DNA from: a virus
Taxonomy: Duplodnaviria; Caudoviricetes
Virus record (IMG/VR): IMGVR_UViG_3300028596_000001
Length of the DNA: 64,000 nt
Reading direction: 5' to 3' (one strand)
The translations under genes were made by a program, and so were the position numbers. Shown piece by piece: positions 1 through 64,000 of the stretch. How positions within the stretch are numbered: the stretch's first letter is position 1; the number at the start of each line of letters is the position of its first letter. The notes beneath the pieces were generated by a model that ran no database searches, was not told the origin of the DNA, and saw only the letters and a list, made by a program, of their open reading frames with translations.

Positions 1-866
1 TCCAGGTCTTCAGTCCAGTTCAGATCGATTGGGTAGATACCCAACTTATCGAAGTCGGCACGGAACAGGTTCTGGATACGGTTCAGCTGTTCGGCGATAG
101 CCTCGAAGCAACCGCAGTACGAAACCAGACGAGCCGCGATGGAGTTGGTAGCTTCAGCGACGTACATGTCTGGATCGAGAACCGCTGGCAGGATCACACG
201 GAACAGGTGAGCCGTCAGCTTGAGGGCTGCTCGGGAGATCGAGTAACCGTTCAGCTCTACGGTTTGGTTGTCACCCTGGCCTTCAGACTGGCTCAGACGT
301 TTGACCACTTCGTTGTAGATCGGGAACACCGGCTTGGTCTTGTAGTAGACCCGCTCACCGCTACCGGTACCGCTACGACCCTGGACCTTGGAAACCTTCA
401 GGTGAATGAAGCGGTTGTCTACACCGTTCTCGTCCACTTCCACACGGAAGCGCTGCATGAGGAGTTTGACTTCCTCGATGACCGCCTTCTTGGTGCCCTT
501 GAGCGGTTCGATGATATCCAGAATGCCCTGGTTCCAGTTGCGCTTCTCTTTACCGTTGGCGATGCCGATCAGTACGACTGGATACTTCTTGAACAGCTCC
601 AGCATACGGATGACAGCCATCCGGCGAATGATCTTGAAGATCTCCGTCTCTTTACTGGTGATGTTTTCACAAGCAGGGTGGAAGAACACCTTGTTCATGG
701 TGTCAGTGGAATCGAGAACTTCCGACACTGGCAGATAGACGTTCATGTCATCTACCTTGATTGGGATCTCTTCTTCACCCAACTTGAGCACGATGCGATG
801 ATCTGGCTTGATCACACAGCCCCAGGTCATCAACATTTGCTTGTACAGTTTATTCAGATCATTCAT
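1..866 (-). CDS. Conserved Chimalliviridae core protein (phiKZ gp70-like by position), 3' end outside the window
   Basis: Hand translation: ATG at 866 (MNDLNKLYKQMLMTWGCVIK...) open to base 1; missing from the ORF track because there is no stop in the window; typical codon usage; directly follows the PicA-like gene. The gp70 label is synteny only. Confidence 0.7.
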   Translation of the reverse strand, partial: MNDLNKLYKQMLMTWGCVIKPDHRIVLKLGEEEIPIKVDDMNVYLPVSEVLDSTDTMNKVFFHPACENITSKETEIFKIIRRMAVIRMLELFKKYPVVLIGIANGKEKRNWNQGILDIIEPLKGTKKAVIEEVKLLMQRFRVEVDENGVDNRFIHLKVSKVQGRSGTGSGERVYYKTKPVFPIYNEVVKRLSQSEGQGDNQTVELNGYSISRAALKLTAHLFRVILPAVLDPDMYVAEATNSIAARLVSYCGCFEAIAEQLNRIQNLFRADFDKLGIYPIDLNWTEDL

Positions 867-881
867 GGAAAATTGTCCTTG

Positions 882-2315
882 TTACTTAATAAAGTATTCA
901 CGCAGGTTGTTAAGGAAGTTGACGGAGTCAGCGACGCCTGCGTCAGTACCTGCAATGTTCGAGCTAGTGCGAGCGAGGTAATACGTAGCATTAACGTACC
1001 GCTGGCAGGTGGCTTGGTCACCGTTGAAGAAGACTTCTACCGAGGTTTCACCAAACAGGTTGCACGTAGCCTTCACACTAACGATGGTGTTGCTATGCTG
1101 ATAGCCCGTGTTGAACTTGGTGAAGAACTTGTCCTTGAACATCTGCTTGAAGCGTTCAAGGCGGTTGATCGAATACGGATCGCGTTCTACGATCGACATC
1201 CATTCACCAGTTACCATTTCCACACCGTCTTCCGACATGGTCCCGTTGAACTCTTGGGAGTTGTTGGTAGCGGCGAATACCACGTGAGTTAGGCCCGCAC
1301 GGATCAACACGTCAACCGTCAGCATTGCAACTTCTTGTGCTGTGGTTTCGACCATGTTGGTCGCGCCGTAGGCGGTGGAGAACATGGTTTCGTCGATAAC
1401 CGGGAAACGGTCTTCGTCGAGCAAGTCGATGTTCATCACCTGGGTGAAGTTCTCGAATACTTCGGCGATCTCGCCCAGCTTGAAGCCTTGGAAGCCTACC
1501 CAGCTCCAGGTACCAGTTGCAACCGACATTGCTTTGAAGAACGGGTTCTCCGACAGCAACGACTCTTGCATGGTGTTGGAATACAGCGTACCCGCCACGC
1601 TATCTTGCACAGCCATACCGAAGTCTTGGTCGTGCAGTACGTTGCCAGCAATCTTCAACAGCTGCTTGGCGTGGTGAGTGGTATCCAGGTTCTGAGTCTT
1701 GGAGACCAGTACAGTCTTGCTGAGGTCAGCCGCCACGTTACCGGTGTAACCGCCTTGACGGTTCTCTTCCTCGGTGGAGATATAGCCCAGGACTTCGTTA
1801 CCGATATCCTGTGGACGCATAGCCCGCAGCTTCTGCTCTTCCAGCGGGTCACCCATCAGGAACTGCGAGGAACTGGTAACCGCAGTCTTGACCATCGGCA
1901 TTGCATCGAGACCGGTGGTGTTCTCAACGTTCACCGACCAGCAGCGTACTGGGATACACAGAGTGGCCGGATCGATACCGTCCATACGCTGTTCGCCGCC
2001 TGCCAGGTAGCACAGTACTACCAGCTCTTCTTCCAGCAATGCGTTCTGTTGCACAGAGAAACGCAGGAGACACAGACCGCGACGCTGGTTGTAAGTGTCT
2101 TCAATGTTTACCACACCGCGTGGGTTAACAGTCAGACCCCCTGACTGCCCGGCGATGCCGTTGATAGTGGACTCGACGATACCGCCGTTGGCTGCGTCCA
2201 TTACCATGCGATCGATGTTCGAGCTCTCCACATTCATGATGTTGTGGCGATGCATGTGCATGTGCACCGGGTTGCCCATACCGATACGAACTTGAGTGAG
2301 TACGATGTCTGCCAT
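882..2315 (-). CDS. picA: Putative phage-nucleus protein-import factor PicA/Imp1 (phiKZ gp69-like), 477 aa
   Basis: Full ORF. Third gene of the ChmC / gp68 / PicA triplet conserved in nucleus-forming phages; size compatible. No catalytic motif, so the call is mainly synteny. Confidence 0.55.
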   Translation of the reverse strand: MADIVLTQVRIGMGNPVHMHMHRHNIMNVESSNIDRMVMDAANGGIVESTINGIAGQSGGLTVNPRGVVNIEDTYNQRRGLCLLRFSVQQNALLEEELVVLCYLAGGEQRMDGIDPATLCIPVRCWSVNVENTTGLDAMPMVKTAVTSSSQFLMGDPLEEQKLRAMRPQDIGNEVLGYISTEEENRQGGYTGNVAADLSKTVLVSKTQNLDTTHHAKQLLKIAGNVLHDQDFGMAVQDSVAGTLYSNTMQESLLSENPFFKAMSVATGTWSWVGFQGFKLGEIAEVFENFTQVMNIDLLDEDRFPVIDETMFSTAYGATNMVETTAQEVAMLTVDVLIRAGLTHVVFAATNNSQEFNGTMSEDGVEMVTGEWMSIVERDPYSINRLERFKQMFKDKFFTKFNTGYQHSNTIVSVKATCNLFGETSVEVFFNGDQATCQRYVNATYYLARTSSNIAGTDAGVADSVNFLNNLREYFIK

Positions 2316-2333
2316 TGCGCTGTTCCTTACTAC

Positions 2334-3890
2334 TTAACCATTAACTTGTTTTATGAGAGCCATGTATTCGTTCTTGATTTCGTTTTCCACTTCAATCGAG
2401 AACAAATCGCCTGCCGTGACTCGGTCATAAATCTCCGGATCGTCCAGCACCCCGTATTCGAGGTTGGACCGCCAAACGCCATTCCCGAATTGGGAAAGGA
2501 AACTATCAGCTGCTAACAATGCTTCATTATAACCTCGGTTCTCGCTATTGCGGGACTGTACGTCGCAAATGGAGGCAAGGTAGTTCTTGTCTTCATCGCT
2601 AAGCTTAAGCCCTTCCGCCAAGCTCCGGGTACCATTAGGATCATGGATTGCACCCAGAACAGATGGAAGATACTTATAACCTTGTTCACTCAGTTTAACT
2701 TGAGCGAGAGCGATGGCCGCCATGAACTGGGTATAGTTGCATGCTTCCCAGATAAATGCCGAAACTACTTCGAAGTAGGTCAGCTCCAGGATACGCACGA
2801 TGTGGTTGTGCATGTCGAAGTCCCAGTTGATCGGGAGGTTGTCGTAAACCTTCTCCACCAACTTTTCATTCTTGATGCCCAACGCAATGCACTGATACTT
2901 GAAACGATCTTTGAAACGTGGTGCGTCGGTTTCATCGAACAGACCGAAGCTGAAGAACTCTGCTTCGGATTCCTGGTCGGAGGATTTAACTTCCTCGGTG
3001 ATCCCGTACTTGTCATAGTTGGAGCGTTTGTCTTCCTCGTCCGCTCCCGGCCGATCTTCTTTTGGTTTGAAGATCGTGCTGGTCTCATGCTGCTTGACCG
3101 CACCGTTGATACTGTTAGCGATGTTCTTGTCGTGTTCCGTTTCCGGAATGACTGCACAGCACAGACGATCGAAGATTGCACTGAACAGTACTTTCTCGAT
3201 AAACGTCTCGCTGCTACCACCGCCATCGATCTGAGTTGGGATACCGCGCTTGTCAAACGAGAAGCGGAAGTAAGTGTTAAGCTTCTCCCAACCATACAGC
3301 CGAGTTATGTACGGATTATTCTTGATCAGCTCGCCGCAAACTACTTCACGGTAGCCGGAGCCCATGGTCTGATCGAAACGATTCAACAGACCGAAGATGA
3401 TCGGATAAACAGTACGTACTACAAATGCCAACTTCACCAGGTTGACGTAGTCGTTGTCCGTTACTGTAGTTTGTTCTGGATAGTCCCCTTTGCTGGCTGC
3501 TTCGCTCAGGTTCTTGGGGATCTTCAGATATTCCGAGTTCTGGATGAACGCGCAATACTTGTCGACGTTTACCAGTTCGAGGATGTCATCGACTATTGGC
3601 CGTAACTGATTGATCTCAGTGTTATAGTCGTAGAACTTCCCGCTCTCGACAATGCTGTGCGCTTTGTCATAGAGATGGAACAACTTGATCTTTTGTTCGG
3701 TAGTGAATACCGAATCAACATAGTCGTTGAAGCAACTGAAGAGATTGTTCTCTTCTTCAGACTTGTCACGAATTACTTTTTCCAGCTGGACCTTAGCCCG
3801 GCCATTGAACAGGATCAACTGGTCGTTAAGGGATACTTCGATCGCCTTAATGCCTTTCTTACCAGTCCTTCGAATATTAATCAAGAACAT
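2334..3890 (-). CDS. Non-virion RNA polymerase specificity (sigma-like) subunit, phiKZ gp68-like, 518 aa
   Basis: Size close to phiKZ gp68, position between the ChmC-like and PicA-like genes, and an upstream early-promoter-like motif at 3921-3938. Confidence 0.65.
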   Translation of the reverse strand: MFLINIRRTGKKGIKAIEVSLNDQLILFNGRAKVQLEKVIRDKSEEENNLFSCFNDYVDSVFTTEQKIKLFHLYDKAHSIVESGKFYDYNTEINQLRPIVDDILELVNVDKYCAFIQNSEYLKIPKNLSEAASKGDYPEQTTVTDNDYVNLVKLAFVVRTVYPIIFGLLNRFDQTMGSGYREVVCGELIKNNPYITRLYGWEKLNTYFRFSFDKRGIPTQIDGGGSSETFIEKVLFSAIFDRLCCAVIPETEHDKNIANSINGAVKQHETSTIFKPKEDRPGADEEDKRSNYDKYGITEEVKSSDQESEAEFFSFGLFDETDAPRFKDRFKYQCIALGIKNEKLVEKVYDNLPINWDFDMHNHIVRILELTYFEVVSAFIWEACNYTQFMAAIALAQVKLSEQGYKYLPSVLGAIHDPNGTRSLAEGLKLSDEDKNYLASICDVQSRNSENRGYNEALLAADSFLSQFGNGVWRSNLEYGVLDDPEIYDRVTAGDLFSIEVENEIKNEYMALIKQVNG

Positions 3891-3920
3891 TTAAACACAC
3901 CCCATGCTTACATACCGATT

Positions 3921-3938
3921 AATAATTTAGGTTTGAAA
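3921..3938 (-). promoter_or_regulatory. Putative early (virion-RNAP) promoter, variant
   Basis: TTTCAAACCTAAATTATT upstream of the gp68-like gene; resembles the motif found before chmA and phuZ. Confidence 0.5.
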
Positions 3939-3961
3939 TTCTCTTGCTGCGCTATAAGACT

Positions 3962-3990
3962 AGCCTAAGCGGGGTTACCCCGCTTAGGCT
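3962..3990 (-). terminator. Intrinsic terminator hairpin after the chmC-like gene
   Basis: 13-bp perfect stem AGCCTAAGCGGGG/CCCCGCTTAGGCT. Confidence 0.65.
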
Positions 3991-4030
3991 TTTATAGTCC
4001 TTTATAAAGCAAAGCCCCTAGTACGAATTA

Positions 4031-4765
4031 TCAGAACGCGATATCGTCGAACTCGTCGTCGAAGCTGGAGTTGTGGTTCGACTGGTTCGGGTTACCTTTG
4101 TTCTGGTTGTAACCACCGTTGCCGTTGGCGCCACCGCTGGTGCCTTCACGAGGCTTCTGTGGTTCCCAGCCTTCCAGTTCCATACGGTCGAGGACCATAC
4201 GGTGGAAGTTGACCCAGGCGCGCAGGTACATGCGCGACATGCAGCCACGGTCTTCGACCACTTCGCCGGCTTCGTTCTTGTACATGATGACCGAGCTATT
4301 CGGGCCTTTGAAGCGAGTGGTGACTTTGTAGTCGCCCTTGCTGTAACCCAGGGTGATCTGGCCGGCATCGTCACGAATGATGGTCAGGGTCACTTGGGTG
4401 ATCGGCGAATCGGACATGCGCGACGCGCCGCCGGTACGAACGAACTGGTGCTTCTTGACGACCAGTTGTTTGGTCTTGAAGTCAGGGTTGTTCGAAGCTT
4501 CGAGCAGAGTTTCGAACAGAACGTTGCGGTCGTAAGCGCCCAGCTCTACTTCTTTGTGCGGGGACTTAGCGCCTTCCTTGAAGACACCGTCGCTGATCTT
4601 CAGAACGATCTTGCCGGCGTTGGTGACTTCCCACATGAACTGTGCAGGATATTTGCCGCCGTCCATAGGAGCATCCGACGCTGGGTGTGGTTGACGCCAG
4701 TCGTTGAGGAAGCTCTTCTTACGAGGTTGTGGAGTTGGACGGCTGTTGTTTTGCTGGTAGCTCAT
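4031..4765 (-). CDS. chmC: ChmC-like nucleic-acid-binding protein (Whirly/SSB-like) with disordered G/N-rich region and acidic C-terminal tail, 244 aa
   Basis: C-terminus GTSGGANGNGGYNQNKGNPNQSNHNSSFDDEFDDIAF is an SSB-type tail; lies immediately upstream of the gp68-like gene, where ChmC sits in relatives. Confidence 0.6.
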   Translation of the reverse strand: MSYQQNNSRPTPQPRKKSFLNDWRQPHPASDAPMDGGKYPAQFMWEVTNAGKIVLKISDGVFKEGAKSPHKEVELGAYDRNVLFETLLEASNNPDFKTKQLVVKKHQFVRTGGASRMSDSPITQVTLTIIRDDAGQITLGYSKGDYKVTTRFKGPNSSVIMYKNEAGEVVEDRGCMSRMYLRAWVNFHRMVLDRMELEGWEPQKPREGTSGGANGNGGYNQNKGNPNQSNHNSSFDDEFDDIAF

Positions 4766-4869
4766 GAGATATCCTTAAAAATTGCGAGTGCCCGTTATAG
4801 ATTGTATCTACAGTGAGATTACATCTTGTCGGAAGAATGGGTTTCAATGGCTTCTGCAAGCCACTGGTT

Positions 4870-5667
4870 TTAAAGCATCAACATCAAACCTGCTCGTTCC
4901 ACCCCTTGAGGAAGAGATGAAATCGAAGAACGTACCCGGGACATTGTCGAAGCGCTAGTCCAATGACTTTCTTCGGCTATTCGCTTCACCACTTCACGTA
5001 TACCAGCAATGGATGATTTGAAGTTAGTCGAGTTATCTCCAAACACCTGGATGGTCAAACGGTTCAGCGGCATGTTGTACAGGTTCTTTCCGCCAGTGAG
5101 TTTCGTATTCCAATCTGGGTAGAGTTTGAGCACCCCCGTATAAGACTCTAAAAGTTTCAACCGAGCTACGCCGTTGGTTTCACACAGATCCACAGGATGG
5201 TGTGTCAATACAATGCCATTGCCGCTAAAGACAGGCATACCAACATCGGTCTTAACAATCAACTTCTCATACTTCTTGAAAACGATCTCACAGGTCTTAA
5301 CAATTGTTTCTTCTAGCTTCTGTTGCTTTTCAGTACCCTTGGTGTGGTCTTTGATATCCGCCTTAGGGTACTTGCTCTTCAAGCCTTTATACGTTGGGTA
5401 GTACACCACCATCTTTACCGGTTTACCGTTGCGATGGGTTTCGATGTACTTAGCCAAGAAGGTGATGTCTCCTTCCACATCCTTGGCTAACGCCGTAGCG
5501 TTGTACTGCTCACTGTCTTCCTTGTCGTAGCTATCGATAGCGTTCCGTACCAGCGTGCGCAGGTTAAACAGAAGACTGTCGGTATTGGCCAAACTACTAA
5601 TAGCACCGCCCTCAAGGGCCATGGAGGTGCCTACCGAAATCCCTAATCCACCGGTTGAGCGGCTCAT
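4870..5667 (-). CDS. Conserved core hypothetical protein (possible nuclease-like fold), 265 aa
   Basis: Clean ORF overlapping the stop of the SbcD-like gene by 4 nt; no decisive motif. Confidence 0.6.
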   Translation of the reverse strand: MSRSTGGLGISVGTSMALEGGAISSLANTDSLLFNLRTLVRNAIDSYDKEDSEQYNATALAKDVEGDITFLAKYIETHRNGKPVKMVVYYPTYKGLKSKYPKADIKDHTKGTEKQQKLEETIVKTCEIVFKKYEKLIVKTDVGMPVFSGNGIVLTHHPVDLCETNGVARLKLLESYTGVLKLYPDWNTKLTGGKNLYNMPLNRLTIQVFGDNSTNFKSSIAGIREVVKRIAEESHWTSASTMSRVRSSISSLPQGVERAGLMLML

Positions 5668-6794
5668 AAGAATTCCTCCAGAATAGCCCGTGCTGCCGCA
5701 GGATCGATATTGTGTTTAGCCAACTCCTCTTTAACAGAAGGGGCCTCAAACACCGAATCGGGCAAACTAGCCTTGGTTAAAGAAACACCGTTATACGTTG
5801 CAGTGCTGAACAGAGCCTCTTCAAGAATCTCATCCTCATTCTTTTCGTTCTGCGCTTTAAGCGTGAACTGAGGATACTCCTTACTAAGCATGCTGATTAC
5901 TGGGTTCACCACCATCGCACTACCACCCATCACACGGATGTGGGAATGACGGGGCAAATTGCGCTTCTTAATAAAGGCGTGGATATCAGTAATGAGGTCA
6001 TCAGCCGTGATCTCGGAATCTACGTTCATGGTGAGATAAGGCAAAGCGCCTTTGTTCTCCCAGAAGTTAGCTTCAAAGTATTCGGTCTTCAGATCGAAGT
6101 CGATGCAGTAACCGCCTTTCGGATGTTCTTCACCGTGTTTAGTCCGATCGAAACTACCGGAGGTATACAGTTTACCTTTTTGCACAGGGGTATGGATATG
6201 CCCAGCTAAGATGCAATACTTGGTGATGGACTCCCAGCGCTCCAGGTTGTGGCACTTGTGCCGTAACTTTGGCAGTAGCTGGAATTCAAACGCACCGTGG
6301 AAGTGGATCTGATCTACCTGCTCCAAACCTGCTTCATTTAATACCTGTACCGCTCGTTCCCAGATTTCATCAGGAGTCAGTGCCCCCATGTTGTCTGGGA
6401 CGTACATAACCGTCAATCCATCCAAATGCTCGTAGGTCACGATACTCAGGGTATCAATGTAACGAACATCCATGCCCTCAGGGGCTAGGTTAAGGAAGTG
6501 TCTAGGTTGTTCCCAGTCGTGGGAAGAAGTACCAGCCAACCACACGATCGTGATGTGCGGGTTGGCTTTGTACGCATATGCCAGGAAGGTCTTTGCCCAA
6601 TCGAAAACGACGTGGGTGTCGGTATGGGGAAGTTCTACCATACGCTCAAAGAAGTCACCGCCAAAGGTAACCATGTCCACCTTACCCAGATCATGGTCCT
6701 TACGCAGGAACACGGTCAGGTTATTCAAGACGTGTCCGGTAGGAGTCGTCTGGTGGAACGTGTGGTGGTCGGAACTCCAAAGCAGCCTAAACAT
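5664..6794 (-). CDS. sbcD: SbcD/Mre11-like metallophosphoesterase nuclease, about 376 aa
   Basis: Calcineurin-like motifs SSDHH, GGDFFE, GTSSHD and GHIH. Start moved from the track's 6911 to the ATG at 6794, which follows a GGGGAG RBS. Confidence 0.8.
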   Translation of the reverse strand: MFRLLWSSDHHTFHQTTPTGHVLNNLTVFLRKDHDLGKVDMVTFGGDFFERMVELPHTDTHVVFDWAKTFLAYAYKANPHITIVWLAGTSSHDWEQPRHFLNLAPEGMDVRYIDTLSIVTYEHLDGLTVMYVPDNMGALTPDEIWERAVQVLNEAGLEQVDQIHFHGAFEFQLLPKLRHKCHNLERWESITKYCILAGHIHTPVQKGKLYTSGSFDRTKHGEEHPKGGYCIDFDLKTEYFEANFWENKGALPYLTMNVDSEITADDLITDIHAFIKKRNLPRHSHIRVMGGSAMVVNPVISMLSKEYPQFTLKAQNEKNEDEILEEALFSTATYNGVSLTKASLPDSVFEAPSVKEELAKHNIDPAAARAILEEFL

Positions 6795-6816
6795 GTAAAA
6801 CTCCCCAATTCCTTTC

Positions 6817-7605
6817 TTAGCACTCGAGCGGATCGTAATCCTGGCCGGCAGGAGTGCCGTTACTTTGTGTTGGTTCTGGCGTCGCGACTGCGCCAGTACC
6901 GAAGTCCACATCGAACTGGCCTTTAACCAGCTTGTTGATGTGATCCTTCTCTTCTTGTGTTACCGGCTCGTTGCGATGAGCCTTGTACAGGATCGGACGG
7001 GCGCGCGACAGATCTTCGGCCTTCACTTGGCCCTGGTTGATGTTGTCCCGGATATAATAGATCTTCTGTTCTACTTCAGGGATAATGTCGTGCTTGGCGT
7101 AGTACCAATCGGAAACCAGATCGGTGATGGTCCGTTGCTTGACGTTGGCCAGACTGGCACCGGAGGTCTTGGTCAGGGCAGCGGAAGCCATCGGGTTATC
7201 ACGCAGCATGCTGTCGGCGGAGATCTGCTTGATAGCCATCTCGATGCTGCGGAACATACGGTACTGCTCTGGACCCATGTTGTTCGAGACCAGTGGCGGG
7301 ATGATCAACATTGGCTTGTTGTTGGCATCAACCACCATTACCGATTGCAGGCCATCGGCCGACAGTTCCAGCCACTGTTGTACCTTGAAGTAGTTGTGGC
7401 CGTGGTAGTTGCCCAGAGCGAAGCCCATCAGCCAGTCTCTGAGGAACTCTTGCTCGTCGATGACGGTTGCCACGTTGAAAGGCACAGTTTCGCCTTTCAT
7501 GGTCATCATCCGCTTGCCGTCCACTTCGGAAACGGTATAGTCCTTCAGCCAGCCGAAGGATTCTTCAATGATGGCTTGTTTGGTACTGCGTGCTTGTTCA
7601 GACAT
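6817..7605 (-). CDS. Conserved core hypothetical protein, about 262 aa
   Basis: Track ORF 6817-7644; the likelier start MSEQARS at 7605 overlaps the upstream TGA; strong codon bias. Confidence 0.7.
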   Translation of the reverse strand: MSEQARSTKQAIIEESFGWLKDYTVSEVDGKRMMTMKGETVPFNVATVIDEQEFLRDWLMGFALGNYHGHNYFKVQQWLELSADGLQSVMVVDANNKPMLIIPPLVSNNMGPEQYRMFRSIEMAIKQISADSMLRDNPMASAALTKTSGASLANVKQRTITDLVSDWYYAKHDIIPEVEQKIYYIRDNINQGQVKAEDLSRARPILYKAHRNEPVTQEEKDHINKLVKGQFDVDFGTGAVATPEPTQSNGTPAGQDYDPLEC

Positions 7606-8008
7606 GTTTGAGTCTCTCATCGTCCAGGATACGGTAGTGCTCACCGGTAGTTTCGATTGTGCGCCCTAAATCATAGACTCTGCCGTCACTAATTACTTGA
7701 GCGTCGATCTGCACGGTATACAATGACCGGGATTCATTGATGTATTTGAAGGTAACGCGGACAGTACGCTGGGTGAAAAGCTCCCCCAAGTACGAGTCGA
7801 ATTCTTGCTGTGCCTTCTCTACTAGGGCGTCAGGAGTACGGTTGTATTTCATGAACAGATAATAGAAGCTGGGGACGCTACCCATTATCTTGCCTTGGTT
7901 ACGACGACTGGTGAACCAGTAAGTGAAATGGCGGGACAGGGCTTCTTCTACTGACTGGATTTCCCAGCCAATGCCCGTCGACATAGTGCCCACACAGAAA
8001 TTACTCAT
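7598..8008 (-). CDS. Hypothetical protein, possibly gp25/GPW baseplate-wedge-like fold, 136 aa
   Basis: ORF with a GGTAGG RBS; the helix-helix-strand pattern only loosely resembles gp25-like proteins. Confidence 0.5.
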   Translation of the reverse strand: MSNFCVGTMSTGIGWEIQSVEEALSRHFTYWFTSRRNQGKIMGSVPSFYYLFMKYNRTPDALVEKAQQEFDSYLGELFTQRTVRVTFKYINESRSLYTVQIDAQVISDGRVYDLGRTIETTGEHYRILDDERLKHV

Positions 8009-8044
8009 TACGCAATACCTACCCAGGGATTATCGTAAAATCGC

Positions 8045-8094
8045 AAAAAAAAATAAAGAAGGTAGACTAAGGGAGGCGAACCTCCCCTAGCTAC
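8045..8094 (-). terminator. Intrinsic terminator
   Basis: GGGAGG-TTCG-CCTCCC hairpin followed by a long T tract on the minus strand. Confidence 0.8.
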
Positions 8095-8103
8095 TAACTA
8101 CTA

Positions 8104-8727
8104 TTACTCGTCTGCTGGTGGTTCTACTTCAGACGCATCGCGCTTAATGTCGAACAGACCTTTCGCACGGTGGTAGTCCGCCGCATTCCAGGTCTTGTCG
8201 ATACTGACGATGTCACGGAATGGCAAAGCCTCGCTACCAGTATCCACGTAGTGGCTATGGCTCAAGACGTTCTTCCCGTCGACGTGTTGCAGGTCCAGTA
8301 CTCCGTGTCTTGCTTTACGGTAGTACGGGTTAGCCGCCCCCACACCTTTGCACATAGCGTGTAGGTCATCGTAGCCTTCGATCTGGCCATCCAGGAATGC
8401 CTGCATGTGACCAGGGTTAGCCATGATGTAGTTGGACATCAAGCCACGAGCACCGAGGATACCATCCGCAGTACCCAGGTAACCGATTTCGAAACGACCT
8501 ACGTATTCACCATCATCTTTGCTGGCGAGACGTTTGCCGAGTTCCCAGGCTCTGGAATTAAGGAAGTTATTGAAACCATCCATAATCTTGGTTGCTTGAC
8601 TAGCCAACCAGCCCCCAGCGCCCTGCACTGCTTGTACGTTCTGACTGACATACGCTGCGTTCTGTGCCATTTGCTGGTCGGTAAAGCTACCCGACATGGC
8701 ATAGGCGAACGCATGAGCACTGTTCAT
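8104..8727 (-). CDS. Conserved core hypothetical protein downstream of nvRNAP beta', 207 aa
   Basis: ORF with a GGAGG RBS, followed by a terminator at 8045-8094. Confidence 0.7.
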   Translation of the reverse strand: MNSAHAFAYAMSGSFTDQQMAQNAAYVSQNVQAVQGAGGWLASQATKIMDGFNNFLNSRAWELGKRLASKDDGEYVGRFEIGYLGTADGILGARGLMSNYIMANPGHMQAFLDGQIEGYDDLHAMCKGVGAANPYYRKARHGVLDLQHVDGKNVLSHSHYVDTGSEALPFRDIVSIDKTWNAADYHRAKGLFDIKRDASEVEPPADE

Positions 8728-8749
8728 TGTTCAGCCTCCCTAATACTAA

Positions 8750-10372
8750 TTATGCTGCGATTGCGTGCGTGTGCATCAGCGTGTTCAGGTTCATCAGGTT
8801 AGTAGCAGTTTGACCTGCGTAGTCACCCACCTTGAACGGCGTGTTGCGGTCCAATGTCTGGTGATGACCCCAGCCACCGTATGCCTTGGCCTTGGACTCG
8901 TTATCGACCAGTACGACAACATATTCGTTATCGCCGTCGAAGTCAGCGTTCTGCTGCTTAGTGCCCAAGATCGGCAACTTGATACTTTCGTCTTCCAGGT
9001 CCCGGTTAACAAAGAACTTGAAGGTACGAAGACTCAGGTATTCGATAGACGGGTTACGACCAGATTGAATCAATGCCTTGCAGTTGTTCTCCATATCGGT
9101 GAAGAACTCATCAATCAACGGATCGATGTGATAGGCTGCCTGCTTGATGCGTTGCAGAGCCTTGTACGGCGTATGACCACGACGATACAAGAAACTCTTG
9201 ATATGGATCTCGAGCATCGAGAGAGCCATCTTCCACGGTACGATCAACTTGTCAGGGTCGATAATGCCGGTTTGGGACGTAATAATAGAACGCCCAGTGA
9301 AAGGTAATGAGCCAGAGCCGCAATGTTTACGGTTCAGGCCATGCTTCTCGAACAGCGCTTTCGGGTTGTTGATCCGACGGTACTGTTCAGCCAAAGCTAC
9401 CAACACTTTACCAACAGTGTCAGCATTCTTCTGTTTCTCTGCCGCTGTCAACGTGTGACAGAGGTTCGACTTCATGGTGTCAACCATAGTCACATACATT
9501 GCTGCAGTGATTGGCTGATAGGAGTACGAGAACGTATCCTTACCACTCTTTTCCAGAATCGTGCTATAACGGTTAGGGACCTTCATGTAGTACGGGAAAG
9601 CAATATGCTTGTATTTCTCCCATACTTCCATGTAGGTCGGGCCTTCTTTGGTATCCTTGAAGTGGCGACGACCGTTGCCAATCAGGATCCATTCCATCAG
9701 CTTATCAGCATTCCGATAGAAGCTGTTGATGTTGATCTCAGTGATCCCGAGTTCATTCAACATATTCTTCAGAACGATACCGGTCATGTTCTTGTGCTTG
9801 TCGACATCACGTCGATAATCTTTATCCAAGAAGTACCAAGGTACGCAGACCTTTGGCGAACCGATTGCAATATTGCTAAAGAAGGTAGAGAGGAAGCCGA
9901 TGTTTACGAAACGCTCTACCCCTTCAGGTGCTTTCAACCAGAGTTTGGTGTCGTCACCTTTGTTCAGGAACTTCTCCGGAGGATCTCCACAAATCTCACA
10001 GATCTGCGGACGGTCTTCACGGAGACGGAAGTTACCACGCAAGTTACCACACGAACACTTCGCAATGGTCTCGAACGAATTCCCGGAGAACTCCATACGA
10101 GTCAAACGACCCAGCAGATCCCGGTCCTCTTCGAGCTTGAGATCAAGGTCGTTAAGGTAGATCGGTTTCAGCTTACTGGTGTCATGAAGATAGTCGTAAT
10201 CTTCAAAGTCCGGGTACAACGGTCGCGAATACTGTGGGTCATCAGTCAGCACTCCTCCGAATGGAGCAGCGAACTTAGCCAGGTACGTCATCGGATCTAA
10301 CGCTTGTTGGCTAAACTGAGTCAGTGCATCAATGGCCCGCTGGTTAGACGGGGTAATAGCAGGCAAGTCCAT
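8750..10372 (-). CDS. Non-virion RNA polymerase beta' subunit (N-terminal/catalytic part, phiKZ gp55-like), 540 aa
   Basis: Catalytic NADFDGD motif, zinc-binding CSCG...CEICG, GRSII and RNPSI motifs; immediately downstream of chimallin. Confidence 0.92.
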   Translation of the reverse strand: MDLPAITPSNQRAIDALTQFSQQALDPMTYLAKFAAPFGGVLTDDPQYSRPLYPDFEDYDYLHDTSKLKPIYLNDLDLKLEEDRDLLGRLTRMEFSGNSFETIAKCSCGNLRGNFRLREDRPQICEICGDPPEKFLNKGDDTKLWLKAPEGVERFVNIGFLSTFFSNIAIGSPKVCVPWYFLDKDYRRDVDKHKNMTGIVLKNMLNELGITEININSFYRNADKLMEWILIGNGRRHFKDTKEGPTYMEVWEKYKHIAFPYYMKVPNRYSTILEKSGKDTFSYSYQPITAAMYVTMVDTMKSNLCHTLTAAEKQKNADTVGKVLVALAEQYRRINNPKALFEKHGLNRKHCGSGSLPFTGRSIITSQTGIIDPDKLIVPWKMALSMLEIHIKSFLYRRGHTPYKALQRIKQAAYHIDPLIDEFFTDMENNCKALIQSGRNPSIEYLSLRTFKFFVNRDLEDESIKLPILGTKQQNADFDGDNEYVVVLVDNESKAKAYGGWGHHQTLDRNTPFKVGDYAGQTATNLMNLNTLMHTHAIAA

Positions 10373-10402
10373 AAAGAACCCCTAAAAAGCAAAAATAGAA
10401 AA

Positions 10403-10438
10403 TAAAGGCTAGGGAGGCGCGAACCCCCCTAGCCTTTA
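10403..10438 (-). terminator. Intrinsic terminator after chmA
   Basis: TAAAGGCTAGGG/CCCTAGCCTTTA stem plus T tract. Confidence 0.8.
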
Positions 10439-10458
10439 ATCCATTAAAGGCCTAGACC

Positions 10459-12513
10459 TTAGAACAGCGGGTTGAACACGTTGAACAGCTGACCTTGGTT
10501 GATCAGCGAGCCGTTCGAGCCAGCACCGGCGGTAGTTGCCAGACCGATACCTGGAGCGAACGCCAGGCGGTTGGTACGGAACGAACCGAGGTTGTTGGCG
10601 ACGTTCAGCTGGCCGATACCGTCCATAGCCTGAGCCATGGCAGCCATGAAGTCCGGCGCGAAGATCGCGGCGTTGCCGAAGCCGTTGATATGGTTGCGAC
10701 CGTCGAACAGGGACGAAGATTGCTCGATCCGCAGTTTCTGCGAACGTTGCTTGAAGTCTTCGTTCTGGCCGTTGCCGTAAACGATACCCATGTAGTTTTC
10801 GATCGCAGCTTTCGAAGCAACCGAGTTACCAGGCTTGGCGTTGCAGATGAACATTTCATCAACTTCCTGGGTGTTGATGTAACGCTCTTTGTCGTCCTTG
10901 CCACCAGGAGTGGTAGCCAGGCCGTTCACCACGATGGTGTTGGTACCGATCAGGATCGGTTTGCCAGGCACCCAGCCGCGCTTGTGTTCGGCGTTGTCGG
11001 CGATGATGGCCGAGAACTTGTTCTTCGACATGCTGTCGATCAGGGCAACAACAACCTTGACCGCCGCGGTGTTGTCCTGGGCCATCAGCTTGCGCATGAA
11101 GTTGATGATCGGAGCATCCGGACCGTTGGAGATCAGGTTGATCTTGAACACCGCGTGAGCCGACACGTTCTGCTGGATCCAGTTGGTAACGAAGTCGGTG
11201 TCGTTGATGTTCTTGTCGTTCAGAGGAGGACGCAGTGCAGGGTTCAGAGCGTTCTGAGCACCTGGCATGTTCTGCACCATCATCTGGATACGAGTTTCCA
11301 GACCGGCCAGCGAGCCACGGCCGCCAACGTGAGTCTTACGCAGTGCGTCGGCGAAGACGAACTGGTTGTTGGTGGTCATCAGCGCGTAGAGGCCGAAGAA
11401 GAACGGGTACAGACCGCCGTTGTTGTGCATCATCTCGCCAGCAGTAACCTGGTCGATGGTGATTTCAGGACGCAGCGGACGGTAGGTGCCCGGCCAGATC
11501 GAGCCCATGTTGAAGCTGTTGCCCATGAAGGCTTTCAGGTTCGACATGTAGTCACCGGACTGCGATTGCAGCAGCATTTGCTGCTGGTACTCTTCGTACG
11601 TCACACCGGTCAGGGAGACCGTGGCGGTGGCACGAGCGATTTCGCGGGTGGTGGTTGGGCTGTAGTTCTGGTTGTTGCCGTTGGCGTTCATGGTAGTGAC
11701 GATCACTTCCATGTTGGCTGGCGACAGGGTCTTGCCGTCGGTCACACGACCTGGGATTGCAACGACACGAGCTTCGGCGCAGTTGTCTTTGCCGTACGGG
11801 GTGTTCGGTTCCAGCCATGGGGACGGAATCGCGTAGCCGCGCTCAACGATCTTCTCGGCGCCGTATACCAGCAGCGCTTTTTCCCACTGACGAGCCAGGT
11901 ACATGGCGATGCTGTGCGGCCAGTCTTTCTGGTCACCCGATTCCGGATGGTTCAGCATTTCCATGTCGACGACGATCAGGTTGATGATCTCGACGTTGGA
12001 AACGTTCTGGACGGCAGCGGCGCGCTGGTAGTGCTCTTTCAGGCGATCAGCAAAACCTTTGTTGATCTGAGCGGCCGGGGTGATCGGGATCGATACACGC
12101 TGCTGCTGACCGACACCGGTGTTGATGGTGATGTGCTCGGTACCGATCGAGTTGTCACGGTTGGAGAACAGAGCGCCCATGACGTACATGGTCTGGTCGA
12201 TCACCGCGTACATGCCGAGACCTGGCAGCTGGCTCGAGATGTTCGAGGTCAGGTGTTCGATCTTCGGAACGATCTGACGCTGTTGGGCGTCAGTGGTGGA
12301 AGTTTGAATGTTCTTGTAAATCTGATCGTTGAGGACCTCGTAGACCTCAGCAACGATCTTCAGGTTACGGTTATCCGAAACCATGGAGTTCATGCGGAAC
12401 AGCGCGCCCAGGATGCCGCCGTCAGCAGGAGCCTGCGGTGCTGCGCTACCACCGGCGTTGTTGTCGCCGTTCCAGCCACCGAATTCCTGACCACCTTCTT
12501 TATTGAGAGACAT
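10459..12513 (-). CDS. chmA: Chimallin, major phage nuclear shell protein, about 684 aa
   Basis: Very strong highly-expressed codon bias, size, position directly upstream of nvRNAP beta' (phiKZ gp54-gp55 order), upstream early promoter and downstream terminator. Likely start MSLNKEGG at 12513 after AAGGAAAAAGAG. Confidence 0.85.
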   Translation of the reverse strand: MSLNKEGGQEFGGWNGDNNAGGSAAPQAPADGGILGALFRMNSMVSDNRNLKIVAEVYEVLNDQIYKNIQTSTTDAQQRQIVPKIEHLTSNISSQLPGLGMYAVIDQTMYVMGALFSNRDNSIGTEHITINTGVGQQQRVSIPITPAAQINKGFADRLKEHYQRAAAVQNVSNVEIINLIVVDMEMLNHPESGDQKDWPHSIAMYLARQWEKALLVYGAEKIVERGYAIPSPWLEPNTPYGKDNCAEARVVAIPGRVTDGKTLSPANMEVIVTTMNANGNNQNYSPTTTREIARATATVSLTGVTYEEYQQQMLLQSQSGDYMSNLKAFMGNSFNMGSIWPGTYRPLRPEITIDQVTAGEMMHNNGGLYPFFFGLYALMTTNNQFVFADALRKTHVGGRGSLAGLETRIQMMVQNMPGAQNALNPALRPPLNDKNINDTDFVTNWIQQNVSAHAVFKINLISNGPDAPIINFMRKLMAQDNTAAVKVVVALIDSMSKNKFSAIIADNAEHKRGWVPGKPILIGTNTIVVNGLATTPGGKDDKERYINTQEVDEMFICNAKPGNSVASKAAIENYMGIVYGNGQNEDFKQRSQKLRIEQSSSLFDGRNHINGFGNAAIFAPDFMAAMAQAMDGIGQLNVANNLGSFRTNRLAFAPGIGLATTAGAGSNGSLINQGQLFNVFNPLF

Positions 12514-12600
12514 ACTCTTTTTCCTTTTACTATCTTCGAAGTTAACTGCATCGCTAGCGGAATACCACATTGAAGATAATTCTTCTTTGTGATTCGTTAT

Positions 12601-12618
12601 AGTAATACAGGTTTGAAA
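12601..12618 (-). promoter_or_regulatory. Putative early promoter of chmA
   Basis: TTTCAAACCTGTATTACT; resembles the phiKZ early consensus (upstream T-rich box plus TATATTAC). Confidence 0.7.
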
Positions 12619-12760
12619 AATTCTTGCCTAGTCAAATGCTATAGGCAGAACCCCCAAATCTGCATCACCAAATTATGAAACTGCGTGGGAGTCCCTCCCG
12701 GAGTCGCCCCCAGGAGTGTAATTTTCTATAAGATAGAAATATCACTGAGAACTTACCGAC

Positions 12761-13855
12761 ATGCATACTCTGACATTTCCCACAGTGGGTAATTTCCAGT
12801 ACCCAATGAAATACTTCGCAGGTATGGAAAACCTGCGTCGCGTTACCGGCTTCAACGAAAGAGCCTTTCGAGCATACGTAGATCAGAACCCCTTCAACAT
12901 GGAGAACCAACACCTTCTGGTGGGTATCCTCCAGCAGCTAGCCATCGATCCAGAGTGGGATCTGGATTACGTGATTAGCTACACACGGTTCAGGTCGTAT
13001 AGCTTGGCAACCGTGTTTAAAATTAACTCGATCAATGGCGTGGGTGAAGTCATCACTGATGGTTTCTACCAAGAGGGCGCCACTGAACTGTGGGGATTGA
13101 TTGAGCACGATAAGTCTTATCCAATCTCCATTCGTCAGGAAGATCTGCGACCCATCGTACCAGTTTACTCCAATATACTGAAGCGTGGGTATAAACTTAC
13201 TGTAGAACGAGATCCTAACAGCCAGGCTAATAAAGGCAAGGTCGCCATCATTGGTTTGAACCTGGTGGAACTCGCCATCGGTTGGTGGATGTACATGCGT
13301 GAGGATCGGGATCGTGATACGGGGATCTCAGCTTACCTGTGCAAGTATCCTCTTTATTACGCTCAGCTTATACACAACCAAAGCGTGACTGTTAATATGT
13401 TGTACGAGTTCTTTGTTAAGGGTACTGCCCTCAAGGACATGTACAGCATGGAGCAAGTTAAGTTCACTACGCTTGGTGAAGACCGTCTATATAAGGAATG
13501 GTTTAACTTCCGGGTAGACTTCCTAACCAGTCGTAAGCTGGATGACATCGGCCACTTGATGGCTAGTGTGGATAACTTGTATCGTCGCAACTACTTTAAC
13601 TACGAGAGTGGTGGGCGGAACAAGCTGTTTGTTCAGACCCGTTGGCTGTGGGAGCCGAATGCTATCAAGTGGTACAGCATTTACTTCGCTATCTTCAACG
13701 CTCTAGGACACCCTGTGGGCGACGTTAAAGCTACGCTGCAACGTATCCTCCAAGTAGTGCACAGAAGCTTCGACAAGTGCCCTTCAACTCTATGTAGGGA
13801 TCATTTCAAAGGGATTTCCCTGGAACTGTCCCAGCTTGTATCTGAAAACAAATAA
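12761..13855 (+). CDS. Conserved core protein, probable virion component (divergent from chmA), 364 aa
   Basis: Long ORF on the opposite strand between DNA polymerase and chmA, as in relatives; converges on a 17-bp hairpin. Confidence 0.65.
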   Translation: MHTLTFPTVGNFQYPMKYFAGMENLRRVTGFNERAFRAYVDQNPFNMENQHLLVGILQQLAIDPEWDLDYVISYTRFRSYSLATVFKINSINGVGEVITDGFYQEGATELWGLIEHDKSYPISIRQEDLRPIVPVYSNILKRGYKLTVERDPNSQANKGKVAIIGLNLVELAIGWWMYMREDRDRDTGISAYLCKYPLYYAQLIHNQSVTVNMLYEFFVKGTALKDMYSMEQVKFTTLGEDRLYKEWFNFRVDFLTSRKLDDIGHLMASVDNLYRRNYFNYESGGRNKLFVQTRWLWEPNAIKWYSIYFAIFNALGHPVGDVKATLQRILQVVHRSFDKCPSTLCRDHFKGISLELSQLVSENK

Positions 13856-13870
13856 AAATGGTTTGAAACT

Positions 13871-13910
13871 ATAACTCCTCCTGTCCCCGTTAAGGGACAG
13901 GAGGAGTTAT
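13871..13910. terminator. Bidirectional terminator between convergent genes
   Basis: 17-bp perfect stem ATAACTCCTCCTGTCCC/GGGACAGGAGGAGTTAT. Confidence 0.8.
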
Positions 13911-13916
13911 TGACTA

Positions 13917-16031
13917 TCAGTGTTCGTCACTCACCAAACGAGTAACCTTGCTGTTAAGGATGTGTAACCCAAGCGACTCGAGAATCGCATAGATCGATTT
14001 GAAGTTCTGTTGGATCAGGAGACGAGTGTCTACGATCGGCAGAATCTCTTTTGGGATACCTCCCATGTCTTCGATCATATCCACCGGGATATAAACCGAA
14101 GTAAGTTTAGGGCGCGTAGTGATGTACTCTTCGAAGTTCTTGGCGAACGCCGGTTCCTTGTCACGGATCGAATCAAAGTAAGCCTTCATCTTGGTCTTGT
14201 TGTGCAATGCAAGGTTAACCTTGTACGCACGATACGGTAGCTCAGGTGCTGCTCCGTACAGAGTAGAGAAGACGTTCTCCCACAACTCGTGGTAATAGTA
14301 GATGGACGACTCAGGATTGGTGTAAGCGTTCTCAGCCTTGATACCGTTCTTGGTCAACCAGGTAAAACCACTGTTCTCGATATCGTGGAACAAAGCACGT
14401 TCGAGGTCGCCGATCTCTTTCAAGAGTACTGCTGGATCCAGCTGCTTCTTGTTGTAGATCGCGTCCAACACATCCCGCATGAGCTTGTTGGTGAACTCCC
14501 GTACTTTAAGTGCGATCTTCACACCCCGTAGGTGAACCCCTTTAAGCTCCAGCTTAGGCTTAGCGTGCAGGATACCTTCGAGCATCAGCTGCATTGCGTA
14601 ATAGTGTTTCGACATCGACGTAGTTACATACGAGCTGAACAGATACTCGTTCTTCATGTTCAAACGATTGAGGTATCGACGCGATACGTTCATGTTCTTA
14701 CTGAGACGAGCGTGCTGGTCTACGGCAATACAACGGATGAAGTACGTCAGTGCGGCGTTGAAGCAAATACCACCTTGTTCGTCATCCACATAATCGTTAA
14801 TGATCATGTCAACCGAGTAGATCATCGAGTCGGTGTCGGAGGTCAATACGTTTTCACGCACGATCTCTTTAACGCTGAAGATACCACTCGGCGGGATGTC
14901 TGCTTTCAAGAAGGCTTCAATGAACCGCGCCCACTTGATCTCGAGATCCACGTGATGCTTGTTGAGGAACGCCATCTGATCTTTGTCGGGCTTCTTACCC
15001 AACTTGGTGACGATCATGGTCTCGTAGTCAGAGTTAGCCGGCTTAATGCCGTCCTCTGCTTTGAAACCTTCTGGCATCTCGGGGAGTGCACACCAATCGT
15101 TGAAGAACCGCTGCATCAGTCCCCGGTTGGTGGTATACAGACCACGAAGGTCCATGGTGCAAAGCAAGATGGTCAGCTCGAGTGGTTTCAAGCCTTCCAG
15201 GAACATCCTGATGGCAGCCAAGCTGCTCGGGTTGTTCCAGTAATAACGAGCGCACCGTGTAACCATGTCCATGACTTGGTCAACAGTGGCATGAGCCATG
15301 TCGTACTCTTTGATAACTTCCTTGATCAGCTTACGGTTGGAATAAGCCAAAGTACTCAAGAAGAGTTCCATGGTCTTATCGAAACTGAGCAACAACCGGT
15401 TACCTGTAATCAGTCGTTCGTTGATCAGGTTAGCGGTGGAGGTTACGGCACGGCAGGTACTGGTCAGGGTAGTGTGACCAGACTTGTTGTACAGCGGCGT
15501 ACCAGAAGACGACATACCACCCGATTGGGCGTTGTTGAAGATCTTCAGAGCGTTCTGGATTTCATCGAACGCTTTAGCTGCTTCTAGGTCGTTAACTGCA
15601 ATGGCGTCTTTCTTCTTGCCTTTATACAGCCGACGGAACTCAATGAAGGTATCTGTACCGATTGCGTTAACCGATTGTTCATCGTCAGTGTGCTTGTATG
15701 CCACAAACGACGGAGAGAGGATCCAGTTATTCTGTTCTACTGTCTGGAAGAACTCTCGAGCTGGCATTACCGTATTAACACGGTCGCCATACTTGTTCTT
15801 TTTGAATACACCAAACTTCGCTTCTTTAAACCCGTTCTCGTTGGGGATAAAGATCTTTTCGCACAACTCCAATACATAGTCGTAGTCGTACCCGTAAAAC
15901 ACACTCAGGTACAATGCTGCCTGTACGTGGTACCCTTTGATGATATCACGATTGGGCTTATACTGTTTCGACAAGAAAGGTGACAGATGCACTTCCTTGG
16001 CTGGAGTAAGGTTGGTGACTTGGGCTGTCAT
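13917..16031 (-). CDS. Family B DNA polymerase, polymerase part of the split phiKZ-type enzyme (gp50-like), 704 aa
   Basis: Region III-like QNALKIFNNAQSG and catalytic TSDTDSM motif; no N-terminal 3'-5' exonuclease motifs. Confidence 0.88.
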   Translation of the reverse strand: MTAQVTNLTPAKEVHLSPFLSKQYKPNRDIIKGYHVQAALYLSVFYGYDYDYVLELCEKIFIPNENGFKEAKFGVFKKNKYGDRVNTVMPAREFFQTVEQNNWILSPSFVAYKHTDDEQSVNAIGTDTFIEFRRLYKGKKKDAIAVNDLEAAKAFDEIQNALKIFNNAQSGGMSSSGTPLYNKSGHTTLTSTCRAVTSTANLINERLITGNRLLLSFDKTMELFLSTLAYSNRKLIKEVIKEYDMAHATVDQVMDMVTRCARYYWNNPSSLAAIRMFLEGLKPLELTILLCTMDLRGLYTTNRGLMQRFFNDWCALPEMPEGFKAEDGIKPANSDYETMIVTKLGKKPDKDQMAFLNKHHVDLEIKWARFIEAFLKADIPPSGIFSVKEIVRENVLTSDTDSMIYSVDMIINDYVDDEQGGICFNAALTYFIRCIAVDQHARLSKNMNVSRRYLNRLNMKNEYLFSSYVTTSMSKHYYAMQLMLEGILHAKPKLELKGVHLRGVKIALKVREFTNKLMRDVLDAIYNKKQLDPAVLLKEIGDLERALFHDIENSGFTWLTKNGIKAENAYTNPESSIYYYHELWENVFSTLYGAAPELPYRAYKVNLALHNKTKMKAYFDSIRDKEPAFAKNFEEYITTRPKLTSVYIPVDMIEDMGGIPKEILPIVDTRLLIQQNFKSIYAILESLGLHILNSKVTRLVSDEH

Positions 16032-16093
16032 TAGGGATGACCTGTTGGAAATACTTAAAAAGGATAACGAGAAAGTACAAAAAATAAAAAGAG

Positions 16094-16131
16094 CTTTACC
16101 AAGCCCCTAACTAATAGGAGGCTTGGTAAAG
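16094..16131 (-). terminator. Intrinsic terminator
   Basis: CTTTACCAAGCC/GGCTTGGTAAAG stem plus T tract. Confidence 0.75.
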
Positions 16132-16141
16132 AGATACAGGG

Positions 16142-16570
16142 TCAGTCGTTTTCGAACGTGTTGATCGTCCAGCTAACGCCCAAGCCAGCAGCGAAGGTTT
16201 CCCATGGAGCACGGAACTCTTCACGCCAGTTAGTCACGTTGATCATTGCCCGGCGCGATTGCACGTACTGGAAGGAGCTGGCGAGGATCCACGGGATACC
16301 GATTACTTCCAGTTGCCCGTTGTTGTTAATGATACCGATGTACCCGTAGGCGGTCGGATCGTTAACTTGGTTTACAGCGTCACGGAAATACGGGAACAGC
16401 GCCTGGTGTTTGACGTTCAGCTCGGGGTCAATGGCCTTGGCCATGATGTAGTTCATGTCCCCTTCCACTTTCACCTGGGTCTTGCCATCCCCGATAAGTC
16501 CGTTACGTACAAATTGAAAGCTGATTACATCCCCTTTCTTGGGGCTAATGTCTGGCATGGTATTCTCCAA
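16142..16570 (-). CDS. Hypothetical protein, 142 aa
   Basis: ORF in a tightly packed operon between PhuZ and DNA polymerase; followed by a terminator. Confidence 0.7.
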   Translation of the reverse strand: MENTMPDISPKKGDVISFQFVRNGLIGDGKTQVKVEGDMNYIMAKAIDPELNVKHQALFPYFRDAVNQVNDPTAYGYIGIINNNGQLEVIGIPWILASSFQYVQSRRAMINVTNWREEFRAPWETFAAGLGVSWTINTFEND

Positions 16571-16887
16571 TCGACTTCGATCAAGATTAGCGGAAGCTTC
16601 AAAAGATGGTCGCCGTACCGGGTTACAATACCAGGTCCTCTAGTAATGGTGTATTCCGTTACTTCTTCAAGACTTTGTAGGTCTTGCATGAGGATTTCAA
16701 CAAAGTCTGCATCGAAGCTGGACTCGACGTTTTCGTTGTCGAACTCCATCATTCTTGCAAACTCAGTGGTGATATGCGCTTGGACTCGCTCGAACTCCAA
16801 GAAGCTGAGGTCGTCCTGTTCACCTGCTTGACAGATCAGGTATTGGGTCAGCGCATCGTAATCAATGTGAAGGATACGCTTGAACAT
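16525..16887 (-). CDS. Hypothetical acidic protein, 120 aa
   Basis: ORF in the same overlapping operon. Confidence 0.6.
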   Translation of the reverse strand: MFKRILHIDYDALTQYLICQAGEQDDLSFLEFERVQAHITTEFARMMEFDNENVESSFDADFVEILMQDLQSLEEVTEYTITRGPGIVTRYGDHLLKLPLILIEVDWRIPCQTLAPRKGM

Positions 16888-16892
16888 GCGCG

Positions 16893-17210
16893 TTATTCCA
16901 TATAAAAGAAGACGAAGACTGCGGAGTTAGCATGGAAAGTCAAGTTTTCCAGGTACACCGCCCCGTGGTGCAATACAGAAGATTGCAACAACTGCATGGT
17001 CGCCATGTAATCCCGCGTCAGAATCTTGTTGCATTCTTCGATCGGGTGGGTGAAACCTTGGGGGTTAGCCTCAAACGGAATGAGACTAGCCTTTACTCCT
17101 ACCGCTTCCAGCAACGCCTTGTACGCACCGCCCAACTCTTCCAGGTTGGTGTTAGGTGGGATCTGGATGTTGTGGGTAAAGACCTTCTTTTCTGGTTGTG
17201 GTTGGGTCAC
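16893..17210 (-). CDS. Hypothetical protein, 105 aa
   Basis: ORF with a GGAG RBS; 4-nt overlap with the upstream gene. Confidence 0.65.
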   Translation of the reverse strand: MTQPQPEKKVFTHNIQIPPNTNLEELGGAYKALLEAVGVKASLIPFEANPQGFTHPIEECNKILTRDYMATMQLLQSSVLHHGAVYLENLTFHANSAVFVFFYME

Positions 17211-17587
17211 GGAATGTACTCCAGGACGATCGAATAGGGTTTGATACTAATTCCGATAATCGCACGATCTTCTTGCGAATCATGCACGGAAGTGGCAATA
17301 GGTATTAATAGTGGTAAAACTTCAACGACGAACATCTGCTTAGTAAGCTCATCAAGCTCCATCAGCAGTATGGTATCCTTGGTTAGCTCTTCGTGCACAT
17401 CGTGCTCGTTAGCCAGCCAGATCTTTACTAGGAACGTCAGCAAGGTGATTGTCTCACTCTCGCTTACACCATACTTGTGAAAAACAGATTGAACCATCCC
17501 CAGAGGAACAGTTGCTACTTCAGTCTTCAAAGTAAAGCTCCTCAATAGGGGGTTCATCTCTGGGCACCAAGAAATCTCTTTCATCAA
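17207..17587 (-). CDS. Hypothetical protein, up to 126 aa
   Basis: ORF in the operon; start uncertain. Confidence 0.6.
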   Translation of the reverse strand: MMKEISWCPEMNPLLRSFTLKTEVATVPLGMVQSVFHKYGVSESETITLLTFLVKIWLANEHDVHEELTKDTILLMELDELTKQMFVVEVLPLLIPIATSVHDSQEDRAIIGISIKPYSIVLEYIP

Positions 17588-17990
17588 TGCCCACTAGAAC
17601 GTTCATATTTGGCATCAGCTTGTAGCCACACCGATACTCGAATGCGGTTTTCGGTATGAGGCAAATCAGCTGGTTGAACAAGTAAACTTTACCATCGTGA
17701 ATGATGTCATCTGCATCATCATTCAGCAGGTTCTTACGAAACAGGTTCCAGTCGTAATGACGGGTATCAAAACGCACACCTTCTGGAGCGAACTTGAAAG
17801 TTTCTTCGATGGTTGCTTCCCAAAGACCTAGCGCCAATTCATTCCAGCGGCTAGGAGGAAGATTGCCGACTATGAGGTTAGCCGTTTCTTCTCTGATCTT
17901 TTCGTACAAAACACGGGCGTCGATCTGACAATAGCGGAGATCTAATCCCAGACCCATTATTAGATGATTTGTTGAACTCATTGATTTCAT
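17520..17990 (-). CDS. Hypothetical protein, up to 156 aa
   Basis: ORF in the operon; the real start may be MGLGLDL near 17957. Confidence 0.6.
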   Translation of the reverse strand: MKSMSSTNHLIMGLGLDLRYCQIDARVLYEKIREETANLIVGNLPPSRWNELALGLWEATIEETFKFAPEGVRFDTRHYDWNLFRKNLLNDDADDIIHDGKVYLFNQLICLIPKTAFEYRCGYKLMPNMNVLVGIDERDFLVPRDEPPIEELYFED

Positions 17991-18423
17991 CCATACTTGG
18001 TGTATCAGTAATGACGTCCATGATGGATTCCTTTTCAGCTGGTGTGGGGTTCATCTCCCAACCCAGCTTAGTAGCTGTTGCTTCCAGATCCATAGTGAGT
18101 GTCGCCGTAACATATGCCAAGCCTACTTCTTTATGCTCGAGCTTAACGACTACACGAGGATCCCAACCGGCTGCTTTAAGGATCCGCTGGATCTTAGCAA
18201 CGTAGCTGATGAAGACTTTATCCGGAGCTACCATACCAAAGTTATCTTCTGCATAGCAGTAGATATTGTCTTCGATAGTTTCCCGGACTTCTTTATCGGT
18301 GGTGTTAACGTAATCAACTGCAGCCTTGATAAACCCTCTGGCAATCTCCAGTCGTACAACCAGAGGCTGAGAACTCTCTAATATGAAATCATTAGCGAGC
18401 GCCATTATGTCGATGGTAACCAC
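17878..18423 (-). CDS. Hypothetical protein, 181 aa
   Basis: GTG start after a GGGGA RBS. Confidence 0.65.
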   Translation of the reverse strand: MVTIDIMALANDFILESSQPLVVRLEIARGFIKAAVDYVNTTDKEVRETIEDNIYCYAEDNFGMVAPDKVFISYVAKIQRILKAAGWDPRVVVKLEHKEVGLAYVTATLTMDLEATATKLGWEMNPTPAEKESIMDVITDTPSMDEINEFNKSSNNGSGIRSPLLSDRRPCFVRKDQRRNG

Positions 18424-18435
18424 AGTATTCCCCAG

Positions 18436-18732
18436 TCAGTAATCAAACGCGATTAATAGATGAACTCGTTCTTTACCTGATGCGGTGATAGTCACGTAAG
18501 CATCCCGAGGGATACCTGTAAGCTTGGCAACTATCTGTTCACGGACCCCTTCGAAGTCGTGCCCATGCATGCGGTGATAAATACGTTGTTCGTTGAAGTT
18601 AGTAAACCCTTCGTCCATTAAAACAGAAATAACGTCAGTAACGTCTATTTTCCGTTCTAAGAGCTTTTTACCGTCACCAATAGGGCGACCTAGGGTAAAC
18701 TGCCTTAAATCAATAGAGAAGCTTCTAGGCAC
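18436..18732 (-). CDS. Hypothetical protein, 98 aa
   Basis: GTG start after GAAGGGG; first gene of the operon. Confidence 0.6.
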   Translation of the reverse strand: MPRSFSIDLRQFTLGRPIGDGKKLLERKIDVTDVISVLMDEGFTNFNEQRIYHRMHGHDFEGVREQIVAKLTGIPRDAYVTITASGKERVHLLIAFDY

Positions 18733-18799
18733 CTTCTAGACCCCTTCGTTAAACATAGTATCACAATATGATTGGAAACCAGTGAAAAACAACTATAAC

Positions 18800-18833
18800 C
18801 CTAAGGGTAGGAGCTAGCGCTCCTACCCTTAGG
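18800..18833 (-). terminator. Intrinsic terminator after phuZ
   Basis: 15-bp perfect stem CCTAAGGGTAGGAGC/GCTCCTACCCTTAGG. Confidence 0.8.
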
Positions 18834-18847
18834 TACAGTCACAGCTG

Positions 18848-19849
18848 TTACAGCAGAACGCCGTTAGCGTCGGCACCAGCGCTCATGTCTTTCTGAGGGA
18901 CATACACGCCCTGGTTGATCGACTTGCGCTTGGTCAGCTCATCCAGTTGCTCTTGCAGTTTGGCGGTGGTTTCACCGTGGTCGAACAGCATGTGCAGTTG
19001 GGTGATCTCGCCTGGCAGGACGGTGTTCTTGGCGAAGACGCCAGTGGAACGCACCACCGCACCTGGGAAGGTAGCGCTGATGTTGTCCTTGTTGTCGAAC
19101 AGGCTGACGGTAGCAACCGGGGTGGCAGCTTTGTACTTGGTCGGATCATCGTAGAACGAGATGTGCGACAGGACCGGAGGAACACCGTAGAACTTGGAGC
19201 AGTTCAGGATGTTGGCCAGGTCGCTGATATCTTGCTCGTCGTTGTCCTGGCTGGCGAACAGGGAGAACAGGGAGATCTTGTTGATGACCTCTTTGTCGAT
19301 TTGACCGCGAGTCTTCTCTGGAATGTTGCGGAACTCCATGTAACCGATGGTGGAGTTCAGGTAGTTCGGCTGAGCCTGGATCGCCATCGACTGTACGGTA
19401 CGGATGGAGTTTTCCATTTCGACCTGAGTGGTGTGGTCGGTGATGATTGCCAGTACCACCGAATGGCCGTTCTGCTTCAGCCAGCGGACAACCAGGGTAG
19501 CCAGCATGGAGCCCGAACCACCGGCGCCGGAGCAGACCACGACGTTGAAGACGCCAGGGGTGTACTTGTTCATGACGCGTTCAACGAACGGCTGAGCTTC
19601 AGCGTAGTTGGTCGACTTGACCTTACCGGAACCCTGGGCCAGTTGTTGTGGATTGCCGGACGCAGGAACACGTTCCAGAGGGATACCCAGTTCTTCGGGC
19701 AGACGGTTGTTGCCGGACGCATCGAGAGCGACGTAGGAAGCGTTCTTCACGCGATCAGAAGGGCTGCTGGTCTTCAGCAGTTTGGCGATGTTGATACCAG
19801 CGCCGCCACAGACGATGAAGTTCAGTTCTTGCTTAGCAGTCATATCCAT
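18848..19849 (-). CDS. phuZ: PhuZ phage tubulin/FtsZ-family spindle protein, 333 aa
   Basis: Tubulin/FtsZ motifs CGGAGINI, GSGK and SGAGGSGS; C-terminal DANGVLL tail like PhuZ; early promoter upstream, terminator downstream. Confidence 0.93.
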   Translation of the reverse strand: MDMTAKQELNFIVCGGAGINIAKLLKTSSPSDRVKNASYVALDASGNNRLPEELGIPLERVPASGNPQQLAQGSGKVKSTNYAEAQPFVERVMNKYTPGVFNVVVCSGAGGSGSMLATLVVRWLKQNGHSVVLAIITDHTTQVEMENSIRTVQSMAIQAQPNYLNSTIGYMEFRNIPEKTRGQIDKEVINKISLFSLFASQDNDEQDISDLANILNCSKFYGVPPVLSHISFYDDPTKYKAATPVATVSLFDNKDNISATFPGAVVRSTGVFAKNTVLPGEITQLHMLFDHGETTAKLQEQLDELTKRKSINQGVYVPQKDMSAGADANGVLL

Positions 19850-19914
19850 ACTCTCTTCTACAATTGGTATTACGAAACTGTGGTGAGCAAATCATTTGTG
19901 ATCTACTACGCCTA

Positions 19915-19932
19915 AGTAATATAGTTCCAAAA
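19915..19932 (-). promoter_or_regulatory. Putative early promoter of phuZ
   Basis: TTTTGGAACTATATTACT. Confidence 0.7.
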
Positions 19933-19986
19933 AGTTATTGGGCTACATAACTTGGGCTCTTAGTGAAAATGCAAAAAAGAAAAGAC

Positions 19987-20020
19987 CCTACCTTATCCCC
20001 TATTAAAGGAATAAGGTAGG
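19987..20020 (-). terminator. Terminator closing the RNA cluster
   Basis: CCTACCTTAT/ATAAGGTAGG stem followed by TCTTTTCTTTTTT on the minus strand. Confidence 0.75.
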
Positions 20021-20027
20021 CACCAAG

Positions 20028-20130
20028 TGGTGTCGGTAAAAGCATGAGTACCAAAGACCGACACCAAGATAGGAACCCCCTTCCCTGATGAATTAAGCCG
20101 AACCCTAAAACGACTAAGTTCGGTCTTCAG
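20028..20130 (-). ncRNA. Two-hairpin structured module at the 3' end of the RNA cluster
   Basis: 10-bp perfect stem TGGTGTCGGT/ACCGACACCA (about 20028-20066) and stem GCCGAAC/GTTCGGT (about 20097-20124), just before the terminator. Confidence 0.35.
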
Positions 20131-20227
20131 TATAACATGTTTCCATAGTTGCAAAAAAATAAAGAATAGGCCCCACCCAATACTCCTAGACCAACTGTCA
20201 ATGACGGCTGGGATCAGAGTATTAGAT

Positions 20228-20373
20228 GAGGGGAGGTTTTCAGTGGCTGCCCTTACGGGGTCGCCCAACCAGTGCAACGAGGCAGACGAAAATACTGGTT
20301 GTTGCTTAAGGACCTCCTAACCTAAGCTGGAGCAGCGCAGCAGGTCGAAGATAAAGCAAGGATGGCATCCCCT
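20228..20373 (-). ncRNA. Unidentified structured RNA, about 146 nt
   Basis: GAGGGGA/TCCCCTC ends, GGAGGT/ACCTCC, CAACCAGT/ACTGGTTG and a CCC-GTAA-GGG GNRA hairpin on the minus strand. Confidence 0.5.
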
Positions 20374-20476
20374 CAAAGTCATACTGCCGGCCAGGCTGCC
20401 TGAACTAAACGAGAGGATACCTGATGAACAAGCAATGGGGTGTGCTTATTCACCTACACGGCCGCTAGACCATGTT

Positions 20477-20565
20477 TGGAGGGGAGCTGGTCGGACTCGA
20501 ACCGACGACCTATGGGTGAGGGACTAGTATCACCCACCGCGCTAACCAACTGCGCTACAACTCCC
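20477..20565 (-). ncRNA. tRNA-like RNA with an enlarged anticodon arm (no assignable anticodon)
   Basis: GGGAGTT/AGCTCCC acceptor, D arm AGCGCAGTTGGTTAGCGC, T arm GTCGG-TTCGAGT-CCGAC and encoded CCA, but the anticodon arm is GTGGGTGA-TACTAGTCCC-TCACCCAT (26 nt instead of 17). Confidence 0.8.
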
Positions 20566-20570
20566 ACATT

Positions 20571-20646
20571 TGGCTCCGTAACCAGGACTCGAACCTGGGA
20601 CCCACGCATTAACAGTGCGTTGCTCTACCGACTGAGCTATCACGGA
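20571..20646 (-). tRNA. trnN: tRNA-Asn (GTT)
   Basis: Canonical 76-nt cloverleaf TCCGTGA...TTACGGA-G-CCA; anticodon loop CT-GTT-AA. Confidence 0.97.
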
Positions 20647-20655
20647 AGAAATCTT

Positions 20656-20780
20656 GACGGTCCAATTCGGACTTTTACCGCACTTACACAAGAGCTTGCG
20701 GCTCAAGGGAGCCCGACCGTCCGGGCGCCGAGTGCTTTCTTTACCTACCAGGGTTCCTTGATCAATGGTCCTTTGTAAGT
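20656..20780 (-). ncRNA. Pseudoknotted structured RNA between tRNA-Trp and tRNA-Asn
   Basis: ACTTACA/TGTAAGT, nested TCAAGGGA(G)CCC/GGGTTCCTTGA, and a crossing GACGGTC/GACCGTC helix. Confidence 0.5.
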
Positions 20781-20785
20781 TAATG

Positions 20786-20861
20786 TGGCAGTCCAGTCAG
20801 GAGTCGAACCTGAAACCTACGGCTTTGGAGGCCGTTGCTCTGCCAGTTGAGCTACTGAACC
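20786..20861 (-). tRNA. trnW: tRNA-Trp (CCA)
   Basis: Canonical cloverleaf GGTTCAG...CTGGACT-G-CCA; anticodon arm ACGGC-CTCCAAA-GCCGT. Confidence 0.97.
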
Positions 20862-20942
20862 AAATAGGTCCTTCCCGGGAGGGAAGGAAGGGTGCAACCG
20901 GGTTTCCTGCTTCAGTGTATATTTCTTTACAAACCTTTTAGC

Positions 20943-21027
20943 TGGGGGAGGTGGATTTCGGACCCTACCACCATTTCACACGGTACTAGAAAATTCCCGT
21001 GTGGAGTTTAAGCTTAACTTACCCCCC
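20943..21027 (-). ncRNA. Degenerate cloverleaf (tRNA-like) RNA ending in CCA
   Basis: GGGGGGT/ACCTCCC 7-bp acceptor followed by CCA, a GTT/AAC mini D arm, CACACGG/CCGTGTG stem with a 13-nt loop, and a T-loop-like GGG-TCCGAAA-TCC. Confidence 0.55.
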
Positions 21028-21034
21028 GTTTACA

Positions 21035-21135
21035 CTGACGCGATTGCGGCGAGCCGACCTGACCGTCGGCTAATACCAGGATAAAGATCCCGGTTCGTTG
21101 CGGCTGTAGGAAGCCGTTGAGAAACCTACAGTCGG
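21035..21135 (-). ncRNA. Multi-hairpin structured module
   Basis: AGCCGAC/GTCGGCT, GGAT/ATCC and GGCTGTAGG/CCTACAGTC stems filling the space between two tRNA-like RNAs. Confidence 0.4.
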
Positions 21136-21142
21136 AACAAGA

Positions 21143-21282
21143 CAGAGAGTGCACGATTCGAACGTGCGGACCCACATCCCGTAAGTTGCAGATAATGGGT
21201 ACATCCGGTTTCTACGCCCCAACCACGCCGTGGCTAGGTTAAGCGTACCACCAGACTCCTTAAACCACTCGGACAACTCTCT
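21143..21282 (-). ncRNA. tRNA-Ser-type scaffold with a long hairpin inserted in the anticodon loop and an extended variable arm (140 nt)
   Basis: AGAGAGT/ACTCTCT acceptor plus G discriminator, Ser-type D arm TCCGAGTGGTTTAAGGA, T arm GCACG-TTCGAAT-CGTGC, anticodon stem TCTGG/CCGGA enclosing 42 nt; no encoded CCA. Confidence 0.8.
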
Positions 21283-21288
21283 AGAATA

Positions 21289-21365
21289 TGGCGCGACCAG
21301 AGGGACTCGAACCCTCGACCATCCGCGTGACAGGCGGATATTCTAACCGGCTGAACTATGGCCGC
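21289..21365 (-). tRNA. trnD: tRNA-Asp (GTC)
   Basis: Canonical 77-nt cloverleaf GCGGCCA...TGGTCGC-G-CCA; anticodon loop CT-GTC-AC. Confidence 0.97.
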
Positions 21366-21413
21366 GAAAAACTGCTTTGTTACATATGATACAAACACCG
21401 AGTAAAAAGTTAA

Positions 21414-21614
21414 GGAGGGGTGGATTCGGATTGTTACACCCTAGCCCGTCCCCTCCTGTCCTCTGGATCACGTAAACGAGGTGCACCTCCGATACGTGTA
21501 AAGAGCCGCCTCAATAAGCTTGTTAGGATCCGGGCCTGCATCCTTGGGAGGACGGAGGGGCGGAAACGAGCAAGGGTAAGCTTATCGTGACTAAGGGCGT
21601 TTGACATGGCCCCC
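21414..21614 (-). ncRNA. Unidentified long-stem structured RNA, about 200 nt
   Basis: About 16-bp helix CCG(T)CCCCTCC(T)GTCCTC / GAGGACGGAGGGGCGG; 5' G-run; 3' motif TCCGAATCCACCCCTCC shared with the 20943-21027 element. Confidence 0.5.
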
Positions 21615-21766
21615 ATAGGTTTAGCTTAGAGAAACTTGTCATCGTAACTCATCGCATCATAGCAATCCGGCTCCACCTTAAGGTTCCGGATGATCTCTCA
21701 AGGAGATTCGGTTTAGGTGTCGAGAAAGCACACCTGTTGTATATAATGGAATTATGCAGTAACCAA

Positions 21767-22537
21767 TTAATTTTTTCTGGTCATCGGCATTATGCTCCAG
21801 GTACCATTTTCTTGACTTAATGAAAAAGCTGTACAGTCGCTATAGGAAATCAGCTGACATCCAGCCTGCACAGTTCTGAGTTCGTAGTAATCGAACTCAC
21901 CGACGCCCAGCTTAAAAATGGGCTTAAACCCGTCTGTAGTGATAAGCCCGTAAATAACACCGGCGGCATGCAGTGTTCCGAGTAAACCATTGTGTCGCGG
22001 TTTCTCGGTTATGTGTAGCCAGTACGGTCCTTTTGAGATAAACTCGGCTTCGGTTATTGCGGTCATTACAGAACGGATTACTTCATGGTGTTGCTCAGTG
22101 AGGCCACTTCTGTTTGGTATGTTGAAGAATGTCTGTGGTTCGCTACCCTGGATAGACCCGCCATGCAACACACTGCGCATCTCCTCGGACATCCCAGGAT
22201 AACGGAATGCGGGATCGCGGTCTTCAGGTTTAACTCCAAAAGCTTCACGGAGTGGCTGCATGACCGTCTCTGTTGCTTGTGCGGCAGCTACAGCCCTGGG
22301 GATGCCTGTCTCCAGTTCGTGCAGCGTACGGTCGAGCAACAACACCCCTTGGTCGTTGAGAACGATTACGTCACCATCGATGTTGACGTGCCGGCTTTTG
22401 TAATCACCCAAAGCCTCTACAACCAAACGTGGCGAACCATTTTCGTTTTTAGGGTATACCCCGAACTGTACCGCCCCGTCAAAGGTAATGATCTTGACCC
22501 CTAAATCCGGTCTGATAACCTTTACGATAATGCCCAT
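21767..22537 (-). CDS. Hypothetical protein, 256 aa; N-terminal domain paralogous to the upstream 77-aa protein
   Basis: ORF start overlaps the upstream stop (TAATG). Confidence 0.7.
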   Translation of the reverse strand: MGIIVKVIRPDLGVKIITFDGAVQFGVYPKNENGSPRLVVEALGDYKSRHVNIDGDVIVLNDQGVLLLDRTLHELETGIPRAVAAAQATETVMQPLREAFGVKPEDRDPAFRYPGMSEEMRSVLHGGSIQGSEPQTFFNIPNRSGLTEQHHEVIRSVMTAITEAEFISKGPYWLHITEKPRHNGLLGTLHAAGVIYGLITTDGFKPIFKLGVGEFDYYELRTVQAGCQLISYSDCTAFSLSQENGTWSIMPMTRKN

Positions 22538-22770
22538 TATCGCCCAGCCCCTTTCACATGATCTGAGTGAGTGGTGCCCAGGTGCGTGCCGGTATCACTG
22601 TACAGTTCTACCCGACCTTCGAAGTCCACGTCGGATTTTTCATCCTTGTTGAAACGCATAAACGGTTTGTGACCAGCGCCTTTGTGGAAAATCACATCCA
22701 CACAACCTTCTTTGACGATAACTCGTTCCAGGCTGTTGTCTGCCCGATGAATCTTGATAATCAAACCCAT
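22537..22770 (-). CDS. Hypothetical protein, 77 aa
   Basis: ORF with a GAGGAG RBS. Confidence 0.7.
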   Translation of the reverse strand: MGLIIKIHRADNSLERVIVKEGCVDVIFHKGAGHKPFMRFNKDEKSDVDFEGRVELYSDTGTHLGTTHSDHVKGAGR

Positions 22771-22805
22771 GACTACTCTCCTCGAAATACTAAAATGCGC
22801 TATAA

Positions 22806-22836
22806 TACCCTACCTACCGCAGTGGTAGGTAGGGTA
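22806..22836 (-). terminator. Terminator-like hairpin
   Basis: 13-bp perfect stem TACCCTACCTACC/GGTAGGTAGGGTA. Confidence 0.65.
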
Positions 22837-22852
22837 CCACTAAACGTAGACC

Positions 22853-23470
22853 TTAGGCTGCCTCGCCCTTGGCTTCTTTCTTACCTGGCTTACCTTCGCC
22901 CTCGATCTTTTCTTTGGGCTCTTCCACCTTTGGCTTCAGATGCTCAGGACGCACGCTCGGCGCCGCAGGGATTTCCCCGAGTTCGAAAGTGACCACTTCC
23001 CCGCCGCTGAACGCATCCAGCTTGTTGGCCACCTTGATAGCGCCTGGGGCGTCTTTACCCACCACCATAGCCGCCATGGCGAAACGCATGCCGCTGCCAG
23101 CTGCTACCGGAGGAGGCATAGGCAACAGGAACTGTTCTTCCCCGCGCTTCTCCTTGTTGGCGTAAACGTTCCAGATGAAGCAGTCGTGCTTCTCGGTGAT
23201 GATGAATGCTTCGAAGTCGAGTTCGTCCAGGTGCTCTACCCGGCTCTTGTAGTCGATGCCCTTGCGCAGATGCTCTTTGATGTAATCAACCGACTTGGCC
23301 TGACCACACAAAGCAAAAGCGATTACCTTAACCCCGTTAGCTTCCCAGTACTCAGTAGCATCGTCAGGAGTGTAGATCTTCTTGAAAGCCCCAGGCATCA
23401 CCATGTTGTGCCCACGAGTAACCTGAGAATCCGATGACAGTTTCTTCCCGTCAAAAGCTATGGTTGTCAT
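22853..23470 (-). CDS. HslV/proteasome-beta-like N-terminal-threonine (Ntn) hydrolase, 205 aa
   Basis: N-terminus M-TTIAFDGKKLSSDSQVT and the AAGSG motif typical of Ntn proteases; GGAAGGA RBS; early promoter at 23577-23594. Confidence 0.7.
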   Translation of the reverse strand: MTTIAFDGKKLSSDSQVTRGHNMVMPGAFKKIYTPDDATEYWEANGVKVIAFALCGQAKSVDYIKEHLRKGIDYKSRVEHLDELDFEAFIITEKHDCFIWNVYANKEKRGEEQFLLPMPPPVAAGSGMRFAMAAMVVGKDAPGAIKVANKLDAFSGGEVVTFELGEIPAAPSVRPEHLKPKVEEPKEKIEGEGKPGKKEAKGEAA

Positions 23471-24007
23471 TTACGTTGTTTCCTTCCTCGAGTGAACCTG
23501 CTGTTTTGTTCAACCTAGCACAGATAAGCAATAAGATAACCTACTAGATTAAAATTACTTCTCCTAGCTCTACCCCAGTAATGTAGATCCTAAATATTCC
23601 TAGGTTGCGTAATAAACCCTACCCAAGCCCCTCCAGGAGCTAAGGTATATTAAATAATTATTTTCTTAATTTCAAATACATTCTATAAGGTGTATGTATG
23701 TATGTATGTAAGGCGCTACGCGCCTATGGGTACTATGCTAAAGCATATAGAAGCTAGGTCGTCGTCATCTACAAGTAGAAGACTCCTCGTCTAGACATCC
23801 CCCCGGAATAGATACTCTCTTCGTTTCATTCGCCTAGGGGCTCATTCCACTACGTTCGCATCTATTCCGTCCCCCCTTCAAAATCTCGAAGGTGAAACGG
23901 CAATTAACATAACATATATAAACCTGGTAAAAATATCTTACTTACTAGCTAGGGGTAACACCCTGGTTAGTAGGGGATGCTATAGGCCGTCTTAAAGGTA
24001 ACTAGAC
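23471..24007. other. Divergent non-coding control region, candidate replication origin
   Basis: About 540 bp with no ORF, an AT-rich core, a (TGTA)x5 tract at 23691-23710, inverted repeats and 10 CTAG sites. Confidence 0.4.
23577..23594 (-). promoter_or_regulatory. Putative early promoter of the Ntn-hydrolase gene
   Basis: TTTAGGATCTACATTACT. Confidence 0.55.
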
Positions 24008-24856
24008 ATGAACGCAGTTCAATATGCAATTAACCGCTTGTTCGGTAGTGACATCGATGACTACCTGCTCAAGCTAGCCTTTGAGAAGAACCCCAACACT
24101 AACTGGTCTGGTAACTGGTACAACACAGTTAACGCTACCACGGTAGAACAAGGAGTCCTCGAAAAGGTTATCCACCGTACTGTACTCCCTGCGTGTAACG
24201 CTCGGGGTGGTAAGACTGAATACATCGACTTGAGCGGTAGCCGTATCCGTGACCTGGGTAACGGCTGTGTTGAAGTCAACGTACCAGATATCGTTACTGG
24301 TGGTCGCAAGATCATTTCGGTAGCGGAAGTGTATCTGGGAAGCATGACCTCGGCTACTGGTATGCTGGGGGTAGGCATCAACGACTCGGCTCTCTGTGGC
24401 CAGGGTTCGATCTCGGACATGACCCAAAGCTTGCTGGACAGTATCTCGCCTAGCCGGACCATGCCGATCACCTACACCAACCTGCACATGACCGGGCACA
24501 ACTGCTTTGTTATCTTCGGGCTGAACACCGGCACGTTCTCCATGTCGGCTAAAATGACTTTGGAGTACGACGAAGGCCTAAGCAGTATCTCTACTCGTCA
24601 CCATGAGCTCTTTGCTGACTTGGTAGAACTCGCTGTTAAAGCGTACATCTTCCGCACCTGCCGTCGCCCTACCAGCGAAGCTATCAAGCGTAGTGGTGTT
24701 TCCTTGGATGACATCAAGGACGACATCTCCAACTACCGTGACTCCTGGGAGCAGTACAAGGAGATGGTCAAAACTACCTGGACCCAGGCTATGGCTTGGA
24801 GCGACCGCCTGAACGTGACTAACACTATCAGGTCGTCTGTCCCTCGCCGTATGTAA
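24008..24856 (+). CDS. Conserved core protein, probable virion structural protein, 282 aa
   Basis: Long ORF with an AAAGGT RBS; first gene of a plus-strand operon converging on terL. Confidence 0.7.
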   Translation: MNAVQYAINRLFGSDIDDYLLKLAFEKNPNTNWSGNWYNTVNATTVEQGVLEKVIHRTVLPACNARGGKTEYIDLSGSRIRDLGNGCVEVNVPDIVTGGRKIISVAEVYLGSMTSATGMLGVGINDSALCGQGSISDMTQSLLDSISPSRTMPITYTNLHMTGHNCFVIFGLNTGTFSMSAKMTLEYDEGLSSISTRHHELFADLVELAVKAYIFRTCRRPTSEAIKRSGVSLDDIKDDISNYRDSWEQYKEMVKTTWTQAMAWSDRLNVTNTIRSSVPRRM

Positions 24857-24865
24857 GGAACTACC

Positions 24866-26191
24866 ATGACAGCATTTGTCCCCTTCAGTTGGTTTGAGCC
24901 GCTAAGCGACCACGGACCAGGTTGCGTTGATGGCATGGAGGCGCTCTTCAGTGATATCAACTACAAGAGCACCAACGCCATCCTCCCAGTGTGTGAGAAG
25001 TTCGGTACTTACTTGGACATCACCCCGCAATGGGCTTTAGCACTGCGCCGCTATGTTTATAACTTCATCACCCGTCGGGTAGGTCTGGTGGATTACCAAG
25101 AGTTCTTTGGCAGTCCTTATCTGGGTCTTCAGAAAATTACTTTTACCACTGGCGACCGTAACCTATGGTTCAGTGAAATCTTCGACGTCGATGAAGAAGA
25201 GCTGAAAGAGAACCTGCACGAAGTACAGTCCATTCAGAAAGAGTGGAACGTAGTGGGGGATGTGTTCAACATTACCATCCCCTATCTACTGTATCGTGTT
25301 CACCATTCCAAGCTGGATGCCAAGACCAAGCATCAGGCCATGGTGGACATCATCTGCATGTACCACTACAAGTGCTTCACCAGCATTATCCACAACGACT
25401 ACCCCTACCAAGCACGGAAGGAAGTGGTTCTGGAAACCTACAACCGTCTGAGCCTGAAATACGACATCAAGCGTTACGGTAGCTGGCGTGCATTGATCGA
25501 GGCTCGTGCTGAGTTCATCATCGACCCCAAGACCGGTATCCACTTCGATGCCTTTGCCAAAATGGACGATGATAAAAAGATCGTCTACATGGTAGGTGAC
25601 ATCCAGAACCGGTTCCGTCGTTTGATCAACGACATCAACAAAGTGTTCCACGAAGTAAAGAACAAGACCAACATTGTCTCCATTGAAGGAGCCAAGGTTA
25701 ACCTCAAGGATGAGTTGACCATTAAGTCGGTGTCGAAGGAAGTTAGTCAGTACAACTTGTATATCGAACGTATCCTTACCGAGGAGACTTCTTTCTACAA
25801 ACCTGAACTGATTAACTATGCCTCTTCCGTATTGGAACACCCGAATACCGAGAAGCTAGGGTTCTTGGTGCAGTCGTTCCCTGGGGCCTACAACAACCCC
25901 CGAGACAAGCACTGCAAGAAATTTGTGGACGCTGTAATTACCCACATGTTCGAATACCTTCACAGTAACGGCATCAAGAAGACTAACGTCTACGAAGTGC
26001 TGGTTCGTCTCCGCGGAGCTTACGGGGCTCCCAAGAGTAAGAACGATACTGTTAAGGACGTTCGTAACTTCGGTGAAGACATCGTCAAGTACCTCACTGG
26101 TATCAAGACTCCTCAGACAGTGCAGTCGCTCCGTGCTGGCTTGAGTCTGTATATCGTTCTCCGCATCCTATCCAAAGACTACTACGAGTAA
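24866..26191 (+). CDS. Conserved core protein, probable virion structural protein, 441 aa
   Basis: Long ORF with an AAGGA RBS and typical codon usage. Confidence 0.7.
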   Translation: MTAFVPFSWFEPLSDHGPGCVDGMEALFSDINYKSTNAILPVCEKFGTYLDITPQWALALRRYVYNFITRRVGLVDYQEFFGSPYLGLQKITFTTGDRNLWFSEIFDVDEEELKENLHEVQSIQKEWNVVGDVFNITIPYLLYRVHHSKLDAKTKHQAMVDIICMYHYKCFTSIIHNDYPYQARKEVVLETYNRLSLKYDIKRYGSWRALIEARAEFIIDPKTGIHFDAFAKMDDDKKIVYMVGDIQNRFRRLINDINKVFHEVKNKTNIVSIEGAKVNLKDELTIKSVSKEVSQYNLYIERILTEETSFYKPELINYASSVLEHPNTEKLGFLVQSFPGAYNNPRDKHCKKFVDAVITHMFEYLHSNGIKKTNVYEVLVRLRGAYGAPKSKNDTVKDVRNFGEDIVKYLTGIKTPQTVQSLRAGLSLYIVLRILSKDYYE

Positions 26192-26197
26192 ACACAC

Positions 26198-26491
26198 ATG
26201 AGCATCTCCCAGGTCAAAGTCGAACGCACCAGCGAAACCCACGTGCTGGGTACTGCACAACTGGCCCACTCTAAAGGAACTGAAGAAGTTCATTTCGTGG
26301 CGCCGAAGCCAGCAGAAGAAAACTTCGACGGCGAACAAAAACTGGATCACGAAGCCCGTTACTTCTCCAGTCCCCTGATTGCCCGCACCAGCTGGGAAGA
26401 CCTGTCGAAGAGCGTTGACATCGTGCCCGCCTTTACCGGCCGTAGTCTGACCCTGATGCAAGAGCACCTCGCCAAGAACTTCAAGGCGTAA
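26198..26491 (+). CDS. Hypothetical protein, 97 aa
   Basis: ORF with strong codon bias ending at a bidirectional hairpin. Confidence 0.65.
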   Translation: MSISQVKVERTSETHVLGTAQLAHSKGTEEVHFVAPKPAEENFDGEQKLDHEARYFSSPLIARTSWEDLSKSVDIVPAFTGRSLTLMQEHLAKNFKA

Positions 26492-26496
26492 TAGTT

Positions 26497-26534
26497 CTAT
26501 ACCCTCCTGGCCTTTGCGGGCCAGGAGGGTATAG
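26497..26534. terminator. Bidirectional terminator after terL
   Basis: 16-bp perfect stem CTATACCCTCCTGGCC/GGCCAGGAGGGTATAG. Confidence 0.8.
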
Positions 26535-26538
26535 TCCT

Positions 26539-29500
26539 TTATGCTGCGCGTTTATGTTGCAGGATGCGTTTGGCCCTTTCGACTTTGGCGTTTTCCAGCA
26601 GGGTATCCACGGTCAACAGCTTCGCAGTATCTGGTGGGAGCAGCTTAGACATCTTGTGAATCTCTGCCTCCAGCCTGAGTGCTAGGATGTTGTCGTTGGT
26701 CTTCAACAACTCTTCCGTGAGGTTATGAATCCGCAACCGCACGTTCTCGAAGAATTGCATGATGCTTGGATCCACTGGCTTCTCTTCCTTGTTCTTACCG
26801 ACGTCCAAGAGGTTCTTGGTATCAGTAAGTGCCAGTGCTGCGGTAATGCCGTAGTAAGGCTTGTTACCACCCAGCTTGATGAACCAGTAGGTGAGCAACC
26901 AAGCAATTACCAAGTCGTCGTGTTGTTTGCTATCGTGGTCGATCCGGTCGCCCTTAGTCCTTAGGTTGATCAGTTCGTCCGCCAGCTTGTCGTAGTTGAT
27001 ACCGTAACCAGTTACCGCCACTGCTTCCTGAATCAACCCATACAACACTTCACGCGATTTAGCCGTCGTGTTAAAGCCGAACAGGTGTTTGAGTTTCAGG
27101 TAAAAGTTCTTGTCGCGGTAGCTGAACTTGGTGTTCTGTACCATCTCCAACTCTTTCTGGTGCAGAGCCGGGTTCTGATACACCTGGTTGTAGATCCGGG
27201 TAAATGGATCCATGCCTTTACTAGGCAACAGAATCAACAGACTGTCGATCATGTGGTGGGCGTAGTTACGCTCAATGACCAACACACTGTTCTGCAACAC
27301 TTGCAGCATATCCACGATAATGGCTGTAACGTCGTCGAGCATGGCCAGAGCATATCGACCTACCCCTACGACTCTACCCGTCTTCATGGAACGGATGATC
27401 ATGGTGCAGGCGTCTTTGTTAACCGCCGACGAAGTATCCACCCCAATGATGAAGTGGTCGTTGTATTCCTTCTTGCTCATCTCCATGAGCTTTTCTTGTG
27501 TAACGAAGAAGTCAACGAACAAACCGCTATTGCGATACTCCTTACTCCAGACCCGATCGCGTTTGACGTTGTTAATGGCTTCCCGCGTCACGTCGTCAAA
27601 CAGTCGGTTCTCACCATCTTCCACCCACATCAACAACAAGTCGATCTTCGCCTTAGACAGACTAAGGTTCAGTTCGTCAATGGTCTTCTTTACCCAGTCC
27701 TTGTTCTTGCCAAGTTGTAGGTAGTTGTAAACCATCGAAACAGCAGGAGCGGTAGTACGTTCTGGGGATGCCTTGATCAAGCGGTCCTTGAGATGGCTCT
27801 CGCTGTACGAGTCGAAGAACTTCTCACGCCATTCGGTAGCCGACATGAGTTTCTTGAACATGAAATCGCCACTTGGGTGGAGAGTCGTGTTCGGGGTGGT
27901 GATGTACCCAATACCGTATGGGATGCCAGCTTCGCGACAGAGTTCCATTTCCGTCAATGCAGAAGGCATCGCACCGTTGATGATCTCCTCGATCCACTGA
28001 ATGTAACCTGGTTCGTCGAGGAAGGTAGTGCCTACGGTCAAACCCCGTCCAACGTCGCCAGCGGCATCTTTACCGATCTGTGGTACGTTGATGGTCAGGG
28101 TGTTTACCTTGTCGTCACCAAAGGCTTTGTAGTTGAGGTACGTACCTGCGTCTTTGTCCTTGTACGTGGGGTTAACCAAATACGTCGGGATACAACTACG
28201 CATCCGTTTAACAGCATCAATGAACTGTGCACGGTTATCACTCTTCAGAGTAATTACGTGGGTCTTGTAACCACGACCATTGATGTACGTCAACCAGAAG
28301 TTGATCACCTGCACCGATACAGTGTTGTGGGTAACAATGAAGTCATCCGTTACGTACAGATGTTCTTCGTTATCCACCTCGATGCAAGTACACTCATCGT
28401 CACCAGCATAAGTGATACTTTCAACGAACAACTGGTTAGGAGCAGTTACTTCCTTTCCCTTGGTAAAGCGATAGTAGTCGATACCTTCAGGCAGTGTGAT
28501 TAACACACCGTCTTCGACCTTCTTCGCTGTACCACCCAGACTACGAGCCAGGTATTGGAGTTGCTGTACTATGACCTTGTTGTCCGTCTGGTAGAGCATA
28601 CCCTGTGGGGTAGCCTCCCCGCGGTCGAGAAACGCCTGCAGCAGCTCCACACGGTCCTTTATAGGACCTTCCAGGTAGTCTTGCGGTACGCCCGGCGATT
28701 GACTGATGGTCATCTCATCTTTGTTGGCCATTTGCAGGTAATAGTTATCACCTTCGACGACAAACTTCAGATGTTTAGGCAACTTGGTCATCAAATAACT
28801 GACGAGTTTGTCAGTAACGTGACTCAGCTTGATCTTGCCGTCGACATAATGGTTAGCAAACAACAACCCCATCACATATGGACGCATGCTGCGTTTCTGT
28901 TGAGGGCCGTCTTCCGGTTCAATCAACGGCAGCTCGATCTTGATACCCTTCTTGATACGGGTAATCATTTGCGCTGTGGAATACTCATCCCAAATCGCAT
29001 TATCGTTCAACGTGTTGGAATAGTCAGCCACGTTCCACAGGTGTTCGGCGCCAGCGTCAGTAGAACGCCCGTCAGAGCACTTAACTGTGTATAGACGCTT
29101 CGTACCCTGGGGGTGGATGCCAATGACCGTGGTGACCTTACCAGAGCGGTCTATGACGTCATCGCCAATACGCAGGTCTTTGATCTTGACCCAGCAGTGC
29201 CCTGGTAGTTGATTACCGTTGCGGCTTTTAGCCTTAACCCGCACCTTACTACTGTTACGCTGGAACTTGCCCTGTTGACGAGGCATGATCATGTAAGTGG
29301 TAATGTGGTTCAGGTAGTTCCAGATGAAACTGATGTTCCCCCGGTTAGCCTGGAAGAACCGATCACTACGTACCTTACATACTTCCCGCAGGAAGTACCA
29401 GAAGTTGGTTCGTGATTCCTCCATGATCCACGCGGTCTGCTCGTTAGTCAGATCTTCAGCGTATGGATCTACCCCTTTCAACATGGGGTTGTTCAATTGC

Positions 29501-29823
29501 AAGCAGAAGAAGTAGTTCTTAATTCCCTGCTTACGGAAAATCTCAGCGGTACGTAGGAAACTAGTGTTCTTAGTATCCAGGTCCGGCACCGCACGATAAC
29601 GAGCAAAGTCTTTCAGGAACCGAGCGGTACGGATGCTGTAGAGACTGTCTTCGTTATAGTGCGCCAGCAGTGTTTCGTCGTCCGTACGTGCGTGAGACTC
29701 CACACGTTTGATCTGGTCGTCAATCAGAACCTTGGGGAGGTTATGCGCTCCTAGGTAGTTCTGTAGATTTTTCGCCGTCTCGAGTAACTTAGCATACTCC
29801 TCATTCACGAGAATTACCCCCAA
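26539..29823 (-). CDS. terL: Terminase large subunit (phiKZ gp25-like), intein-containing precursor, 1094 aa
   Basis: Walker A PRQQGK|T split by an intein, Walker B TTFLDE, ITTPN coupling motif, RNase H-like nuclease motifs IIGVDTS and HDDLVIA. Confidence 0.93.
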   Translation of the reverse strand: MGVILVNEEYAKLLETAKNLQNYLGAHNLPKVLIDDQIKRVESHARTDDETLLAHYNEDSLYSIRTARFLKDFARYRAVPDLDTKNTSFLRTAEIFRKQGIKNYFFCLQLNNPMLKGVDPYAEDLTNEQTAWIMEESRTNFWYFLREVCKVRSDRFFQANRGNISFIWNYLNHITTYMIMPRQQGKFQRNSSKVRVKAKSRNGNQLPGHCWVKIKDLRIGDDVIDRSGKVTTVIGIHPQGTKRLYTVKCSDGRSTDAGAEHLWNVADYSNTLNDNAIWDEYSTAQMITRIKKGIKIELPLIEPEDGPQQKRSMRPYVMGLLFANHYVDGKIKLSHVTDKLVSYLMTKLPKHLKFVVEGDNYYLQMANKDEMTISQSPGVPQDYLEGPIKDRVELLQAFLDRGEATPQGMLYQTDNKVIVQQLQYLARSLGGTAKKVEDGVLITLPEGIDYYRFTKGKEVTAPNQLFVESITYAGDDECTCIEVDNEEHLYVTDDFIVTHNTVSVQVINFWLTYINGRGYKTHVITLKSDNRAQFIDAVKRMRSCIPTYLVNPTYKDKDAGTYLNYKAFGDDKVNTLTINVPQIGKDAAGDVGRGLTVGTTFLDEPGYIQWIEEIINGAMPSALTEMELCREAGIPYGIGYITTPNTTLHPSGDFMFKKLMSATEWREKFFDSYSESHLKDRLIKASPERTTAPAVSMVYNYLQLGKNKDWVKKTIDELNLSLSKAKIDLLLMWVEDGENRLFDDVTREAINNVKRDRVWSKEYRNSGLFVDFFVTQEKLMEMSKKEYNDHFIIGVDTSSAVNKDACTMIIRSMKTGRVVGVGRYALAMLDDVTAIIVDMLQVLQNSVLVIERNYAHHMIDSLLILLPSKGMDPFTRIYNQVYQNPALHQKELEMVQNTKFSYRDKNFYLKLKHLFGFNTTAKSREVLYGLIQEAVAVTGYGINYDKLADELINLRTKGDRIDHDSKQHDDLVIAWLLTYWFIKLGGNKPYYGITAALALTDTKNLLDVGKNKEEKPVDPSIMQFFENVRLRIHNLTEELLKTNDNILALRLEAEIHKMSKLLPPDTAKLLTVDTLLENAKVERAKRILQHKRAA
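28324..29265 (-). mobile_element. Class 3 intein (314 aa) in terminase Walker A, with a degenerate LAGLIDADG domain
   Basis: Begins FQRNSS after GK and ends VTHN before Thr+1. WCT signature: AEHLW (block B), CTCIEV (block F Cys), THN (block G). Remnant endonuclease blocks PYVMGLLFAN, LLQAFLDRG and LQYLARSLGG. Confidence 0.92.
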
Positions 29824-29837
29824 GCGGTTAAAAAGGT

Positions 29838-29872
29838 AACTAACCTACCGGGGGATACCCGGTAGGTTAGTT
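29838..29872 (-). terminator. Terminator upstream of terL
   Basis: 15-bp perfect stem AACTAACCTACCGGG/CCCGGTAGGTTAGTT plus T tract. Confidence 0.7.
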
Positions 29873-29884
29873 TGTACGTAAGAT

Positions 29885-31603
29885 TTACACAGTAACGATT
29901 ACACCGGTGGAAGCCAGTTGCAGCTCCTTACCGCTACCATCACGATTCACCCACACAATGTACCAAGTTTTGCCTGGTTGCATGGAGATAGTGATCGGCA
30001 GATCCTTGTTCCAGTCAGCCAGAGGGTACAGCCATTTACGGCCATCCTCGTGCATCAGGTAGAAGTGCGTTGGGCTAGGAGCCTTCTCCTCGTTCCAAGT
30101 ATCGTAACTTGGGTAGACGCCCCAGAACAACGCATTCAGCCAATCCACTTGCTTGGTGAAACCGTTGGTAACGTTGGCCTTACTGCTGGCACCGTTGTTG
30201 GTAGCCTTCAGGTTCAGAGCTTGATAGGTAGGCTTGTCGAAGACGAAGCTCACGTCAAACTTCTTACCGGCAGTATTGAGGTCACGGTACAGCACGATCT
30301 CGGTGTACTGGACGAACGTAGCACTCACGTAAGTAGGCGCCACGTCCCGCAGGTTGATGTTGAAGATCAAGCTCTGCGCCACACCGTAGGAACTCGGACG
30401 CCAGGCAGGGCTTTGATCGTTCATGGTAACCTTGTCGGATACGTCGATGAACGTCTTACGATCCAGGTCATACAGGAAGTGCTGCAGTCGGTAACCGTTG
30501 ATCGCAGTATCCCATTGCGGGTAGGTGTACAACCGTGGGGCGTAAGCACCATCCACGTTACCTGCTTCCAGGGAATACGTACGACGTTCGAACAGCGGGC
30601 TACCAGGACGGGCCTCGTAGAACTGCTCGTTAGGCGACAGCTTGTAGATCAACACCACTTCGTTGGTCTGACCAGGGAAGGTTGGACGGTGTTCCTGCAA
30701 ACCTTCCAGAACGAACTTCTCACCGTTAACCGGCATTGGTCCAGAAGTAGTACCGTCGCTGTACAGCACCTCAGCACGGAGTTCCAGTGCCAACAGGTTA
30801 ACGTTGATTGGAACGATGATCTTGCCTGGCTGGTTACTGTTACTGAACCATGGAGCCAACAGACGGATCTCGGTAACGTACTTGATACCAACGCGGTGGT
30901 CTTTCATGTACGCCGAATGCTGTACTCGCACCAACTGTCCAGGAGGAATGAAGTTACCCCCTTGGTCGAAGAATGCCAGGAAGCATTGAGTGCCGTTAAC
31001 CAGCGACTCCTCGTTCTCAGTCACACTGAACTGGCCAGTGGTCTTGATCTCCAGGTTGGTCCGATCCACGATCTCCGCCAAAGGCGTCGGGATCTTGTTG
31101 GTCTGCATCACCCCACCCTGGTCATACACCGCGGAGATAATCTTTCCTTCATCGCCTGGGGTATTACCTTTGTAGAGCAATGCGTAAGCAGCACCCGGCC
31201 GCATGATGGTCGCGTCGACACGAGCCACGTTTGGACGCACACTGAAGTCAACAGCCAACAGTGCCTCGCCAAGCATTGGACCGCCCTTAATGCCGAACAC
31301 CCAATCCTGCTCGAGGACGTTCTCATCATTAGGGTTGTTGTTCTGCCAAGGCACCAAGGTAGCTTTGAGGGTACCCTCGTAGTCCACTTTGGCACAGCGA
31401 TACCAATAACCTCGATCAACGTCGAGAATCAACTGGTTCTCGAAAGGAACCACGTAGTTATCTTTTTCCGAAACGTCGTGGATATCAGGGTTGTACATAT
31501 CCTCAATATAGAGGATAGTCCGGCGCTCTCCTTGGTTGCGTTGTGTGGGGGCAAGTGCCGCCACCGCGCCCGTGGCGGAGCTGTTCGGTTTACTATCGAA
31601 CAT
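29885..31603 (-). CDS. Virion structural protein (phiKZ gp26-like, baseplate/tail), 572 aa
   Basis: Long ORF in the conserved three-gene block between sheath and terL; label is synteny only. Confidence 0.65.
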   Translation of the reverse strand: MFDSKPNSSATGAVAALAPTQRNQGERRTILYIEDMYNPDIHDVSEKDNYVVPFENQLILDVDRGYWYRCAKVDYEGTLKATLVPWQNNNPNDENVLEQDWVFGIKGGPMLGEALLAVDFSVRPNVARVDATIMRPGAAYALLYKGNTPGDEGKIISAVYDQGGVMQTNKIPTPLAEIVDRTNLEIKTTGQFSVTENEESLVNGTQCFLAFFDQGGNFIPPGQLVRVQHSAYMKDHRVGIKYVTEIRLLAPWFSNSNQPGKIIVPINVNLLALELRAEVLYSDGTTSGPMPVNGEKFVLEGLQEHRPTFPGQTNEVVLIYKLSPNEQFYEARPGSPLFERRTYSLEAGNVDGAYAPRLYTYPQWDTAINGYRLQHFLYDLDRKTFIDVSDKVTMNDQSPAWRPSSYGVAQSLIFNINLRDVAPTYVSATFVQYTEIVLYRDLNTAGKKFDVSFVFDKPTYQALNLKATNNGASSKANVTNGFTKQVDWLNALFWGVYPSYDTWNEEKAPSPTHFYLMHEDGRKWLYPLADWNKDLPITISMQPGKTWYIVWVNRDGSGKELQLASTGVIVTV

Positions 31604-34271
31604 TATCGTTTACCTCGTAATGCCCTTCAATAGAGCAAACGGAATTAAGGAAAAGGTCATTCGCCTTACGGATGAACACGAACTCTTTAGCGGTTACCAC
31701 AGGAACATTGAAGTTCGCGTATGGCATGATCGCAAAGTAACGCAGGTCGTATTCCAAGATGACCGGGTCATACTTCAACCACCAGATGTAGTTCTTGACC
31801 AAGTCCTTCACTTGTTGATCGCTGAAAGTAGTTTCCCCTTCCCCGAAATCAGGAACAACCAGCAACCGGTTAAGGATTGCGTTGGTGACTACGTTCAAGA
31901 ATGGACTGTACAGACGGTACTTGTCTTGCAGGTTAGGTACTACTGGAGTACCACGGCCCACAGGACGCACCGGAGTCCCTTGCTCGTAGAGGATCTCTTC
32001 TGCGTTGTTACGAGGCTTCGGCAGATACTCGGTCAGGTAATCGCTCACCCGCTGGTCGGTCTCCCGGCTGCGCTTGCGCATTGGGAAACTCTTGAAATCC
32101 TCTACCCATTTAACCGGGCAGTAGATATGCTTGACACAGTACGGACGACCGTTCAATTCACCCCACTGATCATCTGGTACTTCGCGCTCAGCGCGGGGTA
32201 CTTCGTCGGTCAGGTAAAGGGCTCCATTAATAACTGTACGAGTAACTCGATCACCGCGCAAGTTATAACGATCGAAGCGGCCAATAACCCCGCCGTCCAC
32301 GAACCCAAGCTCGGTGTCAGCGTTAGGTCTAACCAAATTATCGTAGAAACCATGCGCTCGTACAGTGATCTCTTGTGCCCCATCGACAATAAACTCCTTA
32401 TTGTTAATGTAGCAATATTGGTTATCCCAAACCCAGTCCACGTTCTCGATGAGCGGATGACCATTCAACCACAGGTCCACTTCCGCGAAACTGTAGGGGA
32501 AGATCTGCCCACCACCGGCATAGATCTCAGTAAGAGCAAAGGCCAAACTGTGATCGATGTGCTCCAGGGTAAAGGTGTACGCCAGGGTCTTCTTGTTGGT
32601 TGCCAAGATCCCCCGTTGGTTAACACGGTCCAGCCCTTTCCAGGAAACCCGGCCATTGGAGATAACGTAAATCTTGTCATCCCCGGTAACGTCCTTCCAC
32701 GGACCAACGATCTTCTTCAGATCGATGTTGTAGTCGGATACGTAAACCCGCAGGTCGTAAGTAGAGCTAACCACAGTATCCACGTTGGTTACCGTGATAT
32801 CCACCGTTCGACCGAAGTGACCGATAGTGAACTCCACCAGCTTACAGTTGGTATGCACCGGACTGTAGTACCGTGCATTGGTCTGGTTGTAGTAACCAAC
32901 CAACTTACCGTTCTCGTCGTGTTCCCATGCCGTGCATTTCTCACGGTAGGTTTCTGGGATCTCCACCCCACGACCACCCAAGAGGTATTCTGCTCGGATA
33001 GGGGTTTCGCTCAGCACACGAGTAGCAGCGTTGTAACCGATGGCTGGGTTAGCCTTAGCCCGAGTGATCTCCCGATACTGCAACCGGGTAAAGCTCAGTA
33101 CCGAACCAGACTCCAGGCCATTAGCCGTCCACTCAGGCACCAGAGCACGAGGACCGGTCATGGCACGGAGGATATCCGCATCAGGCATGCGGTACAGATA
33201 ACGGAGACGCTGGTGGTCATGAGGCCACTGGTATTCCCAATCGCTCTTACGCACCAGTACCGTGATCTGAATATCATCTACCTTGGCCAGGTCCGGATGA
33301 TAGGTAGCTGCGTTCTGAATGAACTCGTCGGCAATCGCCACGTCACAGTGAGTCAACTGGCGTACAGCGGTAGCATCGTTTCGAGGCAACAACAGACCAC
33401 GGTTGTTACGTGCAGTCAGGTAATAGTCGTTGTCGTCGAAGTAGCGAATGGTGAAATCACCCTTGACCTTAGGCGGATGGATAATCAGCTTACGCTTCTT
33501 GTCCAGATCCGAATGGAAGTCTTTCAGGTTCTTGTACGCGTAAGTCTCTACCCGCACTACCGAAGGATCGTGCCAGATCTCAACGATGTCACCTTGCGCC
33601 AACCCAGGAATAACGTTAGGAGCTCCTTTAAAGAAAGCCCCGTTATGGAACACCCCGGTGTAACCAGGCTTGGCCTTCAACCAGGTGTAACGGCTCATGA
33701 AGATAGCCATTTCATTCTGGTTAGCGTAAGTCATGGTTTCGTAGACAAACGGGTTATCGTCGTCTTCGCTGTGCTCCCACTTGTCCACTGGACTGCTAGG
33801 AGTGTAGCAACGGAACCACATTTCTTGGCTGTAGGGGATGGTGTATTGCTTGAACTTCTCGAAAGCAATCAGCACCAAACCGTCGTAGGTGTGCATGACC
33901 CAAGCATGGCTTCGGCTGTACATCGACCCTTTAGCGTTGTAGAGATCCAGTTGGACCCCACGCTTACGACACAACCGCCCCAGGTTAACCCAACGGTCCA
34001 GTGGGTTCTTACCGAGCACACTGTTCTTGAAGTTCCAGTAACCAGGAACCAGGCCAGCCGCACTGAACACGTGGAAAGTACGATCTTCCCGTGGCAATGC
34101 GCGCCAGCGATTCATGTAACTGTAGTTCTGGACCACGCCTGCGTCAGGAGTAACCCGTACCAACTTAACTTGATATTGTCCGTTTTCCTCTGGGTTACCC
34201 CAGATATGACTTTGCGCATACTCCACCAACGGAGTGCCGTCTTCTGGACTTCTTTGGCTCATCCGGTTCAC
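31593..34271 (-). CDS. Virion structural protein (phiKZ gp27-like), 892 aa
   Basis: Long ORF with overlapping start/stop junctions on both sides; synteny. Confidence 0.65.
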   Translation of the reverse strand: MNRMSQRSPEDGTPLVEYAQSHIWGNPEENGQYQVKLVRVTPDAGVVQNYSYMNRWRALPREDRTFHVFSAAGLVPGYWNFKNSVLGKNPLDRWVNLGRLCRKRGVQLDLYNAKGSMYSRSHAWVMHTYDGLVLIAFEKFKQYTIPYSQEMWFRCYTPSSPVDKWEHSEDDDNPFVYETMTYANQNEMAIFMSRYTWLKAKPGYTGVFHNGAFFKGAPNVIPGLAQGDIVEIWHDPSVVRVETYAYKNLKDFHSDLDKKRKLIIHPPKVKGDFTIRYFDDNDYYLTARNNRGLLLPRNDATAVRQLTHCDVAIADEFIQNAATYHPDLAKVDDIQITVLVRKSDWEYQWPHDHQRLRYLYRMPDADILRAMTGPRALVPEWTANGLESGSVLSFTRLQYREITRAKANPAIGYNAATRVLSETPIRAEYLLGGRGVEIPETYREKCTAWEHDENGKLVGYYNQTNARYYSPVHTNCKLVEFTIGHFGRTVDITVTNVDTVVSSTYDLRVYVSDYNIDLKKIVGPWKDVTGDDKIYVISNGRVSWKGLDRVNQRGILATNKKTLAYTFTLEHIDHSLAFALTEIYAGGGQIFPYSFAEVDLWLNGHPLIENVDWVWDNQYCYINNKEFIVDGAQEITVRAHGFYDNLVRPNADTELGFVDGGVIGRFDRYNLRGDRVTRTVINGALYLTDEVPRAEREVPDDQWGELNGRPYCVKHIYCPVKWVEDFKSFPMRKRSRETDQRVSDYLTEYLPKPRNNAEEILYEQGTPVRPVGRGTPVVPNLQDKYRLYSPFLNVVTNAILNRLLVVPDFGEGETTFSDQQVKDLVKNYIWWLKYDPVILEYDLRYFAIMPYANFNVPVVTAKEFVFIRKANDLFLNSVCSIEGHYEVNDNVR

Positions 34272-35182
34272 CCATTGAGGTCGTAGGTATAATCGATCTT
34301 GAGTTCAAAGGTTTTCAAAATGTCCTTGTTGTACTTGGGATCCAGCGCCAAGCCGAGAGGAGTTTTGTTGTAGCCTTTAAATACGATCGCCCCATAAACA
34401 AATGCAGTAAACAAACAAGGTGCCTCAGTAGCAGCACCAACCACATGACGACCCAGGGCAGCGAAAGTAAAGCCACTGACCAAATGCAGGAAGTCTTTGA
34501 AACTAACAGTCTTCAACTTGTACAAGGTTGGGTTTTCGATAATCGCCTTGTGCAGTTCTACCATTGTCGGTAGACGGCCCAGGTCTTCGATAACACCCAA
34601 CACGAAACCTTTATCAGTACCGAAGATCTCACGGACCACGTTAACGGTCACCAATTCGAGATCGGAGTTAACCGGTTCTTCCAACCCGATGAAGTAGTAG
34701 GCCAGCAACACCTTGAGGGTGAGTGCCTCTTCACTTGCCATTGGGTTACGACCGATCATGCTGCTGCTACCCAGGTTACCCCGGTTAATGATCAGACTAC
34801 CCAACGAATCGGCAAAAGCTTTAGTAGCGACGTTACGTGCTTGCTTCAGCGGAGTCAGATTACCCGTCGCCACGTCTTGCTGCAAGAACGCTGTTAGCTT
34901 CATTACAGTCATTTCGTTGGAGTTAGTAACCTGATTGTTGCTCTCATTACGGTAAGGACGCTCGTCATATACCGTAATCATCTTCCGGTTGTACGCTTGG
35001 AACGTCAACGGGAAAGCGAAGACTTCGATGGGCAACTTATTTTCGTGAGTGATCACGAACACCCCGTCTTTCTTGGTCGGGGTAAGACTTTGACTGATGT
35101 GCAAGGCCTGAATGGTGGCCTCTACTTTGTTAGCCACGCGGTATGGCTTTCCAAAAGTAGTGTTGTACGCGTCGATTTGCAT
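34268..35182 (-). CDS. Virion structural protein (phiKZ gp28-like), 304 aa
   Basis: ORF with a GAGG RBS, divergent from the sheath gene; synteny. Confidence 0.65.
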   Translation of the reverse strand: MQIDAYNTTFGKPYRVANKVEATIQALHISQSLTPTKKDGVFVITHENKLPIEVFAFPLTFQAYNRKMITVYDERPYRNESNNQVTNSNEMTVMKLTAFLQQDVATGNLTPLKQARNVATKAFADSLGSLIINRGNLGSSSMIGRNPMASEEALTLKVLLAYYFIGLEEPVNSDLELVTVNVVREIFGTDKGFVLGVIEDLGRLPTMVELHKAIIENPTLYKLKTVSFKDFLHLVSGFTFAALGRHVVGAATEAPCLFTAFVYGAIVFKGYNKTPLGLALDPKYNKDILKTFELKIDYTYDLNG

Positions 35183-35299
35183 CGCTGAACCTCATCGAAA
35201 TAATATGTTATGTGCCAGTGATAAAACACACTGAACGGCCCATAAAGGCTTGCATACGATTGTTTTAGGACCCCCTTCCGAACGTTCAAGAGGTTCAAC

Positions 35300-37471
35300 A
35301 TGACTAGTCTTACTAGCATCGTCCCGGGGAAGGTGGATAACCGGGGGATCAACGATGTCTCGATTCCCGATTATACCCCTGCCCAGACAACTCGTCCGCT
35401 TCACGCGCCCGTCATCCATGGTGTTTTCCCGAAGGGTCAACTGGCTGACGTAAACGGCATTGTCTGGGTTAATACCAGCCAAGTCGGTGCGGTGTTCGGC
35501 GACATTACCGATCCATCTTCCGCTTTCTACTCTCCGACCTCGATCCTGATTCAACGGCTCGTCGCCGGTGGCCAGGCCAGCATCGGCATTCGTCGCTTGT
35601 CGGCGAACAACGTAGTAGCGCGTACCGCTCTGTCGGCCTTCGTTAAGAAGGTTACCGTACAGGATTACCAGCGTGACATCACTGGTAAGTTCGTGCGTGA
35701 CGCTCAAGGCGATCTCGTACCTAACGAAGGGGTTACCTTCCAAGGTCTGGAAATCGAGATCAAAGTCGACCCTGAAGCCAAAACCAAAGGCGTTGGCGAA
35801 CTGATTCGTCGTAAGATCGCTGGCACTCCACCAGACGGTCAAGACCCAGGTACTCCGGACATCGAAGTGTTCCCACTCTTCGACGGTATCGGCGGTGTGG
35901 GCGACGAGTACAACAAAGGCGGCATGAACTTCGGTGTGGACAACCGCGCCTTCCAGTTCGGCGAAATCGCTGATTTCGTTAAAGCCACCGGCGTGTACCC
36001 CTTCAATCTGCGTCAGTTCACTGACACCGACAAGGGCAAGCGTAACTACGCCAAGACTCCTCGTGGTCGTGAGACCGTTGAAGCGACCCTGTTCGACGCC
36101 CTGTATCAGAGCACTCGTTACAACCTGAAGCGTGCCTTCGGTGAGTTCACTGGTACTAACGTCAACCGCAAGGTTGTTCCGATCCCAGCTCCGTACTCCG
36201 GTGTCCACGTGTACCAGGAATCGATCACGGCCCTGTGCCAGTCGCTGTACGCGATCGAATCCCAGCACAACGACAACCTGGTCGAAGTTTCGGTTATGCC
36301 GTATCGCCAGATGAACCCGTTCACCTGCGTCGACCACAACGGTGCTCCTTATTACGCCATCACTACCCCTGACACTGTCAACTGGGATCTGTCGGCGGCA
36401 ATCAAGATCACTGGCGGTATCTCGCCGTTCTTCGACAACGAAGGCAAACTGCCGGACTACGTGACCAAGTCGGAAGTGGACGATCCGTTCAACGTTCTGA
36501 CCAACGTCAAGTTCCCGGTGACTCGTGACGAAGCCTGGCAGGTGCAGAACAACCTGATCGCCAGCGATCTGGAAGTTTACGTTGACAGCATCGAAACTGC
36601 CAACTACACCCGTAACCGCCAATCGTTCTTCTGGGACATCGGTTACTCGCAGGACGTCAAGGATCAGGCAGTTCGTCTGCTGGGTAGCCGTAAGGATATC
36701 CTGGTAATCCCGTGCGCCACTATCTGGCGTCCAGGCAAGACCAACAATGTAGAACAGCTGTACTCGCGTTCGGCCCAACTGAACAACCAAGTACGCATGT
36801 TCCCTGAGTCCGAGTTCTGGGGTACCCCGTCGACTCGTTCGTCGATCAACCTGATCGAGGCTTACGCCATCGATGAACCGCTGGGTGAAGTTTACTCGGC
36901 CAACATCGACCTGGCTTACGCCTACGCGCTGTTCGCTGGTAACGCACAGGGTATCATCGTGCCTTCGGCTTCGCCGTCGCATGCTGACAACCGTATCCTG
37001 CGTACCATGCACTCGCCGAACATCGAGTTCGAGGGTGACGTGCAATCGGCTGAGAACTTCAACCGTGGTTGCATCACCCTGCGTCCGTACGACTCGGGCG
37101 AACGCCTGTACCGTCCGGCGCTGGTAACCGTCTACCCTAACGTAGACTCGGTCCTCAAAGACCAGGTTACTGCCTTCCTGTGCGTCTGCATCGAGAAGAT
37201 CTGCCAAGATGAGTGGAACCGTGTATGCGGTGACACCAACCTGTCGGCAGCGAACTACGTGTCGGTGTTCAAGGATAGCGCAGAGCGTCAGTGTCGTGAC
37301 CGCCTCGGTTCGCTGGCACGCAACATCCGCGTTGAACCTTCCTACTCGGAAGGCTCGGTAGGCAGCAAAGCAATCCTGAACACTCGTGTTCATGCCTACT
37401 TCAACAAGGGCAAATACCAAATGACGCTGGATCTCTTCGCCCACAACGAAGAAGAACTGGCTAACGCCTAA
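35300..37471 (+). CDS. Contractile tail sheath protein (phiKZ gp29-like), 723 aa
   Basis: Size, very strong codon bias, sheath-like FWDIGYS segment and C-terminal beta-strand pattern, paired with a roughly 300-aa tube gene; AGAGG RBS. Confidence 0.85.
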   Translation: MTSLTSIVPGKVDNRGINDVSIPDYTPAQTTRPLHAPVIHGVFPKGQLADVNGIVWVNTSQVGAVFGDITDPSSAFYSPTSILIQRLVAGGQASIGIRRLSANNVVARTALSAFVKKVTVQDYQRDITGKFVRDAQGDLVPNEGVTFQGLEIEIKVDPEAKTKGVGELIRRKIAGTPPDGQDPGTPDIEVFPLFDGIGGVGDEYNKGGMNFGVDNRAFQFGEIADFVKATGVYPFNLRQFTDTDKGKRNYAKTPRGRETVEATLFDALYQSTRYNLKRAFGEFTGTNVNRKVVPIPAPYSGVHVYQESITALCQSLYAIESQHNDNLVEVSVMPYRQMNPFTCVDHNGAPYYAITTPDTVNWDLSAAIKITGGISPFFDNEGKLPDYVTKSEVDDPFNVLTNVKFPVTRDEAWQVQNNLIASDLEVYVDSIETANYTRNRQSFFWDIGYSQDVKDQAVRLLGSRKDILVIPCATIWRPGKTNNVEQLYSRSAQLNNQVRMFPESEFWGTPSTRSSINLIEAYAIDEPLGEVYSANIDLAYAYALFAGNAQGIIVPSASPSHADNRILRTMHSPNIEFEGDVQSAENFNRGCITLRPYDSGERLYRPALVTVYPNVDSVLKDQVTAFLCVCIEKICQDEWNRVCGDTNLSAANYVSVFKDSAERQCRDRLGSLARNIRVEPSYSEGSVGSKAILNTRVHAYFNKGKYQMTLDLFAHNEEELANA

Positions 37472-37486
37472 GGAGGGTGAGTAATC

Positions 37487-38386
37487 ATGGCTGCTGATTC
37501 CAATCTGCCGCACCGGACCAGTGAGACGCTCCTCCCTGTGAGCGACCCATTCGTCCAGGCTATGGACATCGGGGACCGTCCCGTCATCAACCCTGCAGAG
37601 GGTGGACAGTACGGCTGGGCTGGTAACGTATTCGAGTACGTTTCCACCCAACCCCACGTTTCCCAACAAGCGTTCTGCATCGTGTTGTCGACTCCAGCCG
37701 GGTTCTCCCGGCTGCCAGCCGGCGACCAGCTGCACTCGCTGTGCAAATCGTTCTTCGAGAACCGCACGCGTATCTTCGACGGTCTGTCCGACCAAACGCA
37801 GATCAGCTTCGCTGACATGCGCTGGACCGGTCACCGGATGGCGATCGCTGTTGGTGCTCAGCGTACCCTGGGTGCTGTGACCCACACCGGTTACGACGTC
37901 GAAGGTGAACCATTCACCAAGATGTTCAAGGTGTGGCAACAGTGGCTGGTAATGGACGCTGAAGTCCTGAACGCCAAAATGGTTATCCTGGAAGATCCGG
38001 GTGACATGCTGCTGGACGAAACCGGTTACTCGGCTATCTACTTCGAGCCGACTCGTAACTTCCGGGACATCGCCCACGCGGCTCTCTTGGTAGGTGGTCA
38101 GCCTACCCAGAACGTCCAGATCACTCTGCGTCGTAACAAAGACGAAGAGAACCAGATCCGTGACATCGCCATGGAAATGACTGGCGTGATCGAATTCGAC
38201 ACCTACGCGGTGAAAGAAATCGCTCGCCAGATGCTGCGTCTGATGCCGCTGTACAACCCGGATGCTGTTACTGCTCCGATTGGCTTCACTCAGCGCACTG
38301 CGATCCTGGAAAACCTGCCGACCGGTACTATCGAACGTATGGTTGAACAAGCCACTCGTATCGACAACCCGGCTTACCTCGGCTAA
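37487..38386 (+). CDS. Tail tube protein (phiKZ gp30-like), 299 aa
   Basis: Immediately follows the sheath gene, AAGGAGG RBS, size typical of phiKZ-type tube proteins; strong terminator after it. Confidence 0.8.
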   Translation: MAADSNLPHRTSETLLPVSDPFVQAMDIGDRPVINPAEGGQYGWAGNVFEYVSTQPHVSQQAFCIVLSTPAGFSRLPAGDQLHSLCKSFFENRTRIFDGLSDQTQISFADMRWTGHRMAIAVGAQRTLGAVTHTGYDVEGEPFTKMFKVWQQWLVMDAEVLNAKMVILEDPGDMLLDETGYSAIYFEPTRNFRDIAHAALLVGGQPTQNVQITLRRNKDEENQIRDIAMEMTGVIEFDTYAVKEIARQMLRLMPLYNPDAVTAPIGFTQRTAILENLPTGTIERMVEQATRIDNPAYLG

Positions 38387-38409
38387 AAAAGTAATAGGTA
38401 CGACGTGTC

Positions 38410-38447
38410 CCCTACTACCTCTAGCCGCAAGGCTAGAGGTAGTAGGG
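38410..38447. terminator. Bidirectional terminator after the tail tube gene
   Basis: 17-bp perfect stem with a GCAA tetraloop. Confidence 0.8.
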
Positions 38448-38457
38448 TTATGTCCGC

Positions 38458-38901
38458 TTAGCGGAATTTGAACGGCCGGTGGTCGCTGTTGTCATACGCG
38501 TAAATCGTTCCATTGATACTGACCAGCGCATCGTTCTTGCGATTCACAATCTCGTCGAAGATAAGTAAGTCCTTCGAATGAGAACCCTTCTTGTTGATAT
38601 TACCCGAGGCAGAACTAATGAAGGAACACATTTCCTTCAGCGTAAAGTACCCGGGGAATCTACACTCCCACCCACTCACCCCTTGTGTCAACGTGGGAGA
38701 GGTAACGGTGTCGTCCCGTATCAGTTCGATGCGTCCTGCATACACACCTAGTTTGTACTTGAAGTACATCCCTGTTGGCGTGCGAACTACAGAATACTCG
38801 AGCCCCTTGTGTTCTAGGTAGCGGGCGAAAGCCACTAGCGCTACAGCCACCCACAAAAAGAACGTTAGGAAATTAAGCCCAAGATTAACCATTTCAGCCA
38901 T
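38458..38901 (-). CDS. Hypothetical membrane-anchored protein, 147 aa
   Basis: N-terminal hydrophobic segment LGLNFLTFFLWVAVALVAFA. Confidence 0.6.
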   Translation of the reverse strand: MAEMVNLGLNFLTFFLWVAVALVAFARYLEHKGLEYSVVRTPTGMYFKYKLGVYAGRIELIRDDTVTSPTLTQGVSGWECRFPGYFTLKEMCSFISSASGNINKKGSHSKDLLIFDEIVNRKNDALVSINGTIYAYDNSDHRPFKFR

Positions 38902-38907
38902 TACCGT

Positions 38908-39669
38908 CTACCTGCTAAAAATACGTTGATAGTTTTGGCCAATGATAGATTTAATGACTACCTTATTGGCTGCCAACCGTTTGAATGATAAAATGTGGTC
39001 CTTAAAGGCTTCTTGGGTGGCGCGGGTTAGATTATTCCAAACCGTGCCTTCGTGACCGTACATCATGTCGAACCCAATGGCCAAGGAGTCGTGCCAGGTT
39101 TCAATCTGACATTCACCTGAGGAATCCACATCACCACATTTGTTATCCTTAACGTAACTGACTACTGCGTTATCAATGTCCTTGAAACGCACATTAGTAA
39201 GGATGCTTACTTCAGACACCATTAGCACAAACGCACCATCAACACTGCGTCGGAACCGTTGACGATTATAACGCAAGCAATTACAGATGGTTTTGATCTC
39301 GTCCTCACTAAAGTAGCGGGGAGCTACCATGTTGATGAACGAAATAGCGAAGGCCACTGAACCCTCATGCGGATCAGTGCCTATAAAACGCCTACCGGAC
39401 TCCATAAGCATGATACTGGCCAACAGAATACCCTGACTGTTGACATTGAGATTCTGGGCCTCAGCAATCTCTTTAGCCGTTATCAGAGCCCTTTGCAACC
39501 AAGTAGTGTCGAACCCTTGCGGATTAGACTTCATATGAGTATACACGCCGATAATGAAATCAAGAGGCAACAAACCCTCCACCGATCCCAGAATGTCTTT
39601 GAACGTGGTCAACTCCTTATGATCCTGGATAGTAAAACGTATGCTCACTTTACTCACTCCTAAAAACAC
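38908..39669 (-). CDS. HD-domain-like protein with degenerate metal ligands, 253 aa
   Basis: Spacing of LLASIMLMESGR...PHEGSVAFA...FSEDEIKTICNCL...YG matches HD phosphohydrolase helices, but HD reads ME. Confidence 0.5.
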   Translation of the reverse strand: MFLGVSKVSIRFTIQDHKELTTFKDILGSVEGLLPLDFIIGVYTHMKSNPQGFDTTWLQRALITAKEIAEAQNLNVNSQGILLASIMLMESGRRFIGTDPHEGSVAFAISFINMVAPRYFSEDEIKTICNCLRYNRQRFRRSVDGAFVLMVSEVSILTNVRFKDIDNAVVSYVKDNKCGDVDSSGECQIETWHDSLAIGFDMMYGHEGTVWNNLTRATQEAFKDHILSFKRLAANKVVIKSIIGQNYQRIFSR

Positions 39670-39698
39670 GATCTCCTAAAAAATTGAAAAGGATGAAA

Positions 39699-39732
39699 TA
39701 GTACTACCCTCCCATATGGGAGGGTAGTACTA
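39699..39732. repeat. Perfect 34-bp palindrome (terminator or cruciform)
   Basis: TAGTACTACCCTCCCAT-ATGGGAGGGTAGTACTA with no spacer. Confidence 0.85.
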
Positions 39733-39737
39733 AACGG

Positions 39738-40934
39738 TTAGTAAGCGTAGGGTTTGGGTTTGGTAACAAACGGAGTCAAGTCAATTTCAGGAGTAACAAA
39801 GAACAGGGTGCCGGCCGGCGACATATCCCAGTCAATGATCAGAATGGGAAGTTTTGCACCAGCCAGCAACCCCAGCTTTTCATTCATATGAGTGGCCAGC
39901 GTGGTCCGGAACTGGTTGCGGTTATTGATATCGTTCATGTTGGCGTGGCTTGGGAATTTACCAACATACCAGTTAAAGTATTGTTGGTTAAGCGCCCAGA
40001 CTTTACGACCGAGTTGTGGTTGGTTCTCGGCCAGCAACAACGGGACTTTCGGTTCTTCCGGCTGCGCGACTTCTACTGGCAAGAGCTTGAGAGTACCGGC
40101 TGAGAACACCGGACCAAAACGACTTGGACCGTCCCCTTCCGTGGCAAAGAAACCATCCCAGTCAACTATTACAACCTTGGTGTGTATTTCACGGATGTCG
40201 GTATTCAAACCGTTGTTACCAGCCAGCTTGCACACCTCTACGCGCAAAGCCTGCTCGTAAGAAGCACGATCGAGCATGGACCCGCGCAGCGTCAACATGT
40301 GCTCTGCAATAAACCAGTCATGCCACTCACGGTTGATCACCCAGAACCCGGTGGAGGCAGCCGGCTGTTGCGCAGACAGGATAGGGAGTTCGATCTTCTT
40401 GGTCGCTTCCTCGTCGCGTTGACGCAGAACGGTATTGAGCTCAGTACGAGTACCGGCGAGTTCTTCTTCGCGCTGCACGACCAGGCCCCTGATGTCACTC
40501 ACTTCTTTGGCCAGGTCATCTTTTACGGCAGTCACCGCCTCGAGTTCCAACCGCGCGTCGCTGAGTTCTTTTTCGGCCACTTGCAGTTTGTCTGCGTCGT
40601 CTGCGATCAAGGTATGCAGACGAGCCAGCTCGCGCACTTGCTGCTCGATGGCTTTCTGGAAGTCGCCGATCAGGGCCACCGCGTATTTCAGATGCGATGT
40701 GATCTGTGCTGCGGCACGCTTGGTCTTTACGTTCTTCTCCAGTCCGTCGACTACGTTGGAGATGCCGTTGATCGCATCAGCGATACGGTTGGCCGTCAGG
40801 TTGGCCATCAGATTGATGACTTCATCTTTACCGGTTTGTTCTGCGATGACAGAAGACATTTCGTTACTCATGCTTTGCTCCAAAAGACTATAAAAAGATT
40901 TAGCTAGGTTAGCGCCAGGGTTAGGGTTAAACAT
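39738..40934 (-). CDS. Hypothetical coiled-coil protein, 398 aa
   Basis: Heptad-rich central region (EQQVRELARL...NTVLRQRDEE). Confidence 0.7.
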   Translation of the reverse strand: MFNPNPGANLAKSFYSLLEQSMSNEMSSVIAEQTGKDEVINLMANLTANRIADAINGISNVVDGLEKNVKTKRAAAQITSHLKYAVALIGDFQKAIEQQVRELARLHTLIADDADKLQVAEKELSDARLELEAVTAVKDDLAKEVSDIRGLVVQREEELAGTRTELNTVLRQRDEEATKKIELPILSAQQPAASTGFWVINREWHDWFIAEHMLTLRGSMLDRASYEQALRVEVCKLAGNNGLNTDIREIHTKVVIVDWDGFFATEGDGPSRFGPVFSAGTLKLLPVEVAQPEEPKVPLLLAENQPQLGRKVWALNQQYFNWYVGKFPSHANMNDINNRNQFRTTLATHMNEKLGLLAGAKLPILIIDWDMSPAGTLFFVTPEIDLTPFVTKPKPYAY

Positions 40935-40937
40935 GTT

Positions 40938-41399
40938 TCATTCTTCACCGTTATTACTGACCCAGGTCATATCCCTGGTAACGGTGTCGTCCATATTGAG
41001 GGTGGTGATACTCTTGCAAGAATCGAGCGTGGTGATTTTCTCATTCTCGTCGACCTTCAGAGTAACCAGTACCTCACTACCGCGGTCAGTTACCGAGACG
41101 GTTACCCACTCCTTATCGAAGTTGGCATACATCTCGATATCCTCCACTTTCTCGGAAGCGTTATACTCACGATTCCAGAACATGCTGTTGGTAGACTTGA
41201 CCCAGATATGATCTGCTGGGCCATTGGGGAGTTCCCCACCGTAGCTGGTGACGAGTTGCTTGCGCTGCTCGTCTAGCGACACTACCAGATACTTACCGCC
41301 ATTAGTGGAACATTCCGCCACGATCTTGGCTGGCTCTTCCGCCATTGCCGAACTGGCGAACAGAGCTACAACCAGTCCAGCAAATGCAAACTTCTTCAT
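40938..41399 (-). CDS. Secreted/periplasmic protein with a Sec signal peptide, 153 aa
   Basis: MKKFAFAGLVVALFASSAMA|EEP is a classic signal peptidase I signal; AAAGGAG RBS. Confidence 0.75.
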   Translation of the reverse strand: MKKFAFAGLVVALFASSAMAEEPAKIVAECSTNGGKYLVVSLDEQRKQLVTSYGGELPNGPADHIWVKSTNSMFWNREYNASEKVEDIEMYANFDKEWVTVSVTDRGSEVLVTLKVDENEKITTLDSCKSITTLNMDDTVTRDMTWVSNNGEE

Positions 41400-41419
41400 G
41401 ACGAAACTCCTTTACCGAA

Positions 41420-41863
41420 TTAGATGACCTTCTTAAGGCCGACCTGGGCGTGCTTTTGCATACCCACGTACATGTTGTCCAGGAACACACCGATATTCTC
41501 ACGGACGTCGTAATCAGTTACAACCAGGTTGAACTGAGCGATACTCAGATAGCTACCGCCCAGCAAACGATCCAACATCTCGTTGGCGTTATAAACTAGT
41601 TTGAAGGGCTTGCCTTCGTCGAAGTTATAACGTTCGTATACCACGACGGTATCCATTGGGGTACCTACCATGATGATCCGACGACCGGAATCAGGGCAGA
41701 TGGTTTTTACTACTTCGCCGATCTTCAAGTCAGCACGCACAGCACCGCTCAACCGACCGGTGTCATCGCGCCAAGTACGATCGAAAGGTACCACTGCTTT
41801 GATGTTGATGTAAGCAGATTCGAAACGTTTACGCAGTTCTACAGATTGGTCTACGAGTACCAT
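41420..41863 (-). CDS. Hypothetical early protein, 147 aa
   Basis: AAGGAG RBS; early promoter at 41925-41941. Confidence 0.7.
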   Translation of the reverse strand: MVLVDQSVELRKRFESAYINIKAVVPFDRTWRDDTGRLSGAVRADLKIGEVVKTICPDSGRRIIMVGTPMDTVVVYERYNFDEGKPFKLVYNANEMLDRLLGGSYLSIAQFNLVVTDYDVRENIGVFLDNMYVGMQKHAQVGLKKVI

Positions 41864-41924
41864 GATGAGCTCCTTGCACGAAAGGCTAAATGCTTATTAA
41901 GTTTTGATTGACCTTCATCATCAA

Positions 41925-41941
41925 AGTAATATAGGTCTGAA
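41925..41941 (-). promoter_or_regulatory. Putative early promoter
   Basis: TTCAGACCTATATTACT. Confidence 0.7.
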
Positions 41942-41977
41942 GCTCCCTAGGAATTAAAAATACAAACATAGGGTAAA

Positions 41978-42001
41978 CCAGGTAGCCTTGCGGCTACCTG
42001 G
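41978..42001 (-). terminator. Terminator hairpin
   Basis: CCAGGTAGCC/GGCTACCTGG with a GCAA loop on the minus strand. Confidence 0.7.
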
Positions 42002-42011
42002 CTACCTGCCG

Positions 42012-42251
42012 TTATTGGGGATCTTCCTTAACTACTTTCTCGTAAGCGTTGTAAAGGCGCATGTCCTCTTCAACTACTTCGAGCAGATCTTCCAACCGGG
42101 AACGATTAAGACCTTCGCCCCAGTTAGTAGTCCACTCTTGGCGAGCAGCTACATAGCAGATGTCGAAATCGAAGTTACGTTGTTTCGCGATTTCGGTTAC
42201 TGCTCGTATACGATCCTCCAATGACTTTGGCTGATTAGTCACTTCGCCCAT
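42012..42251 (-). CDS. Hypothetical protein, 79 aa
   Basis: ORF with a TAGGTG RBS, ending at a terminator. Confidence 0.55.
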   Translation of the reverse strand: MGEVTNQPKSLEDRIRAVTEIAKQRNFDFDICYVAARQEWTTNWGEGLNRSRLEDLLEVVEEDMRLYNAYEKVVKEDPQ

Positions 42252-42258
42252 AAGTCAC

Positions 42259-42912
42259 CTAGTCGTCAAAACGTTTCAGGAACTTACTGCCTTTCTTGCC
42301 GATGGTAACCAAACTCATAATCTCGTAGCGAACGGTTCCGTCCTCTGGGTACATCATCAGATGCGGAACACTAGCGGCGTACTTACGGAAGTTATCTTTG
42401 AAGTCTTCTCGTTGCGCGGCCTTGAGGAAGTTAGTGGTAAGGTTGCCACTATTCTTCTTGGCTTGCAGGAAAAGCTTACTACGATCGTTACCGTACTCAC
42501 CCCACTTGAGTTTCTCATTGAGGATGAATGCAAACCACTTCTTCAACAACACCGGGTCGTCTTCTACCCAATTATGATCCTTAACGAACTTGTCCAGGGC
42601 AACCAGTTCACGCTCCGACTCGACAACCTCATAAAGGATGCGTTGTGGGAGCAGATCCATTTTGACTTCGTACTCGTACAACTTGTTACCTTCAAACCAC
42701 ACCGGATGACCCTCACCATAAATCTGGTGCATGATCTCGCTAGGGATAGGCTCGAAGAAGAACGAAATCGAATCTACGTACGTAGCCCCAGGCATCAAGA
42801 TCCGTCTGGCCTGTTCTTCAGCCTTCTTGATCTCTTCTGGGGTGGCGGTGCCTTGAGCACGCTTGGACTTGATTACATCAAATGCATTTGCCGAATAATG
42901 ATAAAGGTTCAA
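42259..42912 (-). CDS. Hypothetical protein, 217 aa
   Basis: TTG start overlapping the tmk stop; AAAGGTGG RBS. Confidence 0.65.
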   Translation of the reverse strand: MNLYHYSANAFDVIKSKRAQGTATPEEIKKAEEQARRILMPGATYVDSISFFFEPIPSEIMHQIYGEGHPVWFEGNKLYEYEVKMDLLPQRILYEVVESERELVALDKFVKDHNWVEDDPVLLKKWFAFILNEKLKWGEYGNDRSKLFLQAKKNSGNLTTNFLKAAQREDFKDNFRKYAASVPHLMMYPEDGTVRYEIMSLVTIGKKGSKFLKRFDD

Positions 42913-43673
42913 GTGTCCACCTTTTCGGAAGTATCCTTAATTCCACGATGCACGTGCCGAGGCACCGCATTTAAATACGCCGGTTGATCTTGGAGTTTCG
43001 GAGGAATCTTGATGCTTTCAGTATGCTTGGGTTGCCCAGTGAGAGAATCGCGGATTTTCATGAGCAAAGGAACAATCTGGGCAAACACACCATCAGCTGG
43101 GAGTTCGGCATCTACCGTCCAGTAACGATCTTTGTTCTCCGCTGCTTCACGCTCGAAGAAGAACTGAATACGGTTGTACAGCTCACCGTTCCAGTTATCG
43201 AACTGATCACTACCTTTCTCTGCGGCAGAAATCCGTTTAACGAACACTTCAGGGCCACCTTCCATCAGAATGGTCATGTCAGGAACAAGACCAATTGCAT
43301 GATGGTGGATTTGCTTGAGGGTAAAGATCGAAAGACCCCGACCCACGCCTTGATAACCCATAGTGCTCAACAGATAACGATCACAGAGTACGACTTCCCC
43401 ACGTTCCAGCGCTGGCTTAACCACCGTCTCCACATGTTGAGCACGAGCTGCATTGAACAGCATAGCTTCAGCCATAGGAGTAAGCGGTTCAGCGTCTGGG
43501 ATCCCTTCACGACACAACTTGCGAAGATGATTAGCCGCAGGAGTCCCACCAGGTTCGAAAGTACGAGTACAAGGAATACCCGCCTCCTTGAACCATTGTT
43601 GAGCCTTGTCGCACACAGTAGACTTACCGCTACCACCGAGCCCCTCAACTACCAGAAGAAAACCCTTGCCCAT
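42909..43673 (-). CDS. tmk: Thymidylate (dTMP) kinase, 254 aa
   Basis: P-loop VEGLGGSGKST, (R)TFEPGGT, LFNAARAQH, CDRY and PDMTILM motifs. Confidence 0.93.
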   Translation of the reverse strand: MGKGFLLVVEGLGGSGKSTVCDKAQQWFKEAGIPCTRTFEPGGTPAANHLRKLCREGIPDAEPLTPMAEAMLFNAARAQHVETVVKPALERGEVVLCDRYLLSTMGYQGVGRGLSIFTLKQIHHHAIGLVPDMTILMEGGPEVFVKRISAAEKGSDQFDNWNGELYNRIQFFFEREAAENKDRYWTVDAELPADGVFAQIVPLLMKIRDSLTGQPKHTESIKIPPKLQDQPAYLNAVPRHVHRGIKDTSEKVDT

Positions 43674-43738
43674 GAAACAATCCTTACTTTGCTATTAGAG
43701 GTGTAAGATGGGTGCTGTGTAAAAAACACCCACTACAC

Positions 43739-44722
43739 TTAATAGCCTTCTTGCATGCCGCCAAAAGTTCGGACCATGTAGTCGAACTCATGGGATATGT
43801 CCATGCACAGTCTCTGCGTCCATGGCTCCATTGGAATATCAACCAGATGTCCGATACGTTCTTGCACCGACGCTGGATTGAACAAGTACTGAACAGGTTT
43901 CCTGTCTGGCTCTTCGGCAAGGATATCTTTGGTTTCCTGCACGACTGCCAGAGATTGCAAATCCTGTACACGAAACCAACCGAGCATCTCGTAATCAGGA
44001 TCATTGAAGAGCAGGTTTGTGTCAGGAGCCACAGAGGTGAAGTAAACCGCAGCTACATGAGCTCCACCCTCATAGCCAGGCTTCTTCAAGCCGTCACGCA
44101 GGAAAGTGCATTGGAAGTCAGCACCGTTACTCGCCGCAGCAAGAGTGTACTCTGCCGAGTTTAGACCAGTGCCATCCAAAACATACGTGAGTGAAGTCAA
44201 TTCGACTTTGGTCGGATAATGTCGCATGATCGCTTGTCGCAAAGAGTCACCCAGACTGACTGTATGCGTTTCACGCTGAAGCCCCATACCACAACCCATC
44301 TGCAAATACCCGCAGATATCTCGTTTGTAGACTTCCCCGCTCACACCTACCGAAAGAACGTAATACTCCTTGCCGTCTTTATCGGTCTTGCGTTGCTTGT
44401 ACAAAGCAACAGTAGGTTCATCAAAACACCCAGGCTGACCATCTGCCCGCACATCGAGTATGTCTAGCTGTTTAGAGCTGATAGCGCTACCGCGCACAGT
44501 AACGCCATAGGTAACCAACGGAGCTACCATAGGTAGTTTGCTCAGATGCCGACGCGCAACACCGACCACTGAGCAATCCAGAATACCAATCTTGTCAATG
44601 GAAACCAGAGACAGATCGAAAGTCTCTTCACTAAATACTTCTACAAGGCCATCAACGAAAAGGCCGAAGACCATCTCGTCTTTTCTTTCTTCTTCGGTGT
44701 AAACTGTGTGGATAAAAGACAT
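43739..44722 (-). CDS. YmaB/COG4112-type Nudix-fold protein with a degenerate Nudix box, 327 aa
   Basis: Ordered motifs ARR...PLVTY, LSVGVSGEV, LRQAIMRHYPTKV, HVAAVY, LGWF and MEPWT mirror the SIGIGGH / RELxEE / HxGxV / LExWS pattern. Confidence 0.45.
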   Translation of the reverse strand: MSFIHTVYTEEERKDEMVFGLFVDGLVEVFSEETFDLSLVSIDKIGILDCSVVGVARRHLSKLPMVAPLVTYGVTVRGSAISSKQLDILDVRADGQPGCFDEPTVALYKQRKTDKDGKEYYVLSVGVSGEVYKRDICGYLQMGCGMGLQRETHTVSLGDSLRQAIMRHYPTKVELTSLTYVLDGTGLNSAEYTLAAASNGADFQCTFLRDGLKKPGYEGGAHVAAVYFTSVAPDTNLLFNDPDYEMLGWFRVQDLQSLAVVQETKDILAEEPDRKPVQYLFNPASVQERIGHLVDIPMEPWTQRLCMDISHEFDYMVRTFGGMQEGY

Positions 44723-44725
44723 AGT

Positions 44726-45103
44726 CTATATTCCTGAGTTGTGGTCAAAGTTGTGAACGTGAACCGCCCAGTTATAGTCTGGGATCATTACCGCTACACC
44801 ACCAGCCACGCTGTGGGTGATTAAAGCGTGTGAGGCAACGGATTTACCGATTTGTAGCGAGACGTGCCTGTTCTTGGAACCGATGATGTTGTAAACACCG
44901 TTGTCCTTGAAGTACGGTTTGATTTCTTCCACCAATGCTTCAGGTGTCTTGAAATCATCAGGCCATTGATTAAGCGCTTGCAAACCTTTCAAGCGATGCA
45001 ACACACCATACCAGAATGCGTCGTAAGGTTCGACATACTCCTCAACACCATGGGTCAAGTCGCTGAGCAGGATATTGAACATTTTCGCTTTAGCTTTAGG
45101 CAT
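44726..45103 (-). CDS. Hypothetical protein, 125 aa
   Basis: GGAGG RBS, packed operon. Confidence 0.6.
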   Translation of the reverse strand: MPKAKAKMFNILLSDLTHGVEEYVEPYDAFWYGVLHRLKGLQALNQWPDDFKTPEALVEEIKPYFKDNGVYNIIGSKNRHVSLQIGKSVASHALITHSVAGGVAVMIPDYNWAVHVHNFDHNSGI

Positions 45104-45107
45104 TTAT

Positions 45108-45314
45108 TTACCCTCCAGTAAGAACATGGAACAAACTAACGATGAACAACCAACAAACAGTTATTAAGATGATGTATGCAACAGTACATGTATCAGCTCT
45201 GCGTTTGAGGCTACTGAGAGGCCCCTCAAAGACCCAAGCGTTGAATTTACGATAATAGATACCAGCTAGGGTGAGTAACACCGTGGCGATGGCTAAGGAG
45301 AGCTCCCAGACCAT
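45108..45314 (-). CDS. Small two-TM membrane protein, 68 aa
   Basis: Two hydrophobic segments (WELSLAIATVLLTLAGIYY; VAYIILITVCWLFIVSLF); AAGGAAG RBS. Confidence 0.6.
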   Translation of the reverse strand: MVWELSLAIATVLLTLAGIYYRKFNAWVFEGPLSSLKRRADTCTVAYIILITVCWLFIVSLFHVLTGG

Positions 45315-45316
45315 GA

Positions 45317-45697
45317 TTAGATAGCTTCCTTAATAGTCAAAGACCACTGTGGCTTGGGTCGCATGGATCGAGAACCAGCAACTACTGTGTGATCCTCCAT
45401 TGCAAACTCCTTGGTCTGTAAATAAAGAACCAAAGTCACTTCCAAAGTTACATTTTCCAGAATACTGTAGACATCATTGGCCTCAAAGTAAGCACGGATT
45501 ACTCGAGCCAGGGTTTCGGAGTCACCTTGGGGAATATCAATCAATTCATTAATCTTGGCCACTTCAATAGCGCCAGTAACGTGACTCCAGAAAGCCGTAA
45601 CAGCAAACCCTTCGATCATCAGGTTTTGATAGCCTTTAGATATAGGAATGCGTACCGATCCTACAGCTTGCTCAAACTTCATTTCTGCACGCGACAT
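45317..45697 (-). CDS. Hypothetical protein, 126 aa
   Basis: GGAG RBS. Confidence 0.6.
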   Translation of the reverse strand: MSRAEMKFEQAVGSVRIPISKGYQNLMIEGFAVTAFWSHVTGAIEVAKINELIDIPQGDSETLARVIRAYFEANDVYSILENVTLEVTLVLYLQTKEFAMEDHTVVAGSRSMRPKPQWSLTIKEAI

Positions 45698-45732
45698 TGG
45701 TTAACTCCAAAAATGAAAATGCGGAATAAACC

Positions 45733-45758
45733 CTACTCCTAGGTTGCCCTAGGAGTAG
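45733..45758 (-). terminator. Terminator hairpin
   Basis: CTACTCCTAGG/CCTAGGAGTAG with a GCAA loop on the minus strand. Confidence 0.75.
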
Positions 45759-45777
45759 AGCTCACGCCGAGTAGAAA

Positions 45778-46221
45778 TTAGCTGAACAGCTTGGTCGCCA
45801 TTTCGATGTTGACCTTGTCTTGTTCAGCCATCCAGTCAGCGTGATCTTCCGAATGCTGATAGGTGGTCTGGGTGGTGCTGTGGCCGTACAGGAAGGCGTC
45901 TTCGCCGATCTGCTGCTTCAGGTGATGCTGGGAGTTGAAGATGACACCGCCGAGTTCCAGAGTGCCGTCGACAGTGGTCAGCTTCTTGTTGCTTTCGTAT
46001 TCGGTACGGGCGATGGTCGCGACCGCTTGACGAACCTGGCCGGAGGTGTCGTTGATGAAGGACACGTGCTGCTGCAGCGATTCGTTGGTGATGCCTTTAG
46101 GCAGCTCGACCTTTTCTGCGTTGAAGGTCACGTGGTTGGTAGCTTTGTTGTAGTTGTGGTGTTCTACCAACGAGTCAACGCCATTGCCCATCAGTTTGGC
46201 GTATTCGTTATTCAGCGACAT
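45778..46221 (-). CDS. Highly expressed early hypothetical protein, 147 aa
   Basis: Strong codon bias, own early promoter (46319-46335) and own terminator. Confidence 0.75.
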   Translation of the reverse strand: MSLNNEYAKLMGNGVDSLVEHHNYNKATNHVTFNAEKVELPKGITNESLQQHVSFINDTSGQVRQAVATIARTEYESNKKLTTVDGTLELGGVIFNSQHHLKQQIGEDAFLYGHSTTQTTYQHSEDHADWMAEQDKVNIEMATKLFS

Positions 46222-46318
46222 AATGTTCTCACTTACAAATTTAGGGTTAAAAGAAATCTACCAAGGAAGAGGAAGCATTGTGTACTTCCCCTCAGGCATT
46301 TGCCTGCTTGGTCATCTA

Positions 46319-46335
46319 AGTGATATAGGTTTGAA
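46319..46335 (-). promoter_or_regulatory. Putative early promoter
   Basis: TTCAAACCTATATCACT, abutting the stop of the upstream gene. Confidence 0.65.
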
Positions 46336-47094
46336 TTATTCTTGGGTCAGCAACTTGAAGTGATCCAGGATGCGGGGTTCATCATCCGTAGGTTCGTTGT
46401 CCCAGTGGCTGATAGCCTGGCTGACCTTGCGCTCGAAGAATTCAGGGGTGAAGCCACCGGTGTCGAACAGCGCTTGCAGGTAGCCCACTTCGAAACCGTA
46501 ACGGCTCAGCAGTTCTTCACGCTCTTGCGACATGTTGAACCGGCTGCCCATGTAAACCACCAGGTGTTCAGCCTTCTTGAAGCCGTCGCTGGTCAAGGCC
46601 ATGTCGACCAGGGTGTCATCGAAGCCCATCAGGCGCGTAGCGACGATCTTGAACAACTCGGTGTGCTCGTCGAAAGTGCGTGCGGCGATGATGTTGCTGA
46701 TTGCCTTGTTAGTGAAGTTCTCGCTGGCAATGGTGTTCTGCGTCCATGCGGTAGCGCGCACACCGGCCGATACCATGTACTGCTTGATGAGATGCGCAAT
46801 ATAGGTGTAGCACGCATCAGTCTTCACCGTGCTAACACCCACGCCCTTGATCAGGTGATCACCGGTATGGATGTCGGTGAAACGGCCCCATTGTTGACGC
46901 GAAGTAGACAGGAGAGTCCCCAGCACATTACCCCCGCCGACAGCATCCCGCAAAGCCAAGACGAAGGAGATTTGGTCTGTCTTGGCGTTTCGCAGGATGT
47001 CTTTGTCGAAGTCTGCTTCCATTACTTGTACTCCATTTACAGTTGAGTAGAAAGTGGGTCCCTGAATCCAGGGTATATCATAGAGGAACAGCAA
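46336..47094 (-). CDS. Conserved hypothetical protein (phiKZ gp174-like position), up to 252 aa
   Basis: ORF downstream of the prohead protease; start uncertain (possibly MEADFDK near 47022). Confidence 0.65.
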   Translation of the reverse strand: MLFLYDIPWIQGPTFYSTVNGVQVMEADFDKDILRNAKTDQISFVLALRDAVGGGNVLGTLLSTSRQQWGRFTDIHTGDHLIKGVGVSTVKTDACYTYIAHLIKQYMVSAGVRATAWTQNTIASENFTNKAISNIIAARTFDEHTELFKIVATRLMGFDDTLVDMALTSDGFKKAEHLVVYMGSRFNMSQEREELLSRYGFEVGYLQALFDTGGFTPEFFERKVSQAISHWDNEPTDDEPRILDHFKLLTQE

Positions 47095-47109
47095 AAATAA
47101 ATAATAGTA

Positions 47110-47138
47110 CCTAAGGTAGGGGATTCCCCTACCTTAGG
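47110..47138 (-). terminator. Terminator after the prohead protease gene
   Basis: 13-bp stem CCTAAGGTAGGGG/CCCCTACCTTAGG plus T tract. Confidence 0.8.
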
Positions 47139-47144
47139 CATGTC

Positions 47145-47993
47145 TTAGAACACGTTAAGCGAGCTGGTGGTCTTCAGACGAACAGGAGCAGCGTGGTGGT
47201 AGCGCTTCTTCAGATGGTCAAGCATGCCGACCAACTGATTGTGGCTCTCGGTACCTTCAAAACGAACCATGAAGGATTCCTTAGCCATTTCACGCTCACA
47301 GACGTAAACGACTTCATCGAAAGACACAGCCATCTCTGCTGGGGCTGCCAGGAGCTGGTGAGACATGAAGTCTTCCAGACCAGCAGTACGGTATTTGCAG
47401 GCTTCCAACATGCCCTGCTCAATAACCAGGTCATAACCAGTGAAGTAATCCACTTCACGGCTACGATCCCCCATCTTCTGCGGCTTGGTTACAGTGCGGA
47501 TACTGAACGCCGTATTGATGTCCGGATCTTCCAGGCTGTCCTTCAGGATGTGACCATGCACACCGAAAGGACGTACTTCGATCATGTTGTAAACTGGATC
47601 GGTTTCACCGCCTTTCATCACCCAGTGAATCTTCCGTACCGAACCGCATACGTTAGCTTCAATGATAGTGCGCAGACGATGGATCCACTGGAACACGTCG
47701 GTAATCGGGGTCTGAACAATGCGACCGTCGATACGTTCCCAGTAGTACTGCGGAGGGTGGCCCAGTTCACATTGGAGCTGCCCCTCACGCACACGGCGGT
47801 TCAGATCGGAATCTTCCCGCATGCATTCACGGAGGTAATCGTTGAACCGATACTTGATACCGCTACGGTTCTCGATGTTGAAACCGCCGGAGTTCAGCAG
47901 GTAATATTGCCCGCCTGGCTCCATTGGCTTCAAGATACCTTTTTTGCCGGTACCTTCCAGTACCGTGCTTCCAAAGGTGATGATCTTGCTCAT
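47145..47993 (-). CDS. Prohead maturation serine protease (phiKZ gp175 / SPN3US gp245-like), 282 aa
   Basis: ELGHP (catalytic His) and AFSIRT (catalytic Ser) motifs of the T4 gp21-like protease family; synteny. Confidence 0.88.
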   Translation of the reverse strand: MSKIITFGSTVLEGTGKKGILKPMEPGGQYYLLNSGGFNIENRSGIKYRFNDYLRECMREDSDLNRRVREGQLQCELGHPPQYYWERIDGRIVQTPITDVFQWIHRLRTIIEANVCGSVRKIHWVMKGGETDPVYNMIEVRPFGVHGHILKDSLEDPDINTAFSIRTVTKPQKMGDRSREVDYFTGYDLVIEQGMLEACKYRTAGLEDFMSHQLLAAPAEMAVSFDEVVYVCEREMAKESFMVRFEGTESHNQLVGMLDHLKKRYHHAAPVRLKTTSSLNVF

Positions 47994-48730
47994 GTTGGGA
48001 TACCCCTCATAATCCTTTCGTAGTCTGTAACTTTGGTATCGGGGTTAACCATTGCCGCCAAGGTGTTATCCTGCAAGTAACCGCTGGAGATCTTGGCGAA
48101 GGTGCCGTCAATCAACATGCTACCGTTGTTTAAACCAACGATGAGGGGAGGCCTGCCTTCCTTAGCAGCCTTACTGTAACGATATGGCTGATCGGGATTG
48201 TCAGGATCTCGGAACATAATGCTGGTAAGCACACGAGGTACCTGGAAGGTACTCCCCACATCATTACCGCATTCAGCCTTGGCGTTGTCAAACAAGCCGC
48301 GGACTTCCTGCTCACCCATATACCACGGAATCTTCGCGTAGTAGTAAAACTCCAACATGAAGTGATAGGGCTTGTTGGGATCCTGAATTACTTCCAGGCT
48401 CTCAATAACCGTGTCGCCCTTTTCAAACTCCAATACCAAATACTGAATTCCATTTACATTGCTTTCACGAATATTGAGCGGAACCAGCGTGATATCCATC
48501 AAAGCTATCAGGGGAGCATAAGACTCCCCCGGAATCACCAAACCCAGCACAGCGGCGGTAGTAACTTTGTCACTAACCGTCGCCATGCCGTTATCTACAA
48601 ACCGCTTGGGGAGATAGATCTCCACCTTACGATTTGCGATTACCGAACCATCAGGCAGTTCGGTAAAGGCTTTTCTTTCGAAGCTCTCATGCGGTTCTCG
48701 CTTGAGACCTTCAATACTCATTCCAGACAC
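47990..48730 (-). CDS. Conserved virion protein, possible small virion-RNAP subunit (phiKZ gp176-like), 246 aa
   Basis: Directly upstream of the prohead protease, as in relatives; synteny only. Confidence 0.55.
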   Translation of the reverse strand: MSGMSIEGLKREPHESFERKAFTELPDGSVIANRKVEIYLPKRFVDNGMATVSDKVTTAAVLGLVIPGESYAPLIALMDITLVPLNIRESNVNGIQYLVLEFEKGDTVIESLEVIQDPNKPYHFMLEFYYYAKIPWYMGEQEVRGLFDNAKAECGNDVGSTFQVPRVLTSIMFRDPDNPDQPYRYSKAAKEGRPPLIVGLNNGSMLIDGTFAKISSGYLQDNTLAAMVNPDTKVTDYERIMRGIPT

Positions 48731-50259
48731 TTGTCCACGATCAGGTTGATCACGGAAACAGTCAGGCGCTGGCGCTGGTCAGAGACATTGTCTTCGCCAG
48801 CTTGAGTAATGAAGGTATCTTCCAGCAGGTCCGCAGCCAAACCACAGCCGAGGGCGCGCAGGAATACTGGAACGATGTGCGACGACATTACCACGTCACA
48901 AACACCAGGACGTTCGTCACCTTCAGACACTGGAACATCGCTACCGAAGTCGTAACCACTGGCCATCAGCTCAGCGTAGCAACGACGCAGTTCTTGGCCA
49001 AAGGTATTGCTCACCCAGGTACCCAGCAGGTCTTGCGAACCAGCACGGATTTCATCGAGACGAGACATGATGTTCTCGTTACCGATAATGAAATCGTGGA
49101 TGGTCTTCAGACCGCCGGCAATGAAACGCACTTCAGCGTGAGCCGACAGTTTTTCATTGACGTAGGCGAAGTACTCGTTAGCCTTGGCCTGGAAGTGCTC
49201 AGGGTTAGTGAACATTTCGGTAGCGGTACGGCGATTGCCAGTCAGACGCTCCCAGTAGTAGCCCATCACCACTTCAGCCATGGAGCAGTCTTTCGACGTG
49301 ATAGCCTCCAGTACTTCGTCGGTGTAATAGACCATGGTGTCAGCTTCCAGGAAGCGAACATCCTTCTGGGTATCGCCACGACCGTCTACCAGACGCACCG
49401 GGCCGTTGTCGACCACCACCATCTTGGCATCACGGTAGTTAGCAACAACGACCTTGAGGTTGATCAGGTGAACGGTCATGCCGTTCCACAGAGTGGTAAC
49501 GAACTGACGGTAGGCTTCCAGGGAACCGGACTTCAGCCAAGGCACTGGGTTGTCCGAACTGTACATCTTGGTCAGGATGATGTAAGCCTTGAGGAGCTTC
49601 TCGGAATCCAGCTGCTTGATGCGGCTGAAGTCGTAGTTGCCTTCACGGCTACGTGCGAACCAGTGGTCCAGGGCTTCTTTGTCGGTCAGACAGAAAGCAG
49701 CGTTGGCAGGCGAGGAATCACGCTCACGCATGATCTCAACCACGTCGGCATGGTTGGAGTTAACGAACTCCAGGACCTGCTCGTTGGTCGGGAACTCGAA
49801 CTGCAGACCTTCGAGACTTTCCAGACCAACGTTGGTGTAGGTGAACAGCGACTTGTCCTTGACTTCCTTCGGATAGATCGGGGAGTCGAAGAACGGATCA
49901 TCCAGCCAGATGAACTGGTGCTTGAAGTTAACGCTGGCGACGCTGCGCAACATCTGACGGCTGTAGCAGACTTCGGCTTCTTTACCGATGGCCATGGCCA
50001 GAGGCTTACCGTAAGCGCTGATGTTCTCCATCGCACCACGGATGATCTCAGCCAGACGACTGGAAGCAGCTTCCATTACCGCAGTGTGCTCGGTCTCGTC
50101 GCCGCTGGTCGCTTCAACGATTTCCTTGCGGAACTGTTCGGTGTAAGGATGCAGCCCATGACTAACGCCGTTCAGACCTTCGATGATCGTGGTAGGACGC
50201 AGGACTGGATTGGCAACTGCGATCAGTTCGCCCAGACCGATACTCGATTGACGAATCAT
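48718..50259 (-). CDS. Conserved virion/head protein (phiKZ gp177-like), 513 aa
   Basis: Long ORF with a GGGGAGG RBS and strong codon bias; synteny. Confidence 0.65.
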   Translation of the reverse strand: MIRQSSIGLGELIAVANPVLRPTTIIEGLNGVSHGLHPYTEQFRKEIVEATSGDETEHTAVMEAASSRLAEIIRGAMENISAYGKPLAMAIGKEAEVCYSRQMLRSVASVNFKHQFIWLDDPFFDSPIYPKEVKDKSLFTYTNVGLESLEGLQFEFPTNEQVLEFVNSNHADVVEIMRERDSSPANAAFCLTDKEALDHWFARSREGNYDFSRIKQLDSEKLLKAYIILTKMYSSDNPVPWLKSGSLEAYRQFVTTLWNGMTVHLINLKVVVANYRDAKMVVVDNGPVRLVDGRGDTQKDVRFLEADTMVYYTDEVLEAITSKDCSMAEVVMGYYWERLTGNRRTATEMFTNPEHFQAKANEYFAYVNEKLSAHAEVRFIAGGLKTIHDFIIGNENIMSRLDEIRAGSQDLLGTWVSNTFGQELRRCYAELMASGYDFGSDVPVSEGDERPGVCDVVMSSHIVPVFLRALGCGLAADLLEDTFITQAGEDNVSDQRQRLTVSVINLIVDKCLE

Positions 50260-50420
50260 TAGTTCGCCTCCCCGTTCTTGGCCTTACGCACGATGGCCTT
50301 GCTGATCTTTTCGTCCTGAATGGATTCATCCAGAGGCGCGATGTAAACCAGTCCCAGTTTGGAAATGGTGTGTTTGACCAACTCGGTAACGTTGGCCACG
50401 GTGATGATATCACCGATCAT
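50259..50420 (-). CDS. Small protein below the ORF-track cut-off, 53 aa (MIGDIITVANVTELVKHTISKLGLVYIAPLDESIQDEKISKAIVRKAKNGEAN)
   Basis: Hand translation; genome-typical codons (ATC, ACC, AAG, GCC); TAA overlaps the next ATG; fills the gap exactly. Confidence 0.65.
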   Translation of the reverse strand: MIGDIITVANVTELVKHTISKLGLVYIAPLDESIQDEKISKAIVRKAKNGEAN

Positions 50421-50453
50421 TTTTTCTTTAGACACGACGTTGTACCTCTGGGA

Positions 50454-51377
50454 TCAGTAGTGTGCGCTAGAAGGCGAACGGTTGCTTGCGAGCATGCCGT
50501 CGTAATACGAGGTGTACAGACGAGTGTTGATTTCGCCTACAGTGATCCTGCCGTCCTTATCGAAGTCGAAACCTTTGTTCTGGGTATAACCCAGGCGTTC
50601 TTTCTCGACGTCTTTGGAGAAGATCACTTCATCCGGTTTCTTGCCAACGGCAGCCGGGTAGAAGATGGTCAGGTAGAAGTCTTCCAGGCGGTTGTACTTT
50701 TTGCCACGTTTCATCCACATCTCGAAGTACTTGAACACCCAGTCGAGTTGCTCTTCAGCAGACAGGGTGATCAGCCACTCAACTGTGACACGTGGGTCTT
50801 TGTAAACCCGGGACAGATCAAGCGCAGCATCTTTACCGAACTGGATCAGACCGAAGTAGTACGCACCAGCACCGTTACGGATGGTAGGGCTGAACGTCCC
50901 ACCGGTCTCGAAGTTGATACAGGCCATCAGTGCCGAAGGAGCGTTGTCCCACAGCTCGTGCTTTTTGCACCAGGCAATGACCTTCTCGACGAATACCTTG
51001 GAAACCTTCTTGCTCCAACCGATACCCAGGTAAGGAACACGATTGTAAGCCTTGTAGCTGCTCACAACCTTGCTGAAGGCATTCCAGGTGCCAGGGCCCA
51101 TGATGCCATCGCATTGACCGTCGTACAGCTTGAGGAGCTTCAGGTTGGACTGAATGTTCTTCAGCGCACCGTCCTCATTAACTACCTTAACCCACGGCAG
51201 AGGCGACGCTTCAGCACGCGAGCCATTGATACGGTAGTTGTAATCTTTGAACAAAGTCGCAACGGCAGTCGCACTACCATTACCCCATTTACCATCAATC
51301 GAACCGGCATAAAGGTCGCACTCTTTCGAGGCGACCTGAATGTCCCGGATTGCATTAAGCAGCCGGTAGTTTGTCAT
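50454..51377 (-). CDS. Modular endolysin: two peptidoglycan-binding (PG_binding_1-like) repeats plus an SLT/lysozyme-like catalytic domain, 307 aa
   Basis: DGKWGNGSATAV and DGIMGPGTWNAF PG-binding motifs; CINFETGGTFSP...FGLIQF transglycosylase-type catalytic Glu motif. Confidence 0.85.
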   Translation of the reverse strand: MTNYRLLNAIRDIQVASKECDLYAGSIDGKWGNGSATAVATLFKDYNYRINGSRAEASPLPWVKVVNEDGALKNIQSNLKLLKLYDGQCDGIMGPGTWNAFSKVVSSYKAYNRVPYLGIGWSKKVSKVFVEKVIAWCKKHELWDNAPSALMACINFETGGTFSPTIRNGAGAYYFGLIQFGKDAALDLSRVYKDPRVTVEWLITLSAEEQLDWVFKYFEMWMKRGKKYNRLEDFYLTIFYPAAVGKKPDEVIFSKDVEKERLGYTQNKGFDFDKDGRITVGEINTRLYTSYYDGMLASNRSPSSAHY

Positions 51378-54300
51378 TTAATTCCCCTGTAGACCTTTAC
51401 CGCCAATTTGGAAAACTCGGATACGACTTCGTTGCTAGCAGCTTCATCACGAAGACTGTTAACCATCCGGTTGAGCATACCCTTGAAACTGGTCTTCACG
51501 TCTACCCGTTTCCCATCCAGAGTGTAGATAGGTTTAGGCATAACGTAACCAGTGGTACACTTCATCTGATTACCGAGTACGTACTTGTCCGCCATGGTAC
51601 TAACGTCAAGTGTTTCAACGTAAATGGTGATCAGGACCAACCCTGGTGGAATGACTGGCTTGGCTACGTTCAGGTTGGTGTTGACTGCCCCAGTAACTGG
51701 CTCCTTACCTTCGGTCTCCATGAAACGCTTACGCTTCTTGTCATTCTCCTTAACCAGCTTCTTGACCGTCTCGGACATCTCTTCTTGCGGAGAGTTGTAC
51801 TTAACGTCAATGTGAATGATCTTACCGTGGTTCCTGGAACGAATCTGACGAATACCAAGGCGGTTGATTTCATTCGAAAAATCGGCAGAGTCCGGGCCGT
51901 CACTTAGGACGTCGCCGTCTTCAATTTCGCATAAAATCGCGTCATAATCGATCTCATCACCTACTTTTGCCCGCATCCCGATTGCCTGAGTGGCCAACAT
52001 GGTGAACCGCACAGGGTTTAGGAACGGAGTAACGGATTCCTCTACGATATCACGAGACACCGCAATGGAGTCCTCAAAGGTGTCCTGGTCTTCAACCATG
52101 GCAATACGCACCATACGACCAGTTTTGAGAACGGCTTGACCAGGGTTGAAAGGATCTCGAGCAAACCACTCGTTATCCCAACCAATGACGTCGCCCTTAC
52201 GGAACTTATCCCCTACTTTCAAATCAGTTACACGAGTATGACGGTGGTATTCACCACTGGCTTCCCCGATAACCAGACCCAGAGGATAACGGTCAACAGA
52301 ACCATCCTTGTAGGTAACTACCAACTGATCGTCTTCTACAGCAGTAACCTTACCTTCTTCTTTGGCTACTTTGCTGTACAGCTCGGAAGTACGATGTGCC
52401 ATCACGGAGTCATAACCAGTACGAGTAATACCCCAGGTATAGTTCTTCGCACTAACTGCTTGCGACCACTGAGTGGAAATGAACACCTGACGTTTAGCAT
52501 CGTCCTTGGTTACCGACACGGACAGGTTACCAGTCACCGACATCAAGCTGGTGAAACTAGGCTTGCCTTTAAGGTCCATGTTGCCGCGGTAGTCATCGAT
52601 CAACGGGTCACTGGTGGTGTAAGTAACGAAACCTACTTTACCACTGTCCTTGTTCGCCTCACTAATACGACCACGGTAGGTAGGTAGTTGTTCACGAGCA
52701 CGTTGTACAACCGTGATCTCGCTACGACCACCAGTACCACCAAAGGTGAGTTCTTCTTGATCCTTCGTCTGGTGAACAGGGTTTACCTCTTCTACCAAGT
52801 TAACCGAAGTATCAGTCAGAATCCGCATGGTGACTGCGTCAGGGTTGATCTCGAACTTGTGCTTACGGTCTTTACCTTTGTTGTGGTAACGACGGTTAGC
52901 TTCGCACATCTCGCTGTAAATGTGACCAGCAAAACGTTCGTAACCAACAATGCGCTGTTCTTCCAGCTCCACTTCATGACGGGTCTGATCAGTTTCCAGC
53001 AACTGCACAGCATCAAGCAGCAGGTAGTGGAACGAATCAGCGTAACCGAGCTTCTGCAACTGCTCTTTAGTAATAGGGTCAATGAACAAGTCGAAGAGGT
53101 TCTTCATTTCGCGGAAATGACGAGTCTTGACTTTAGGATCAGCCATCAGCGGACCCCAAACACCGTTGTTGTTCAAATCGCTCTTACTAAAGTTGCTGAT
53201 GTTCCCCAGACCAACCAAACCACCGAAGATCATGGCAGCAAACTTTTCACGACGATTGAAGATCAGGTATTCATCGTTAAAGGCAATCGCGTATTCGTCT
53301 TCAGACAACTTAGGACGAGTACCGTTAGGCACGGAGCGCGTGGTAGCCTTGGTGACTGCCAGCAACGTGTCGATACCGAAGTAGTAGCAGAGCACCACAC
53401 CAATAGGGAACAGGAAGCCCCCGATGTTGATAGATGCAAACTCGATAGGAGCCTTAGCCAGCGAGATCCCCATCAAGCCTTCGAGTGTACCCAGTTCCAC
53501 ACCGTCGATATAGATGTTGCCGTAACTGTCCGTGGTGAGTGGCTTGCCGTCTTTAACACCGATCAGGAAGTTATCCTTCTTCAAATACTTCTTGAAGTCG
53601 GGGTATTCAGCCAGCAGGTTGTGGACACGGAAATCGAAGGTGTATTCCCCGGCCTTGATCCACTGGAAGCGAGTAGCCAACGCACTGTAGACTCGTGGGC
53701 TCGGCAAGCTCTGATCAAACTTGTTACCACGGTTGAAAGTCAGGTTACCAGCGTCACCCTGCGCCATGATCTGCTTGCTCATCCAGACACCCAGATCTTG
53801 CGCTACCTTCTTGCTTCGAGTAACCATCAAACGGTTGGGGTAGTAACTACTCAAAGCTACCTTAGCCCGGTCGATCTTGCGGATAGGCAATTCACGACGC
53901 TGCAACTGCATGTGAGTCTTCACACCGTCAACAGTGAAGGTACTATCCTTCTGGACCCTGGGGACACGTATGACGTGCGTGGACTGCTCACCGTCCACTG
54001 GGTGGAGTTGGATACTGAAAACGTCGTACTCACCCTCTACGCTCGTTACAACGTCATGTTTGAAGTTGTTGAGTGCGATACCGGCGTTCTGGATACCAAC
54101 GAACATGCTGACGATGTCCTTATGCAGGAACTTGTCAACGTAACCTTGTTTGAGGATGTTAGCTTTCGACACCAACATACTCTCATCGAGAATAGTGGTG
54201 AAGTTAGCTTCGATCTTCGCATCGCTCTTCAGAGACTTCAGGTCCTCTTGGGATACCTTCATGAACTCTTCGAGGGTTTGTCCGTTAGGCATTTCGATGT

Positions 54301-55765
54301 GCTTGTACTGGGTGCCTTTACGCATGAAGAACTGTTGTTCCGCCACACTCAGGCTACCGTTACGCGCACGTTCTTCCAGAGCCAAAGCCACGCCGGCTTC
54401 AGGGGTAGCAAACGGGTCTTTCTTGACGGAGACTTCAGCAGTAGCAACTTCCTGCTCCAGCAGTTTGTCGTCTACAGCGGAGTTCCACTCCTGATCATCT
54501 TGAACAGGATTTCCGTCTCCCGTACTTCCCTCGACGTCCACAGATGGTGCCACACTTGCTCGATTGTCTTGGAGGACATCCAAGAGGCTATCGCCAGTAC
54601 TAGCACTAACCACAGGGCCATCTTCTTGACGAGCTTTTTCTTGTCGATCGTGTGGACCTTCTCGTCCTTGCTCTTCCTCAGTTCGATCCGCTCCTTCAAC
54701 CAAAGCGGTACCCGACGCTTCTCCATTTGGGTCATCCTTCTCTTGTTCGCTAATCCCTCCCCGGGAGAGATTCATCAAGGCTAAGTAAAAACGCTTCGCA
54801 GCGTTTAGTCGTTTTGAGTGACCAGTTCTGTGACTGGTTTTAGCGGGAGCTTTACCCTTAGCCGCTTCGGCTGCGAGTTTCTCCAGGTACTTCTTGTCAT
54901 TCTCATTGTCCAGCCACTCTTTAATGGTGGCCATGTGGATGATCAAACAACGGCTGTCGAATACAAAGATGATGTGCAGCGCATTCAGGGCTTCTGGGGT
55001 AAGCTTGTTAAACAGGCTGTACTCGTAGTCCCCGAAGACCCAGGCCATGAAGTCGATCAACCAGTAACTACCCTCGGCCTTGGTCAACCGTACGGTCTGG
55101 TTGCTAGGAATCGGCTTACCAGTCTCGTGGTTGAACTTGTCGATGTAGTGATCGTAGTCGATCAACAGTTCGTTAAAGCCTGGGAAGTTAATCGGCAGAT
55201 CCACACGCATGAACTGCTGACGTGGGGAAGTACCAACCCGATGGGCTTCTTCGTTGATACCGGCAACCAATGCGTTGAAATGGTTGTAGTACTTTTCGAA
55301 GTTAACAAAGATACTAGCCCGCTGAGCAAACATCTTGTCCAGCAAGCCGTAACTCTTAACGATCAAGTTACGTTCTTTGTTGTAGACCGTCTTGATGTCC
55401 TTGGTCCAGTTATAGTTGTAGTGGGTAGCCCGGTAGCCCTGGATGGCCTTACGGATCTCCAGAGGCAGGTTACGACCGCTACCCAACACAGGCTCGTAGC
55501 GACTAACGAAGTCGAGGAAGACATCGCCCTCGAAGTTGCTAATAAAAGCTTCACTACGACTCGGACCGATCTCCATCACGTTCTGTGGGAAGTAATGGAA
55601 CAGCGACATCCGTGGGAGACTGATCTCACTGATCGGCAAGAAATGAGGGCTGACCAATTCCTGCCGCTTACGCATTACAAACCAACGGAAGAACTGGGTG
55701 TACAGAGCAGCCATTGCCTCCGTACCAGTTACCGCGTCCAACGGGGAATTAGCACCCAAATTCAT
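51374..55765 (-). CDS. Virion RNA polymerase beta subunit (phiKZ gp178-like), 1463 aa
   Basis: beta-like motifs GGTGGRS, SEANKDSGKVG, FEDSIAVS and DKYVLGNQMK; size; immediately downstream of virion beta'. Confidence 0.9.
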   Translation of the reverse strand: MNLGANSPLDAVTGTEAMAALYTQFFRWFVMRKRQELVSPHFLPISEISLPRMSLFHYFPQNVMEIGPSRSEAFISNFEGDVFLDFVSRYEPVLGSGRNLPLEIRKAIQGYRATHYNYNWTKDIKTVYNKERNLIVKSYGLLDKMFAQRASIFVNFEKYYNHFNALVAGINEEAHRVGTSPRQQFMRVDLPINFPGFNELLIDYDHYIDKFNHETGKPIPSNQTVRLTKAEGSYWLIDFMAWVFGDYEYSLFNKLTPEALNALHIIFVFDSRCLIIHMATIKEWLDNENDKKYLEKLAAEAAKGKAPAKTSHRTGHSKRLNAAKRFYLALMNLSRGGISEQEKDDPNGEASGTALVEGADRTEEEQGREGPHDRQEKARQEDGPVVSASTGDSLLDVLQDNRASVAPSVDVEGSTGDGNPVQDDQEWNSAVDDKLLEQEVATAEVSVKKDPFATPEAGVALALEERARNGSLSVAEQQFFMRKGTQYKHIEMPNGQTLEEFMKVSQEDLKSLKSDAKIEANFTTILDESMLVSKANILKQGYVDKFLHKDIVSMFVGIQNAGIALNNFKHDVVTSVEGEYDVFSIQLHPVDGEQSTHVIRVPRVQKDSTFTVDGVKTHMQLQRRELPIRKIDRAKVALSSYYPNRLMVTRSKKVAQDLGVWMSKQIMAQGDAGNLTFNRGNKFDQSLPSPRVYSALATRFQWIKAGEYTFDFRVHNLLAEYPDFKKYLKKDNFLIGVKDGKPLTTDSYGNIYIDGVELGTLEGLMGISLAKAPIEFASINIGGFLFPIGVVLCYYFGIDTLLAVTKATTRSVPNGTRPKLSEDEYAIAFNDEYLIFNRREKFAAMIFGGLVGLGNISNFSKSDLNNNGVWGPLMADPKVKTRHFREMKNLFDLFIDPITKEQLQKLGYADSFHYLLLDAVQLLETDQTRHEVELEEQRIVGYERFAGHIYSEMCEANRRYHNKGKDRKHKFEINPDAVTMRILTDTSVNLVEEVNPVHQTKDQEELTFGGTGGRSEITVVQRAREQLPTYRGRISEANKDSGKVGFVTYTTSDPLIDDYRGNMDLKGKPSFTSLMSVTGNLSVSVTKDDAKRQVFISTQWSQAVSAKNYTWGITRTGYDSVMAHRTSELYSKVAKEEGKVTAVEDDQLVVTYKDGSVDRYPLGLVIGEASGEYHRHTRVTDLKVGDKFRKGDVIGWDNEWFARDPFNPGQAVLKTGRMVRIAMVEDQDTFEDSIAVSRDIVEESVTPFLNPVRFTMLATQAIGMRAKVGDEIDYDAILCEIEDGDVLSDGPDSADFSNEINRLGIRQIRSRNHGKIIHIDVKYNSPQEEMSETVKKLVKENDKKRKRFMETEGKEPVTGAVNTNLNVAKPVIPPGLVLITIYVETLDVSTMADKYVLGNQMKCTTGYVMPKPIYTLDGKRVDVKTSFKGMLNRMVNSLRDEAASNEVVSEFSKLAVKVYRGIK
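54472..54726 (-). CDS. Candidate overprinted single-TM protein (84 aa) inside the virion RNAP beta gene
   Basis: AAGGA Shine-Dalgarno 8 nt before ATG 54726; basic N-terminus plus hydrophobic MALWLVLVLAIASWM; the host frame here is a low-complexity linker with A/T-ending and rare CGA/GGA codons. Confidence 0.5.
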   Translation of the reverse strand: MEKRRVPLWLKERIELRKSKDEKVHTIDKKKLVKKMALWLVLVLAIASWMSSKTIEQVWHHLWTSREVRETEILFKMIRSGTPL

Positions 55766-57384
55766 TTACGATTCCTCATGCCGCTGGTGGCGGCTTTCAA
55801 AACAAACATTAAAGGTTCTGGGAGCGGGTCGTACAGGAAGTTGTCGGTACCACTGATGTAGTACTCGCGCTTCCCGAACAGCTCCTCAACCTGCGCCTTG
55901 GTGTCATCACCACAAAGACTGTTAGAGTTGAGGGCGTCACCGTCATGGTCAGAACCCAGCGCCTGTTCGCGGGTAGGGTCTACTGACATCGCGTCGAAAT
56001 AGTCGATACGGCCAGTCTTAACCGGATAGCGTGGCAGAACACCAACCACATTGCCTTCGGTATCGATCAGGGTACGTTTCTTACTACCAACTGTAGTCAA
56101 CAAGTTGACCTTAGCCGGGAAGATAGAACCCAGACCGGTAACAGGATAACGCGTCTGCTGGCTCATTTGCTGGCGGATCGCTTCCTGACAAGACAGGTAG
56201 AACAACTCCATATACGTGATAGGAGTTACTAGCTTCCGGTCTTTACCTTCTGGCAAGTCATTGATGTCATACAACACGCAGACTTCTTTACCGTCGTCAT
56301 ACACCAGAGCCAGATAATGGCCACTGATAACGATCGGCTTATTACGCAAGTTAACGTTAGAGAAACCGTTAAACAGTTTACTCAAACCAGTGGCCGTGGT
56401 CCATTTGTCCACAGTTGCTGGCAGTACGTTGGTGTACTCGAACTCGAGCGTCTTCATGTTCACCAGTTTAGCCGAGTCGCTACCTGGGGTGAAAATCGGC
56501 TCAAGGTACTTGGTGGTCATCGCATGGATACACACATACTGATAGTTCAGCAGTGCTTGCATCAGACCCATGTCGACACTGTTAGGGTCTACCCCGTCGT
56601 CCTCAAAGAGGTTGCTACGGGAAACCTTGCGCGCAGTAATAACGTTACGCGTACCGGCCACCACACCGCGAGTAGACATCCGCCGTTGTAGGAGACCGCC
56701 CTTACCACCCATCAAACCAAAGATGTATTGGTCGATGTCGTTAAAGGAAGATTGCAGGCCCCAGCGCACTGAGTCGTACAGTGGGTTCTCCAGGTCATCA
56801 GCACGACCAATGGATACTACACGGGTACGGAACATCAACTTGCGGTAGTACTCAGTGATCTCCGGTTCGCTAGGAGCACCGTTAGGCAGGAACTGGATAT
56901 CACGAATACCAGCAGGCGGTACCAGGACTTTAGTAGTCAAGGCGATGTCGCGGAACATCTTTACTGCCTTAACCCGTTGCTTCCTTTTATATGAATCGGT
57001 AGTGGTAACCACCAGATCCTGGAAATGCCGGACAAAGAAACTATATCCGGTCTGCCCATCGATGATGTTGGATTTTATGAAATCCTTGGACTTTTCGTCC
57101 CATACCGCGTATTCCGAGCCTTTGAGAATCCCGAGGTAGAGGGATTTTATTTGGCCCAGGACTTTTAAGTAACTAGGGTTGAAGATCGGGAGCTTAACAT
57201 CGATGTAAGCTTCGGTCTTATCTCGCTCCTTAGACCCCATTTTCCCAAAGATTTCTAAGGAATACAAACCCTCGTCATTGAGGTTCTGCGTCATCCCCTC
57301 AAATGCATCAGTGGACGTCACAGGTTTAAAGACCCCAGGGACAATGGTCCTGGGGTCTAATAACGTTAAGTTACTGGGTTTCAT
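55762..57384 (-). CDS. Virion RNA polymerase beta' catalytic subunit (phiKZ gp180-like), 540 aa
   Basis: Catalytic GSDHDGD motif, EGLYSLEIFG and GTRNVIT motifs; divergent from the giant tail gene. Confidence 0.9.
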   Translation of the reverse strand: MKPSNLTLLDPRTIVPGVFKPVTSTDAFEGMTQNLNDEGLYSLEIFGKMGSKERDKTEAYIDVKLPIFNPSYLKVLGQIKSLYLGILKGSEYAVWDEKSKDFIKSNIIDGQTGYSFFVRHFQDLVVTTTDSYKRKQRVKAVKMFRDIALTTKVLVPPAGIRDIQFLPNGAPSEPEITEYYRKLMFRTRVVSIGRADDLENPLYDSVRWGLQSSFNDIDQYIFGLMGGKGGLLQRRMSTRGVVAGTRNVITARKVSRSNLFEDDGVDPNSVDMGLMQALLNYQYVCIHAMTTKYLEPIFTPGSDSAKLVNMKTLEFEYTNVLPATVDKWTTATGLSKLFNGFSNVNLRNKPIVISGHYLALVYDDGKEVCVLYDINDLPEGKDRKLVTPITYMELFYLSCQEAIRQQMSQQTRYPVTGLGSIFPAKVNLLTTVGSKKRTLIDTEGNVVGVLPRYPVKTGRIDYFDAMSVDPTREQALGSDHDGDALNSNSLCGDDTKAQVEELFGKREYYISGTDNFLYDPLPEPLMFVLKAATSGMRNRK

Positions 57385-57408
57385 AATTGGAACTCTTTAG
57401 GAGTTGGT

Positions 57409-60400
57409 ATGTCGGAATATAACGATTTTGAAAGTTATGACAATGACTGGGATGCCGATCCGTTCGAAGGTGACATGGACTTCGACATGGACTTCGACAA
57501 CCCAGGTGGTAATAAAGGGTTCCTTCGTAGTGTTGTAAGCGGTTTCTTGGACGGCGTCGTTGAACGTACCGTCGGTAGCACTGACGCAAAGATCAACACT
57601 TTGCAGCGTGTACTCCCACCAAGCTGGAACCCAACCTTCCGTAATCTGCGAGAGCTTCACCAGCGTGGCCGTGAAGCAATCGAGGAACTCAAAAATAATA
57701 GCTTCACCGCAGTTCAGGATTTACAGTACCTGGCTGCTCGTGCTGCCAAGGCAGCTGGTGACAAGCTTCCTAATAAAATCTCCGAAGGACTCAACGAGTT
57801 CAGTCGTCATGACTTTTCCAGCTGGGAAAAGCAGGAATACGAGCGTGACGACACGGTCAAACTCGAAGAAACTAGCGACGACGAAATAAAGGCTCTCCTT
57901 GCTCAAGGCGAAGCCGAGTCAATGCTATCTCGCGAAACCTTCAAGTCGGTGGGTAAACAAACCATCGGCATGATGACGGAGATCGGCGGCCGCAGTATCG
58001 CTGGCATGCACTCCATTGTGCAGACCAACCAACGGACTAACCAACTGCTGGAACACCTGCTGGATTATCAGCGTCGTGTCCAACAGCGTAACGACCAACT
58101 GCAAATCAATATTGCGGCGCGTCAATACCTGGCCAGCGGTAAGTTCTACAAGTTCGTTGAAGCCAGCAACCACCGGATGATTGCCGAGCTGAAACTGATC
58201 GCTCAATATAGCCAGCAGTCTGACTATGAGAAGACCACCACCAGCCAGGCACTGAAACGTAACTTGCGGGAAACTGTGTTCAACACAGCCAAGAGTCGTT
58301 TTGGTGGTATCGCCGATTATCTGACCGACCGTGTTGGTAAAGATGCTCGTGAAGATATTGCCGGTGACTTCTCCGATCTGACCAGTAACCTGCGTATGGT
58401 TGCTGAGATGACCGAAGGTATGCCTATTAACGTAGGTAGCATGCTGGGTAACGCAGCCGCTGGTATCTTCCTGACCAACCTGCCCAAGTTCATCGAATCG
58501 GGTAAGGGTCAAGAGTACCTCGTTAGGTTCACCAAGAAGTTCCCTAAACTGGCTAAGTGGGCGAAGGACGCTTACATCCGTATTGGTGACCTGGGCCATG
58601 TGGCGAACTACGCCACCGGTAACCTGGAAGAGATCGCTAACACTCTGGCACGTTTCCACCATAACGGTGTTGACACTTCGGGCGATGAAGATCAGACCTA
58701 CGAGGAATACGTCGACTCCCTGCCTAAGGATGCCAAGCCAGCGCCTAAAGCTATTTGGTACATTGCCAAGAAAGCCCGCAAGACCATCAACAATACCGCC
58801 AACGGTATGTTCGATGAGACGTGGAGCTCCTCCAATACCAAGTACAGTCTTAGCCAACGCACTCTGAAAGACAGTCACGAACAGGCCCTGTGGACCCGTC
58901 GTTCGGATCGTACTCTCAACGAAGAGATTCCTCGTTGGTTCAGTATGCTCCACCTGTCGCTGGAAAAGATCCGTACTGGCAATGACAAGCTGCAACCTCT
59001 GACGTATGACTACGTTAAGTCCAAGTTTGTTACTGAGCATCAGAAGGCCGCAATGGTCACTAATGCTGTCTTTGATCGCAACTCGTTTGCTTACCAGGCT
59101 ACCTCTGCACTTAACTTGGCTGGTAGTGTGGACGAAGGTGGTTTGCTGTCGAAAGAGGCTAAAGAAGCCTTTGCCATGCAGTTGGTAAAAGACAGCGACA
59201 GTAAGCACGGGTTTAACCCTTACAACTACTTCAACATGGAAGACCAAGGTCACTCCAAGGAAATTGCTGAAGCGGTTAAGAAAACTGTAATGTCGACCTT
59301 TGGGATCACCGATGCACATATCGATGAATTCCTTAACAGCGACACGGTTCGTCGTGGGGTCATGGCAACGTACATGCCTACCGAGAAGGGTCGTCGACTT
59401 CTCCCGGGCTTTGCTGACGCTAGCCGTAGCCTTGGCACGTTCATGCCGGATATCGCCGAAGGTATTGATATCCACAAGAGCGCTGGTTTCTACGAGGCAA
59501 TGAAACAAGCAGGGATCATCGCCCCAACCGAGTACGGTGAAGACGATATCTCTGAGAATAAGTTCTGGGACCTTTTGGGTAAGTTCATCAAGAACCCAGA
59601 GCTGAAGAACACGGTAGAAGTACCTAAGGACGCAAAGCTGGATCCGACCAGATCGTTTGGTGGGTTTGCTCCTAATCCAGCGTCTGCTTTGAATGCCCAG
59701 CCTAAACCACTGCCACCGTTTATCCTTGGTAGTAGTGCTGGTGCTGCTCCTAAGCCTAACGAGCCTGTCCCGGTCAAGATGGAAGGTCTGGAAGACCTTA
59801 TCAAGTCTCTCGATGGTCTGAAAGACATTGGTCGCAGCATGGACCTGTCCGGTGATGTATTCAAGAACCTGAGCAGCCTGGACTTCAAGCCTATTGGCAA
59901 CAGCCTGGATCTGCTGGTGAAGAATACCGGTGATCTCCTGCAATTGGCTCAGACTCGCAACGAGACCCTTACCAAGATCCAGGAAGGTTTGCCTACCCGT
60001 AAGCGTAAACAGACCCAGGAAGAAGAAAACGACATCAAGTCGGGTACCGCAAGGATCATCGACAAGATCAAAGAGTTCTCCTTCAAAGACTTCTACAACA
60101 AGGCAGTAGATACCGTACTGAGGAATGAACCCCTCATTCTCGGTGGCCTGTTGGGCGGTCTGGCTGGCTATGCATTGCACAACCCTAAGGCTGCTGCTCT
60201 GGTAGCTGGTGGTGCAATGGCGGCTGCTGCTTACGGTAAGTTGCGTTCTGCGGCTAAGGCGCGTACGCCTGAAGACTCGGAAGACCTTTATGAAGAAGGT
60301 TCGGATGAGCCTATCCTGGAAGCACGTCGCTTGCAGGATGGACAGTACTACGATCTGACCAAGAACAAGATCATCAAGAGCTGGAAGGAGATCTCTGGCA

Positions 60401-63400
60401 GTATCAGGATTGTCAGTACTGACGCGTACAACGGGACTATCATCGGTGCTCGTAAACTGGCTAAGACCCTGTTTACTGCTGAGAACAAGGAAGTGTTCCT
60501 CGGTGGCTTGAACAAGGTCCGTGAATGGCTGACCAAAGCCTTTAAGTGGGTAGATCCTTGGGGTCGTGCTGTTGGGCTGAAGGATAAGGTAACCAAACGC
60601 TTCTACCAGATGGACGTATATAAGGAAGGGGCTGATTCTCCTACCTTGTCTGGTAAGAGCTTCGATGCCGGGGCTTACTGGAAGAAAGATGCTGGTGGTA
60701 ATGCAGTAATGATTACCGGCTGGAACGAAATCGACGGTCCGGTCTACGATCGCGAAGGCAACGTCCTGATCACTCAGGAAGACTTCGATCGTGGTCTGGT
60801 TACTTCGATGGGTGTCAGCATTAACAAGATGGGTACGCTGACCAAGAAGTTTGCTGGTTGGGGTCTGGACGCTCTGCGTGTTACCAAGGATAAGGTAGCC
60901 GAGTACTCAGGCAAAGCTTACGACAAATCGAAAGAGATGTTTAAAGCGGATTACACGCCAATCACCAACTCGATTGATCGCATCTACTACTTGATGCTGA
61001 AGCACTGGGGCTACCAACAGGAGTTCGTACCTGAAGGCATCCCAGTTCCTCCACCAACCCCTACTCCAGAGAACCCAACAAAGGTCGATCCTACCAAAGG
61101 TATTGATCCTGATGCGCCGGCTAAGCCTGCCCCTGAAGTAGTAGCCGCTCGTGAAGAAGAGGACCAGAACCCAGCTGGTGCTAAGAAACACGACATGCGC
61201 GAAAAGATCAAGGAGAAGATGGCTGAGTGGAATATCTTCGACAAGGAGAAAGACGCCAAGAAACCACGTCTGAACTCCTTCGCTGACAAGGAAGAAAAGC
61301 GGAAAGAGAAGAAGGCAGAACAAGCCCAGGACGCGCTTATCAACATGGCCGGTAGTTTTGGCTTTGGCGATAAGGAGAAGAAACCGGAACGTGCTGGTTT
61401 GTTCGGGTTGCTTACTACCATGATCGGTGGTGTGTTCAGTGGCATTACCGCTATCGGTACGTTCTTCACCAAGACCCTGTGGAGCAGTGTTGGTCGGTTG
61501 GTGACGTTTGCCAACGTCGGTATCAAAATCCTGCCAGCTATTTTCACAGGTATCACGGCGATTGCGAAAGGTGTTATGACCTTGGTTCAAACCAAGAGCA
61601 TTACGTCTGCCGGTACCAGCATTCTCGATACCATTATGGATAATAAGAACGAGAACCCTGAGACCCGCAAGAAGCGTAAGGAAGATCGCGCAACACACCG
61701 TAAGAAACCAAGCACTAAGTTTGGTAAGGCCGGTATTGGTGCTGGTGTTGCACTGGCGTCGGGCATGGCGATCGACTCTTTGATCGACATGGGTATTGCT
61801 GACGAAGACGGACTTGCTGCTAACGCTGCGGGTGCCGTTGAGACAGCTGCTACTGTTTACGGAGCCTACCAACTCGCATCCGGTGCCGCTGCTTTGGCAG
61901 GGGTTGAACTAGGTGCGGTAGCACTGGGCGTCGGTACTACAGTAGGCGGTGCATTGCTTACTGGTGCTGGTATGGTGGTCGGGGGCATCGCTGCTGCATT
62001 GAGTAGTCCGTTTGTATTGGGTGCTATTGCAATCGGCGCTGTTGGTTACGGTCTGTACAAGCTGTTCCAAGCCGGTAAAGGTACCCAGCTGAAACTGCGT
62101 CTGACTCAGTACGGTGTTTCTGATGTAGAGAGCACCTTGGCTGAGAACGTGGTTAAGGCTGAGCAGATGCTCGAGAAGTTTGTGGTGATTGGTAACGGTC
62201 GTGCCTCGATTTCTAAAGACGCCGATATCACGGGGGTGTTCAAACTCTTCGTAACCAACCCACAGGACAAGGCAGAACTTGCCGAAGTCTTTACTTGGTT
62301 CAACGGTCGCTTTAAGCCGGTGTTCTTGACTTACATGGCTTGCTTGGATGCAGCTAAGTTCAAGAGCATGCAAGAGTTCGATGAGTCCACTGATCAAAAC
62401 GTGTACAACGTGGCGAAACAGGCTCACAGTGCTCTGGGTGGGGTAATGCCGTATCCTTACACGATCGTGGCTAAGGTCGATAAGGACACCCCGATCATGG
62501 CTGAGAAGCAAACGGTTATCCGCGTCAACAGCTACTTGGCTGAACTCAAGAAGTATGTGGACCGTAAGACCGACAAGGAAGAGCTTAAGCCTGTCGAAGT
62601 ACCGGCTGGTGTGTTAGCACTGGAACGGGAAAAGAAACAACTGGAAGAAAGTCTCGATAAAGGTGACGCCAGTGTAGCTGGTCCGATCCGCAGTCAAGCC
62701 AAGGAACGACTGGACTACATCGACAGACAACTTTCTGGGATGAGCACTACCTTTGTACTAGGTAAACAAGTACAAGCAGTCTACATTAAAGACCTGTTGC
62801 CAGACGATCGTGCGATGGATCTCCTGACCGCTATCCGTTTGGCGTGCTATGGTAACGATGAAGACGTGCATTGGCGTATCGAAGCGGTACTGCGTCTGGA
62901 ACGTTACTGCGAGCCGTTGTTTGTACTGAACGGTTCTGAAGTAGTGTTCAACGGCGATATCCCAGGATTGTTCGGGATCTTCCGTACGGCGTTCCGCTTG
63001 AAGCGTGACGAAGGTGAAGACTGGTGCAAGTGGTTCCGTGACAGGTTCGCTCCTGTAATGCGTAACTACGTGCAGGTGATGGCTAACTACCGTAAGGGTA
63101 ACCCAGGCGTTGTCTGGAAGTCCCTGTCGGTAACTGCTCGGTATGAGATTGCCCAGGCGCTGGTACAGACCATGGTGCATATCACCGACAAGTTCATCAT
63201 CCCAATCTGGAACGTACGCGTTTCGCCGTTCTTGGATAGCCGTTCTCCCGATAAGCCTGATAAGGTTGATCGGATGCTCAAGTTGCTGAGTGACGCAAGT
63301 ACTCAGGCGAAGATTCGTGACCCTGAAAAGGAAGCAGGGAAAACTAACACGCAATCTTGGGCTAAAGAGGTCTCCCCGCATAAACCTGGTGGCGGTTTCA

Positions 63401-64000
63401 CTCCACACGCTGCCAACGTTCAAACTGCTGACCAGTACAAGAGCCGCCGTGACGTGGTTATGGGTGGTCAGTTCGGTACGAACACGGTAAGGGGCGCTGG
63501 CACTGGTAACATCTACAGTGCTAACGGTAACTACGGCACGCCGCAGAACCAATTCGGTTACAAAGCCTTGACTGGGGATTCTGATACCAGTCACCTGGAT
63601 ATGTCTGGGGTACAGAAAGATAGCGGGTCTAAGGACAGCGGTGTCAAGGTACCTCGCAAGTTGGCTGAGCAGCTGATGATTCGTGAGATGCTCAAACAAG
63701 GCTTTACTGATCCGCGAGCAATCGCTGAGATGTTGGCTTTGACCAACTACGAGACTGGTGGTTATTCCAGGACTGTAGAGAACCTGAAGTACAAAGATCC
63801 GGCACGTCTGATGAAGACTTTCCGGGAAGTTACCTCTTTGGAACAGGCTCAACAGTTGGTTAGCATGGGCGAGGTGGCTATCGGTAACACCGTCTACGGC
63901 GGTGGTAAAGGACGGTCCATTGGTAACACTGAACCTGGTGACGGGTACAAGTACCGTGGTCGTGGTTTCGTCCAACTTACCGGTAAAGCTAACTACGCGA
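57409..64000 (+). CDS. Giant tail/tape-measure-associated protein with a C-terminal GH19 muramidase domain (phiKZ gp181-like position), partial, more than 2197 aa
   Basis: AGGAG RBS and ATG at 57409 (MSEYNDFESYDNDW...). Sampled segments and the window end read in this frame, and the track lists no stop. The C-terminus has NYETGG...ENLKY and GDGYKYRGRGFVQLTGKANY (GH19). Confidence 0.88.
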   Translation, partial: MSEYNDFESYDNDWDADPFEGDMDFDMDFDNPGGNKGFLRSVVSGFLDGVVERTVGSTDAKINTLQRVLPPSWNPTFRNLRELHQRGREAIEELKNNSFTAVQDLQYLAARAAKAAGDKLPNKISEGLNEFSRHDFSSWEKQEYERDDTVKLEETSDDEIKALLAQGEAESMLSRETFKSVGKQTIGMMTEIGGRSIAGMHSIVQTNQRTNQLLEHLLDYQRRVQQRNDQLQINIAARQYLASGKFYKFVEASNHRMIAELKLIAQYSQQSDYEKTTTSQALKRNLRETVFNTAKSRFGGIADYLTDRVGKDAREDIAGDFSDLTSNLRMVAEMTEGMPINVGSMLGNAAAGIFLTNLPKFIESGKGQEYLVRFTKKFPKLAKWAKDAYIRIGDLGHVANYATGNLEEIANTLARFHHNGVDTSGDEDQTYEEYVDSLPKDAKPAPKAIWYIAKKARKTINNTANGMFDETWSSSNTKYSLSQRTLKDSHEQALWTRRSDRTLNEEIPRWFSMLHLSLEKIRTGNDKLQPLTYDYVKSKFVTEHQKAAMVTNAVFDRNSFAYQATSALNLAGSVDEGGLLSKEAKEAFAMQLVKDSDSKHGFNPYNYFNMEDQGHSKEIAEAVKKTVMSTFGITDAHIDEFLNSDTVRRGVMATYMPTEKGRRLLPGFADASRSLGTFMPDIAEGIDIHKSAGFYEAMKQAGIIAPTEYGEDDISENKFWDLLGKFIKNPELKNTVEVPKDAKLDPTRSFGGFAPNPASALNAQPKPLPPFILGSSAGAAPKPNEPVPVKMEGLEDLIKSLDGLKDIGRSMDLSGDVFKNLSSLDFKPIGNSLDLLVKNTGDLLQLAQTRNETLTKIQEGLPTRKRKQTQEEENDIKSGTARIIDKIKEFSFKDFYNKAVDTVLRNEPLILGGLLGGLAGYALHNPKAAALVAGGAMAAAAYGKLRSAAKARTPEDSEDLYEEGSDEPILEARRLQDGQYYDLTKNKIIKSWKEISGSIRIVSTDAYNGTIIGARKLAKTLFTAENKEVFLGGLNKVREWLTKAFKWVDPWGRAVGLKDKVTKRFYQMDVYKEGADSPTLSGKSFDAGAYWKKDAGGNAVMITGWNEIDGPVYDREGNVLITQEDFDRGLVTSMGVSINKMGTLTKKFAGWGLDALRVTKDKVAEYSGKAYDKSKEMFKADYTPITNSIDRIYYLMLKHWGYQQEFVPEGIPVPPPTPTPENPTKVDPTKGIDPDAPAKPAPEVVAAREEEDQNPAGAKKHDMREKIKEKMAEWNIFDKEKDAKKPRLNSFADKEEKRKEKKAEQAQDALINMAGSFGFGDKEKKPERAGLFGLLTTMIGGVFSGITAIGTFFTKTLWSSVGRLVTFANVGIKILPAIFTGITAIAKGVMTLVQTKSITSAGTSILDTIMDNKNENPETRKKRKEDRATHRKKPSTKFGKAGIGAGVALASGMAIDSLIDMGIADEDGLAANAAGAVETAATVYGAYQLASGAAALAGVELGAVALGVGTTVGGALLTGAGMVVGGIAAALSSPFVLGAIAIGAVGYGLYKLFQAGKGTQLKLRLTQYGVSDVESTLAENVVKAEQMLEKFVVIGNGRASISKDADITGVFKLFVTNPQDKAELAEVFTWFNGRFKPVFLTYMACLDAAKFKSMQEFDESTDQNVYNVAKQAHSALGGVMPYPYTIVAKVDKDTPIMAEKQTVIRVNSYLAELKKYVDRKTDKEELKPVEVPAGVLALEREKKQLEESLDKGDASVAGPIRSQAKERLDYIDRQLSGMSTTFVLGKQVQAVYIKDLLPDDRAMDLLTAIRLACYGNDEDVHWRIEAVLRLERYCEPLFVLNGSEVVFNGDIPGLFGIFRTAFRLKRDEGEDWCKWFRDRFAPVMRNYVQVMANYRKGNPGVVWKSLSVTARYEIAQALVQTMVHITDKFIIPIWNVRVSPFLDSRSPDKPDKVDRMLKLLSDASTQAKIRDPEKEAGKTNTQSWAKEVSPHKPGGGFTPHAANVQTADQYKSRRDVVMGGQFGTNTVRGAGTGNIYSANGNYGTPQNQFGYKALTGDSDTSHLDMSGVQKDSGSKDSGVKVPRKLAEQLMIREMLKQGFTDPRAIAEMLALTNYETGGYSRTVENLKYKDPARLMKTFREVTSLEQAQQLVSMGEVAIGNTVYGGGKGRSIGNTEPGDGYKYRGRGFVQLTGKANYA

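Follow-up and report, generated by a model that had tools for sequence, protein, structure and literature searches.

The usual explanation for tRNA genes in phages is codon supply or the replacement of tRNAs that are cut by host defenses. Other small RNAs can accompany them: RNAC (about 140 nt) and RNAD of phage T4 are matured along with the tRNAs. Also, Y RNAs are known in phages, and the long stem of YrlA, one of the Y RNAs, binds protein. tRNA-like elements can serve as processing signals, as in the tRNA-miRNA units of MHV68, the mascRNA of MALAT1, and the tRNA punctuation of mitochondrial transcripts. And in engineered tRNA scaffolds, the anticodon arm is swapped for a cargo RNA. RNAC and RNAD (species 1 and 2) are stable RNAs encoded in the tRNA region of T4, and their function is unknown (PMC3014915; PMC9697503). 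The scaffold method was used in PMC3753655.

We analyzed a 64,000-nt stretch of DNA (the window) from an uncultured soil jumbo phage. It includes a protein-free array of 1.8 kb that adjoins the upstream side of phuZ. The array is encoded on the minus strand, from 21750 to 19981; the strand was only implicit in an earlier note on this DNA. Co-located on this one strand are three canonical tRNAs, three RNAs that are shaped like tRNAs but lack a usable anticodon loop, and no fewer than five further structured modules (Table 1). We favor, with moderate confidence, the explanation that the array is a polycistronic non-coding RNA operon whose tRNA-shaped units are cut out, and that its "tRNA-chassis" RNAs would be stable, non-decoding, and partner-binding.

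Like RNAC and RNAD, these are non-tRNA small RNAs that are co-encoded with phage tRNAs. The likeness is by description, not by sequence, and the RNAs of the array differ in having a complete tRNA body that shows defined Ser-type or His-type features. They are also part of a far larger collection of conserved RNAs, in a clade of nucleus-forming-type jumbo phages. As in engineered scaffolds, a foreign hairpin stands on a tRNA body where the anticodon stem-loop would be; as in MHV68, mascRNA, and mitochondria, tRNA-shaped units bound the other RNAs of what would be one transcript. But the systems named here are artificial or eukaryotic/viral nuclear ones, while the array is described from sequence. 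YrlA and other Y RNAs (RF02553; partners Ro60/Rsr) are similar in that they are non-decoding and have, besides a tRNA-like domain, a long stem that replaces the anticodon arm. However, YrlA is permuted, so that it ends in the long stem and its acceptor is closed by a loop, whereas the look-alikes in the array end at the acceptor. We rejected an assignment to YrlA: the sole match straddled tRNA-Asn and the His-type RNA and reached 22 bits, where the gathering score is 69. The complete 229-kb genome of a related phage has no gene for Ro60/TROVE (PF05731). Finally, the Ser-type and His-type look-alikes share the acceptor, D, and T arms and the elbow with tRNA-Ser and tRNA-His (RF00005), along with the variable arm (Ser type) or G-1:C73 (His type), but their anticodon arms are 9-45 nt longer and CCA is often not encoded.

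Table 1. Features of the array and its flanks, in 5' to 3' order on the minus strand.
Feature	Coordinates	Strand	Basis or remarks
256-aa ORF	21767-22537	-	upstream flank of the array
Promoter-like motif CCATTATATACAAC at the array head	21736..21749	-	near-invariant TATATAC block
Leader structured RNA ("U RNA", about 370 nt)	21367..21735	-	homologous in 10 phages
tRNA-Asp(GUC), CCA encoded	21289..21365	-	ARAGORN; Rfam tRNA, 68.3 bits
Ser-type tRNA-chassis RNA	21142..21282	-	class II cloverleaf; MFE, covariation, model R1
Three-hairpin module	21028..21131	-	alignment of 8 phages
Mimic 2, minimal cloverleaf-like RNA	20943..21027	-	conserved in L083 (80%) and L085
Spacer with GC-rich hairpin (20888-20869)	20862..20942	-	conserved only with L083
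tRNA-Trp(CCA), CCA encoded	20786..20861	-	ARAGORN; Rfam, 66.1 bits
Trp-Asn spacer module (135-140 nt) with GGUAAAAGUCCGAA block	20647..20785	-	covariation, 8 phages
tRNA-Asn(GUU), CCA encoded	20571..20646	-	ARAGORN; Rfam, 69.6 bits
His-type tRNA-chassis RNA	20482..20565	-	Rfam tRNA, 55 bits; covariation; model R2
3' structured RNA ("tail RNA", about 325 nt)	20153..20478	-	found in 9 phages
Second unit: promoter-like TTGCAA...TGTTATACT and small RNA (about 130-150 nt)	19977..20152	-	terminator scan, conservation
phuZ	18848-19849	-	downstream flank of the array

The same array, likewise free of genes, lies upstream of phuZ in 13 related uncultured jumbo phages, whose PhuZ is 54-84% identical. 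In the complete 229-kb genome, every match to the tRNA model falls inside this array. PhuZ from the window shares 41% identity with the PhuZ annotated in Shewanella phage FishSpeaker, and covariance models for the Ser-type and His-type families (R1 and R2) found no members in FishSpeaker, RisingSun, EL, or vB_PQ1. A nucleotide search for cultured relatives across 50,697 phage records returned tRNAs only. The array is probably confined to a clade of uncultured jumbo phages that encode PhuZ. Among public sequencing runs, the array's DNA is present in metagenomes from soil and wastewater, and no RNA run matched it. We sought homologs of the 256-aa upstream protein and found none. For the proteins adjoining the arrays, Pfam gave nothing informative but HNH endonucleases, and no partner protein was found there.

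The claim that the region has no credible ORF held up. The longest same-strand ORF in the array (94 aa, 19993-20277) is interrupted by stops in all relatives, and gene callers left the homologous gaps blank except for HNH endonuclease insertions and one 82-aa call. ARAGORN and Rfam also concur with the earlier note on canonical tRNA-Asp, -Trp, and -Asn (66-70 bits). Otherwise, Rfam matched little. In the window region, with E up to 10, we obtained tRNA only, besides three sub-threshold chance matches in the array (to YrlA and an antisense plastid 5' UTR family, all far under the gathering scores). In 12 relatives, tRNA alone matched at the gathering score. Neither set had an Rfam match to GOLLD, ROOL, or RNase P RNA, and ARAGORN found no tmRNA in the window or in the relatives' arrays. 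When ARAGORN is run on those arrays, the canonical tRNA set differs from phage to phage, with quick turnover; the non-canonical RNAs are more widely retained across the clade.

At the head of the array, the TATATAC block is almost invariant in 10 phages (the start of alignment A5). The CCATTATATACAAC motif, which we take to resemble the early promoter of phiKZ, is a candidate promoter. The leader RNA that follows is 60-73% identical over 10 phages and has no Rfam match; RNAalifold predicts 67 pairs, 37 of them with compensatory changes. Covariation likewise confirms other members of what had been described as at least five further folded modules, among them the small RNA that ends the array. 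In the three-hairpin module, which includes a conserved GCCGAC-GGUCAG-GUCGGC hairpin and a 25-nt block that is 100% identical in L079, all three stems show compensatory changes. The Trp-Asn spacer module is 67-87% identical in 8 phages, and its position in the array varies. (We considered whether GUGCGGUAAAAGUCCG in this module might be a conserved region of RNase P and dropped the idea, as there was no match to an RNase P model.) The 3' RNA opens with an invariant ACAUGGUCUAGCGGCCGUGUA hairpin and has 62 pairs, 29 of them compensatory.

The 3' RNA closes with a long hairpin and U7 ending at 20153. A second unit begins here: the first T's of its promoter-like stretch overlap the preceding U-run, and its small RNA ends at an intrinsic terminator (20020-19987). 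This unit is 79-86% identical in L079 and L085, with a conserved TTTTTTGCAAC block. Thus, there are two terminator-like sites rather than the one that was originally reported. The terminator scan also matched the hairpin at 20888-20869, which lacks a proper U-tract.

We propose that the array would be transcribed as one non-coding RNA operon, probably early, and that the host's tRNA-maturation enzymes would recognize each tRNA-shaped unit: RNase P would form the 5' ends, followed by 3' trimming and CCA repair. (We sought a CCA-adding enzyme and a peptidyl-tRNA hydrolase in the complete 229-kb relative and found neither.) In the window, the Asp, Ser-type, mimic 2, Trp, Asn, and His-type units alternate with other folded modules, and we therefore propose that they punctuate the transcript and release each RNA. 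Could this be all that the look-alikes do? They might be signals in cis that free the neighboring large RNAs and have no function of their own once excised. This would explain the alternation, and also why the 3' RNA always has a tRNA or something similar directly 5' of it, at the junction (C)CAAACAUGG: either a tRNA-like element or, in L086, a bare acceptor-type minihelix can take the place of the tRNA. A point against the chassis proposal is that real tRNAs could achieve punctuation alone, as with the tRNA-Gln that precedes the 3' RNA in L082. But for a processing signal, a minihelix of the acceptor and T arms would suffice. Yet D arms, elbow, variable arms, and insert hairpins are conserved and covary, and some inserts are identical between divergent phages. 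We consider it improbable that the look-alikes are only processing signals.

The earlier note placed three tRNA mimics in the array, and we find all three, although the one at 21027-20943 (mimic 2) is looser than the other two. Mimic 2 folds as a loose three-way junction, with a 6-bp closing stem, a 7-bp hairpin with a 13-nt loop, and a 5-bp hairpin whose 13-nt loop resembles a T-loop. Conservation extends to just two other phages, with compensatory changes in the central hairpin, and the Rfam tRNA model does not match this RNA. It is the weakest of the three look-alikes.

The Ser-type element (141 nt) retains the acceptor, a 3-bp D stem with a GAGUGGUU-type loop, the T arm, and the long variable arm of a class II tRNA, along with G2:C71 and C11:G24. 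Its 5' half, a sequence that is common in phage tRNA-Ser, has 75 exact matches in IMG/VR. In this family, which is present in 12 phages, a hairpin of 35-52 nt on a purine-rich internal loop substitutes for the anticodon loop; in the window, this is a 42-nt hairpin (21250-21209). We folded the element from the window and from 10 relatives; the minimum free energy structure is a cloverleaf for the former and for most of the latter. RNAalifold (alignment A1) identified compensatory changes in the D stem, the base of the anticodon stem, the base of the variable arm, and the T stem. Model R1 gives 92-133 bits in the 12 phages and 49-60 bits for real class II tRNAs, which is a gap of over 30 bits. 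ARAGORN's "tRNA-Gly ccc" at 21232-21141 is an artifact of this element.

All 11 Ser-type inserts (11/11) fold as a single end-to-end hairpin, and their flanks are conserved (UGGAU on the 5' side and AUGAAA on the 3' side). The internal loop in the window, UGGUA/UAGAAA, is unlike that of most relatives. By eye, the Ser-type internal loop (GGAU/UGAA) does not fit a kink-turn, a hammerhead, or a bulge-helix-bulge. The sequences of the inserts differ strongly between subgroups of phages, and the z-scores of the hairpins are individually modest (mean -1.25), so a sequence-specific partner for these inserts is no more than a possibility. CCA is not encoded right after the discriminator in 8 of 11 copies, while each of the three canonical tRNAs in the window does encode it.

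The His-type element (84 nt) has a class I body with normal D and T arms and an 8-bp acceptor that includes G-1:C73, a pair that is the hallmark of tRNA-His. In place of the anticodon arm, there is an 8-bp stem that carries a 10-nt loop (20537-20512). At 55 bits, the element exceeds the gathering score of the Rfam tRNA model, to which it aligns with 15 nt inserted in the anticodon loop. We found 12 copies in 10 phages, and G-1:C73 is G:C in 12/12. In the alignment of this family, 92.8% of cells are paired and 15 of 22 pairs have compensatory changes; 0 of 500 shuffles reached this. Model R2 scores these RNAs at 68-89 bits and real tRNAs at 58 or below (a gap of about 10 bits or more). None of the homologs has GUG in the anticodon register, and none of the arrays contains a true tRNA-His. 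The inserts sort into discrete types, one of which is 100% identical between L085 and L087, even though their phuZ DNA is 70% identical. About half of the copies lack an encoded CCA directly past the discriminator.

Both families have a cloverleaf with a 7-bp acceptor, D and T arms, and intact elbow nucleotides (G18G19 and the T-loop), and neither has a 7-nt anticodon loop with U33 on a 5-bp stem. The anticodon is not conserved: ARAGORN labels orthologs as Ile-GAU, Ile-AAU, Gly-ACC, or Ser-AGA. The CTAG that was noticed in all three altered anticodon regions appears not to be meaningful, as the array contains 7 such sites versus 6.8 expected from base composition, and they are not conserved in homologs.

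Might these elements simply be decaying tRNA pseudogenes in an array whose tRNAs turn over quickly? The shifting canonical content of the relatives would fit, and there are degenerate copies: the anticodon stem of the Ser-type copy in L086 is broken, and four His-type copies each carry two mismatches in the acceptor. However, orthologs persist down to PhuZ identities of 54-62%, compensatory substitutions occur in all of the stems of the tRNA body that we tested, G-1:C73 is invariant, and the conservation of some inserts exceeds that of phuZ DNA. Also, four phages (L079, L084, L085, and L089) contain an intact tRNA-Ser(GCU) as well as the Ser-type element, so the latter is not a dying sole copy. 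Covariation largely refutes decay, to which we give almost no credence. The argument that a change concentrated in one arm reflects selection rather than random decay is supported by the conservation in 12 (Ser-type) and 10 (His-type) phages, by the compensatory changes in the acceptor, D, and T stems, and by covariance models that separate both families from real tRNAs.

Another way to account for the altered arm is a short intron, whose removal would yield a decoding tRNA-Ser (AGA or UGA) and another tRNA. The 7 nt that precede the 3' strand of the Ser-type anticodon stem are GUAGAAA (that is, U33-AGA-A37) in the window, and in L084 they are CUUGAAA, a perfect loop for tRNA-Ser(UGA). But U33 would be restored in just 5 of 11 Ser-type homologs (the rest have A, G, or C), and the His-type inserts share no anticodon register. 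The inserts are much too short for group I introns, we saw no bulge-helix-bulge motif by eye, and no Rfam intron family matched. Furthermore, the complete relative genome encodes no tRNA splicing endonuclease (PF01974), RtcB (PF01139), or Rnl2-type RNA ligase (PF09414). Because of the strong covariation, and because inserts are sometimes better conserved than phuZ, short introns are disfavored along with random decay, and we view introns as very improbable.

Returning to the tRNA-chassis explanation, the Ser-type and His-type RNAs would be stable and non-decoding. The "top half" (the acceptor, T, and D arms) would supply processing, folding, and nuclease resistance, and the hairpin that replaces the anticodon loop would be the selected functional part, binding a protein or RNA partner. 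We searched the window for complements of the loops as potential antisense targets. The single extra match, an exact 12-mer at 6483, is within a minus-strand ORF and would be in the same sense as the RNA, so we judged it to be due to chance. Of the functions that the earlier note listed, scaffolds processed by RNase P and CCA addition fit best; intron-bearing pre-tRNAs are disfavored. Decoys for anticodon nucleases are a weak candidate because the anticodon loop that those nucleases recognize is absent.

A different kind of decoy deserves more consideration. SerRS, which recognizes the long variable arm, and HisRS, which recognizes G-1:C73, need little or no information from the anticodon, and both families of look-alikes stem from these types of tRNA. 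The retained identity features hint that the body, rather than the insert, may be the functional part. If so, then the RNA would soak up a host factor that reads the shape or identity of a tRNA instead of its anticodon, such as SerRS, HisRS, RNase P, or a defense nuclease or nucleotidyltransferase toxin that targets acceptor ends or class II tRNAs. The insert would merely abolish decoding and remove the target of anticodon nucleases, which, with the loop missing, are themselves unlikely targets of such a decoy. The invariance of G-1:C73 across the His-type copies, the retention of class II D-arm and variable-arm features in 12 phages, the intact elbow, and the freedom of the Ser-type inserts to vary in sequence all agree with this. 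On the other hand, many copies of both types do not encode CCA, and the strict conservation of some inserts would be left unexplained. Overall, we consider a body decoy to be unlikely.

More broadly, and tentatively, these RNAs may be natural tRNA scaffolds: an undescribed class of phage regulatory or counter-defense RNAs with exchangeable hairpin cargoes, acting on a host factor. Since the Ser-type and His-type identity elements work without an anticodon, the RNAs may be charged. The host factor may be a defense enzyme that recognizes the tRNA body, a synthetase, or an RNA-binding protein. And a single early operon may produce the scaffolds together with several further new structured RNAs.

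In the tRNA locus of this clade, the most conserved RNAs are unable to decode, and the parts that they retain are exactly those that are read by processing enzymes and by anticodon-independent synthetases. Annotation pipelines label these anticodon-less elements as tRNA-Ile or tRNA-Gly, or overlook them. If they are expressed, they would be a new functional class of phage RNA, accompanied by four or five further structured RNAs, and they would provide a natural precedent for tRNA-scaffold design. They would also give a handle on the 50-year-old question of the role of T4-type "stable RNAs" in phage tRNA clusters.

Table: Features at the array locus of the window
Feature	Coordinates	Strand	Evidence or remarks
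Orphan ORF, 256 aa	21767-22537	-	No homologues; other flank of the array
Leader RNA	21735-21367	-	Conserved in 10 phages; 67 pairs, 37 compensatory
tRNA-Asp	21365-21289	-	ARAGORN and Rfam; CCA encoded
Ser-type element	21282-21142	-	Class II cloverleaf by MFE folding
Three-hairpin module	21131-21028	-	Conserved in 8 phages
Mimic 2	21027-20943	-	Three-way junction: 6-bp closing stem and two hairpins, 13-nt loops
tRNA-Trp	20861-20786	-	ARAGORN and Rfam; CCA encoded
Trp-Asn spacer module	20785-20647	-	Conserved in 8 phages; array position varies between phages
tRNA-Asn	20646-20571	-	ARAGORN and Rfam; CCA encoded
His-type element	20565-20482	-	Rfam tRNA, 55 bits; 15-nt anticodon-loop insertion
3' RNA, ~325 nt	20478-20153	-	Conserved in 9 phages; 62 pairs, 29 compensatory
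Terminal small RNA	ends at terminator 20020-19987	-	Terminator prediction and conservation
phuZ	18848-19849	-	Product 41% identical to annotated PhuZ of Shewanella phage FishSpeaker

All elements of the array are encoded on the minus strand. The earlier note saw no credible ORF between phuZ and the gene at 21767, and we agree: the only long ORF on the array's strand (94 aa, 19993-20277) is broken by stop codons in every relative. The three canonical tRNAs were also confirmed, with concordant calls within 66-70 bits. ARAGORN made two further calls: "tRNA-Ile(gat)" (84 nt, 20564-20481), which is the region of the His-type element, and "tRNA-Gly(ccc)" (92 nt, 21232-21141), which we rejected as an artefact of a larger element. 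When the array was compared to Rfam (E up to 10), only tRNA came near any family's gathering score, and the non-canonical modules were not assigned to any other known family.

The window's phage is from soil metagenomes. When 50,697 phage records were searched at the nucleotide level, the array matched tRNAs only. Using PhuZ in IMG/VR, two exact-pattern scans, and contigs carrying PhuZ homologues, we found 13 related uncultured jumbo phages (PhuZ 54-84% identical). All 13 have a gene-free gap of 1.6-2.7 kb immediately upstream of phuZ, and BLAST of each module against these gaps showed that nearly all are kept, at 60-90% identity. We found neither the Ser-type nor the His-type family in the nearest cultured phages. 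One relative's genome is complete (229 kb); its five matches to the tRNA model all fall in the array, and we found no CCA-adding enzyme, Ro60, or Pth in it. Proteins encoded next to the arrays were uninformative except for HNH endonucleases. An ORF inside one relative's array (L088:3507-4292) has weak HNH-endonuclease matches (HNH_3 and NUMOD4), and an ORF directly upstream of another (L081:2529-3377) matches HNH_3 only, at 21.3 bits, below the 24.8-bit cutoff. These ORFs suggest homing-endonuclease traffic at the locus.

The window's array alternates tRNA-shaped units with other modules, in the order leader / Asp, Ser-type / hairpins / mimic 2 / spacer / Trp / module / Asn, His-type / 3' RNA. 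The canonical tRNAs vary greatly among the phages (Asp, Trp, Asn, Tyr, Gln, Leu, and Ser are among those present); the leader, the Ser-type and His-type elements, and the 3' RNA are constant. The position directly 5' of the 3' RNA is always occupied by a His-type element, a D-arm-less variant (L079 and L084), tRNA-Gln (L082), or a bare acceptor-type minihelix (L086). The variant (L079:4289-4364, L084:4423-4498) consists of a 7-bp acceptor, a T arm, and two 6-bp hairpins, one closed by a 3-nt loop and the other by a UAGC tetraloop. That the tRNA-shaped units serve purely as punctuation seems to us improbable.

The earlier note proposed at least five other folded modules; the leader, the three-hairpin module, the Trp-Asn module, the 3' RNA, and the terminal small RNA are all conserved in relatives. 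A nearly invariant TATATAC motif precedes the leader. A block of the Trp-Asn module, GUGCGGUAAAAGUCCGAA, looks by eye like a mixture of conserved regions from RNase P RNA; it did not match any RNase P model and the likeness is probably a coincidence. The array does not have a single terminator, as had been claimed, but two terminator-like sites: the 3' RNA ends in a long hairpin and U7 (at 20153), and the second site is at 20020-19987. Between them lies a conserved promoter-like TTGCAA...TGTTATACT, followed by the further small RNA. The same motif, TTTTTTGCA, immediately follows both U-runs (20159-20149 and 19981-19971), and 9 relatives keep it after the first terminator as well; it could act as a promoter specific to the phage or mark the junction between terminator and promoter. 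Each of the two large RNAs also has a conserved stem (21367-21460 and 20250-20300) in which a Shine-Dalgarno-like AGGAGG pairs with CCUCC(UUA), a stretch that resembles the 3' end of 16S rRNA.

The Ser-type element is single-copy in each of 12 phages, and when the copies of the window and of 10 relatives were folded, the MFE structure was a class II cloverleaf for the window and most of the relatives. The acceptor stem has 7 bp and the D stem 3 bp, the T arm carries GUUCGAAUC, the variable arm is long and often enlarged, and the anticodon stem runs on into a 35-52-nt hairpin that replaces the loop. RNAalifold identified 26 core pairs; compensatory changes affect 12 of these, located in the D and T stems and at the bases of the anticodon stem and variable arm. 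A covariance model scored the family at 92-133 bits, versus 49-60 for the genuine class II tRNAs that these arrays encode. The insert's sequence is subgroup-specific, yet it always forms one end-to-end hairpin (z-scores negative in 11/11, with a mean of only -1.25). Its borders, a conserved 5' UGGAU and 3' (C/U)AUGAAA (UGGUA/UAGAAA in the window and L079), lie opposite one another in a 4x4 internal loop rich in purines. The 5' half of the element matches a tRNA-Ser sequence that is common in phages (75 exact matches in IMG/VR). Because the 3' flank looks like the 3' portion of the tRNA-Ser(UGA) loop (exactly CUUGAAA in L084), the element probably evolved from tRNA-Ser when a sequence was inserted 5' of position 32.

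The Rfam tRNA model found 11 more His-type elements in relatives (72-89 nt). All 12 have G at -1 and C at 73, giving an 8-bp acceptor stem; G-1:C73 is the hallmark of tRNA-His. No real tRNA-His was found in any of the arrays. In our alignment of the family, the share of paired cells is 92.8%, and both sides change in 15 of the 22 pairs; none of 500 shuffles reached these values, and slid controls were 37-53% paired. A covariance model gave the family 68-89 bits versus at most 58 for real tRNAs. The D arm, T arm, and elbow nucleotides are canonical, and the anticodon arm is swapped for longer hairpins, which fall into several discrete types. L085 and L087 share one type at 100% identity, though their phuZ DNA is 70% identical; another has a 21-nt core that is identical in L081 and L088 (phuZ DNA at 66%).

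Of the three proposed tRNA-shaped RNAs, the remaining one, mimic 2, resembles a tRNA only loosely and does not match Rfam's tRNA model; L083 and L085 alone keep it, and its central hairpin shows compensatory changes. CTAG, proposed as a clue shared by the mimics, appears to be incidental: the array has 7 occurrences (3.97 per kb) versus 6.8 expected from composition, and most homologous inserts lack it. Elsewhere in the window (1-64000), CTAG is about three-fold depleted (1.29 per kb versus ~3.9 expected), consistent with selection against it in coding DNA or avoidance of a host restriction system.

Could these be decaying pseudogenes? The earlier note argued that change concentrated in one arm does not suggest random decay, and covariation, conserved inserts, and intact paralogues alongside (tRNA-Ser(GCU) in L079, L084, L085, and L089) bear this out. 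We consider decay barely credible and exclude it as the main explanation. Short introns in pre-tRNAs are very unlikely: hypothetical clean removal of the insert leaves U33 in just 5 of 11 Ser-type homologues, the His-type family lacks an anticodon register, and in the complete relative we found no splicing endonuclease, RtcB, or PF09414 ligase. Decoys for anticodon nucleases are unlikely because the loop that these recognize is missing. Decoys or sponges that act through the tRNA body are conceivable, if rather unlikely.

We did not find a description of such phage RNA families in the literature. The closest described RNAs are the stable RNAs RNAC and RNAD of T4, whose role is unknown (PMC3014915, PMC9697503); YrlA Y RNAs, which have another topology and, unlike the RNAs here, a Ro60 partner; and engineered tRNA scaffolds. 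A large survey mentions viral "tRNA-like" candidates only in unspecified form (PMC10690425).

The conserved parts are the top half of the tRNA, the identity features of the Ser and His systems, and, in several cases, the insert. The SerRS and HisRS systems work without the anticodon. We therefore favor, at slightly better than even confidence, a polycistronic noncoding RNA operon that would be punctuated by tRNA-type processing, in which the tRNA-chassis RNAs would be stable, non-decoding molecules and would display the insert, the body, or both to a putative partner.

Follow-up and report, generated by a model that had tools for sequence, protein, structure and literature searches.

A conserved tRNA-Ser-shaped RNA with an extended hairpin in place of the anticodon loop in phiKZ-like jumbo phages

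The stretch of viral DNA analysed here (64,000 nucleotides, IMG/VR record IMGVR_UViG_3300028596_000001; hereafter the window) carries on its minus strand a 140-nt RNA gene that has the shape of a serine tRNA, except that a long hairpin takes the place of the anticodon loop. It is a genuine, conserved and unusual element: its anatomy is that of a class II tRNA, its fold has been kept with compensatory changes, there is no 7-nt anticodon loop, and no splicing signals or splicing enzymes could be recognised. The reading that we favour, with a probability of about 0.5, is that it is an unspliced, non-decoding mimic of tRNA-Ser, putatively derived from a class II tRNA-Ser(UGA) and acting by shape. 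Phage tRNA genes are usually taken to be helpers in codon usage or replacements for tRNAs cut by host defences. Here every part of a serine tRNA but the code-reading one has been retained in nucleus-forming phages that make up a diverged clade, and this suggests that the tRNA body has a function of its own, for example as decoy, adaptor or handle for processing.

The original prediction had parsed this locus as a tRNA-Ser body with a hairpin inserted in the anticodon loop, and the parts located on the minus strand match that parse exactly (Table 1); U8 is also present between the acceptor stem and the D arm. The anticodon stem of the window element encloses 42 nt (T, 35 nt and T-AGA-AA) compared to the normal 7, and the hairpin of its variable arm, at 31 nt, exceeds that of ordinary class II tRNAs. 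The insert had been drawn as a hairpin of about 11 bp, and a hairpin it is, but the predicted register is one of 5 bp and 9 bp with a 4-nt bulge.

Table 1. Parts of the tRNA-Ser-shaped element, with their positions in the window
Feature	Position	Strand	Basis
Whole tRNA-Ser-shaped RNA gene, 140 nt including the discriminator	21143-21282	minus	Sequence, cloverleaf fold, homologues, alignment A2
Acceptor stem, 5' strand AGAGAGT	21276-21282	minus	Partner strand 21144-21150
D arm, 3-bp stem and Ser-type loop with G18 G19	21257-21273	minus	One loop base varies, the rest is invariant
Anticodon stem, 5' strand TCTGG	21251-21255	minus	Partner strand 21204-21208
Junction, 5' side: T, then invariant GG	21248-21250	minus	G34 and G35 invariant in alignment A2
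Inserted hairpin: UACGC/GCGUA base, 4-nt bulge, 9-bp upper stem, GGC apex	21213-21247	minus	Folds
35-nt insert as bracketed in the original prediction	21215-21249	minus	
Junction, 3' side: invariant GAAA, equal to positions 35-38 if a Ser anticodon loop	21209-21212	minus	G71, A72, A73 and A74 invariant in alignment A2
Anticodon stem, 3' strand CCGGA	21204-21208	minus	Helix 3, 100% of alignment cells paired
Over-long variable region: TGT, 31-nt hairpin, CC	21168-21203	minus	Fold; TGT...CC base invariant
T arm GCACG-TTCGAAT-CGTGC	21151-21167	minus	4/5 pairs change on both sides across variants, all cells paired
Acceptor stem, 3' strand ACTCTCT	21144-21150	minus	Sequence, alignment pairing
Discriminator G, then TCT (no encoded CCA)	21143	minus	Sequence

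Folding of 142 nt at the locus gave the cloverleaf as the structure of minimum energy (-55.7 kcal/mol, z = -2.7; 3 of 200 shuffled sequences were as good), and the anticodon arm of the window by itself formed a single extended hairpin (-26.1 kcal/mol, z = -3.8, 1 of 200 shuffles). Standard annotation overlooks or mis-calls the element. The Rfam tRNA model RF00005 did not match it even at E <= 10, and ARAGORN, run with or without its intron mode, did not call the proposed fold and gave only a 92-nt 'tRNA-Gly(ccc)' at 21141-21232. Taken at face value, this output would make the locus a glycine tRNA with a CCC anticodon, which is almost certainly wrong: the called structure has two acceptor mismatches (C.C and C.U), its D stem of 3 bp is built from the insert, and no Rfam tRNA match exists at the site. 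The rival 140-nt fold has a perfect acceptor stem and covariation in five lineages, and the comparative data refute the glycine call.

Pattern scans of IMG/VR and of JGI metagenomes, together with a locus search based on PhuZ, yielded six sequence variants of the element in five lineages, all of them uncultured phiKZ-like soil phages. Lineage A is the window itself; lineage B, with its variant B', comprises L010, L119 and L122, lineage C comprises L002 and L124, lineage D is L117 and lineage E is L120. The identity of PhuZ to that of the window is 73% in lineage B and 61% in lineage C. The same architecture in the homologues of five lineages puts the element far beyond chance. In the six-sequence alignment all 120 pair cells of the four cloverleaf helices are standard pairs, and five pairs have changed on both sides. 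Four of these belong to the T stem, and the fifth is pair 27-43 of the anticodon stem, where C and D have G-C instead of U-A. The covariation score was not reached by any of 500 shuffles and slid controls paired at 28-53%, the statistics being thin as there are only five lineages. All seven acceptor pairs are kept in each of the six variants, only pair 1-72 varying (A-U in five, G.U in one), and the D arm is invariant but for one loop base (alignment A2). Between the same genomes the tRNA core is near-identical and the intergenic flanks are largely unalignable. From the full pairing, the two-sided changes, the covariation score and the unalignable flanks we infer purifying selection on the element in its folded RNA form.

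Features typical of an ordinary decoding tRNA are relaxed. Lineages B (with B'), C and E have A as discriminator, the window and D have G, and only the B/E clade carries an encoded CCA, though three canonical neighbours of the element have one. The variable arm is 31-40 nt long in four lineages and about 10 nt in C, with fast turnover at its apex. In L258, a more distant complete phage (PhuZ identity 57%), the array of RNA genes in which the element lies is kept and a plain hairpin is found at the position of the element; L258 has no tRNA-Ser, and a canonical tRNA-Tyr lies upstream. The make-up of the array has also been reshuffled among the relatives, B and E for example having a Leu(TAA) tRNA upstream in place of Asp. 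Another explanation would be that the element is a tRNA relic, a former tRNA-Ser that lost decoding by an insertion and is kept only because its acceptor, T arm and elbow form a cleavage mark for RNase P and RNase Z that punctuates the array transcript and frees the neighbouring RNAs or the phuZ message, or else that it is a slowly decaying pseudogene. The dense, ORF-free array of tRNAs and structured RNAs, the relaxed discriminator and CCA, the rapid drift of both extra hairpins at the apex, the B and E hairpins being no more stable than shuffled sequences, the reshuffling and the absence of the element from L258 all speak for this explanation. Against it, the anticodon stem contains a compensatory change, and pairing of 100% would not persist in a neutral pseudogene beside flanks that cannot be aligned. 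We therefore regard a relic as unlikely.

The insert is found at the same site in every copy, with a length of 31-35 nt, and it is opened by an invariant GG and followed by an invariant GAAA. The strands of the anticodon stem are 38-42 nt apart in the six variants, with no 7-nt loop anywhere in the arm. The interior of the insert differs in each lineage while its site and hairpin character are kept: B and E have a common basal stem and different apices, and C and D have a common 3' strand and differ in the rest. The fold predicted for the anticodon arm is a single irregular, extended hairpin in each of the six variants. Its stability compared to shuffled sequences is z = -2.4 to -3.8 in A, C and D and -0.4 to -1.1 in B, B' and E, and as the hairpins of the latter are thermodynamically unremarkable, a stable rod is not clearly the trait under selection. 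According to the predicted folds, the 7-nt anticodon loop is replaced by a continuation of the anticodon helix, consisting of a purine-rich internal loop (GG opposite GAAA) and then an irregular hairpin of about 10-14 bp with free sequence. A symmetric purine-rich loop with GGAU opposite UGAA can describe the junction in lineages B to E; in the window the junction is GG opposite GAA followed by a U-A pair. We had considered Watson-Crick covariation between the base after GG and the base before GAAA (T..A versus A..T), and withdrew the idea because the symmetric GGAU/UGAA loop is the better drawing in four lineages and the register is ambiguous. Nor did the junction, judged by eye against the consensus structures, fit a K-turn or a sarcin-ricin/loop-E motif.

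No insert-free form of the element came to light. In IMG/VR no such copy was found with a pattern that demanded only the 3' half and the acceptor stem, and the contigs of four runs gave only fragments or joints of the tRNAs of other organisms (side 20-30 nt, 80% likeness) and no informative insert-free form. Among genome contigs the family pattern had 0 matches, and a pattern describing a tRNA-Ser with these D and anticodon arms and no insert had a single chance match, in a Fimbriimonadaceae MAG, which is not a tRNA. Relatives lacking the insert or carrying covarying inserts had been proposed as a check on the element; insert-free ones did not turn up in these searches, and the insert is present in all five lineages.

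The genomic setting of the insert also bears on the suggestion that only the DNA matters, the insert being a palindrome that breaks the target of a homing endonuclease or other nuclease (an immunity copy), or a mobile mini-element, with the RNA irrelevant. Homing endonucleases do occur in phage tRNA clusters, for example segB in T4. However, the insert is not a repeat and has no second copy within the window, no nuclease family was found among the ORFs neighbouring the array, and no intact tRNA-Ser partner copy was found. In addition, the sequence of the insert differs by lineage, yet it lies at exactly the same site with conserved junctions. This explanation is consequently very improbable.

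The insert could also be a mini-intron. The element would then be an intron-bearing tRNA-Ser in which host or phage enzymes remove the 31-35 nt hairpin from between positions 32/33 and 34 and ligate the two parts, giving tRNA-Ser(UGA), or AGA in the window. As in introns, the site is the same in five lineages, the junction nucleotides are conserved and the interior evolves freely, and the body of the tRNA is fully kept, including the compensatory swap in the anticodon stem and G30-C40. In its GAAA, and in the TGA of four lineages, the junction matches exactly the 3' portion of the loop of a tRNA-Ser(UGA). Excision of 34-35 nt would leave an ideal Ser loop in C and D (T-T-TGA-A-A) and a formally acceptable 7-nt loop in the window (T-T-AGA-A-A), where the predicted spliced product of about 105 nt would have the junction TCTGG-T/T-AGAAACCGGA. 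Moreover, there was no insert-free copy to do the decoding, and in the complete relative G001 the tRNA matches are confined to the array and include no second tRNA-Ser.

Several observations argue against such splicing. In lineages B, B' and E the product loop would be A-A-TGA-A-A, which lacks U33 and would have A33 in its place. The base read as anticodon position 34 is T in the other lineages and A in the window; A34 is rare in bacterial tRNA-Ser, and in the predicted fold this A is the closing pair of the inserted hairpin. For these reasons the assignment of the excised form as tRNA-Ser(AGA) in the original prediction does not hold. In a bulge-helix-bulge, a 4-bp helix with a 3-nt bulge on either side spans the exon-intron junctions. 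It had been stated that the junction is no textbook example of this motif, and an exhaustive scan of each arm agrees, as none was found in the window, B or E, and C and D allow only a weak one with three G.U pairs, the product of which would be a nonsense loop (U-G-GAU-U-A). Searches for EndA (PF01974), RtcB (PF01139) and Rnl2 (PF09414) found none of them in two CheckV-complete relatives, with positive controls, and RtcB or other enzymes could be supplied by the host; the search for Rnl1 (PF09511) is not counted among these negatives since its control matched nowhere. Furthermore, the discriminator is variable, the equally large expansions of the variable arm are left unexplained by an intron as splicing could not remove them, and the outgroup phage L258 has no tRNA-Ser at all. 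A group I intron does not fit either, the insert having 31-35 nt and no Rfam intron match, compared to more than 200 nt with a P1-P9 core. Protein-dependent tRNA splicing is not known from bacteria or their phages. Taken together, a mini-intron seems an improbable explanation. Of the two alternatives offered at the outset, a protein-spliced mini-intron or a mimic chargeable by SerRS, the mimic fits better, and the intron has lost ground with no splicing endonuclease or ligase family in the two complete relatives.

A bolder version can be drawn from the conserved junctions, namely that nucleus-forming jumbo phages carry a mini-intron of a new kind, marked by GG...GAAA instead of a bulge-helix-bulge and re-ligated by unrecognised splicing factors, the tRNA becoming active only afterwards. 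The enzymes could be host RtcB together with an anticodon-loop nuclease, or phage proteins. We find this version decidedly doubtful. Splicing, if it did take place, would make the insert the first tRNA intron in the bacterial world to depend on proteins.

The serine character of the body was examined from its identity features. The assignment of the body to serine in the original prediction is well founded, as the 20-nt D-arm sequence is typical of phage tRNA-Ser: more than 112 viral contigs contain the exact word, and there ARAGORN called Ser(GGA) 49 times, Ser(TGA) 44 times and Leu(TAA) 16 times, the Leu calls including some neighbouring genes. The identity set of bacterial tRNA-Ser includes the long variable arm, G2-C71 and G30-C40, most bacterial tRNA-Ser are described as having an absolutely conserved G1-C72, and G73 is an in vivo determinant (PMC9976931). 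The element keeps the long variable arm, G2-C71 and G30-C40, and has neither G1-C72 (A-U or G.U here) nor a fixed G73. G73 had been counted among the serine features; this is right for the window, and in three of the five lineages the base is A. SerRS reads tRNA-Ser chiefly via the variable arm and the tertiary core (PMC9976931; PMC7609411). Charging of the element by SerRS nevertheless appears less certain than was first assumed, due to the variable discriminator and the missing CCA.

If the element is indeed a non-decoding mimic, it would be transcribed together with the tRNA array upstream of phuZ, and host RNase P and 3' trimming would excise it as a tRNA, the host adding CCA where it is not encoded. 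The RNA would fold into an L-shaped tRNA body with an intact elbow, a long variable arm and a rod-like anticodon arm, stay unspliced and be unable to pair with a codon. The expansion of the variable arm suggests a molecule that tolerates extensions directed away from the tRNA core. The RNA may then occupy, or serve, a protein for which the body and variable arm of tRNA-Ser, and not its anticodon, are the recognition features. Candidate partners, taken from the literature and not from the locus, would be SerRS or those host tRNA-targeting toxins that choose tRNA-Ser by its long variable arm. Such a toxin is MenT3, a nucleotidyltransferase of the DUF1814/AbiEii family, which identifies tRNA-Ser from its long variable loop before blocking the CCA end (PMC11162799). 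A body-only copy might be charged for non-ribosomal use, or it might soak up such an enzyme. As tRNA-Ser is recognised by its shape by both SerRS and AbiE/MenT-type toxins, a shape-only copy would be a natural candidate for counter-defence.

The window belongs to a phiKZ-like (nucleus-forming) jumbo phage with a GC content of about 50%, and its PhuZ tubulin and a divergent family B DNA polymerase are encoded close to the array. DNA of the locus was present in 12 runs, all of them DNA metagenomes and mostly from soil, the sources being soil and wastewater. The element is located in an ORF-free array of tRNAs and structured RNAs upstream of phuZ, where its neighbours tRNA-Asp, tRNA-Trp and tRNA-Asn are canonical. 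Abnormal anticodon arms are found in two further members of the array besides the element, and the array contains a tRNA in which an 8-bp stem and a 10-nt loop replace the anticodon arm. The abnormal arms of these neighbours, as context, and the tRNA-like RNAs of T4, as precedent, speak for the mimic. Among the cultured phages of INPHARED the 1.45-kb array was matched through its canonical tRNAs only, and the 140-nt element was unmatched. As a separate observation, the tetranucleotide CTAG is depleted across the window (0.35 of expectation), yet seven sites lie within 20186-21441, which covers the RNA array and the sequence just downstream. CTAG is also present in the insert apices of the window, B and E, and absent in C and D.

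No description of this RNA was found in the open literature that was searched. By resemblance, the element may be placed with the tRNA-like RNAs of phage tRNA clusters, of the kind seen in T4. The closest in kind are rnaC and rnaD of T4 (stable RNAs species 1 and 2), likewise small non-coding RNAs within a phage tRNA cluster. The rnaC RNA has a tRNA-type T arm (CCGGG-UUCGAAU-CCCGG), a paired 5'/3' end and long extra hairpins. There is no homology between them and the element, and rnaC has no recognisable D arm or anticodon stem, whereas the element keeps all the parts of a class II tRNA and is by far the more tRNA-like. The phages (Straboviridae versus a phiKZ-like jumbo phage) and the hosts differ as well. 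We know of no function assigned to the T4 species 1 and 2 RNAs to date.

Compared to canonical class II tRNA-Ser (UGA or GGA, RF00005), the element has the same G2-C71, A3-U70 and G30-C40, D arm, base of the variable arm, and T arm and elbow, the D-arm 20-mer being common to about 100 phage tRNA-Ser genes. It differs in having 38-42 nt in place of the 7-nt loop, a variable arm of up to 40 nt, A-U or G.U at 1-72 and an unfixed discriminator. With the intron-containing pre-tRNAs of archaea and eukaryotes, the substrates of EndA, it has in common a short structured insert in the anticodon loop with a variable interior and conserved boundaries. In contrast to these introns, the insert is not at 37/38, has no bulge-helix-bulge, occurs in phages the complete relatives of which have no EndA or RtcB and the host of which is presumably bacterial, and its excision gives no sensible tRNA in two lineages.

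Non-decoding RNAs with an acceptor, T-arm and elbow module on a long helix are also known in YrlA (RF02553) and in the tRNA-like domain of tmRNA. YrlA, however, ends on the helix side and works with Ro/Rsr; its Rfam model did not match the element, and no TROVE domain (PF05731) was found in the complete relatives, nor was a CCA-adding enzyme or a class II aminoacyl-tRNA synthetase core. The tmRNA has no D stem and has a tag ORF, and ARAGORN sees no credible tmRNA at the element. Lineage-variable hairpin extensions at the tip of a conserved helix are known from another RNA, as the intervening sequences of bacterial 23S rRNA. These intervening sequences are excised by RNase III without re-ligation. 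A tRNA-Sec or allo-tRNA identity was considered and rejected, since the acceptor/T-stem arrangement is 8/5, 8/4 or 9/3 in those (Mukai et al. 2017, PMC5389517) and 7/5 in the element. Finally, a scan for over-long class II tRNAs gave further odd cases in viral contigs, and a cultured Erwinia jumbo phage has a 121-nt 'tRNA-Ile(aat)'.

A second abnormal tRNA is carried by the same array as the Ser-like gene, the tRNA-Ser body with a hairpin insert in its anticodon loop (see the table for coordinates). Its acceptor, D and T arms are canonical, and the slot of the anticodon arm is occupied by an 8-bp stem capped by a 10-nt loop. The Rfam match scored 55 bits and included a 15-nt insertion; ARAGORN called it either tRNA-Ile(gat) or tRNA-Gly(ccc) with a 7-nt intron. 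In the relatives, the uncultured phiKZ-like phages sharing the array, homologues with odd anticodon arms were found in the same slot, immediately before the tubulin gene phuZ. Directly after this last odd tRNA, and ahead of phuZ, comes the word CATGGTCTAGCGGCCGTG, which we observed in each of the three lineages for which this stretch was available.

Features of the RNA array and over-long tRNA frames on other contigs
Feature	Window	Strand	Other contigs	Tools
Second abnormal tRNA	20481-20564	(-)	L002:5395-5480; L258:6496-6570	Rfam, ARAGORN (window)
Word CATGGTCTAGCGGCCGTG	20455-20480	(-)	L002:5485-5500; L258:6575-6595
Promoter-like word CCCGATTT(C/A)CTATGTTATAC			L010 about 3855-3880; L002 about 3765-3790; L258 about 5065-5090
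Module of ~130 nt between tRNA-Trp and tRNA-Asn	20656-20785	(-)	L002:4940-5060; L258:5910-6050
Class II tRNA frames, 104-129 nt			L132/L137, L138, L127, L136, L141, L130/L133/L139, L131/L128, L140/L143, L134, L129, L135
Annotated 121-nt 'tRNA-Ile(aat)', Erwinia phage vB_EamM_Asesino			L251:1673-1793 = KX397364.2 4378-4498

The best-conserved part of the array outside the tRNAs is the module separating tRNA-Trp from tRNA-Asn, which is nearly identical in lineages A (the window), B and E, recognisable in C, D and the more distant phage L258, and had no match in Rfam. A GGTAAAAGTCCG-like word within this module is found again at other places in the arrays.

The array has been reshuffled among close relatives, with the Ser-like gene retained; the slot upstream of this gene holds a canonical tRNA-Leu(TAA) in lineages B and E (L119/L120), whereas in the window it holds tRNA-Asp. 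In the relatives, a word resembling a promoter precedes the first gene of a tRNA block; in lineage B the gene so preceded is the Ser-like one, in C it is tRNA-Asp, and in L258 it is tRNA-Tyr. Upstream of tRNA-Asp in the window, at about 21385-21395, stands the related ATATGTAAC.

CTAG is strongly depleted across the window, with 87 sites observed where 250 would be expected, but seven sites lie within 20186-21441, the 1.26 kb that takes in the RNA array together with DNA immediately downstream of it. Several of these seven are at or close to the tips of the odd tRNA arms.

Over-long class II tRNA frames, in which the acceptor ends pair and the middle part is aberrant, were also found on other viral contigs. 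The one on L132/L137 combines a normal loop carrying a TTA anticodon, of the ochre-suppressor type, with a ~36-nt variable arm. In the cultured jumbo phage vB_EamM_Asesino, ~45 extra nt separate the D arm from the T arm of the annotated tRNA-Ile(aat), which is possibly an analogue tractable by experiment.

Follow-up and report, generated by a model that had tools for sequence, protein, structure and literature searches.

The gene for the beta subunit of the virion RNA polymerase (vRNAP) of a soil jumbo phage appears to carry a second gene, which is overprinted in its +1 frame and encodes a small membrane protein. Judged from the sequence of the window, i.e. the whole stretch of 64,000 nucleotides analysed here, and of its relatives, we hold this overprinted gene to be real with high confidence, as the conservation of the reading frame, an inverted divergence of the codon positions and the dN/dS ratios of the two frames place the ORF far beyond chance. 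The best explanation as a whole is an overprinted gene acting in host lysis, a proposal that we regard as evenly balanced.

Position and predicted product of the embedded reading frame

The alternative-frame ORF (54472..54735, minus strand) lies in frame +1 of the beta gene (51374..55765, minus strand), where it sets in at nt 1030, and gives a protein of 87 aa from the ATG at 54735 or of 84 aa from the ATG at 54726, with a TAG stop at 54474..54472 (Table 1). A check of sequence and frame confirmed the ORF as originally predicted, including the AAGGA motif 8 nt 5' of ATG 54726, while the upstream ATG is a possible minor or dual start. The Lys/Arg-rich N-terminus and the single transmembrane (TM) segment of that prediction were found as well: 12 of the 31 N-terminal residues are Lys or Arg, and the best 17-residue Kyte-Doolittle (KD) window, residues 32-48, reaches a mean of 1.99, the second positions of the TM codons being third positions of the beta frame. 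An AF2 model of the protein is all-helical (helices 8-22, 25-63 and 66-80; mean pLDDT 70), and the product is predicted to be a bitopic membrane protein with a basic N-terminus, one TM helix and a helical tail of ~30 aa.

The host gene was identified by tblastn, which revealed 53% identity to the 'RNA polymerase beta subunit' of phage EL and matches in 313 jumbo-phage records, and the overlap does coincide with an acidic linker of beta, which is poorly conserved. The endolysin gene said to follow directly after beta is likewise in place, and the position directly downstream of beta is the endolysin slot of the ORF-positive clade described below. In the window, the embedded gene lies 3.1 kb upstream of the endolysin gene on the same strand, with only the remainder of beta between them. 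This endolysin shows 47% identity over 97% to MIZ-Pa99 200039-200917, is annotated as 'lysin' in one relative and combines a transglycosylase/peptidase-like domain with two PG-binding-type repeats, which it has in common with OBP gp279; going by its sequence, it is the EL188 orthologue. Inspection of its N-terminus revealed no signal or SAR sequence. The conserved protein encoded after the endolysin (phrog_17945) lacks a TM segment and was rejected as a holin candidate.

Table 1. Features of the embedded gene and its surroundings, in positions of the window.
Feature	Position	Strand	Basis or remark
Embedded gene in frame +1, ATG 54726 (with SD) to TAG, 84 aa	54472..54726	-	Sequence, homologous ORFs, selection, AF2
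In-frame upstream ATG (MTQ-MEK..., 87 aa)	54733..54735	-	AAGG directly abutting, i.e. poor SD spacing
Shine-Dalgarno (SD) motif AAGGA, spacer of 8 nt to ATG 54726	54735..54739	-	Sequence
Predicted TM segment of the embedded protein, residues ~36-52	54571..54621	-	Hydropathy
Host gene, vRNAP beta subunit, 1463 aa (phiKZ gp178 / EL beta homologue)	51374..55765	-	
Acidic, poorly conserved beta linker (residues ~325-440) carrying the overlap	54446..54793	-	Beta-frame dN/dS apparently >1
Upstream gene, second vRNAP subunit, phiKZ gp180-like, 540 aa	55762..57384	-	Synteny with RisingSun gp229 and phiKZ gp180
Endolysin, 307 aa	50454..51377	-	Orthologue of EL-like 292-aa lysin; PHROG matches
58-aa conserved protein after the endolysin, phrog_17945	50259..50435	-	Position equals phiKZ gp177.1

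ORFs that lie entirely within another gene are discarded by gene callers. The embedded ORF is annotated in none of the 18 GenBank records examined, and its protein is absent from a database of 5.8 billion proteins. A tblastn search of 50,697 phage records with the 87-aa protein as query, limited by the shortness of this query and by low-complexity filtering, gave chance matches only (E >= 1), a search for homologous proteins returned none, Pfam and PHROGs gave no match to a holin or any other family, and the best ESM Atlas score of 0.79 was uninformative. We also found no earlier account of a gene embedded in vRNAP beta in the literature searched.

Selection on the two frames and conservation among relatives

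Divergence by codon position was determined on nucleotide alignments guided by the beta protein, using ~135 sliding windows per pair. Between the relatives L002 and L004, beta codon positions 1, 2 and 3 diverge by 0.256, 0.093 and 0.047 in the overlap, in contrast to 0.076, 0.045 and 0.310 in the rest of the gene, and in all six pairs the overlap was the most extreme, i.e. inverted, of the sliding windows. Nei-Gojobori dN/dS within the overlap was 1.3-2.8 when computed in the beta frame and 0.08-0.49 in the +1 frame, with 0.09-0.12 in the remainder of beta. Moreover, 65 of 73 inter-clade pairs showed higher conservation in the +1 protein than in the beta linker, and the beta third positions, that is, its synonymous sites, are the most conserved nucleotides of the overlap (0.52 vs 0.42 and 0.40), which agrees with the constraint from a second frame for which the original prediction had suggested a synonymous-site analysis. 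The codon counts made by hand at that time proved exact on recount and do set the overlap apart from the rest of the gene: of its 89 beta-frame codons, 31 have G or C at the third position (0.35, vs 0.60 among the other 1375; Fisher p 4e-6), CGA makes up 4 of 5 Arg codons (4 of 77 elsewhere in beta; p 2e-4) and GGA 6 of 10 Gly codons (3 of 91; p 1e-5).

An open frame with SD and TM in the beta genes of related phages, proposed earlier as a check, was present in 17 of 17 sampled members of one deep clade, in which the homologous +1 ORF lies at the same beta linker and shares the ATG, the SD, the basic N-terminus, the TM segment and a conserved tail motif of the 'P.E.RE..L' type. This clade comprises the window, EL-like, RisingSun, Miami, Vibrio, Aeromonas, OBP/pEt-SU, AH04 and FishSpeaker groups, the named ORF-positive members being the window clade, MIZ-Pa99, RisingSun, Miami/KPN8, VP4B, Aphrodite1, OBP, pEt-SU, Yubaba, AH04, CF8, PS1 and FishSpeaker. 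An SD-like purine motif precedes the homologous ATG by 5-10 nt in 12 of 13 lineages, a hydrophobic 17-residue window (KD 1.98-2.75) recurs at the equivalent position of all ORF-positive lineages checked, and the N-terminal side of the single TM is net positive in all 12 of 12 lineages. Among those relatives for which the three frames were translated, frame +2 showed many stops. The +1 TM ORF was absent from eight sister-clade members (including phiKZ, Goslar, RSL2, RAY and Noxifer), whose beta linkers are equally acidic. In the beta tree, all 17 ORF-positive rows lie on one side of a branch with support 100/100, and one change therefore explains the distribution. The window sequence itself was found in nine soil metagenomes and one wastewater metagenome, with no RNA data set among the runs listed; contigs from four metagenome runs were short and identical to it across the overlap, providing no usable variants.

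It is very unlikely that the ORF is not a gene but a by-product of an acidic, hydrophobic-poor beta linker whose codon bias happens to create a hydrophobic stretch, a reading largely refuted by the codon-position divergence, the dN/dS ratios and the beta tree. Since a hydrophilic linker seldom makes +1 stops, frame +1 of beta contains open runs of 99, 95, 77 and 70 codons, and we rejected the length of the ORF as evidence of a gene in view of the other three runs. Synonymous recoding left the +1 frame open in 0.5-53% of trials, the acidic GAR/GAY codons read K/R-rich and SD-like in frame +1, so that part of the basic N-terminus and of the SD-like purine runs comes as a free by-product, and the TM end 'LMFS/WLTFT' is partly forced by the beta motif ILDVF/LADLY. 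Such a by-product would, however, leave unexplained why the beta third positions are the slowest, why dN/dS exceeds 1 in beta while staying low in the +1 frame, and why 17 of 17 lineages keep the TM in the same position although the underlying beta residues are unconserved. The joint probability of an open frame and a TM upon recoding was 0.00015-0.10 per lineage, giving a Fisher-combined p of 3e-10 over nine deep lineages, and the sister-clade linkers show that equal acidity comes without a TM ORF.

Selection on the +1 frame would also fit a product of programmed +1 frameshifting, i.e. an N-terminal beta fragment of ~345 aa with a membrane anchor, and in several lineages no +1 stop occurs for 11-18 codons 5' of the ATG. 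We nevertheless consider this highly improbable, given that 12 of 13 lineages keep the ATG, with an SD at 5-10 nt, in the same position, that a +1 stop lies shortly 5' of the ATG in every lineage and that no shift site stood out on a non-systematic inspection of the sequences. Barely credible is a constraint imposed by the opposite strand, which bears a 698-aa antisense ORF (52688..54784, plus strand), or by a structured or regulatory RNA or DNA element serving downstream genes. In the window, the codon-aligned antisense frame is uninterrupted; it shares the wobble position with the +1 frame and has a dN/dS of 0.28-0.68, but it contains stops in L002/L004, L006, OBP and pEt-SU, its openness spans the whole gene as a by-product of codon usage, and beta position 3 diverges less than position 2, which fits the +1 sense reading and not the antisense one. 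A non-coding element, in turn, would not yield three-base periodicity together with conserved hydrophobicity.

A candidate role in lysis

The sequences show selection on the embedded ORF and conservation of its features, while its independent translation, the topology of its product and a role in lysis are inferred. Overprinting of the +1 frame within the acidic and little conserved vRNAP beta linker would have given rise to the gene in the common ancestor of the EL/RisingSun/Miami/Vibrio/Aeromonas/OBP jumbo-phage clade, and purifying selection would have maintained it ever since. Within the late beta mRNA, translation would be initiated at ATG 54726, served by the AAGGA motif, and yield an 84-aa bitopic inner-membrane protein. 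Its Lys/Arg-rich N-terminus of ~35 aa would face the cytoplasm and, beyond one TM helix, its helical tail of ~30 aa the periplasm. As a class-III-like holin or holin regulator, this protein may build up in the membrane late in infection and thereafter give the signal-less endolysin, whose gene lies 3.1 kb downstream, access to the cell wall. We see a lysis-related function of the gene as a matter of even chances, whereas the narrower assignment as the holin proper is tentative and rather doubtful. A holin/antiholin partner of the endolysin, as originally predicted, is plausible, and so is the ORF as a candidate for the lysis (holin-type) protein of the EL/OBP clade.

The single predicted TMD in a predicted N-in/C-out orientation is a trait of class III holins, and topology, size and the downstream signal-less endolysin fit the holin reading. 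Regarding the premise that holins are poorly identified in phiKZ-like phages, it is no longer current for phiKZ itself, for which the class III(b) holin gp142 was described (Manohar et al. 2026, PMC12894885). In the papers found on these phages a holin is described for phiKZ only, and none was found for EL/OBP-type phages. A 2026 review of jumbo phages mentions neither holins nor spanins at all (PMC13282480). In PHROG searches gp142 was assigned to phrog_14484 at 8e-57, whereas the embedded protein gave no match and thus falls outside that family. Searches for gp142 homologues revealed none in MIZ-Pa99, RisingSun, Miami, OBP, VP4B and CF8, nor any match in nine non-phiKZ genomes, a negative result that is weak because holins diverge fast. 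We rejected a distribution of gp142 complementary to that of the ORF as an argument: gp142 was found only in the phiKZ-like SL2, and its absence carries little weight, as it is missing not only from the ORF-positive genomes but also from RAY, Goslar and RSL2.

The spanin-like role that had also been predicted is unlikely, because the embedded protein has no Cys or lipobox, its predicted periplasmic part comprises only ~30 residues, and a separate spanin candidate pair is present in an EL-like relative. MIZ-Pa99 encodes overlapped i-/o-spanin candidates, with a homologue of the o-spanin member in Miami. The spanin candidates of the EL-like genome are isolated at a distance of 85 kb and have no holin next to them, and only three small conserved TM proteins are left as holin candidates in that genome. 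The TM and coiled-coil protein phrog_18283, encoded at 172188-172721 in MIZ-Pa99, shows the same presence/absence pattern as the ORF among the genomes searched and is an equally open rival candidate for the holin; homologues of phrog_18283 and of the EL-like spanin candidates are absent from the 64-kb window.

A real overprinted membrane gene may also act outside lysis, for example in superinfection exclusion or immunity, in membrane remodelling or in anchoring an infection structure, in which case its proximity to the endolysin would be coincidental; we take this to be a serious, if somewhat improbable, alternative. The selection evidence is neutral on function, the protein has no homology to any lysis family, its gene does not adjoin that of the endolysin, and phrog_18283 could be the holin instead. 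RAY, moreover, has a transglycosylase downstream of beta yet no ORF, so that the endolysin slot does not require the ORF. Against a non-lysis role, small membrane proteins embedded out of frame in phage genes are mostly lysis proteins (lambda Rz1, phiX174 E, MS2 L), spanin candidates and an endolysin were found in these phages while a holin is still missing, and the class III topology with a short periplasmic tail matches phiKZ gp142 (PMC12894885).

Comparison with known systems and implications

The closest comparison for the proposed lysis protein is phiKZ gp142, a jumbo-phage protein of the same virus family, which has a single N-in/C-out TMD with a periplasmic tail of ~30 aa, serves a soluble signal-less endolysin and binds the regulator gp143 through a folded cytoplasmic domain of 80 aa (PMC12894885). 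The embedded protein has a predicted single TMD and a predicted tail of similar length, but shows no detectable sequence similarity to gp142, has ~35 basic N-terminal residues in place of the 80-aa domain, and is encoded inside an RNAP gene, whereas gp142 is free-standing in a gp141-144 cassette. The class III holin gpt of T4 is bitopic (N-in/C-out) with a short basic cytoplasmic N-terminus, as is predicted for the embedded protein, and T4 rI, Imm and Sp are of similar size (80-100 aa). In contrast, gpt has a 160-aa periplasmic domain, and none of the four is related in sequence to the embedded protein; the exclusion function of Imm and Sp illustrates the non-lysis alternative.

Embedded or overlapped lysis genes include lambda Rz1 in Rz, T7 18.7 in 18.5 and P2 lysC in lysB. 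Like Rz1, the embedded gene encodes a small envelope protein, lies wholly out of frame on the same strand and has its own SD and start. Rz1, however, is an outer-membrane lipoprotein encoded within its own partner i-spanin, whereas the host gene here encodes a transcription enzyme unrelated to lysis, the embedded protein lacks a lipobox, and the EL-like relative encodes a pair of spanin candidates separately. The single-gene lysis proteins phiX174 E (inside D) and MS2 L, of 75-91 aa, likewise arose de novo by overprinting and unite a basic segment with one hydrophobic helix and a membrane location. These belong to tiny ssDNA and ssRNA phages with extreme genome compression and no endolysin, unlike the phage studied here with ~230 kb, an endolysin and no obvious compression pressure. 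Rz/Rz1 as well as gpt and rI are also treated in the gp142 study (PMC12894885).

Overall, a conserved protein family is added to well-studied phages, namely the EL, OBP, Klebsiella, Vibrio, Aeromonas and Erwinia jumbo phages, and any recoding, deletion or codon optimisation of the vRNAP beta linker would inadvertently affect a second gene as well. The case represents a clean and datable example of a gene that arose de novo through overprinting in a genome of 230 kb, at which size genome compression cannot drive overprinting, and the older frame is now the passenger of the newer one, as the dN/dS values of the overlap indicate. EL and OBP are the sources of the endolysins EL188 and OBPgp279, and the embedded ORF offers a testable holin candidate for their clade, with assays already published for phiKZ gp142. 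It is conceivable, albeit on balance unlikely, that a de novo +1-frame gene in a poorly conserved vRNAP linker became the holin, or lysis clock, of an entire clade of jumbo phages that form a nucleus (EL, OBP, RisingSun, Miami and the Vibrio and Aeromonas groups). If true, a large dsDNA phage would, to our knowledge for the first time, be seen to encode a holin out of frame within a gene that has no part in lysis, and the lysis gene missing from several phages of therapeutic interest would be supplied.

Position and predicted product of the embedded frame

The phage of the window is a jumbo phage from a soil metagenome, with uncultured IMG/VR contigs as its closest relatives (58-76% beta identity), followed, by beta, by Pseudomonas phage EL (53%) and the Erwinia phages RisingSun and Joad (52%). 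Within its virion RNA polymerase (vRNAP) beta gene, a second ORF in frame +1 covers beta residues ~344-431, an acidic linker that is poorly alignable even among close relatives. The features from which the original prediction had proposed an overprinted membrane-protein gene at this position were all recovered: AAGGA lies 8 nt before ATG 54726 (a second in-frame ATG is found upstream, at 54735), residues 1-31 contain 12 Lys/Arg, and there is one hydrophobic segment. The codon counts likewise proved exact, with 31/89 overlap beta codons ending in G/C vs 60% elsewhere (Fisher p 4e-6), CGA used 4 times vs 4 in the other 1375 beta codons (p 2e-4) and GGA 6 times vs 3 (p 1e-5).

ORF length was rejected as proof of a gene, as frame +1 of beta is open elsewhere too, in stretches of 95, 77 and 70 codons. 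Stops in frame +1 seldom arise in the linker because it is devoid of hydrophobic residues, and the frame stayed open in 0.5-53% of synonymous-recoding trials, depending on the lineage. Part of the product's character also comes free from the beta frame, whose acidic codons give rise to Lys/Arg and to purine runs resembling an SD. At its end, the TM segment overlaps the conserved beta motif ILDVF/LADLY; its core sits over wholly unconserved beta residues, where its conservation is explicable only by the +1 frame.

An AF2 model of the predicted protein (5-sequence alignment, mean pLDDT 70) comprises helices 8-22, 25-63 (holding the TM segment) and 66-80. Since 12/12 lineages carry a net positive charge on the N-terminal side, an N-in/C-out topology is predicted. 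Searches of Pfam, PHROGs, a 5.8-billion-protein collection and the ESM Atlas gave no match to the protein.

Features of the window and of related phages
Feature	Genome	Coordinates	Strand	Remarks
phiKZ gp180-like vRNAP subunit	window	55762..57384	-	first in locus order
vRNAP beta subunit	window	51374..55765	-	1463 aa; after gp180-like subunit
Embedded ORF	window	54472..54735	-	84 aa from ATG 54726 (predicted); begins at beta nt 1030
Endolysin	window	50454..51377	-	307 aa; directly downstream of beta
Conserved 58-aa protein, then virion protein	window	downstream of endolysin	-
gp181-like giant lysin	window	divergent from locus	+
Antisense ORF	window	52688-54784	+	698 aa
Antisense ORF	window	48802-50262	+	486 aa
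Antisense ORF	window	57925-60180	-	751 aa
Small membrane protein	window	45108-45314	-	68 aa, two TMs, no PHROG match
Membrane protein	window	38458-38901	-	147 aa, N-terminal TM, weak phrog_35362; positional homologue MIZ-Pa99 1894-2298
Five clustered tRNA genes	window	20481-21365	-	Ile-GAT, Asn-GTT, Trp-CCA, Gly-CCC, Asp-GTC
i-spanin/o-spanin candidates	MIZ-Pa99 (PV472050.1, L041)	114661-115375	-	overlapped, different frames
o-spanin candidate homologue	Miami	54167-54700	-
phrog_18283	MIZ-Pa99	172188-172721 (L044:1188-1721)		TM + coiled coil
phrog_18283	Miami	169427-169840		TM + coiled coil
phrog_18283	RisingSun	194078-194554		TM + coiled coil
Endolysin gp279	OBP	L012:6325-7311		downstream of beta

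The window beta gene is uninterrupted, unlike the vRNAP genes of several relatives (MIZ-Pa99, FishSpeaker and Goslar), where beta is in two pieces with a ~400-nt insert and HNH endonuclease genes lie nearby; in Goslar a group I intron is annotated.

Conservation, selection and origin

The homologous linker was taken from 26 beta genes, i.e. 25 tree rows and the Miami-like KPN8, which lies outside the tree. The original prediction would have the frame open in related beta genes, and a +1 ORF of 75-112 codons was indeed present in 17/17 genes of one clade, and also in KPN8. In this clade are the window group, another IMG/VR group and the named phages MIZ-Pa99 (EL-like), RisingSun, Miami, VP4B, Aphrodite1, OBP, pEt-SU, Yubaba, AH04, CF8, PS1 and FishSpeaker; these named phages, with AH04/Yubaba/PS1 as one entry, and KPN8 are the eleven ORF-positive entries among the 18 GenBank records examined, none of which annotates the ORF. 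An SD-like motif precedes the ATG in 12/13 lineages, every +1 ORF encodes a basic N-terminus and one TM (Kyte-Doolittle score of the best 17-residue window, 1.98-2.75), the tail motif P.E.RE..L recurs, and in most lineages the stop falls just ahead of W(T/N)S.VDD, a conserved motif of beta. No such ORF was found at the linker of phiKZ gp178, SL2, Goslar, RSL2, RAY, Ea277G, Eowyn or Noxifer, the linkers of ORF-negative phages being equally acidic.

In pairwise codon alignments made on the beta protein, and thus free of bias toward the +1 frame, divergence across beta codon positions was inverted in the overlap compared with the remainder of beta, and the overlap was the most extreme of ~135 sliding windows in 6/6 pairs. 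Read in frame +1, it follows the ordinary coding pattern (position 3 > 1 > 2).

Per-site divergence at beta codon positions 1/2/3 (L001, L002 and L004, DNA of relatives)
Pair	Overlap	Rest of beta
L002 vs L004	0.256/0.093/0.047	0.076/0.045/0.310
window vs L001	0.395/0.279/0.209	0.191/0.124/0.463
OBP vs pEt-SU	0.512/0.375/0.300	0.207/0.144/0.503

Nei-Gojobori dN/dS in the overlap amounted to 1.3-2.8 for the beta frame and 0.08-0.49 for frame +1, with 0.09-0.12 in the rest of beta. The +1 protein was better conserved than the beta linker in 65/73 inter-clade pairs, in an alignment built on the +1 protein and hence favouring that frame. Under synonymous recoding, the joint probability of an open frame and a TM was 0.00015-0.10 per lineage (combined p = 3e-10, nine deep lineages). 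From these results we conclude that the embedded ORF is in all likelihood a protein-coding gene under purifying selection, and that this gene, rather than beta, imposes the dominant constraint within the overlap.

The antisense frame was rejected as the source of constraint, being interrupted by stops in several lineages and open as a gene-wide by-product of codon usage; codon-aligned and sharing its wobble position with frame +1, it gave an overlap dN/dS of 0.28-0.68. Along beta this frame has just 7 stops in 1463 codons, and the very long ORFs antisense to real genes in the window are likewise a codon-usage by-product and no evidence of genes.

A long branch supported at 100/100 separates the 17 ORF-positives from the other rows of a maximum-likelihood beta tree, so that a single gain or loss accounts for the distribution. 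Since beta occurs universally and the acidic linker is older than the ORF, the +1 frame is probably the younger, overprinted one. In Goslar, counted as negative, the corresponding linker (beta codons 280-337) contains a 57-codon +1 ORF, K/R-rich at the start and weakly hydrophobic (KD 1.47) towards the end, which could be a chance proto-ORF, the raw material for the gene's origin.

Possible lysis and other membrane roles

The window endolysin has, by reading, no signal or SAR sequence at its N-terminus; a holin is expected alongside such endolysins and therefore also here. The endolysin is an orthologue of an EL-like 292-aa lysin (47% identity), and the slot directly downstream of beta is conserved across the ORF-positive clade. 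EL188 is a published endolysin (cited in PMC13282480), and in OBP the slot holds the characterised gp279 (PMC3352856), which has only the PG-binding repeats in common with the window endolysin and differs in its catalytic domain. In phiKZ the slot is empty, gp177.1 following gp178, and the lysis cassette consists of endolysin gp144, spanins gp141/141.1, class III holin gp142 and regulator gp143 (PMC12894885). With gp142 the embedded protein shares the predicted bitopic N-in/C-out plan and a ~30-residue periplasmic tail, but it lacks the folded cytoplasmic domain. A gp142 homologue was undetectable in six ORF-positive genomes, and also in RAY, Goslar and RSL2, which makes its absence a weak argument.

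On this evidence the chances that the protein is lysis-related are about even. That it is the holin proper seems rather unlikely, and a lysis regulator or antiholin less likely still, the original prediction having offered both holin and antiholin; a membrane role other than lysis is a sizeable, though less than even, possibility. Few conserved small TM proteins are left as holin candidates in the EL-like genome, namely the embedded ORF, a homologue of the 147-aa window protein and phrog_18283. The last was matched in RisingSun, Miami and weakly OBP and not found in SL2, Goslar or RAY, the same presence/absence pattern as that of the embedded ORF, and is a candidate rival or partner holin. The spanin-like alternative of the original prediction is unlikely given the lack of a lipobox, the short periplasmic part and separate spanin candidates: the complete EL-like genome MIZ-Pa99 encodes a 163-aa i-spanin candidate (N-terminal TM and helical periplasmic part; merely a 37-aa stub in the record) and a 149-aa lipoprotein o-spanin candidate (lipobox LVGC), with no TM protein adjoining the pair (114.6-115.4 kb). 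The taxonomy line of this GenBank record (Straboviridae/Pantevenvirales) is at odds with its 209.8-kb EL-type genome and vRNAP genes.

Overprinted small membrane proteins are a familiar kind in phages (Rz1, E, L). Our literature searches turned up none encoded within an RNA polymerase gene of a jumbo phage, nor any EL/OBP-clade holin that had been described. The embedded ORF is well supported as a new gene family, and as a candidate it bears a testable link to the search for such a holin.
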